In this document: positions 1 through 34,156 of the stretch, in pieces
How positions within the stretch are numbered: the first letter of the stretch is position 1
How the letters are laid out: every line of letters starts with the position of its first letter
Assembly: GCA_040143965.1 (NCBI GenBank)
Contig: JASJQH010006943.1
Coordinates: 1 to 34,156, forward strand
Length of the DNA stretch: 34,156 bases
Direction: 5' to 3'
DNA from: Basidiobolus ranarum
Taxonomy: Eukaryota
The notes under the pieces: model-generated
Told to the model about the DNA's origin: nothing
What the model saw: only the letters and a program-made list of their open reading frames with translations
The model's database searches: none
Position numbers and translations under genes: made by a program

Positions 1-537
1 TATGCATCCATGTTTAAACAATCACCCTAATAAAACCATATATACATATATAACCTCGTTGAACGTACAAGTAGCGTGAAAATTAATAGCAGTTCTAACA
101 ACAATACATATTTAAAATGTTGAAATCTCGTAGCATGCTTTTTCTTATCAACTCTCACCACCTTCATAGAACTCAATACGATGATAATACTCACCATCAC
201 CTAATAGAAATATAGTATCATACCAGGCAGGTACTAAGACGATTGGACGTTCTCTTGAATAGGTGCTATTAAATAGCAAACACACCAGATATTAGCTAAT
301 TACTATGGAAATTAGAGAGTCTGGACAGTTGGGTATTAAGATATTTAGACTCTCACAACTATTCAATATACTTCAACTCACGCAACTATCAAACATAATT
401 AGACTCAGGATTGATTACCGTTCACCATCGAACTTCATCTTTATTTAGGATGGGAGGAAATGAAAAGGATTCAGTTAAAGTGAAGGACTAGTTAGTGTAG
501 TTGATATGTTTTAGAAAATGCAGATAGAATGGAACAA

Positions 538-801
538 TTATTCGCGCTCATGAGCACCAGCCTTAGAGTTCAAGTATTCATGGCGAGCAACTCCCCAAGT
601 GTACACGGTATAGAAAATGAGGGCACCTGGTGCGATCCAAGGAATTTGAGAAACGAATCTACGGTAAGTCTTGAAGAGACCATTCTTGAGGACACCAGCG
701 AAAGCGCGTTGCTCGTTAGGAGAAAGAGAGTAAGAAATGATACCACGTTGAGTGGGACCACCAAGGTGACCCCAGTTACCCATCCATTTACCACCGCCCA
801 T
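538..801 (-). CDS. QCR8: Cytochrome bc1 complex subunit 8 (UcrQ family), 87 aa
   Basis: MGGGKWMGNWGHLGGPTQRGIISYSLSPNEQRAFAG...YLNSKAG matches the Qcr8 signature (MGxWGxxGxPxQxGIxxYxLSPxxQ; YLNSKAG). ATG is at 801; the ORF track starts earlier at a TTG. Confidence 0.95.
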   Translation of the reverse strand: MGGGKWMGNWGHLGGPTQRGIISYSLSPNEQRAFAGVLKNGLFKTYRRFVSQIPWIAPGALIFYTVYTWGVARHEYLNSKAGAHERE

Positions 802-818
802 TTTATTCAATAGAAATC

Positions 819-873
819 CTGCAAGTAAGAGATTAGTTCACTTCTATAAGAAAATAAAGGGTGCTTCACTTAC
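819..873 (-). other. Predicted 55-nt U2 intron in the QCR8 5'UTR
   Basis: Minus strand reads GTAAGT...CTAAT (branch)...CTTACTTGCAG and ends 17 nt upstream of the ATG. Confidence 0.75.
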
Positions 874-1095
874 CAAGAAAGTTACAAAGATACAAGGAAA
901 CGGTTGTAAATTTCAGATATTAAGTCACTTTACATATTACCCCAAGAGAATTTGCATTTTTTTGATTATTTCCCCAATCATACAGATGTGAAATTCCCCC
1001 CACACCATTTACTCTTCATGGGTACACACTATCACTGATCCCATTATGAAAATCCCATTGGATAGCTAGTAAAAGGGGGTTACTTCGGTGACTTG

Positions 1096-1125
1096 GTAGG
1101 GTTAGGGTTAGAGTTAGAGCTAGAG
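1096..1125 (+). repeat. Degenerate telomere-like hexamer array in the QCR8/PAM17 divergent promoter
   Basis: GTAGGG TTAGGG TTAGAG TTAGAG CTAGAG, five units. Confidence 0.6.
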
Positions 1126-1296
1126 TGGAAATTGTTCGAAGAGTGAATGCATTTAAAATAGGAATAGTAATGTTCGAATCGTGAAAAAAATTGTTCACTC
1201 CAAGATCCTTCGCGTACCTACCTATATTTATACGCATAGTTTCTCAACTATCTCTTCACTTGATTATTATTTTTGGTTTAGAAGTAAGAAGAAAGG

Positions 1297-1982
1297 ATGA
1301 CTTTTCAAAGATTAACTTGTGTACGTACAACTTTACCTCGTATTCAAGGTATCTCCCTTGTAAAACGTACCTTTAACTCTGGTAGAACTCACTTTGAAAC
1401 TTTGAAAACTCCTAGTGAGAAACAACCCGAAACTTTATCAGAAACCGAACTTTCTTGGGAAGAATATTTTCAATTGAGACGTAACAGACGTACTAGAGAA
1501 AGACTCTCTTCTATTCCTACCACTATTGTTGGTGTGGGTTTAAGTAGTGCTTATTTCGCCTCTCTCGAAGTCGACCCAACTCAAACTATATTTGGGGTAG
1601 ATCCTTTGGTCATATATGCTGCTGGTGTAGTCGCTTCTGGTTTTGGTGGTTACTTGGTAGGCCCTTTGTTTGGTAACGGTTTATGGGGATTATTCCACCG
1701 TAACTTGGCCAGCAAGATGGATATTGTAAGTTTAACTCGATACTTGCTTCGAAATAATAGATAGATTAGCTAACTTTAGTACACTTTCTTATCTAGAGAG
1801 ATAAAGAATTTTATCAACGTATCAAGAAACATCGCTCTGACCCTTCCCTGAACTCTTTCAGAAATCCAGTGCCTGACTTTTACGGAGAAAAGATCAAATC
1901 CGTCAGTGACTATCGTTCTTGGTTACGTAAACAAAGAGAACATCAACGTAAAGCTACTTTCTTCTTAGGAAAAGATGAATAA
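1297..1982 (+). CDS. PAM17: Mitochondrial presequence translocase-associated motor subunit Pam17, 204 aa; exons 1297-1725 and 1797-1982
   Basis: Motifs LSWEEYFQLRR, IFGVDP and GYLVGPLFG. After the GTAAGT..GCTAAC..TAG intron the frame reads EFYQRIKKHRSDPSLNSFRNPVPDFYGEKIKSVSDYRSWLRKQ, the Pam17 C-terminal motif. Confidence 0.93.
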
Positions 1983-2242
1983 AATTCCCTTACAATCATC
2001 CCTTTTTCATTTGCACTCGCACTCGCACACCCATTTTTACTCGCTACCATCCCTATCAAAGTCCTCTTTCACATAAACAATCTCTGACAACTTTGGATTG
2101 AGTTATTCTGGGATTCTTTCATATATTTCTCACTTTTCTCCCCTTCTAGTATGTTGGAATGGAAAGAATCCAATGTAAACAATCATTAAAGTTCATTTTT
2201 AAAAAATCTTTCTTTTCTGAGTGTGGTGTTGGGAATGCAAAA

Positions 2243-3705
2243 TTAAAGATTAGGTGAGGGATTGGATTTATCTTCTAGGATGTCCTTGAAAGAGGTAGTG
2301 GCCGACCCTCTGGCTATAGGTTTGGGTTGAGTTGAGTCAGGCTTCCAGCCAATCTAGTACCCAGGGTTAGTCAGATGAAGTATGTATATATACGCATATA
2401 TTCACGCATATAGCGATCAACTTACCATGTAAATAATCTGAAATGTGGCTGGTATAGTGCCATCCGGATTTCCATACAATTCTAAATTCAATTTGGCTTA
2501 GATCGATTGATGTGGGAGTGGGGGTGGGGAATGGACGGGATAATTACCTTTGTAGATGGCGTGGGAGGCTAATAATGTATCTCTGTGTAGATAACCTCGG
2601 CTATTCATTACCGCATTGGATTCTCCCATGGCTTGAAGATCTTTCATGAGCTCCATTGGACTTGGGTAATTCACTACGATCTCATCAACATCCACTGTGG
2701 TTAGGTTAAATCCAGCACGGGAGAGAAGACTTCCAAGATCACGTGAATCTGGGAGGGGATGAATTGATTAACCAGAGCATCCATAGACTGTGGAAACAAA
2801 GAAAAACTAACCAGCCATAGGCGAAACATGAGGTGAAATACCACCTTCCCGTTCGAGTTCAGATAGTTGTAATGAAGTTCTATCCAAATTTACTTTCACC
2901 ATTAGTAAGGAGGGAATTGTTCAGAATTCAACCATCAAATCATACCTTAGTTCGTAGAGAGTATCTCCACCAAACATTGCACCAATGAATACACCATCTG
3001 GTTTTAAAGCACGACGTATCTGGATTAATGCACCAGGTAAGTCATTAACCCAATGAAGTGATAGACTGCTAACAACTGCTTCAAGTGAGTTCTCCTCAAA
3101 AGGCAACATTTCTTCATCGATCACTCTACGTTCCACTTCGACTAAAGGTTAAATAGTTAGGGCAACTTATATTTCACTCAACTCGATGAAAATCCAATCT
3201 TACCATCATATGTGATATCTGCATCTCTATGTAGCATATTCTCTATAGATAAATATCCGTTTGAATACTTGAAGTAAGGTGTAAAACATAACTCGCAGTC
3301 AAAGTACCTGAAAGTTCGCATTGAATCACTTTACTCGCGATATCTTCATCCAAATGTTTTACAACATGTCCACAACCAGAACCTATATCTACGATAGTGT
3401 GAAATCTTTTTTTGATGTCCTTTAAAGAGTAACACTTGAGTTTATGAAGCCAAAGAAATACGTAAATAAATGGAACTCACAAGTAAACGATCTACAACTC
3501 GAGAGGCAATCTCATCTTTTAAATAGTCCACTTCACGACTCTGAGATACGTTTAAAGCTGCTCTATCCCTTTGAATTCGTTTAACTTTACGGTCAAATAC
3601 TGTGGCTACATTATATTCGGTAGAATAAGCTAGTCGCTGACTAGTATTAATCCCATTTTTCTTTAAGAGTCCACTAAAAAGGGGTGAAAAATTCCTTGAA
3701 AACAT
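2243..3705 (-). CDS. NDUFAF5: NDUFAF5-like SAM-dependent complex I assembly factor, ~335 aa; exons 3481-3705, 3308-3419, 3204-3242, 2946-3141, 2812-2879, 2548-2748, 2426-2481, 2243-2353
   Basis: Motifs [37 protein letters not shown] (SAM motif I), [48 protein letters not shown]. Seven GT-AG introns give a continuous frame. Confidence 0.95.
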
Positions 3706-4590
3706 GTTGAGATATTGGTGGTGAGTACTTTAAACTATATGCATAAACTATCCCCTCTACGTTACGAATTTGAGGCACGGATTTCAAAGAATCGAATTTT
3801 TTACAATGAAAATTTGGCTCGTGGGGCGGGGCAACGCGGGGCTAGTTGAATCTATAGATCATGTGATTTGAGTTTATCACATGTAACTCTATGATTGTGG
3901 CATTAAGGTTTATTACTGTTGCTGTTGTGATAGAACATGCATCCTTGTAGTTGGGAGATCAGTAAGTGAGGTCAGAATGTAGATCCCATAAGTGAGGTTA
4001 TGTAGATTCAGTTCAGGATTTGGTAAATGAGAGTTACGCGAATAGTCAACGTAACCCTGGACGATCTACTTTGTAACAGTAATTCACAGAACAATTCAAC
4101 TAATTGAAGAAGGATCATTGCCGATCAAGGAGGTGGCTCAACTCCGCAACATTAAGTGGTTTCCTACCCTAGGTGAACCCTAAATCTTTGGATAAATGGA
4201 GATTGTGCCTAAGAAACTGGAGATGTCACCTCCAATACATTGTTTAAGACATACAATTGGACAACAGAGCTTCGCTAGCAGTTGTAAGATAGTGATGAAG
4301 ACAAAGGATTCAGGGGAGATAAATCAGTTTGAATGAATGCTCAGGTAAGGTCCAAAAGGTAAGACATGCAAAAAGATGTAAACAAAGGAGAGGTGGTGAA
4401 AGGGTGGAAGGATTCCAAACGAATATGCTTGGCTACCTTCTATCTGCATGTTTCGCGTAAACTGATATTTGGTTTGGTGGGATTCATTCTTTTCAGCGTC
4501 ACGTGCACTCCTGAATTGTCACTATTTAAGTGGATTCAGTATTCTGGTTAGAACTTCATCGCACATCTACTCATTCTTGCCTCACATACA

Positions 4591-5467
4591 ATGGGTTCAG
4601 CACCAGGCGAAATTGTTACGCCCTTGCCATTACTGTATCAGTCATTCATCTCTATGGCCATTACCTCGATGGTAACTGCCATATTTCTAAGCAACGTTTA
4701 TTACTCTACCAAGATGCTGCTAATTAGCTACAAGAAGCCCATCTTTCAGCTGTGCTTTATTCAATCGATACTGGGTGCAATTACCAATCTTGTACTATTA
4801 ATCACCTTTTTCTACTTCGATGCGGGATGTTCTTTTCGTGTCTATTTTGCTGCCACATTGAACTTGATCTCAATGACTTGTATCGATTTAATCATGCTGA
4901 ATAAGGCTTACTACTGTCAGAGCCGATCAAACTGGGTCCTAGGGATTGGTGTGACTGCACAAGCAGCCAGATTTGTTGCTGGTGGCGTCAACATTGGATT
5001 CACAGGAGTGTTTGTGACTTCACTCTACGGTTGTGGAAGTATCATCAACACCGTAACTGCAATCACTGTGATAGCCACCGAATTCTTCTTGAATCTTTTT
5101 CTTTCCATTTGCTTTATCTCCTCGGTTTATGGTCGCTGGAAGGTCGTCAAAACCAGGCTCCATTCTGCATTACTTACAGATGGGTTGATCTACTTTCTGT
5201 CCACCTCCATTACAAGCATAACTATAGTAATTCTAGTGCTACTTCAAGTACTCGGCGATAACTCTCCTATATTGTTTAATATAAGCTGTAAGTGCATTCA
5301 TTGATACTTGCTTTGATTTCGTTCCTAACCCTTAAACTCATATAGGGGCAGTTGCATCTAAATTGATGGTGGAGCAGCTCAAGCACGCAAGTCACATTGG
5401 CAAAGAACTTGCCAAAGGACCCAGTCATAGTAATCAGCAAGAGAAAACACCAATAACCATGTCTTAA
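4591..5467 (+). CDS. Seven-transmembrane, GPCR-like membrane protein, ~272 aa; exons 4591-5287 and 5346-5467
   Basis: Seven hydrophobic segments by eye. Cys at the top of TM3 (DAGC) and in the TM4-5 loop (YGC), and LLTDGLIYF before TM6. The GTAAGT..CTAAC..TAG intron 5288-5345 completes TM7 (ISWAVASKLM). Confidence 0.75.
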
Positions 5468-5602
5468 ACAAAATTTATTGATCCATCTATAATATGGTTG
5501 GCGACTTGGATACTCTTTTTATACTAGTAAATGTACATATGTAATAAATCTAGTCCCTCCATAACAGTGATCCTGATTCTGACATAGGCCTTGATCAAAC
5601 CA

Positions 5603-8600
5603 CTAAAACCCACCAAACATTTGATATCGCATCAATTGCACAGGATTAGTGGATGCCTTGACAGTCTTTAGTGCTGACTTGAAATCCTCTTGCTTCACTA
5701 TTAGCTATATTGAATAAGGTACTTGAGTAAACAGCACATTGTTCATACTATTGTGGTTGAGCATCCTACCTGTGAAGTACCACTAGTTCGGGATCGTTTC
5801 AGTGCATGAATACCAGCCTGCCTAGCCACAGCTGATAAATCAGCACCAGTATAACTGCTGGTCATTCCAGCTAGATCTTCAAACGAGAAACTCTCTTCTA
5901 ATGGGAATTTACGCAGATGTATGCGAAGAATATTGGCGCGCTCTTCAAGGTTTGGTGGGGGCACATAGACAAGACGATCCAATCGACCTAGATACGGTAC
6001 GGAATTAAAAAACGAAAAAAGAGAAAGAATTCACATTGGAATTACCTGGTCTTAAGATGCTCTTATCTATGCTTTCCGGATGATTGGTGGCTGCTAAAAT
6101 GACTACACCATTCTCAACAGCATTGAGTTCGTCCAATTCTAACAGTAATTGAGAAATCAACTAGACAAAAAACCTGAGTAAATTCATTCCATTGATCCAG
6201 ATGCAATTAAGATACATACTTTCTTTCCTAGATTTCCTGCTGATTCACGCTTTCCAAACAAAGCCTCTAATTCATCCAGAAAAACAATGCATGGACTACA
6301 TCTTTTGGCCACCCGGAAGATGTTTGCCAATGCCTTTTCCGACTCTCCGATTTCACTCTTGATGAGATCGGGGATTAGAACAGGCAGGAAATTGGCCGAT
6401 GATTCAGTAGCCACAGCTTTGGCGAGTAAGGTCTTACCAGTGCCGGGTGGGCCATATCTACATATGACTATCTTGTTAGGATGTCGCTTAGTTGAAGGTA
6501 GTTGCTCCTTTCTTTGACTTACAGTAATATTCCACGGGATGGTCGTATTCCCAATCTTCTAAATGCGTCGGCATGCTTGTAGAGCCATATGACAGACTCC
6601 TCCAATGCGCTCTATAAAATGCCCGCTCAATAGTCTGGTCTGAGTTGAAGTGTGTGCATACCTATATCTACCTTGACCTGGCCAAGTCCACCAATATCCG
6701 ACCAAAGCACTGGCTCGATCTTACGAATACTACTATGCTCCCGAAGAGTGTTAATTTTGATGGCATCCATCAATGGAAGAAATTCGTTTGCTGATAAAAT
6801 ATGATCTACATATAAAAGGATTTTCAGTTTTAAGCAGGGAGCGGTTTGTATTCTAATGCGAGACATACTTGAATTTCTGGAGAATTTCGCCTTCGCCAAA
6901 CTGCATAATAGCTCGATATCTACTGCGATATAACCATGGCATTTGTCCGAAACTGACTTGATAACAGTATCGGGGACATTGATGTCCTTCGAACATGCTT
7001 CAAAAATATGGATGCGTTGCTCAGGTGTGGGTATATCCAATACAATTTCATCCTGGGGATTTGAGCGTTACGATAAACGGAATCAATACAATATTCATCA
7101 AAAAAATACCTGGAAATGCTTGCGCAGAGTATGGTCAACGTCAACTAGAGATTCTGCAGTTCCGACCTGGATCATGCAACTCCAATGATTAGTATGTTCA
7201 CTCTAAAAACAAATACAACACTGGGCTTACAAGCAGCACCCTGTGCTCTTTGGACTGTAGTTCGTTTAATATATCAAGAAGATAGTGGTTAAGCGATTCA
7301 CTGGTTTCCGAACTGGAAAATAGCGTCTCAATATTATCAAAGACAACTGTTAATGAAAAGAAATCGCTCGTTATGCTTTCCAATATTAAATGCAATAGAA
7401 AGAGCCTCTTACGAGTAGTTGGTTCCATTTTCACAGCAGTTTCAAAATATTCCCGTATTCCTTTGCCAAATTTTCCTGGATATTTTGTAGACAAGTCGCC
7501 TAGATTTACAGTGAGAACCTGAAGATAGGAATACTAAGTATCAGGTGCTGTGGTGCTAATTTCAAACGAAGACTTACTTTGGAACCGTAATAGTTGGATA
7601 GGTTTTCTATCAAATGAGTCTTTCCTTCAATAAGAAGGTATTTTAGCTCTGCTCTTTCATGATATATATCAACTTATTTGGTGTTTACCGATTCCAGATG
7701 TACCAATTAATAGGAAGTTATTTGGCACCAATACTCCATAATTTTTGCAAGGAGTACGATTTTCAAAAGCAAGAGAAAAGAGTTGTTGCATTCTGAAAAG
7801 AAGATAGTTTAGTTCGCTCTCTACGAGTACTTCAATCTTGAAAGGAATAACCTACCTATTTCCTTCATCTCCATAACAACTAATTAAATTTCCCAGGGTT
7901 TTACGCTCTTGAACGAATTTCCCCTCAATGGATTTCTCAATTGAGATCAGGCTGGTTTGTTCATTGACTATCCCCCATTCATCGCCAGATCCAGTACATT
8001 CACACCGAAATAGATGTTGCTTTCCGTTTCTTAATTGTATTTGAACAGTGTCCCCATTTCGTAAGATTACGCCGGACATTTGCTGAATAATGCGTGAAAA
8101 AGTCAAGGAAAATCATCATTTTCGAAACATGCTTTGATTGCAAATCTTTAGAAAGGATATAATAAGAACTGGGAAGTAATTTAAAATTCGCCAGTGGTGT
8201 CTCTGGCATTATCTCCATTCTCTCCCATCGACGTATAGAACTTAAGGATAATAGAGTGACCTCAACCTAGTGTAATGTCCAAAATCGGTCAACTTTAAGG
8301 AATTCCACTCTTATTCGAGTTTGCTCAAGTATTATCTTGCAAGAAAACGAGAATTGATAATATAACCACCTTACCTCCTCCTCTTCCTCTAATTTGAATT
8401 CCATTATTTGTTCATTTGATAACCACAATGTAGGACCCTCCTTCTTAACTTCTTTAGCGACGCGATTTTTCATGGGCGACCATTCTGGTCCAGAATTCTT
8501 ATCTAAATAACTATCGGACCATAGCTCGAACAGTCCTTGGATTTCTTGGGAACCTATTTTTATCATGGCGCGCACATTTGAATTACCCGAGTATGTTTCT

Positions 8601-8698
8601 AGTGCAATAAACCCTGGACCATTTACATATATTATTTCTTTCCTCTCGGAGCAAAGGGAGGTTCTATTCGAATGTTTTCTTGTTTTGAAAAGCACCAT
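5603..8698 (-). CDS. Type II (two-ring) AAA+ ATPase, CDC48/AFG2(SPATA5)-like, ~725 aa; 15 exons: 8375-8698, 8161-8266, 7856-8093, 7689-7792, 7578-7624, 7413-7518, 7231-7346, 7110-7166, 6869-7052, 6672-6805, 6523-6611, 6220-6457, 6046-6160, 5770-5987, 5603-5704
   Basis: D2: [65 protein letters not shown]. D1: GTSGIGKT and LVFDNIE. Exon lengths sum to 2178 nt (in frame). The exact orthologue is not certain. Confidence 0.85.
8094..8160 (-). other. U12-type (minor spliceosome) AT-AC intron, 67 nt, intron 2 of the AAA ATPase
   Basis: Minus strand: exon ..TCT TAT T | ATATCCTTTC ... TTCCTTGAC TTTTTCAC | GC ATT ATT CAG. The phase-1 join links two ORF-track fragments (..LLPSSY-C-IIQQMSG..). Confidence 0.88.
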
Positions 8699-9099
8699 TG
8701 AGAATAAGTACTGAATAAATTACCCACTAATACTACTTGGTCTTCCAAACTTCAACTTTGCCTCACCCAACACTTTACCCAATAATTCGAACGGAAAAAA
8801 AAGGATTGTTTAAGTGAGGTTTGGTTAAAAATTGGATTAAACTAATTTCGAAATTCAACAATGTGTTAGATTCTCTTCAACATAGATGCAGTCCTCTCCC
8901 CTAATTCAACCAGAGTGTATGCACATCTCCTGAATTCGTATAGACGTTTATATTTAAACTTCAATTTAAACGAATTGAATTTGAAAAAAAAACTGTGAAA
9001 TGTTTAAGGAAGCATGATATATTATCATGCACACTCGACTTGTTCCTGCTCATTTTCGCCCATCTAACATAACGGACCTCCGCGTTTGTTTATTTTATC

Positions 9100-10983
9100 A
9101 TGGGTTCAGTAATTCCTGATATTCCTGGGCGTCCAGTAGAACGTGAATTAGAGCAACAGCTTCGTCAAGAAGTTGGTAAGCTACTAGGTGCAAGCCCTCA
9201 AAGGTAATAACCCTTCGTAAAGAATATATCTTGAACGAATCTAAATGAGAGAAACAGAAATACCCACCTCATCCATAAGCTTATGCTATACTACTGACGA
9301 AATATTTTCTCTTTCTCTTATAGATTCCCAGGTATTTTTTAGAAATATGATAGAATATTACGTTTAGATGTACGTAAAGACAAGTCGAATTAATCACGTA
9401 GTCCATTTGACTTTCCAATAGGTGCTCAACCAATCAGTTTTGGAAATGAACATTTATACCAACTAGAGCGTGAAGAGTGAGTGTTGAACCTTTGTTCTTT
9501 CACCTTTTTGAAAGAAATAAAATAAGCCACCTTTCTAACAGTTGGTCACTTAACTTTTACCTAGTTATTTCGTATGTGAGAAATCAGACGGCGTAAGGTG
9601 CTTGATATATATGCGAATCAACTCACAAAAACAACCCGAAACCTTTCTAGTGTGTTAAGGAAATCATTTCAAGCGACTCTTTTCGATCCTTATTACTTAC
9701 GTTTCTCCTCGAAATACTCTATTAGATCGATCGAAAGAACAAATATCGTTTGGTACGCGAGCTAAAATTCCCAATTCCGGACGATAGTACCTTCACGAAA
9801 TTCCATCATCAAACCATCATTGATGGTGAGATCATACTCGATAAAGAGGATGACGGCAAGGTTGAATTCCTTGAATCGTTACCTTGTTGGAGAGAATGTA
9901 AAATGCTAACCTTGACTCCTTCCACAGATAACACCCAGATTCTTGGCATTTGATTTGCTGGCTATTGCTGGAAAGGCCGTTATTGATAAACCATTCAGTA
10001 AGCGATTAGGGGTCAGTAGGATGTATTCATGAACTTTACGAACTTGGGGAGTAAACTCAATATTTCTTAGTATCTGAGGAACCATGTCTGTGGTCCGTTC
10101 AATCACATGCTAAAGAAAGACCCAAATCTGTCCAGATTTATGCCCTTCACGTAAGCTTTCTATTGTGGTTTTTTGTCAAGCAAACATTCACCCATTGGCC
10201 ATGTAGAGTTGAAGCCAAGAAGATGGAGCGCTCATATGGACTCGAGATGATCCTCAAAGTAGAAGTACCAAAACTCAAACACGAGAGTGATGGTTTGATT
10301 TTCACTGGAGTCGATGCTGACTATCACATTGGAACGTGTGAAAAGATGTAAGAACCAACGCTCTTTCCCTTCTTGTCACAGATCATTGATATCGCAACCT
10401 TTACTCATCGATTTCCTCCAAAGGCTCAAATGGAAACCTCCTAATGAGAACTCAATTGACTTCAAATTGGTTGTGGAGCCTCAAGGAAATGGAAAGCCCA
10501 ACTTCAACTTGCACGTTTGGAAGGGCGGTCGTGAATATGAATTTTTCGCACAACTCGGACTTACCGATGATGAGTGGATTAGGTATGTTAATGATCTATA
10601 GTGAGCCATAGTATTCGAATGAATCGGTGAACTCTTTGTCGATACACATTTAGGTTCCGTAACAATCGTACAAAACTGGACGGTAGAATTGTGGAAGTCA
10701 CGTATGATGAAACACACCTACCACCTTACAAATGGAAATTTTTACGATTTCGAGATGATAAACTTCACGGTAATCATAACTCGGTGGTAGAGAAGATTGT
10801 GAAAAGTATTGAGGATGGTGTGGAAAGTGAAACGGTAATGTTGTATTTCACGTGAATGTACGTTCACTCGTTCGTCCATTCTAACCATGATTCCTCTTTT
10901 AGCTTATCGAACATTGTCCCGCGATACGCTCTGCCTGGAAAGCGCGTGAAAGTGCTCGTGAAAGTAAAAACAAATATAATTAA
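9100..10983 (+). CDS. CEG1: mRNA capping enzyme guanylyltransferase, ~370 aa; exons 9100-9203, 9324-9331, 9422-9476, 9565-9649, 9726-9860, 9928-10011, 10071-10150, 10207-10347, 10424-10582, 10654-10834, 10903-10983
   Basis: Motifs FPGAQPISF, YFVCEKSDGVR (KxDG motif I), IDRKN, IDGEI, FLAFDL, HESDGLIFT, LKWKPPNENSIDF, WKFLRFRDDK and AWKARE. Confidence 0.95.
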
Positions 10984-11871
10984 TCATGATTGCCAAAAGC
11001 CCATCTTCTCGTAATAAATATTTTTCATGTAAAATTGTCGAGAATTCTTATTCCAAATCAGCATTAGAGTTAGGGATGTTTAAGTAGAACCCGATTTATT
11101 GGACATGGTTTAAGATATTGATTAAGATATACGAGATGAATTTGAATTACTATTCAGACAGGATAGTCAGTTAACGGTCTCTTTCCAGGGTTTAACCTTG
11201 CCAGTGTTTCCTCGAGAACTAAACATCAATATTACAGCGAAAACATTAAGGAGAAGTAATCTTCGAGCGCTCAAGGTGTACTGAAGGGTAGAGTTCATTT
11301 AATAACGTTCAAGAGAAAGAGCTGACAATTCCTCTTGAGTTAATTTATACCTACAACGGACCCACGAATACTCTTCAGAAACCAATGTAAGTATTGATTA
11401 ATTCAATAACTGGTTTATGCTGAATGACTTCGCATGTGGTTTAAATGAATCCAGGTTTCGGAATACTAATCCCAACCAATATTCCTTATTTGGGACTTGG
11501 GTTTGAGCTTGAGCTTTGTAATTTACTCTTATAGAAAATGGATTGAAAAGGTAATATGTGATTGAATTTTATCCAATCAACATATTGTTTGTTAACCACG
11601 AAAAAGTCCACCTATGACGACATGAATTCCCTAATTCACTGGAACAGAATTAAAAATATTATATGGACTTTACTTGATCAAGAAAGCCATGTGGTCTTGG
11701 AACCAATAAAGTTATCCTGAAAAAGGTAGGATTTTACGCGCTTAAAAAGAATCTTCTACAGTTGAAAAGAAATTCTAAAGAAAATCTAGTCTTGACATTC
11801 TTTCACCATTTAAAAACTCTGATTACGTCAAGAGAGAAGGATCACCTTCACTTTCAATCTTTAGAGCAAAT

Positions 11872-12396
11872 ATGATTTCTGGTCAAAAGCTTCTCTTAGT
11901 CAGCGCAGTTTTGGGCATGGCTGTTTCCGCCACTATTGATCCTCGTATAAAGTGTACTGAAGATCATAATTGCGGTAATGACTTGGATTGTATCGCTTCT
12001 TGCTACCATGTTCCTAGCCCTGATAAGGCTGATATCGCAAGCACTGATGCCTGTTTCGCCAAATGCCATTCTGATGATCATGCCGAAATGATCACTTGTC
12101 GTCAAACTTGCATCAATGAACATTTCCGACCCACTGGCGCTATTGTGACCAGAACCAGCACTAAATCTGTTGAACCATCTAAAACTAAGACCGACAAGAC
12201 CTCTTCCACCAAGAGTGTCAGTAGCAGTGCTAGTGCCAGCAGTAGCCATAGTGGTAGCTCCAGTGCTAGCTCCAGCTCTAGCTCGGACGCACATACTGCC
12301 ACTCACAAGTCCGAAAATTCGGGATCTGCCCAGGCACCCCTCCTCTCGATTGTTTCCCTTGCCGCTGCTTTCGCAGCTGTTTCTGCCTTGTTGTAA
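11872..12396 (+). CDS. Secreted, probably GPI-anchored cell-surface protein, 174 aa, with an 8-Cys domain and Ser/Thr-rich stalk
   Basis: N-terminal signal peptide, CIASCYHVPSP...CFAKC...CRQTC domain, S/T-rich linker, and an NSGS omega-like site followed by a hydrophobic C-terminal tail. Intronless. Confidence 0.85.
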   Translation: MISGQKLLLVSAVLGMAVSATIDPRIKCTEDHNCGNDLDCIASCYHVPSPDKADIASTDACFAKCHSDDHAEMITCRQTCINEHFRPTGAIVTRTSTKSVEPSKTKTDKTSSTKSVSSSASASSSHSGSSSASSSSSSDAHTATHKSENSGSAQAPLLSIVSLAAAFAAVSALL

Positions 12397-12687
12397 ATTA
12401 ACATATACTCTTTACACTTCATGATTAATATATAGAGATGAAATAAACTAGAGTTTAGAACGAGAAAAATGTTTATTGAATTCAATCAATAGAATTGGAT
12501 AGAAACGAGTGAATATGATAAAGAGATAAACTGGGTCGAATTATACAATATGCGATGGTGAAGTGAACAAATAGAAAGGACATGGTAATGGTTATGGTCA
12601 TGGTCATGTAAAAAGTGGGGAGGGGGCCTTTAAGCTAGGGGGGTTAGAGATCAACTACTTCAACAAAATTTCGGCTTTTTATAGGAT

Positions 12688-14150
12688 CTAGAGAACATTG
12701 TATGAATGCAAAACACGTACTGGTGCTGGATTAAGATTAGGACTTGTTGACATCTTGGCGACATCTCCGAGTCCCTTGGTAGCAACCAAGTATTTGAGAC
12801 CATCTAAAGGACTAGCAAACATTCCACGAGATATTACACCTGGACCACTCTTTTTGGGTTGAAATAGACCAGAAGGTTTGAATTTAAGTGTATCAGCGTT
12901 TGAGTTCGGTGTCACGGAAACGGGAACGGAAATAGGAGCGGGTGCGGGTGCGGGAGTTGTAGGTAAAATAAGATCGGAGATCTTGGGTGGGGCACGAAGT
13001 TGTTCAATGATACTTAATTCGTTTTTGTAATTAGGTGAAGGGGATGACTCAAGTCTCGATTCACTCAATGAATGAATTGTAGTTTGTGCATCGTCCAGGA
13101 GAAGTGCATATTCGTCAATTAAAGAGGTCATCTTGGATTCCAAGTGTGATTGACGCTTGTCAAGAGAGGTAATACTATCTTGCATACCATTGTGATCATG
13201 TGAGATCTAACAATAATCCAATATTAATTGGAAATCAATAAAAAAATCACATACATTCTGCACTTACCGTTACAATTTGATCTTGAACTAGTCGTAACTC
13301 GTTGCCGAGGTCGATGTTTTGTTGCTGTTGAAGTTGGACTACCTGTTCGACTTCATCTTGGAAGTTAAAAACACTCTCCTTGGTCAACTCCAGGTCTTGC
13401 TCAATGAAATCTAAATCAACGAAGGTAAGATTCTGCAAAGATGCTCAATCAACACACCACTTACCGAGTCTTTTGTTAAAGGTAGTGGAAGAGACTTTAG
13501 CATCACCAATCTGATGTTGCATTGTACTCATCTCACCGACCACATTATCCACTTCCGAACGAAATTGCATGAACTCTTCACGGATAGCCTTCAACTCACG
13601 ATGCATATCACGATTTGTCTTATTGAGTGATTTAATTCTATCTTCACTCTCCGATAATTTACTAGATAAATGATCATTTTCGGATAATTGATTGATAAGT
13701 AATACTTTCTCCGCTTGTACTTCCGTAAATTGAGTGGATTGATTTTGAGTGAATAATTGTAATTTCGCTTCTAATTCTTCATTTTTCTTCGCAATGGCAA
13801 ATCCAAGTGTAGCAGCTAAATGAAGTTCTTTCTCTTTCTCTATCACCATCTGCTTTAGTTGATTGATGTCGCAAATATTGTTCACTTGATCTACTAAACT
13901 AGCAAGTACGAATTCTAGAGGCAAAAAGGAAAGTTAAACCATTCCAAGGGTTAGTAAGCCTGATGATGTAAACCCAATTCAAGAAAGTAAGCGTTTACCA
14001 GAGTCAAAGTATTCACAATCATCAAGTAAAGGGTCGAAATGGGTAGGTTTGGCAGGGGTAGAAATGGGCATTGGAGCCTATGAAAAGTTATAAACATTAA
14101 ACAGGCACTCTTATGGGACCAATGGTAAAGACCGTGTATACCTGGGACAT
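12688..14150 (-). CDS. Coiled-coil protein with an N-terminal HAP1/TRAK/BICDR-like CC1 box, ~399 aa; exons 14142-14150, 13999-14077, 13465-13914, 13268-13410, 12688-13206
   Basis: Four GT-AG introns give a continuous 1200-nt frame. It encodes EKEKELHLAATLGFAIAKKNEEL, a long heptad-rich region and a P/S-rich C-terminus. Confidence 0.75.
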
Positions 14151-15141
14151 GATTTTGGAGTTCATTATTAACTCGGGAAATATGGTGAAGTGCAAGGGAG
14201 GGTAGGATACCTAGGACAGGTAGAACAAGGATAAAGGCTATTTTCAGTGAAGTCAGAAGTAGGGTTGTTTGAGATCAAGAAAAACAGAACTGGAAAAAGA
14301 AAAGTTCAGTTTTTATTAAAATACGTGCAGTACATGTGGGAAAGGGGTGAGGGGAAAACGGAAGGGATGTTGGGGAATGAGTGTAACAGATAATAATAAA
14401 GGTCATTCGGTTTTAGTTAAACAATTAACGGTCTGGATTACCAAATCAGCCAAATCCACAGGATCCTTATTAGTGACTGTCTTATTAACAAATAAACTGT
14501 GGAAATTGAATCCATATAATACCTACATAAGAGTAACGTGAGCAGAGGAGGGATCCATGAAAATACACTAACCTGTTGGTTCGGAAAAACGCGGATTGTG
14601 AAAATCATGCGATACCAACTAGAGGTACATAAGCAAGAGCTCAGTAGGGTGGGAACAGGATAAATTTCGCTTTAATGCCGGATCGCTGTGACTTGGTCGA
14701 GACCCTTCCTCTACAAACAGATCCCGGGTTGTCTTCCATAGAGCCAAGCTTGAAAAGTCTCCTACGCTAATGATTGGTTTGGGTTGCAGTTGTGGGTGCA
14801 TTTAAACTAACATATGCATATAGTTGATTTATGTTGAATGTACTCCTCCGTCATCCACGTTGAAAATATCCGAGCCTACCATTTATTTTGCTGCGCCTTT
14901 CGTTTTCTTCGCACGACAAGAGTGGAACGTTATTATCATCATGATTATTTTATCACCATTGATGGCTTGATCGAGTTTCTATAATCCCACCTTTCATGTA
15001 TCATAATAATACCACAAAGATTTCGTCCAATTTAAACATCAATTTAGACAAAATAATCCCAAAAGTGCGGATAGTTTTTCCAGTTATCATAGTCATTTTC
15101 AACTTTCAATATTCCAATTCCCCTATGAAATCTTTATCATA

Positions 15142-16864
15142 ATGAACGACTCGATAGTTAGTAAAGCGAATGTTAGTAGTCAGGATCTAGTAAAGAGTGT
15201 AGATATTGTACCTTCTAAGCGTCCACAGGAAGTACTAGATGAGGATACATATACAGAAACCATTAGCTACTTAGTGGAGCGAGATTTTTTCCCAAATTTG
15301 ACCAAGATTAAAAAACAGAATGAACTCATCGATTCTTTGGATACTACCGATATTAATCGAATCAGTACAGTGACTAGATCCATTAAACAAGGAAGATATT
15401 TGGATACTCCTAGAAGATCTGATTCTCCATTGCCCAAGTTCCCTTCAAAAGAAGACCTTGAAGATCGAAAGTTCTCACACTTAAAAAATATATCCCTGGA
15501 CGATTTTCAAGCCAAATTCACATCGGAGGATAACGCTTCCTTTCTGGATTTACTGGATAAAAATAATGAAGAGAAACGTCAGAAGTACAAATACCTTTAT
15601 CAAAAGGAAGCCCCAACTTTGGCTATAGAAGACCAAAAGATGAAGCAGATTGAACCTAGTTCTAGTACTGGCTTTGTTGAGAGCTGGAAATACAAGGTAT
15701 TTTTTAAGGGATTGATCAACTTCATTCTTGACGCTACCTGCTCACACTATTTTACTCGGAAATAGACTAAAAACTCTCTGATGTATTATCCTGAAGGATA
15801 TCCTTTTTGTCTTTGATCGATCTTTTTGTTCATATTTATTTTAATTACATGACCTTAACTTCAACATACGTCCTATGAAAGCGATAAAAGTGAGGAACGC
15901 GGAGAATCCAAAGCTATTGCACACAAAAACACTCGTTTCGAAAGTGTAGGTAATGCGGTAAGGAAGTTTTACTTGGTCTTGATGACTCGATGGGATCACA
16001 TTGAACTGAGATGCGTTTCTTTATCTTATGTTAGGGGCCTTCATTTTCTCGGAATACCGACCGAAGCATTACATCAGGTAAGAAATTTAATCTTCAACAT
16101 CGACTATTAAGTGAAGTGATTTCTTAGAAAATTGCTAGATATGACTTCTGAAAGCGGAAGTGATTCCCCAAGAGTAAGAGGATATGGATTTGTTACTCCT
16201 TCACCACGACCTGAAGAGTTGGGGATTTTCCCATGGGATCTTGAGGGTATTCCTTCAGAGAGTAGTGAGTACACTTCTACAAAGCTTGCATTCATCTGTG
16301 CTTTATGATTCACCAACCATGATTCTGATAGAAACTCCCGTATTCAAACTGCCGCCAACTCCACGTCGGGAGCTGATCGCAATGAAGCTTAGCGAGAAAG
16401 CTTCCCGTAATCACCGCAAACAAACTCAAGCGTCACCTAGAGCAAATGCATTGAGGACACCCACCAGGTATGTTGTTCTGCATTCATCATTGGTGCGAAT
16501 CAGCTTCTCTTAACAAGTTCTTGCTCTCAGAATGGGTAGTCCTAGCCTGTCGATGAGATCACAGATGCTTTCACCCGCCGCACAGAAGCTCTTGAAAAAT
16601 AAACTACATATAGATTCCTCATTCAATAGCCACCAGGAAATACGTGAATCTTATGGTGGATTGACACCCAAACTTAACGGTAAGCCTGCTATCACAATGT
16701 ATTAACCACCACACCTTGCTAATCGAATCATTTGATGTCCCACCTGCATAGGTTCAAAATCAAGCATTAGGTCAAATATTATAACTCCAAAGCGAGTTGA
16801 GGTCTCCACCCCACTAAGAACGTCCATCACTGATGATTTGCTTGAATTTAAAAAGAAACCTTGA
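15142..16864 (+). CDS. ESS2: Splicing factor ESS2/DGCR14 (Es2 family), ~413 aa; exons 15142-15696, 15766-15797, 15870-15957, 16035-16077, 16139-16264, 16332-16467, 16531-16679, 16752-16864
   Basis: Motifs VLDEDTY, VERDFFPNL, SLDDFQAKFTSEDNASF, WKYKTKNSLMYYPEG, IAHKNTRF, SPRVRGYGFV, LSPAAQKLL and ITDDLL. Exon 4-5 boundaries are less certain. Confidence 0.92.
15798..15869 (+). other. U12-type (minor spliceosome) AT-AC intron, 72 nt, intron 2 of ESS2
   Basis: Exon ..CCT GAA GG | ATATCCTTTTT ... GACCTTAAC TTCAACATAC | G TCC TAT GAA. The branch A is ~11 nt from the 3' AC. The intron carries an in-frame TGA, and its removal joins YYPEG to the NTRF exon. Confidence 0.92.
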
Positions 16865-19254
16865 TCAGTTCCTTTTTTTAAAACGTACTCTTCTCTAAGA
16901 GTGTATATCAGAGTACGTTCATGTATTTCTAGCATTTACGAGCAGGTTATTTGAGTCAAACCAAATCCTAAATAAATTTGTACAATACAATAATATGTAG
17001 GCAACACTACCAGGTGCTTTCATATGAGTCTGCACATTAGTTTCCATTCAACTCGCAATACTCAAACAGCAATCAAGGGGCGCATTATTACTTGATAATT
17101 TACCGACATTATGACTCTATATAGATTACCTTTGAAATCGAATCTAAATGAATGCTATTGATTAACACATGCATATATGCATACATACACAATCACAGCT
17201 ATAAATGAATGCCATCTCTTCCCCAGTCTTTGTATCTCGAACTTTAAAGCAGTCAATATTTGTCATGAAGAGTAGTTATGATTCTCAAGACGCTGTCACG
17301 TGATTGTTGTTCGGCTCTTTTTCAAACATGAGGAAGACGACTCACGATAAGAAGACGTTGAGGTAATTTGGTTTCTTATCATATTACAAGAATGATGAAA
17401 GAATCCAATGATGCTGCGATAAAGCACTACACACACTCGTTGAATATCACAATTATTTGGGAGAATATCTGTTTGAGCTTTACGATTAAAATCCTGCGAG
17501 GTGATCTATTACAAACCTGTCAAGACTGATATTCAGTTTGAATAAGTATACCAGTTCGATCCTGTAGTAGAGAGTAAAACGCTGGGTTGATCCACGCAAA
17601 GTCAAATAATTCCCGAAGTATTTATCGATCAGTATCTCCAAGCTCCCACACCCCTTTGTGTTGCATCTCAAACATCCACTAAGAGTATCAATAGTGACAT
17701 CCAGGAGTCATTGAATAAAAATACTTGTAGATTGGCGTGGACACTGTTGCATATAGTAGAAAAAGTTCACAGATGGGTCACTGATTTTGAAGAGGATTTT
17801 TTAGTCTAATCTTACTCTCCATATCTCCCGCAACTTCCAATCAAGTGTTGGTAACGATATGACTCTAGCAACGGTTAGATGAGATTTGTACGGGAGAAAA
17901 AAACACCGCATAATCAATCATGTCTCCTTTTTTTGTATGGTATCGATAAGTGTCATGATCTTCGCTGAGTAACTCGTCTGGAGGATAAACGAGAGAGAAG
18001 TACTAGATTATGAATACCTATATTTGATGATTATTCACAAAGATTTTCAGTAAGAATACTGATAATTACATGTGTAAAGAATTGTTGATTTCTTTGCGAG
18101 TAAACTAGGTAGCGTATTATCATCGGCAAATTGTCAATGCTTCGACTGAAATAAGAGATATTAAGAACTAGCACTTTCACATGTTCTACTAACATGTTAT
18201 GGAAACTTCAGATGTTGGGGATAGCTCGTTAGTTTGCACTTCCCCTGAATGTCAATCAACGATGCTAAGCCCTGCAGTGATTTATCACTTACTTTAGATT
18301 AGTTCATTATGAGAACATTTTCAGCTTTGAGAGATCAAATTCTGATTGATTAATACCGACTATTACATTGATTGATCACCGATTCCAAATAATACCAAGA
18401 GGGGAGAGGTTCGTAATGAATCAGAAACCATTTAGTTATGTTAAGGAGTTTATTACTTCATATCAAGCTAGAAAAATTGACATGTGCATGGATACTTTTG
18501 ATTAGATAACATCATTCGCTATCTGTCATTGATAACTTACCAGGATTGATCGTTGATTACCTGATGTTAGCCCAGAAACGTGTTACCTATCTGGGCAATT
18601 TGGAATTGTACGTCTGCACATGATGATGACATAGTAATATGGAAAGTTCAAACATCAAGCTCAGTGATAAGAAATAGTCGGGGGTTGCTGTGTTAGGTTG
18701 CTATGAATTCCAGCAAATACGAATGACTCAGTTAATTGCGATCGATGCATGCGCTTTTCATACAGTGCAGTGTAGGTGCTATGATACTATTCTAAGAATA
18801 AATCTTAGATGAATTGTTCCTTGATTGACTGTTAATAATAGCCAAGTTAGGAAGTAATCGCAGTCCTATCTAAAAAAAATTGTTCAAACACAACGAGGGG
18901 ATTATAGAGTCATCGGAACTTGTAAAACTTTATCTTTCCTAGATTTATTATTATTGTTATTATAAACGTAACCATGTATCGATCTCTATCTGCTTTTGCC
19001 CACACTGGGACTGTTCATAACCTGATTGGTTTATCTCCCCTCAGACTGCTCATTCTTTTTTTGGGTCCCAATTTCGCCTTGCTACAAACAATTAAAAAAA
19101 ACGTGCTCACTAGATCCATACCAGAAGATCCATACTGGAAAAGCTATAAATTACACCAGGTAGCTTCGTTATACACTCATCTCTTTTTGGCCTGAATCGG
19201 AGAGCAACATTCCACTTCTCTCACTATCTCACTATCCACCTTCCTACTTTCAAC

Positions 19255-22200
19255 ATGTTTGTCAACTACGAAACCACCATTGAAGAGCTTTCAACTGGTG
19301 TATCCAATATACATTACGAGTGTGAGAATCCTTGCCTTGATGGCGATGAATGTGCTACACAAGCCCGTGCCCTAGACAAAGAAAGAGCTGCTTTATTACT
19401 GAAGAAATTAACTGAATGTGAAGATTCTGACGGGTTAACCCAAGTAGCTGAAGAAGTTACTTCCTTCGTTGAACACGTTGGTGTTATCGAAGCAGTCACT
19501 ACTTTCCAGATAATTGATATTTTAAAAGTTACTGCTCAAAACAAGAAATCTTCCATCGATCGTGAGGGTGCCCTTTTGATTTATGCTTCTTTGGCCAAAA
19601 AATTCGATCATGCAATCGAGCCCTACCTTATTTCGGAACTACCTATTATCTTGGGTGGGTATTCAGATAAATCCATTGCGGTTCGTGAGGCCGCTCAAGT
19701 AGCCGGTGCTACACTGATGGCTCTTCCATGCGAGCATGCTGTTCCAGCCCTACTACCTGTACTATTTGATGCTCTACAGAATGGTAAATGGCAAACCAAG
19801 CTTGGAAGTTTGTCACTGATCTCCGAGTTAGCCCGTACATCATCTGAGCAAGTTCGAGTTTGTCTCCCAGATATTGTTCCACGAGTTTCCGAGATTATGT
19901 GGGATACTAAACCAGAAGTTCAAACTGCCGCCAAGGTAACCATGCGTCATGTATGTGATGTTGTTGGTAACCCCGATATCGAACCATCATTGAATTCTTT
20001 AATCGGTTGTATCGCAGCCCCTGAAAACGTTCCCGAATGTATTCATCAATTAGCTGCTACCACCTTTGTGACTCAAGTTGAAGCTCCAGCGCTAGCTATT
20101 ATGACTCCTCTTCTTACAAGAGGTTTATCTGAACGTTCTCCAGCAGTTCAACGTCAAACCGCTGTTATCATTGATAATATGTGCAAATTAGTGGAAAATC
20201 CTGCCGATGCTGTACAATTTTTACCAAAGTTACTCCCTGGACTTGACCGTATTATAGAGATTGGATCTAATCCAGAGTTACGTACAGTAGCTGAACGTGC
20301 TCGTTCTACTCTTGTTCGTGTTGGTGGTGCAAATACTTCAGCATCCACTCCCGTCTTTGAATTAGTGGAATCGGCGGAAGTCTTGGAAGTTTTGAAAAAG
20401 GAAATTACTAAAGTTACTCCATCCACAATCGAAGTCTCCCCAATCGCTCTCAGTTACATTACTACTATGTGTACTGGACTTGTAAATAGACGTTGCTTTG
20501 ATGTTGTGGAGTGGGACTTGTGCATCGTTCCTTACCTTGCTCCTATTATACTTCAAAAGAATGCTGATGTTGTTTGCTCTGAAGTATTGAAATTCTATAA
20601 AGAATGGCATGAAAATGGTGCTAAAGATGCTGCTGCCGCTGCTGAAGATGAGGAAGGAGAAGAACTATGCAATTGTGAGTTCTCTCTTGCTTATGGTGGT
20701 ATGATTCTATTAAACAATACCAAACTCAAGTTACGTCGTGGACAGCGTTATGGACTCTGTGGTCCTAATGGTGTTGGTAAATCTACTCTTATGCGGTCCA
20801 TTGCTGAAGGGAAATTAAATGGATTTCCATCCCCTGATGAGCTTAAAACTGTATTCGTAGAGCATAATCTGCAGGCAGAAGAAGCTGAACTTGGAGTGCT
20901 TGAGTTCATCGCCAAAGACAAAAGTCTTTCCAACGTATCCTCAGAAGAAATTAAAAGTATGCTGTTGAGTGTTGGTTTTACTGAGGAAATGCAAGTCATG
21001 GCTATTTCTTCCCTCTCTGGTGGTTGGAAAATGAAGTTGGAATTGGCTCGTGCAATGCTGATGAAAGCAGATATTTTACTTCTTGACGAACCTACCAATC
21101 ACTTGGATGTTACCAATGTTGCTTGGTTAGAAGCTTACCTTAACAGTCTTTCGAATGTCACTAGTATCCTAGTATCTCATGACTCTGGCTTTTTGGATAA
21201 TGTTTGTACCAACATTATTCACTACGAAAGTCGTAAGTTGAAGAACTATAAGGGAAATCTTTCGGAATTCGTAAAACAATACCCAGAAGCGAAATCATAC
21301 TATGAACTTGCCAGTGTCACTCACAAATTCAAACTTCCCACTCCAGGCTTATTAGATGGAGTTAAATCAAAGGGAAAAGCCATATTAAAAATGACAGACA
21401 TCGGATATACCTACCCTGGAGCTAGCAAACAAGCTCTAAGGGACATCTCTGTCCAATGCTCTTTGAATTCCCGTGTTGCTGTTCTAGGTCCTAATGGTGC
21501 TGGTAAATCCACCATGATCAAAGTACTAACTGGTGAAATTGTACCTGATTGCGGTGAAATTAAGAAGCACCCTAATCTTCGTGTTGCTTATGTGGCCCAG
21601 CATGCTTTCCATCACGTTGAACAACATCTTGACCAAACCCCAAATGAGTACATCCGTTGGCGTTATCAGAGCGGCGAGGATCGTGAATCTTTGAGCAAAG
21701 CTGATCGCCAGGTATCCGAGGAAGAGCTTAAGCAAATGAATACTGTGGTTGTTTGGGATGGTGAAAAGCTCAAAGTAGAGGGTCTATATGGACGCCGCAA
21801 GGCTGGTCGTTCATCAGAATACGAGGTTCAATGGGCAGGCAAGAGTCATGAAGATAATGCTTGGGTACCTCGGGAAGATTTGGAAAAATGGGGCTTCAAA
21901 AAGATGTTAGATGCTTATGATGCAAAGGAAGCAGCTCTCGCTGGTGCTTGGACTAGGCAATTAACTGCCAAGGAAGTAGAGAAACATCTTAGCGATCTTG
22001 GTTTGGATGTAGAATTCGCTACCCATAGTCGTATTCGTGGCCTATCCGGTGGCCAGAAAGTTAAGGTTGTAATCGCAGCTGCCATGTGGCTCAACCCTCA
22101 TTTGCTGGTTCTTGACGAACCTACCAATTATTTGGATCGTGATTCTCTCGGTGCTCTAGCTGAAGCCATTAAAGAATTTGAGGGAGGAGTTGTAATGATT

Positions 22201-22476
22201 TCCCATCACACAGAGTTCACTTCAAGTCTATGTACCGAAACCTGGAAGGTTGATGCTGGTACTGTGACCCTTGAAGGGAATGATTATTCTACCAATGCTG
22301 GTGAGAAAATTCAAGCACAGGAGGAGGCTCAAACCAAATTAGATGCCTTCGGTAACGTATCTAAGGTTTCCTCCAAGAAGAAGCTCTCTCGTAAAGAACT
22401 GAAGCAAAAGCAAAAGAGGAGAGCTCAGCAAATCGCCAATGGGGAGGAGGTTAGCAGTGATGAGGATGACATTTGA
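19255..22476 (+). CDS. YEF3: Fungal translation elongation factor 3 (HEAT + ABC1 + ABC2 with chromodomain insert), 1073 aa, intronless
   Basis: Motifs ATTFVTQVEAPALAI, EGEELCNCEFSLAYG, GPNGVGKST, LSGGWKMK, LLDEPTNHLD, GPNGAGKST, YEVQW (chromodomain), LSGGQKVK, and the DAFGN..KKKLS basic/acidic tail typical of eEF3. Confidence 0.93.
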   Translation: MFVNYETTIEELSTGVSNIHYECENPCLDGDECATQARALDKERAALLLKKLTECEDSDGLTQVAEEVTSFVEHVGVIEAVTTFQIIDILKVTAQNKKSSIDREGALLIYASLAKKFDHAIEPYLISELPIILGGYSDKSIAVREAAQVAGATLMALPCEHAVPALLPVLFDALQNGKWQTKLGSLSLISELARTSSEQVRVCLPDIVPRVSEIMWDTKPEVQTAAKVTMRHVCDVVGNPDIEPSLNSLIGCIAAPENVPECIHQLAATTFVTQVEAPALAIMTPLLTRGLSERSPAVQRQTAVIIDNMCKLVENPADAVQFLPKLLPGLDRIIEIGSNPELRTVAERARSTLVRVGGANTSASTPVFELVESAEVLEVLKKEITKVTPSTIEVSPIALSYITTMCTGLVNRRCFDVVEWDLCIVPYLAPIILQKNADVVCSEVLKFYKEWHENGAKDAAAAAEDEEGEELCNCEFSLAYGGMILLNNTKLKLRRGQRYGLCGPNGVGKSTLMRSIAEGKLNGFPSPDELKTVFVEHNLQAEEAELGVLEFIAKDKSLSNVSSEEIKSMLLSVGFTEEMQVMAISSLSGGWKMKLELARAMLMKADILLLDEPTNHLDVTNVAWLEAYLNSLSNVTSILVSHDSGFLDNVCTNIIHYESRKLKNYKGNLSEFVKQYPEAKSYYELASVTHKFKLPTPGLLDGVKSKGKAILKMTDIGYTYPGASKQALRDISVQCSLNSRVAVLGPNGAGKSTMIKVLTGEIVPDCGEIKKHPNLRVAYVAQHAFHHVEQHLDQTPNEYIRWRYQSGEDRESLSKADRQVSEEELKQMNTVVVWDGEKLKVEGLYGRRKAGRSSEYEVQWAGKSHEDNAWVPREDLEKWGFKKMLDAYDAKEAALAGAWTRQLTAKEVEKHLSDLGLDVEFATHSRIRGLSGGQKVKVVIAAAMWLNPHLLVLDEPTNYLDRDSLGALAEAIKEFEGGVVMISHHTEFTSSLCTETWKVDAGTVTLEGNDYSTNAGEKIQAQEEAQTKLDAFGNVSKVSSKKKLSRKELKQKQKRRAQQIANGEEVSSDEDDI

Positions 22477-23694
22477 TTACTTACTTTCCTATAGAACATT
22501 CATAATTCCTCATGTCCAATACCTTTATCTATCTATATATATAATCGTTACTTTCATTGCCTGATTAAAGTATATGCTGTTAATTTCTACTTGATATATT
22601 GAGATCTTGAATATTGCGAATAGCAAGCTGTTCGAATTATCTGCTTAGATCTGTAACTATTGTCAGTGAAAAATACATTATGATGGAATTAGAATCCCTT
22701 TGTAAAAATACCGCTTAGCTAAGAAAATAAGTATTTATGTATCATGTGAAGAAGAAAGCTCATTGATTAATACTTTTGTCATTGAATGCTAATATCTATA
22801 TATATGTTATATACAGAGGATGATTAGTAGAGGAACATGATATGAAATACATAAGTTGAATTGGCTGAAATCTGACTTTACTCCTTCATCTTCATTATCA
22901 GTAAATCTCTCTCTGTTGCTTTAAAAAATCCACTTTTACACTTCATTACTATCTGACAGTTCTTGCCGTTGTCGCATGTCTTGATGGGATGTTGCATTGC
23001 TGATGTATGAGCAAAGTCAACCTTAGTATTGCGAGGGTCAATATTATAATGGTGGTAACCACCTTTACAAAGTTCGATCATATAAACATTATTCCGTCAC
23101 CATAAGCCATATGTAAACTTAACTTCAACACAAAGCTTACAACAAAATCCGAGTCAACTTGGATCATGTTCAACAACTAATCTGAATTGATTATATGCCA
23201 AAAGAAATATATCTATCCAAATGACGATGATTCAATCAACTAATTAATCATTACACATACAATGAATGCACATTATATTAATAGAGTCCTGTTGCACATA
23301 TCACTCTGCTGGCTTCTGACAGTGGCGATGGGATGGTGACACACTACTATTTGTTGGCTAAGCCACAAGCAATTCATCTCGATTAGTTTCGGAACAAATA
23401 AGGAATCTAATGGCTGTTGACGCAACTTGGGAAGAGTGTGATGTAGGTTTGTTGGTATAACAAAGATGCGGATCATTATACCTAATATTGGAATCAGTTA
23501 GAGCGTATTGAGTTCAAGCATAATATTTTCTTGAGTATCAGTCAACTAACAGTCATCGGCTATCTGTATATCTATCAAGTCAAAGCTATGCTCACGTAAT
23601 GGTACAGTGTGTATATATGCTAAAGGGATGTCATTCATAATGTGCTTATCTATTTAAACGTGCTTAGACATTTTCGCATTCTTCAAGAAACTCT

Positions 23695-24150
23695 ATGATG
23701 AAATCTTTTGTCTTTCTCTTTGCATCACTCGCTTCGGCCTTATCTTTAAGTCCACATCTCCATAATCATGAGATTCTAAAGGTTCAGAATCCGATTGGCT
23801 TCATGGAGCCTGCTGAAGTTCAAGAATATCTTAGCGTGTATGCACCTGACTGTATAAAGACAGTTAATGCTGGTGCCGCAACTGTTCTGAACGCAATCTA
23901 CGAACAGGAATGTGCCCTGATCACTTTTTCCTCAGGAGTGATCACCCGTGACTACAAATAAAACTGTTGCGGAGCCAGTGCATGGATACGGATCAATCTT
24001 GCTGACTGGGAGATGCTTCGGAGTGATGAAAAATTGGATGGCCTTAGATACCAGCGTGTAACTGCCAAGGACAATACTTACTCCATAGACTTCAGGAAAA
24101 TGACTGGGAAAACTCCGGGAAGTATATCACCAGAAGAGTTCCTTCCTTAA
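23695..24150 (+). pseudogene. Small secreted protein gene interrupted by one in-frame TAA (23959-23961); 151 codons if read through
   Basis: Signal peptide MMKSFVFLFASLASA. After the TAA the same frame stays open for 62 codons (NCCGASAWIRINLADWEML...SPEEFLP) to TAA at 24148-24150, followed by an AT-rich 3' region. Confidence 0.6.
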
Positions 24151-24379
24151 GGATTGTGATTACACTTAGTGATGCACAAGTTTATATTGAAATTTTTAAA
24201 ATACACAATTGTATGCTAGGCTATATTTCTATTGCTTTCAATACATTTTCTATACATACAAATACAATATAGTACATGATTCAATTCTGCACATAATTGT
24301 ACCACAAAATTGCTCATTATTTGTTTGTATTAAGCTGATTAAAACTTATCTGCTACTGTAACATGAATTGGGCGATGCG

Positions 24380-24397
24380 ATATATATATATATATAT
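24380..24397. repeat. (AT)9 microsatellite
   Basis: ATATATATATATATATAT. Confidence 0.9.
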
Positions 24398-25093
24398 GAA
24401 GTGCTTCAACATTCCACTTTGGATGGTAAGCTGATGATGAATCAACTCTTAACCAGCTTAATGCTTACCCAATAACGATAGCTAATTAAAAACCAGCGAA
24501 TTTTAGGAAGTACTTCTCGTAATCACGCTTTAACCAGAGCAGAAGCAAAATAAAAGCTCTCATTTGAATGGATTCTATAGCTTACTACTAATGGTGGTAT
24601 AAATGAATGGATGAGCTTTGGTGGATGTCTCCTAGTGTAATAACAATGATATTTCTAGGACAAGGAATCCATGTCATCAATTAGGTTGGTTTCGGTATTT
24701 ATCCTCACCTTCAAGGGATTGAATCTCAACGAGCTGAGTTTTCAAACAGAATTCAGCCTAGGCAATTCTAGTTAGCAAACTACAAAACCTACAAATTCAG
24801 TAAAGAGAAAGGTATTTTGGTGATACTGGATTGCCTGTGTACAGTTATGTAATCCGAACCATCTATTTCCATTGATAGTGAAATATATTGATAGTGAGAT
24901 AGACAGTCAGCTTAGACCCTAACCTAATCTTCTCATTAGCTCTACAAAACTGGTGATGTTGAAAGGCTCTTCAAAATGATATTATATTCGGCTGCATATA
25001 TTAAAGATATTATTTCATCCGGCAATTGGGCCAGATTAAAGGATTGTCAGTCTGTGCACTAGTTCGGAATTTACTCACGTGATATATTTCTGG

Positions 25094-25108
25094 TAACCCT
25101 AACCCTAA
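25094..25108. repeat. Short interstitial telomere-type motif
   Basis: TAACCCTAACCCTAA, i.e. 2.5 TTAGGG units on the minus strand. Confidence 0.5.
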
Positions 25109-25505
25109 GTCATATAGTAAGCCATAATCTAACACAATATCGCTATTATCTATCTATCATCAGTAATATGAGAAATTGGAAGCATACTTATATAGCTCAT
25201 AGCTCGGTAGACAAATCTTTATGTTCAAATAGCTCACTGAAAGAGTACGTCGCTGGCAGTGAATGCTACAGGTCGAGCAAATACCTGAATTGATATTTAC
25301 CTGGCATTCATTAATGTAAAGAATCATATTTATTTGTAGAAATACTGTAGGTAATATATACCTTTCGCACTAATACTTCCTAATGGTATAGCAAGAGTTA
25401 TATTTGTTTGTGTGGGTTATTTCGGTGGATACAAATGTGATCTAGCAAGATAGCATGAAGTCTGAGGTGTACATTAATCATTCTGTGAATTGAATCAAGA
25501 GTAAA

Positions 25506-25940
25506 CTAAAATATACACATAACATCGGGGTCGGATGGCAGTACTTTGACCTTGTGTACTCCATAAACTGATGGACATTTAGTGGGTCGATTTTTCTTAC
25601 CCTCTTTCTGAGTATCAGTGAGGATCAAAGTGTCATTACCTATGAATCGACTAGTGATGGGGAAGAGTATTTCAATGAAGTTTCCCTGACTCTGGATGTC
25701 TACAGTGCTTATTTGATGAATCACAGCGCCACGGCGAGAGCCAGAAGGATACATCTCCACCTTCAAACCATTCACGGTGTTAATTTCGCGAGATGGAATA
25801 CGGAATTGTAACTTCATAGTACATCCAGCGTGAATCGTATTAGGCCCATCAATATCGACATTAGTGCGACAGATACTGGGAGGTGGCGCTGCAAAACCTA
25901 GACTCAGCATTGCGAGAGAAAGCAGAGTAGAAGCAAGCAT
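25506..25940 (-). CDS. Small secreted Cys-containing protein, paralogue 1 of 3 (144 aa)
   Basis: Signal peptide, 4 Cys conserved across the copies, high similarity to 26893-27330 and 28433-28867. TATAAAAA at 26023-26030. Confidence 0.88.
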   Translation of the reverse strand: MLASTLLSLAMLSLGFAAPPPSICRTNVDIDGPNTIHAGCTMKLQFRIPSREINTVNGLKVEMYPSGSRRGAVIHQISTVDIQSQGNFIEILFPITSRFIGNDTLILTDTQKEGKKNRPTKCPSVYGVHKVKVLPSDPDVMCIF

Positions 25941-26584
25941 TTCAAAAGTGACTTGGAGAGGATATTGAGCGATGCCGAAGTAGAGTAACTTGAGATATCG
26001 TTACAACATGAAAATAGAATCATTTTTATACGAGATTAGATGCGGGTCGAAAGACAGCGGTGGCACGTTGGAAGACATGCTGCACCCCAACTCTCTAGAA
26101 ACAGACTGAACTGGAACAAAAATGCTTGTCGAATACAGTACCAGCTGAAAGAAATTTTAATACCGGTTGTTCTCTATATCGAAGAGATGCATTCATGCCT
26201 CTGCATTTCATAGTATCTTCCATATGAAATTAGTTACCAAACTGAGATGACGCCGAGTAAATTTTGGAGAACAAATTAGCAACCAGCTTGCTATTTACCA
26301 ACAGGCTGATTACGGGAAATGTGTACAAACAATGTAATCCTTGCAAATAGATTAAGAAACCCACTTACTGATGTTACATTCATGGAATTTAAAGGCTGGT
26401 ACAGTGTACCAATAATGGAATGTGGATATGGTTGACTCAGATAGGCTATCTATATTCCTGTGGCTGCCCCAATTCCACGGCAAATAATAAATCTGAAACA
26501 TATGATCAGCAACAGATTTACGGGTTCAGTTGGCGTGAGACAATGATCATTTCGTTCAGGGTTAAGCACTGAGGGTCCATCACT

Positions 26585-26625
26585 AAGGAACATATCGTTG
26601 CCATCACAAGGAACATATCGTTGCC
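26585..26625. repeat. Perfect 18-bp direct repeat, two copies
   Basis: AAGGAACATATCGTTGCC at 26585-26602 and 26608-26625. Confidence 0.85.
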
Positions 26626-26892
26626 TTTGAGTCTTTTTACTAATTATGAGAAGTTCTGAATTCATACTTACAAATTTATCTCATTGTTATTGCAAGACAC
26701 TGTTCGACCACAAATGTTTAAAATGATTTAACGCTATCCTATAGCATAAGTTCGTAATCAATACTTTCAAAAATTTTCAAAGTTTTGATGATAGACAACC
26801 CCATGTAAATCATTCCTTTTATTGAAATAGTGTAAGAGGTTTTTTTATCTAAGATCTAAACCAACTATCCTCTATATGTATGTAAAGATAAG

Positions 26893-27330
26893 CTAAAACA
26901 TACACATAACATCGGGGCTAGATGGTAGCACTTGGAGCTTGTGAACTCCATAAACTGAAGGGCATTGAGTTGAAGATCCAATCTTGGCATCCTTTGGAGG
27001 GTTCCCAGTGAGAATCAAGGTATCATTACCTATGAATCGGCTGGTAATCGGGAACAGTATTTCGATAGCATCTTTCTGACTCTGGATATCTACAGTGCTT
27101 ACTTGATGTACCACAACGCCACGACGGGAACCAGAGGGATACATCTCCACCTTCAAACCATTGATGGTGTTAATTTGACGAGATGGAATGAGGAATTGTA
27201 GCTTTATAGTGCATCCAGCGTGAATCATATTAGGTCCATTGATGTCCACATTAGTAGCACAGTTTTTGGGAAGTGGCGCTGCAAGTCCCAGGCCGAGCAG
27301 TGTAAGTGAAATCAGAGAAGAAGCAAGCAT
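26893..27330 (-). CDS. Small secreted Cys-containing protein, paralogue 2 of 3 (145 aa)
   Basis: Same architecture: GPNxIHAGC, GSRRG, IEILFPI, FIGNDTLILT, CPSVYGVHK, PDVMC. TATATAAAAG at 27444-27453. Confidence 0.88.
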   Translation of the reverse strand: MLASSLISLTLLGLGLAAPLPKNCATNVDINGPNMIHAGCTIKLQFLIPSRQINTINGLKVEMYPSGSRRGVVVHQVSTVDIQSQKDAIEILFPITSRFIGNDTLILTGNPPKDAKIGSSTQCPSVYGVHKLQVLPSSPDVMCMF

Positions 27331-28432
27331 TTCGAGCGTATAACTTCAAGTGTTGATTAAAAGAAGATTGCGAAAGAGATTGATAGTAAGTAGTGGTACT
27401 ATGTATCAACTGATGATAGAGATACAGCCAGGAGTTCTCATTTCTTTTATATACAAATCACTTCGTTTAACCCCAGAAGCTCCGATACCATTCATATTAC
27501 GTTCTATATTGCGGAAAACATCCTCATTATGATTAGAATTGATCTTCTATTGATAAATGTGGTAACTACATTGTCTTTCCGTCTAGAACTCATCCAATAC
27601 CCCATTAAACAGACTATTTCATCTTCCATTCGAAATTGTTTGCTTCACTGGGTCGTAACCGGAAATTGGTTGGAGCAATACATATCAAATAACTTGTTGA
27701 CTGGTGTTCAAAATTTCGGGTATATAGTAACCAGAGAAGAATCATGGCTTTGAATATTCTTAATTTGAACAAGTGTTACTTTCTATTTTCTAATTACAGT
27801 GGTTGCTCTAGAGTGCGCACTGGCCATTTGTGGAATTGAAGGATGGAAGTGCAACAACACGCATAACTAAGTGCTTGATACGTACTTATATGCAATGGAG
27901 TACCCCAATGTGATGCCAAGTAACCAGAGACAATCGCTACAATCTGAAATATCTTTGCTGATGAGTTATTCCACGTAGAACACATATAATAATCTATTCT
28001 ATTTTAACAACAACTGGCAGTGAGGAATAATTCAAACATATTTGTCGTAGATAGATATTTCTAGTAAGCTCAGGAACTCGTAAATCATTAACTCCCCATT
28101 ACCTATCTTCTATGGCTTGATTGGGTCATAAGTGTACCTGATGCATCAAATAGCCTAGAGTTGGGTACTACAATGCCATCCTAGATAGATCCCGGTCCTC
28201 AGCATCTGGATTGGTGTAAATATTCTTCACGCCATTTCTCTTTTTAACAGTCACCACTAATGTTGCCTCCACAACTATAGTTTGATTGCAGGGATCATTG
28301 TTACAACTATACATATGACTGACATCCGGAAGTTTATTCAAGATAGTTTATGGTAAAAGTTATGTTTATTCGCATGATGTTAAAGACCGACATGGATGCG
28401 TTCTAGGGTGACAGAAATGCCTCTAAAACGCG

Positions 28433-28867
28433 TTAAAATATGCACATAACATCTGGGCTTGGTGGTAGCACCATAAGTTTGTGTACTCCGTACACTGATG
28501 GACATCCAGCTGGGCGGCTTGCTTTACCATTTTTCAGAGTATCAGTGAGGATCAAGGTGTCGTTGCCTATGAATCGACTAGCGATGGGGAAGAGTATTTC
28601 AATGGAGCCTTTCTGACTTTGAAGATCAACAGTATTCACTTGATGCACCACCACTCCACGGCGAGAACCAGCAGGATACAGCTCCAATTTCAAACCATTA
28701 ACAGTGCTAACTTCACGGGATGGAATACGGAATTGTAACTTCATGGTACATCCAGCATGAATCACGTTAGGTCCATTGATTTCTACATTAGTAGCACAGT
28801 TTTTGGGAAGTGGTGCTGAAAGTCCTACACTGAGTAAGGTAAGTGATAGAAGAGTAGATGCAAGCAT
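28433..28867 (-). CDS. Small secreted Cys-containing protein, paralogue 3 of 3 (144 aa)
   Basis: Same conserved motifs. TATATAAAAG at 28938-28947. Confidence 0.88.
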   Translation of the reverse strand: MLASTLLSLTLLSVGLSAPLPKNCATNVEINGPNVIHAGCTMKLQFRIPSREVSTVNGLKLELYPAGSRRGVVVHQVNTVDLQSQKGSIEILFPIASRFIGNDTLILTDTLKNGKASRPAGCPSVYGVHKLMVLPPSPDVMCIF

Positions 28868-29304
28868 ATTGAATAGGTATCTTGAAGTTTGGGAAAGGAT
28901 CTGATAATTTTACTTATGTAGTCAGCAAATGCGAGCACTTTTATATATGAATTTAGCAAATATTATTTGACCTGGGTGGCTCAGCTTGCTATTATGTATT
29001 AACGGAAATAGCATTCGAATTAGTCATTATTTTTATAAGTGTGATTGTTTGTTGCGTCAAAAAGACCATGGAAAATGCTTCACTGGGTTGTAACTGGTAT
29101 ATATTGGGGTTAATGCACCCAATAACCTGTTGAAAAACGAACTAGTGTCGAATACAAACAGATCCAGACCGTTTACATTTCTGGAGAGGCATACAAATTG
29201 TAACTTCACTCATTAATTTCCACGTTGGTTGTACAAGTATTGACTTCGCAGATTGCCTCAATTTAGACCAAATTTTACCACGCCGAATATTAGGATCAAG
29301 GCCG

Positions 29305-29340
29305 TATTTCCATTTCCATTTCCCTTTCCATTTCCATTTT
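29305..29340. repeat. (CATTTC)n hexamer microsatellite, ~6 imperfect units
   Basis: TATTTC CATTTC CATTTC CCTTTC CATTTC CATTTT. Confidence 0.8.
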
Positions 29341-30337
29341 TGATACGCTGTACCCATTTCTATCCTCTACGTGCCATGGCTAAGTATTTCTTCAATGATT
29401 TTACTTTCGATCGATGTGAGCCATTTAATATCTGATGGAAGTTATAGAAGAACAGAGAATGGGGTGCTTTTGCTTTCAGCTGTTCTTTCCCTCGTCACCA
29501 TTATAATAAGTTGTAATCCATAGCCAATCTCTACTTGGCATTTCTCATACCATACAAGATACGTGTGCCTAGGCTCAGGAAGGTTTCCATAAACATGATC
29601 ACATTTGCATTTTGTGTCTTTATCATAAGTTCAATGCTATATAACGAAAATGAACTCATTTGTCATTTTCTTCCACTCAAAGACCCACATGGTGAAGAGA
29701 AGACTCAAATAGGTCATCACTCACTATACCCTTACTTCCAGACTGAGGGATTCTATTGCGGTGCAGGACTTAGTGGAGTTAGTGAAGTTGTAATGCACCT
29801 CAAGGTTGCCGACCAGACTATTCCCTGTTGGGAACAAGAAGGTACATTATCCGCTTAACATTCAAATATGTTTCAATTAATTCCTTCAATAAATATACCG
29901 TTCTGAGTTCTATCGTTGATAATCGAAGTGATATCCTTGATAAACAAGCAGATATCAGTTACTTCTGCGGTATTTCTTACCAAGACAGTGGCCGTGAAAA
30001 AGTGTGATAACAAAGTAAAATAGCTATAGATACACCAGAACTGGACAGTAGTGATCACGTATGGCTGAGTATTTCCCTCTATTTTTACACTCCTTCTCAG
30101 TGCTATTTTCCAATGATGATGGCTAAGATGCAGCAACATTTCAATGAGTTATCCTCGCATTGACAGTACCTAATAGTAAGATTTGAGAATAGATAAGCGG
30201 CTCTAAGCTACGAAAAATAACTGACCACGTGCTTTCAGGCTTAGTTACGAAAAATCGCCATCGACAACGATTATACGTAAGGTGGCTTGGTCGGAATAAA
30301 GTCAAAAAATAATTCACTACACAAGCCACCCTTCTTG

Positions 30338-30345
30338 TATAAAAA
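30338..30345 (+). promoter_or_regulatory. Probable TATA box of the repeat-protein gene
   Basis: TATAAAAA ~80 nt upstream of ATG 30426, similar to the spacing at the three secreted paralogues. Confidence 0.55.
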
Positions 30346-30425
30346 GCTTGCAGAAAAGCCAAAGATAGATACACTTGACTATCTTCTTAGCCATTGTAAA
30401 TCGCAAATAATTTTCACTATCTAAC

Positions 30426-31736
30426 ATGCCTTCCCAACAATCTACATCCGAAAATGTTCGCAAGTATCAAAGAGGCTTGAACAAAAGACGTGGTCAGCAA
30501 AACAACTCTCATTCTCGCTTTGGCCGCCAATATGATCAAGACGAGCAGGATAATGAGTACGAAAGAGGCTTCAATGGAGGTCATATCAAGCAAAACAACT
30601 CAAGCTCTGGATGTGGCCGTCAATAGAATCAAGACCCTCAGTTTATTGATGACTAGAGAGGTTTCCATGGAAGACATAGCCAGCCAAACAACTCTCGCTC
30701 TCGCTTTGGCCGTCAATACAATGAAGACGAGCAGGATAATGAGTACGAAAGAGGCTTCAATGGAAGACATAGCCAGCAAAACAACTCTCACTCTCGCTTT
30801 GGACGTCAATACGATCAAGACGAGCAGGATAATGAGTACAAGAGAGGCTTCAATGGAAGACGTGGTCAGCAAAACAACTCTCGCTCTCGCTTTGGCCGTC
30901 AATATGATGAAGATGAGCATGATAATGAATACGAGAGAGGCTTCAATGGAAGACGTGGTCAGCAAAACAACTCTCGCTCTCGCTTTGGTCGTCAGTTTGG
31001 TCAAGAAGAGCAGGATAATGAGTACGAGAGAGGCTTCAATGGAAGACACGGTCAACAAAACAATTCTCGCTCTCGCTTTGGTCGTCGATATGATCAAGAC
31101 AAACAGGACAATGAGTATGAGAGAGGCTTCAATGGAAGACATAGCCAGCAAAACAACTCTCGCTCTCGCTTTGGACGTCAATATGATCAAGACGAACAGG
31201 ATAATGAGTACAAGAGAGGCTTCAATGGAAGACGTGGTCAGCAAAACAACTCTCGCTCTCGCTTTGGCCGTCAATATGATGAAGACGAACAGGATAATGA
31301 ATACGAGAGAGGCTTCTACGGAAGACGTGGCCAACAAAATAACTCTAGTTCTGGCTTTGGTCGTCAGTATGGTCAAGACGAGCAGGATAATGAATACGAA
31401 AGAGGCTTCAATGGAAGACACCGTCAACAAAACAATTCTCGTTCTCGCTTTGGTCGTCAATATGATCAAGACGAACAGGACAATGAATATGAAAGAGGTT
31501 TCAACGGAAGACGTAGCCAGCAAAACGACTCTCGCTTTGATCGTCAATATGAACAAGATGAGCAAGACAGTGAATACGAAAGAGGTTTCTTCGGAAGACA
31601 TGGTCAACAAAATAATTCTCGCACCCGCTTTGGCCGTCAATATGGCCAAGATGAAGAAGAAAATGAATACGAGAGAGGCTTCAATGGAACACGTGGTCAG
31701 CAAAGAAATTCTCGCCTTGGTCGTCGTTACGAGTAA
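30426..31736 (+). pseudogene. Low-complexity 31-aa tandem-repeat protein (RGFNGRRGQQNNSRSRFGRQYDQDEQDNEYE)n, 436 codons, interrupted by TAG at 30624-30626 and 30654-30656
   Basis: ATG in AACATG context below a TATA box. Many inter-repeat differences fall on third codon positions of this frame (TAT/TAC, GAA/GAG, GGC/GGT/GGA, AAC/AAT). The frame closes with TAA exactly where the array ends. Confidence 0.7.
30471..31736 (+). repeat. 93-bp tandem array: 13 complete units (one 87 bp) plus one partial
   Basis: Unit starts at 30471, 30564, 30657, 30750, 30843, 30936, 31029, 31122, 31215, 31308, 31401, 31494, 31581 and 31674. Confidence 0.95.
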
Positions 31737-32340
31737 ATTATTGGTATCATGTAAAATTCTTGACATTCAATTTTAGTGTTAAGTGCTTTATCATGGTTTA
31801 AAAATTTCACCTATTTTAACTTTGCTAGTATTTTGGTTTTAACTACCCCCAATAAATACAAGCCGGATAATGCTTCAAAATTATGTATTGATATCATCGG
31901 AAAAGGTTATGCATGTTGTTTACGAATGAGTCCATATCTATTAACGCTTATATTGTGGGCGGTAGATTGCATCACTTAGTAGAGCTCTTATTCGTTTGTT
32001 AGGATACTACAACATACCTCGAGACTTTTATCAAGTTTTTACTACGTCATCACTGAGCATGAGACGAGCAGTATAGGAAGAATAAGTTGCTGATAAAGAA
32101 TACTGATTACACATCTTGCCAAACTAGACCTGACAGCTTGTGAAGATCAAGCCGGTCGGAACTGGTGAACCGGGTTCACTATAAAGGAGTCGAATAGGAC
32201 AGGATCCTCAAGCTTGATCTTAGAGTGTATAGTAACAATCATGCTAATAACTATGCTCTTTTATACAGACCCGAATCGCCTAGGGCAGGTTCGTTTTCAC
32301 AGGCCAAAAGGAAGAAAGTTTGCTCCAACTCTTTATGCCG

Positions 32341-34156
32341 CCAAACATAAAATTTAGTATATCTCTACATGCCCAAGTCTTATTTTTAAGTTTCAATGAT
32401 CCCAGATGTGTTAGTGTAAGACTTTAGTTGCACTAACTTTTGTTCTCAATATCAAAGATTTAGGTGCCACCTCATTCCATTCAATCAGCTTGTGTACCAT
32501 TTGTCAAGCTGTTGGAGATAATTCTTTGAATTGAACTCATTTTAGAGCATATATTTGCAGCTATCACGGATGCAGTACATAGCCTCTTCAAGTTTTCTTT
32601 CTGTGACCAACATTCATTGTAGCCAACTTCTAGCAAACTAACATAGGTGAGGATAAAATATTGCCTCAGATGTCACTTTCAATGCAATTATAGCTGAAGC
32701 AGAGTACTTTCTAGATAAGTACACAATCAGAAAAGCATTCAATTTGAAAATACATAAATACAAACTTTTATTTCTTGTGTAAACAACTATCCAATTTTGA
32801 AATGGAGCCATGAACCCTGACAGAAATTTGAGAATCAATATTGTCCAAAAGTTGTCACAAATTTAATCCCTTTTCTCATGCCATCTAGATACCATCATAA
32901 AATTGTCAAGCTATTTTTAAATTTAATCAAATTTTTTACTCTGAGTATTAAAAATCTTAGATCTTGTAAAATAGTTGCTCATCATTGGTGAAAACAATGG
33001 ATAACACAGGAACTAGCAATGTGTGAAAAACTTAACTCAAATTTCTTGCTGTGAATTCTCAAATTTCTGTCTTATATTCTCCTGAATACTACAATAAACT
33101 GCTTCATATTCTAAGTTTAGTCCATACCTAACACAACATTGCATCAATAATATCATCAAACACCACCATTACAATATTGTAGTAATGCTGATGTTCTTTC
33201 AGTTATCAGATGGGTGCTCTGCAACCTGGTCCCTCTTTCCATTAAGTTCTTCCTAGATATCTGCATGGTCAACACCCAAATTAATATCAAGTTGAAAACT
33301 ATTCTTGAGAAGCAACTCACTGCATAATTTTGCTGTGTTTATCCCTACAAACTTTTCAAAGTATTCTCTAAGTATTCTTCTATATATCATATGCCCTTCC
33401 AGCTTGATACTACTCACCTTAATTGACAGTGTTTCAGTGGCATTTTGCTTGCTTTTATGCTTACTGCTATATCAACACTGTGAAAAGTCCTAGTTGAGGT
33501 TAGAGAGCTACAAAGCTTAAATGCTGGTGTTTTAACTAGTTGAGATGGCACAGTTGTTGGATAAAATTTTATCCTTGAACTCTTTGGACTAGTGTGCTTT
33601 GTTGCATACTAAGATCAAGTCTTTTCAATGGCAGCTCTGAAAATGTACTGAACTCTGACAGTTTCTTTCTTAGATTCAGTGTTGAGAAGTTTGCAAGTGG
33701 CTTGGTAACTCAAGCACACTCTATCTGTCATGTTTCTGATCTTGGCACACTGATCCACTGCAAATAGAACTCTTCTATTATTAGATTATGACATCACATC
33801 TGCCATACCACTGCTTCTCAACATTCTTATGTTAGTTCATCCAAGTTACCTTATATGGAAGTCATGTTCTTTGGAATATTCCATGAAACCTAACCCATCA
33901 TGTCAGCCCACACATAGTGTATTTCCGCCAAGACCTACCATGTAAGGTCACCTGATCATTCTTACATCATCCTTACATCATCCCTCTTTGTATTGGTCCT
34001 TGTAGTCCCCAACACCACAACACTTGAACTTGCCACAGTATATTCTCTATTCAGTATATTATGTTTCACCCTGCAATATCTATATAAGCCCCATGTATTC
34101 CTTCATCAGACATCAGTCTGATCAACACCAGTTATCAATAAAGATTCTTGCCAAAG
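32341..34156. other. CpG-depleted, decayed region; probable silenced transposon or pseudogene relic of unidentified family
   Basis: I count only 2 CpG (32567, 33926) in ~1.8 kb. One minus-strand frame has long protein-like runs broken by stops. Confidence 0.5.

Follow-up and report, generated by a model that had tools for sequence, protein, structure and literature searches.

A very probable U12-type AT-AC intron in an Afg2/Drg1-like AAA ATPase gene of Basidiobolus ranarum

The host gene and its public model

The stretch of DNA analysed here (hereafter the window) comprises 34,156 nucleotides of Basidiobolus ranarum (assembly GCA_040143965.1, contig JASJQH010006943.1, positions 1 to 34,156). 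On its minus strand lies the coding region of K7432_002501, a two-ring AAA ATPase gene, which occupies 5606..8698 without the stop codon and consists of 15 exons and 14 introns when the protein is mapped to the DNA. The record was found through the translation of exon 1 (108 aa), which retrieved a single protein at 100% identity, hypothetical protein K7432_002501 [Basidiobolus ranarum] of 725 aa. In mapping this protein, all donor and acceptor shifts of up to 9 nt were tried for every intron. Thirteen of the introns have a GT-AG solution each (57-108 nt), and intron 2 has a single solution, 8160..8094, with AT-AC termini. Since K7432_002501 fits only when 8160..8094 is removed, the public record already uses this junction; the literature on the B. 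ranarum genome and its annotation yielded nothing on how the record was annotated. Exon 2 (8161..8266, minus strand) encodes VEVTLLSL...KLLPSSY and contributes the first base of a Cys codon, and exon 3 (7856..8093, minus strand) provides the last two bases of that codon and continues with IIQQMSGVIL...GDEGNR.

The family of the host protein was read from its ATPase rings. Pfam reports AAA on the D2 exon (9.9e-23) and AAA_lid_3 (4.4e-10), and AAA on a D1 exon only weakly (8.2e-4, below the cut-off). The protein as a whole matches chains of the CDC48 family, namely VAT, p97, AFG2A/B, NVL and Afg2, and the D1 ring taken alone is closest to yeast Afg2/Drg1 (3e-34, versus 8e-27 for the next family). 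These matches point to an Afg2/Drg1-like (CDC48-family) type II AAA ATPase. A literature search did not find SPATA5L1 and U12 together.

The N-terminal part of the protein is of a different character from the rings. Residues 1-223 (7856-8698, minus strand; exons 1-3) have no Pfam match, while both ATPase rings are well conserved. A search with the N-terminal 235 residues gave two sequences above threshold among 511 candidates, which were K7432_002501 itself and a protein of B. meristosporus, and a search with exon 3 gave one match among 1.84 billion representatives, again the B. meristosporus protein. Because this region has no detectable relatives outside Basidiobolus, a sequence-based comparison of intron positions is confined to the genus. 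In the alignment, the first residue of the B. meristosporus model falls opposite Met76 of the B. ranarum one; either the first 75 codons (8474-8698, minus strand) may be over-extended in B. ranarum or the orthologue model may be truncated.

Signals, reading frame and orthologue of the AAA-gene intron

Read directly on the minus strand, 8160..8094 is ATATCCTTTC...TTCCTTGAC...AC, a stretch of 67 nt whose context is ...CCCAGTTCTTATT/ATATCCTTTCTAAAG...GATTTTCCTTGACTTTTTCAC/GCATTATTCAGCAAATGTCC..., with a slash at each splice site. U12-type AT-AC introns have the 5' splice site consensus ATATCCTT and the branch-point consensus TCCTTRAY. The donor here is ATATCCTTTC (8160-8151), in which the sequence and the motif counts given below mark ATATCCTT at 8153..8160 as the 5' splice site, followed by TTC. 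The branch-point sequence TTCCTTGAC lies at 8102..8110, identified by its sequence and by the joint-pattern scan described below, and the branch A is presumed to be 8103, an assignment made from the TCCTTRAY consensus. The intron ends in AC at 8094..8095, so that the branch A is 9 nt from the last intron base and 10 nt from the first exon base (8093). The sequence-only reading that drew attention to this site had described the donor, the branch and an AC 9 nt after the branch A, and all of these details are correct.

In U12-type introns the branch point is optimally 11-13 nt away from the 3' splice site (Turunen et al. 2013, PMC3584512); the 9-10 nt found here are short, as required, and fall just below that optimum, by 1-2 nt. 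Introns of this type lack a distinct polypyrimidine tract; here the branch A is separated from the final C by just 8 nt (CTTTTTCA), which are pyrimidine-rich but too few for such a tract to be judged. A scan for RNA structure within the intron gave no notable fold (z-score 0.32).

Removal of the 67 nt has a precise effect on the reading frame. The upstream exon (...KLLPSSY) ends at 8161, one base into a codon, which makes this a phase 1 intron. The T at 8161 joins the GC at 8093-8092 to form a Cys codon (TGC), after which the downstream frame reads IIQQMSGVIL. Were the intron retained, the exon-2 frame would reach a stop ahead of both ATPase rings. The earlier claim that the phase matches exactly and that the intron bridges two frames is thus borne out by the frame itself (T plus GC giving Cys), by the public protein and by the orthologue.

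The orthologue is an AAA-domain-containing protein of B. meristosporus CBS 931.73 (649 aa) with 76% identity to K7432_002501. The two proteins align without a gap at the junction, where B. meristosporus has FKLLPSSY-S-ILQQISRAIL and B. ranarum has FKLLPSSY-C-IIQQMSGVIL. The SSY codons lie right before the donor and the I(I/L)QQ codons right after the acceptor, so the alignment with the orthologue needs the 67-nt stretch to be removed. All 1547 in-frame, stop-free deletions in the neighbourhood of the site were also scored against the orthologue. The top scores (255-257) all belong to 67-nt deletions whose positions differ by only a few bases. Three of these, shifted by 6-8 nt, score 257, one above the 256 of 8160..8094, with termini that are not splice-like, and deletion 8161..8095 ties at 256, also without splice-like termini. 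With shifted 67-nt deletions scoring 256-257, the orthologue therefore fixes the length and the rough place of the missing stretch, not its exact bases. Twelve of the 1547 deletions have GT-AG, GC-AG or AT-AC termini, and among these 8160..8094 is the best, with 256 versus 242 for the next.

Three observations agree: the sequence itself, the fact that no other removal yields the public protein, and the top rank among candidates with accepted splice termini in the comparison with the orthologue. We conclude with high confidence that minus-strand 8160..8094 is the second of the 14 introns in the B. ranarum gene for the Afg2/Drg1-like two-ring AAA ATPase K7432_002501 and that it belongs to the U12-type AT-AC class. 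The initial proposal, an AT-AC intron of the U12 type within a gene for an AAA ATPase, is supported by its motifs, by the sole fit of the public protein and by the gap-free orthologue. We infer that the stretch is excised in RNA and that its excision is U12-dependent.

A companion intron and chance matches in the window

The window holds another intron of this kind. K7432_002506 (15142-16861, plus strand) encodes a 413-aa splicing factor of the DGCR14/ESS2 family (Pfam PF09751, from precomputed annotation) and contains a 72-nt, phase 2 intron at 15798..15869 (plus strand) that reads ATATCCTTTT...GACCTTAAC...AC. It is supported by its sequence, by the public protein and by a homologue. The donor ATATCCTT starts at 15798 (plus strand), and the branch A is 15858, 11 nt before the last base. 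The public K7432_002506 protein fits only with the AT-AC intron 15798..15869; the other 6 introns of the gene are GT-AG and 61-77 nt long. Among the homologues listed, the nearest comes from Bifiguratus adelaidae, and it aligns over the 15798..15869 junction without a gap. Judged by the same sequence tests as the AAA-gene intron, the companion is a real AT-AC intron. The only literature match for DGCR14 together with U12-type concerns Stentor.

The companion and the AAA-gene intron share the donor ATATCCTTT, the AT-AC termini, a similar length (72 versus 67 nt) and use by the public gene model. They differ in that the companion has the branch CCTTAAC at 11 nt and lies in phase 2. Phases 1 (AAA gene) and 2 (DGCR14/ESS2) both avoid phase 0, in line with the under-representation of phase 0 among minor introns described by Larue and Roy 2023 (PMC10639083). 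When the two AT-AC introns are aligned, the donor consensus and the final AC are common to both, and the interior matches amount to a few scattered bases over two long gaps. This pattern of matches rules out the two as copies of one mobile element. Because only the splice-site consensus and scattered bases match, we regard the two introns as independent of each other, and the sequence-only reading, which had called the AAA-gene intron a second, independent AT-AC intron, was right on both counts: 15798..15869 passes the same tests, and the interiors have little in common.

How often such motifs arise by chance was assessed in the whole window. The donor 8-mer RTATCCTT alone occurs 5 times where 3.12 occurrences would be expected, and since 5 or more were counted in 15 of 100 shuffles, the 5' motif alone is within chance. 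The joint pattern ATATCCTT-N30-60-TCCTTRAC-N5-14-AC has one match in the window and had none in 100 shuffles. A looser pattern, [AG]TATCCTT-N25-120-CCTTRAC-N5-14-A[CG], has two matches in the window, which are the AAA-gene intron and 15798..15869 (plus strand). In 2000 dinucleotide-preserving shuffles, this looser pattern occurred 0.025 times on average, with at least one match in 50 shuffles and at least two in none. Further relaxation is uninformative: with [AG]TATC[CT]T as donor and C[CT]TTRA[CT] as branch, 6 donors in the window had a partner where 300 shuffles averaged 5.1, and the relaxed scan of the window gave no GT-AG candidate with a branch site.

Other U12-like sites in the window were considered and set aside. 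Within 25506-26000 (minus strand), ATATCCTC (25965) and GTATCCTT (25745-25752) are both situated in a single open frame of 164 aa; their branch-like motifs are weak and distant, and they look like chance matches to coding sequence. Neither GTATCCTT nor a copy of ATATCCTT at 29931 has a branch site, and all of these sites were rejected as chance. At 15794-15805, AAGGATATCCTT forms a 12-base palindrome, and for this reason the donor motif ATATCCTT occurs there on both strands; of the two copies, the one on the plus strand alone is accompanied by a branch site and lies in a gene of that strand. Rfam and tRNA scans of the window gave no match, and no minor snRNA was found in it.

The AAA-gene intron can be read in other ways. 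The junction might be an artefact of annotation, forced by protein homology or by a permissive predictor, in which case transcripts would retain the 67 nt or be spliced elsewhere. The models of B. meristosporus and B. ranarum could share a method. Against this, a forced junction would not be likely to coincide with a full donor, a branch and a correctly spaced AC, a combination seen in none of 100 shuffles, and the only in-frame GT-AG alternative nearby, 8128..8083, scores 235 against the orthologue versus 256 for the AT-AC junction. We consider an artefact very unlikely. A reading that we rate as less likely still is that the AAA gene starts at the ATG at 8080-8078 (MSGVIL...), so that the 67-nt stretch would be 5' UTR or intergenic DNA and exons 1 and 2 would belong to another transcript. 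That ATG lies 13 nt after the proposed acceptor and MSGVIL resembles a protein start; the lack of a Pfam match in exons 1-3, and of detectable relatives of the N-terminal region outside Basidiobolus, would also suit a start at this point. The orthologue, however, has Ile at the candidate start Met, and its gap-free alignment extends upstream across exon 2 to cover the final 34 residues of exon 1. Exons 1 and 2, moreover, both have long open frames, and the GT-AG intron between them is a good one. The sequence-only reading had itself raised a separate transcript for exons 1-2 as an outcome that would overturn it, and the orthologue, continuous into exon 1, answers this against the separate transcript.

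A remaining alternative accepts the junction and assigns its removal to the major spliceosome, with 8160..8094 as a U2-type AT-AC intron. U2-dependent AT-AC introns do exist, as stated in two papers (PMC1557818; PMC11347168). According to PMC3584512, however, it is the donor and branch sequences, and not the termini, that define the U12 type, and both are complete in the AAA-gene intron. GTATCC is not found at the start of any of the 19 GT-AG introns in the two genes, which also argues against removal by the major spliceosome, and this is to us the least probable of these readings.

Proposed splicing and minor introns in Basidiobolus

The minor spliceosome recognises the donor and the branch site together through the U11/U12 di-snRNP; once U4atac/U6atac.U5 has been recruited, the donor passes from U11 to U6atac. 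Applied to the U12-type AT-AC intron of the AAA gene, this scheme would have U11 bind the donor ATATCCTT and U12 pair with the branch TTCCTTGAC, bulging A8103, with the G in TTCCTTGAC probably forming a G-U wobble with U12. U4atac/U6atac.U5 would arrive next, and U6atac would take the donor from U11. The AC located 9-10 nt past the branch A would be picked as acceptor by its distance, and two transesterifications would join 8161 to 8093, producing the TGC Cys codon. This new codon would connect the N-terminal region, which is specific to the genus, with the remainder of the protein.

The inference of a high minor-intron density in a fungus, drawn from two AT-AC introns in close proximity, was right and not new, as the density is in print for the genus. 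B. meristosporus is credited with 249 minor introns, or 0.554% of its introns (Larue and Roy 2023, PMC10639083), and with 237 minor introns (Olthof et al. 2024, PMC11347168); the latter text also lists snRNA genes for U11, U12 and U6atac, together with a divergent, putative U4atac. At a frequency of 0.554%, the probability of at least two minor introns is 0.02-0.11 for an assumed 40-100 introns, which makes two per contig mildly above expectation. Since the window was chosen for these introns, their joint presence in the contig is not evidence of clustering.

Much the same holds for length. The 67-72 nt of the two introns had been called very short for U12 introns, which stands in comparison with animals and does not stand within this genome. 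The 19 GT-AG introns of the same two genes measure 57-108 nt, a span that includes both 67 and 72 nt, and as this is the usual intron size here, length is no anomaly. According to PMC10639083, minor and major intron lengths correlate across species (rho 0.903), and still shorter minor introns are reported for Blastocystis (mean <42 bp). U12 introns in this window are thus as short as the neighbouring major introns. As for the suggested AT-AC bias, both U12-type introns found are AT-AC (2 of 2), a sample that decides nothing, and the accessible portions of the main texts on Basidiobolus minor introns gave no AT-AC:GT-AG ratio.

The origin of the AAA-gene intron allows a bolder proposal, to which we give little credence: that the intron is a lineage-specific gain within an AT-AC-skewed expansion of minor introns, as opposed to an ancient intron in a fast-evolving domain. 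A gain is proposed because the intron sits in the N-terminal region, which has no detectable relative outside Basidiobolus. If true, lineage-specific, AT-AC-skewed gain would explain the high minor-intron density of Basidiobolus.

Very probably, then, the AAA-gene intron is real but ordinary, a textbook AT-AC minor intron that is already in the public gene model. The genus has already been reported among those richest in minor introns outside Amoebozoa, and a single intron therefore matters little. B. ranarum shares the minor-intron trait with B. meristosporus, and the junctions of the AAA-gene and DGCR14/ESS2 introns are two clean sites at which minor splicing could be checked in an early-diverging fungus.

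Set beside the minor introns of B. meristosporus, the AAA-gene intron agrees in genus, in an orthologous protein that is gap-free across the junction and in the high density that the sequence-only reading had suggested; it differs in that the species is B. ranarum and that the orthologue was compared as a protein only. With the U12-type AT-AC introns described by Turunen et al. 2013 (PMC3584512), it shares the ATATCCTT donor, the AT-AC termini, a phase other than 0 and a TCCTTRAC-type branch near the 3' end. It departs from them in being short (67 nt, like the other introns of its genome) and in a branch-acceptor distance of 9-10 rather than 11-13 nt, and it is known here from sequence.

Follow-up and report, generated by a model that had tools for sequence, protein, structure and literature searches.

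The ESS2 gene of Basidiobolus ranarum

The window, by which we mean the whole 34,156-nt stretch of Basidiobolus ranarum DNA that was analyzed, carries on its forward strand a gene of eight exons whose second intron begins with AT and ends with AC. The gene and the two exons that flank this intron are laid out as follows.

15142..16864, forward strand: ESS2/DGCR14 gene, coding sequence from start to stop, 8 exons and 7 introns
15142-15696, 15766-15797, 15870-15957, 16035-16077, 16139-16264, 16332-16467, 16531-16679, 16752-16864, forward strand: the ESS2 exons
15766..15797, forward strand: ESS2 exon 2, 32 nt, coding for TKNSLMYYPE and the first two bases of the following G codon
15870..15957, forward strand: ESS2 exon 3, coding for SYESDKSEERGESKAIAHKNTRFESVGNA

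When these eight exons are spliced together and translated, the product equals the deposited 413-aa B. ranarum protein K7432_002506 (P0001) letter for letter, and exon 1 (15142-15696) by itself matches residues 1-185 of that protein with 100% identity. The database entry is named 'hypothetical protein K7432_002506 [Basidiobolus ranarum]' or DGCR14. Six of the introns are GT-AG and one, the second of the seven and in phase 2, is AT-AC.

Judged by homology, the gene at 15142-16864 is ESS2/DGCR14. The whole protein, compared with the Pfam Es2 model (PF09751), scores 210.8 bits where the gathering cut-off is 27; its residues 28-347 align to positions 1-416 of a model that is 416 positions long, and exon 1 on its own already matches with an E value of 2e-34. 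Comparison with proteins in solved spliceosome entries returned the human 'Splicing factor ESS-2 homolog' (chain 8c6j_4, E 5e-28) and Bis1 of Schizosaccharomyces pombe (chain 9esi_e, E 5.8e-16). Human ESS2 (DGCR14) and S. pombe Bis1 represent the orthologous family of the B. ranarum protein. Two motifs that become important below, NSLMYYPEG and HKNTRF, are both present in the human ESS2 alignment, and NSLMYYPEG is common to human ESS2 and many fungal and animal homologues. A first-pass annotation, made from the letters of the DNA without knowledge of their source, had called the gene ESS2 and its host an early-diverging fungus. The first call is borne out by the Pfam score over the full model and the match to the human chain, and the second by the organism itself.

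An AT-AC intron with minor-spliceosome signals

U12-type 5′ splice sites follow the consensus [A/G]TATCCTT, and a TCCTTAAC-like branch lies about 10-15 nt before a 3′ splice site that has no polypyrimidine tract. The second intron of ESS2 contains the following elements.

15798..15869, forward strand: highly probable U12-type AT-AC intron of ESS2, 72 nt, phase 2, 25% G+C
15798..15806, forward strand: 5′ splice site ATATCCTTT, matching the U12 consensus at 7/7 of positions +3..+9
15814..15816, forward strand: in-frame TGA, followed on retention by two more in-frame stops
15852..15859, forward strand: branch-point motif ACCTTAAC, 7/8 to TCCTTAAC; CCTTAAC occupies 15853-15859
15868..15869, forward strand: 3′ terminal AC

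The branch motif deviates from TCCTTAAC at its first position, which is A and not T. The motif's second A, at 15858, lies 11 nt from the last base of the intron and is the likely branch A. The spacer that follows the motif, TTCAACAT, contains no pyrimidine tract, and the intron ends in ...TGACCTTAACTTCAACATAC. All of the sequence features by which a U12 AT-AC intron is recognized are therefore found together here: the termini, the rigid donor, a branch close to the 3′ end, and no polypyrimidine tract.

Unspliced, the frame continues as GGA TAT CCT TTT TGT CTT TGA and would end in ...YYPEGYPFCL followed by the stop. With 15797 joined to 15870, it reads ...TKNSLMYYPEG and then SYESDKSEERGESKAIAHKNTRF..., which connects NSLMYYPEG with SYESDK...IAHKNTRF. 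Homologues agree with this product. The Bifiguratus protein has MYHPQTSYQHDGDKVVRGEEKAI where B. ranarum has MYYPEGSYESDKSEERGESKAI, making the spliced product colinear with its homologue across the junction, and in Rhizopus, Polychytrium, Branchiostoma, and human, YYPEG stands immediately before the join.

On the strength of its signals and its effect on the frame, we assign 15798-15869 with high confidence to the U12-type (minor-spliceosome) introns, AT-AC subtype, as the second of seven introns in B. ranarum ESS2. The first-pass annotation had described the donor, the CCTTAAC branch about 11 nt before the end, the terminal AC, and the in-frame TGA at 15814-15816, and each of these is found exactly where it had been placed. 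Its further claim that excision rejoins conserved motifs in frame is confirmed as well, with the junction of 15797 and 15870 restoring the frame across NSLMYYPEG ... KAIxHxNTRF and matching the deposited protein. Set beside the canonical AT-AC U12 introns of animals and plants, the ESS2 intron has the same termini, the same ATATCCTT donor, and a TCCTTAAC-like branch near the 3′ end, and it likewise has no polypyrimidine tract and a non-zero phase. It appears to differ from canonical animal and plant U12 introns in being very short, its 72 nt placing it in the size class of its U2-type neighbours.

A second AT-AC intron on the same contig

A second intron of this kind was found on the opposite strand, 7.6 kb from the first.

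8094..8160, reverse strand: second U12-type AT-AC intron, phase 1 and 67 nt long, within K7432_002501, a CDC48/AFG2-like AAA ATPase gene

Its donor is ATATCCTTTC and its branch motif is TTCCTTGAC at 8110-8102. The branch A lies 9 nt from the 3′ end, and 8 nt separate the branch motif from the AC. Fifteen exons, with the AT-AC intron and 13 of the GT-AG type between them, reproduce the K7432_002501 protein, and the deposited 725-aa AAA+ ATPase (P0033) reads ...LLPSSYCIIQQM... across the AT-AC junction.

Together, ESS2 and K7432_002501 provide 21 introns in which the distribution of the signals can be followed. A 7/7 match at donor positions +3..+9 occurs only in the two AT-AC introns, the other 19 reaching at most 5/7, and the same two are the only ones of the 21 that combine the 7/7 donor with a 7/8 branch motif 9-11 nt from the 3′ end. 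Length does not set them apart: all 21 introns fall within 57-108 nt with a median of 64, and the AT-AC introns, at 72 and 67 nt, are no longer than their major neighbours. We also considered a common, introner-like origin for the pair. This was rejected when the two introns proved alignable at the signal motifs only, a likeness confined to the signals that argues against a recent common, introner-like ancestry.

How often such signals would arise by chance depends on whether they are taken singly or jointly. The donor octamer RTATCCTT has 5 matches in the window against 3.12 expected, with 15 of 100 shuffles giving at least 5, and the branch octamer TCCTTRAY has 7 matches against 6.66 expected, so neither is enriched by itself. 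We then defined a composite signal as a donor, 20-150 nt, CCTTRAC, 6-14 nt, and AC or AG. The window contains two instances of this composite signal. When the window was simulated 2000 times with a first-order Markov model, the mean was 0.0255 instances; 51 of the 2000 simulations had at least one, and none had at least two. Both instances are exactly the junctions required for the deposited proteins.

Other candidates in the window were rejected. The donor-like GTATCCTT at 25752-25745 on the reverse strand sits in an uninterrupted open frame and has no branch motif, ATATCCTTGAT at 29931 on the forward strand has no suitable branch or 3′ end, and two antisense candidates at 16185-15950/15944 (reverse strand) are on the strand opposite to ESS2, with weak motifs.

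As a separate observation, the ESS2 donor falls within a perfect 12-nt palindrome, AAGGATATCCTT (15794-15805), which places ATATCCTT on both strands. The palindrome is probably a coincidence, because the second U12 intron is without one.

Alternative junctions and the public annotation

Because the eight exons reproduce the deposited protein exactly, the public annotation must already use the AT-AC junction, and the deposited K7432_002506 model does join 15797 to 15870. This lends indirect support to excision at these ends, a deposited junction being no proof of backing by transcripts. It also means that the concern of the first-pass annotation, namely that gene predictors restricted to GT-AG introns would mis-annotate ESS2, was overstated, as the deposited protein uses exactly the AT-AC junction.

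An annotated junction could nevertheless be a construct of the annotation, with the cell using a GT-AG pair close by (such as 15783-15881 or 15809-15913) or skipping exon 2. We enumerated, for seven dinucleotide classes, all open-frame donor-acceptor pairs from exon 2 to the end of exon 3. This yielded 76 open-frame combinations, among which there were no GC-AG pairs and only five GT-AG pairs: 15783-15881, 15783-15890, 15783-15944, 15809-15913, and 15809-15949. Such in-frame, stop-free alternatives do therefore exist. Each of the five, however, cuts out either MYYPEG or some of the exon-3 segment (at worst the greater part of IAHKNTRF), so that residues conserved from fungi to human in MYYPEG or KAIxHxNTRF would be dropped, and each relies on a poor donor, GTATTA or GTCTTT. 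The excision of 15798-15869 is the only one that retains both conserved motifs and bears U12-type signals, and the enumerated alternatives give no sign of competing splice sites with good signals near the intron. The neighbouring gene points the same way: K7432_002501 needs an equally textbook AT-AC junction, and there a downstream CAG acceptor leads to a stop and the AC junction alone leaves the joined frame open. With these points in view, we regard an annotation construct as very improbable and retain the AT-AC junction of 15797 and 15870.

Several homologous proteins were inspected for traces of an intron at the same site. In the truncated homologues P0242, P0216, and P0232, nothing points clearly to a mis-spliced intron at the position of the ESS2 AT-AC intron. 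The ESS2 protein of Jimgerdemannia flammicorona (P0003) has NTLMVLVAILDGLP... in place of the N.LMYYPEG of other homologues, and it also has an insertion within the KYT|SEDN motif. These anomalies look like an unspliced or mis-spliced intron, possibly at the site of the Basidiobolus U12 intron.

The minor spliceosome in Basidiobolus

AT-AC termini by themselves are no proof of U12 dependence, and on this general ground the ESS2 intron might be real and yet be removed by the major spliceosome as a rare U2-type AT-AC intron. What speaks against this reading is the company that the termini keep. The donor matches at 7/7 of positions +3..+9 and is paired with a 7/8 TCCTTAAC-like branch 11 nt from the 3′ end, a combination that is missing from all 19 GT-AG introns of the two genes. 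Excerpts of the published surveys credit a congener with over 230 minor introns as well as minor snRNAs. We consider removal by the U2-type machinery so improbable as to be nearly negligible, and we continue with the assignment to the U12 class.

The congener is Basidiobolus meristosporus. Excerpts of two surveys give 249 minor introns, or 0.554%, for this species (Larue and Roy 2023; PMC10639083) and 237 minor introns (Olthof et al. 2024; PMC11347168), and minor introns that make up about 0.5% of all its introns are the top density among fungi in these excerpts (PMC10639083, PMC11347168). Genes for U11, U12, and U6atac are reported there for several mucoromycote and zoopagomycote species, and B. 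meristosporus itself has a putative, divergent U4atac candidate (PMC11347168). B. ranarum is not named in the excerpts of either survey (PMC10639083, PMC11347168). The catalogued minor introns of B. meristosporus are thus elements of the same kind from the same genus and from a different species. The 34,156-nt window itself gave no matches to Rfam.

An active U12 system in B. ranarum is very likely, given the second AT-AC intron on the contig and the data from the congener. Two textbook AT-AC introns interrupt conserved genes within one 34-kb contig, and what has been published on the congener is unambiguous. We also note that two minor introns among 21 in two neighbouring genes, both of them AT-AC, lie above the congener density of about 0.5%. 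Chance may account for this, or it may be a hint that the complement of B. ranarum is higher or biased towards AT-AC.

Recognition by U11/U12 and catalysis by U4atac/U6atac.U5 are established for U12 introns generally, and we infer the same course of events for the intron in ESS2. The U11/U12 di-snRNP would bind the rigid donor ATATCCTTT together with the branch ACCTTAAC, and removal of the intron would then be catalyzed by U4atac/U6atac.U5. The 3′ end would be set by the 11-nt distance to the branch A and not by a polypyrimidine tract. Joining of 15797 to 15870 would restore the ESS2 frame across NSLMYYPEG ... KAIxHxNTRF. On retention, a TGA would be met after six codons with five introns downstream, and the message, coding for a truncated protein, would probably be degraded. 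To judge from its sequence, the ESS2 intron is an ordinary member of the large minor-intron complement of the genus and not a special regulatory device.

Possible regulation through intron retention

The first-pass annotation had gone further in proposing that a factor of the major spliceosome depends on the minor one, with possible cross-regulation through nonsense-mediated decay (NMD). The dependence is overstated. In excerpts of the relevant literature, DGCR14/ESS2 appears as a splicing factor that is peripheral and non-essential and whose loss has little phenotype in fission yeast, Caenorhabditis elegans, and Chlamydomonas (PMC5881031). Cross-regulation through retention and NMD is a possibility for any minor intron with in-frame stops.

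In its full form, the regulatory proposal makes the ESS2 intron a switch: slow splicing or retention would let ESS2 output follow the activity of the minor spliceosome, and NMD would clear the retained form. Retention would indeed expose a premature TGA with five introns downstream, and decay of the retained form is therefore plausible. It is equally plausible for intron 1, which also has an in-frame stop, and for most short introns, and nothing sets the AT-AC intron of ESS2 apart from any short intron with stops. Neither a conserved element nor an RNA structure turned up, and the region around the intron folds unremarkably, with a z-score of +1.54. The mild consequences of ESS2/DGCR14 loss in several organisms (PMC5881031, in excerpts) also weigh against such a switch. 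A search of literature text found no connection of ESS2 or DGCR14 with 'minor intron'; supplementary gene lists, which could hold ESS2, lie outside the text that was searched. The proposal does have a mammalian precedent for cross-talk from the minor to the major spliceosome in SRSF10. Even so, we regard a regulatory switch at the ESS2 intron as an outside chance and prefer to see it as an ordinary minor intron.

The comparison with SRSF10 can be taken one step further, as this splicing-related gene needs the minor spliceosome for its expression and is the model for the idea of cross-regulation in ESS2. SRSF10 reportedly has an autoregulated minor intron with competing major and minor splice sites, which Meinke et al. 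are said to have described in 2020. In contrast to the competing sites and autoregulation of SRSF10, the ESS2 sequence appears to offer no sign of competing, well-signalled sites. A circuit of the same type would require the ESS2 intron to be rate limiting and partly retained, tying a late-acting factor of splicing fidelity to the activity of the minor spliceosome, with NMD removing the retained form. We give this only a slim chance. If it were true, the rate-limiting ESS2 intron would correspond in a fungus to the SRSF10 circuit of mammals, and it could even form a self-referential loop, as the two spliceosomes have most of their late factors in common.

Conservation of the intron position and genomic context

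Metagenomic contigs were scanned for ESS2, and the best 80 of 376 relatives by tblastn were taken as ESS2 loci; this ranking favours intronless genes. A locus was scored as having no intron at the site when one tblastn segment was continuous over query residues 188-216. By this measure, the intron is absent from 80/80 of the best 80 of 376 loci, a set that is biased towards intronless genes. Six U12-like co-occurrences of donor and branch were seen in the 80 loci, none of them at the homologous site. Compared with named proteins, the metagenomic ESS2 loci look like the ESS2 of plants and Dikarya. Given the bias of the ranking, the 80/80 result says only that an intron at this position would not be universal and is uninformative on ancestry; conservation of the position lends the U12 assignment no support.

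The architecture of these genes deserves a remark of its own. Across the best 80 of the 376 loci (L001-L080), ESS2 appears essentially intronless over about 320-380 codons, compared with the seven introns of the Basidiobolus gene, and the intronless genes include many plant-like loci, such as L007-L015. Within the genus, a second Basidiobolus ESS2, including a B. meristosporus orthologue, was not found among 32 proteins or among the 120 listed of 422. In a further protein search, the best non-self identity to B. ranarum ESS2 among the 150 listed of 1310 matches was 43-47%, and these included no B. meristosporus orthologue.

The novelty that the first-pass annotation saw in this intron is overstated, as the published densities of minor introns in fungal genera peak in Basidiobolus. 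The minor system of the genus, the signals, and the ESS2 junction are already public, and no new question is opened. What the contig provides is two clean, checkable U12-type introns in B. ranarum that are consistent with the genus as a fungal hot spot of minor introns. With AT-AC introns as short as their major neighbours, it should be useful for studies of the size limit of minor introns, and the introns of ESS2 and K7432_002501 offer a useful benchmark for gene predictors applied to early-diverging fungi.

The remaining genes on the contig are those of a fungal nuclear genome, with Pam17, elongation factor 3, and the type II AAA ATPase all fitting a contig of this origin. An exon-sized open reading frame at 1288-1764 (forward strand) matches the mitochondrial import protein Pam17 with an E value of 4.9e-30. 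At 19150-22476 (forward strand), a single open frame of 1107 aa carries the HEAT repeats of EF3, two ABC domains, and a chromo-like insert, which identify it as translation elongation factor 3. Unlike its intron-dense neighbours, this frame is apparently free of introns over its whole length.
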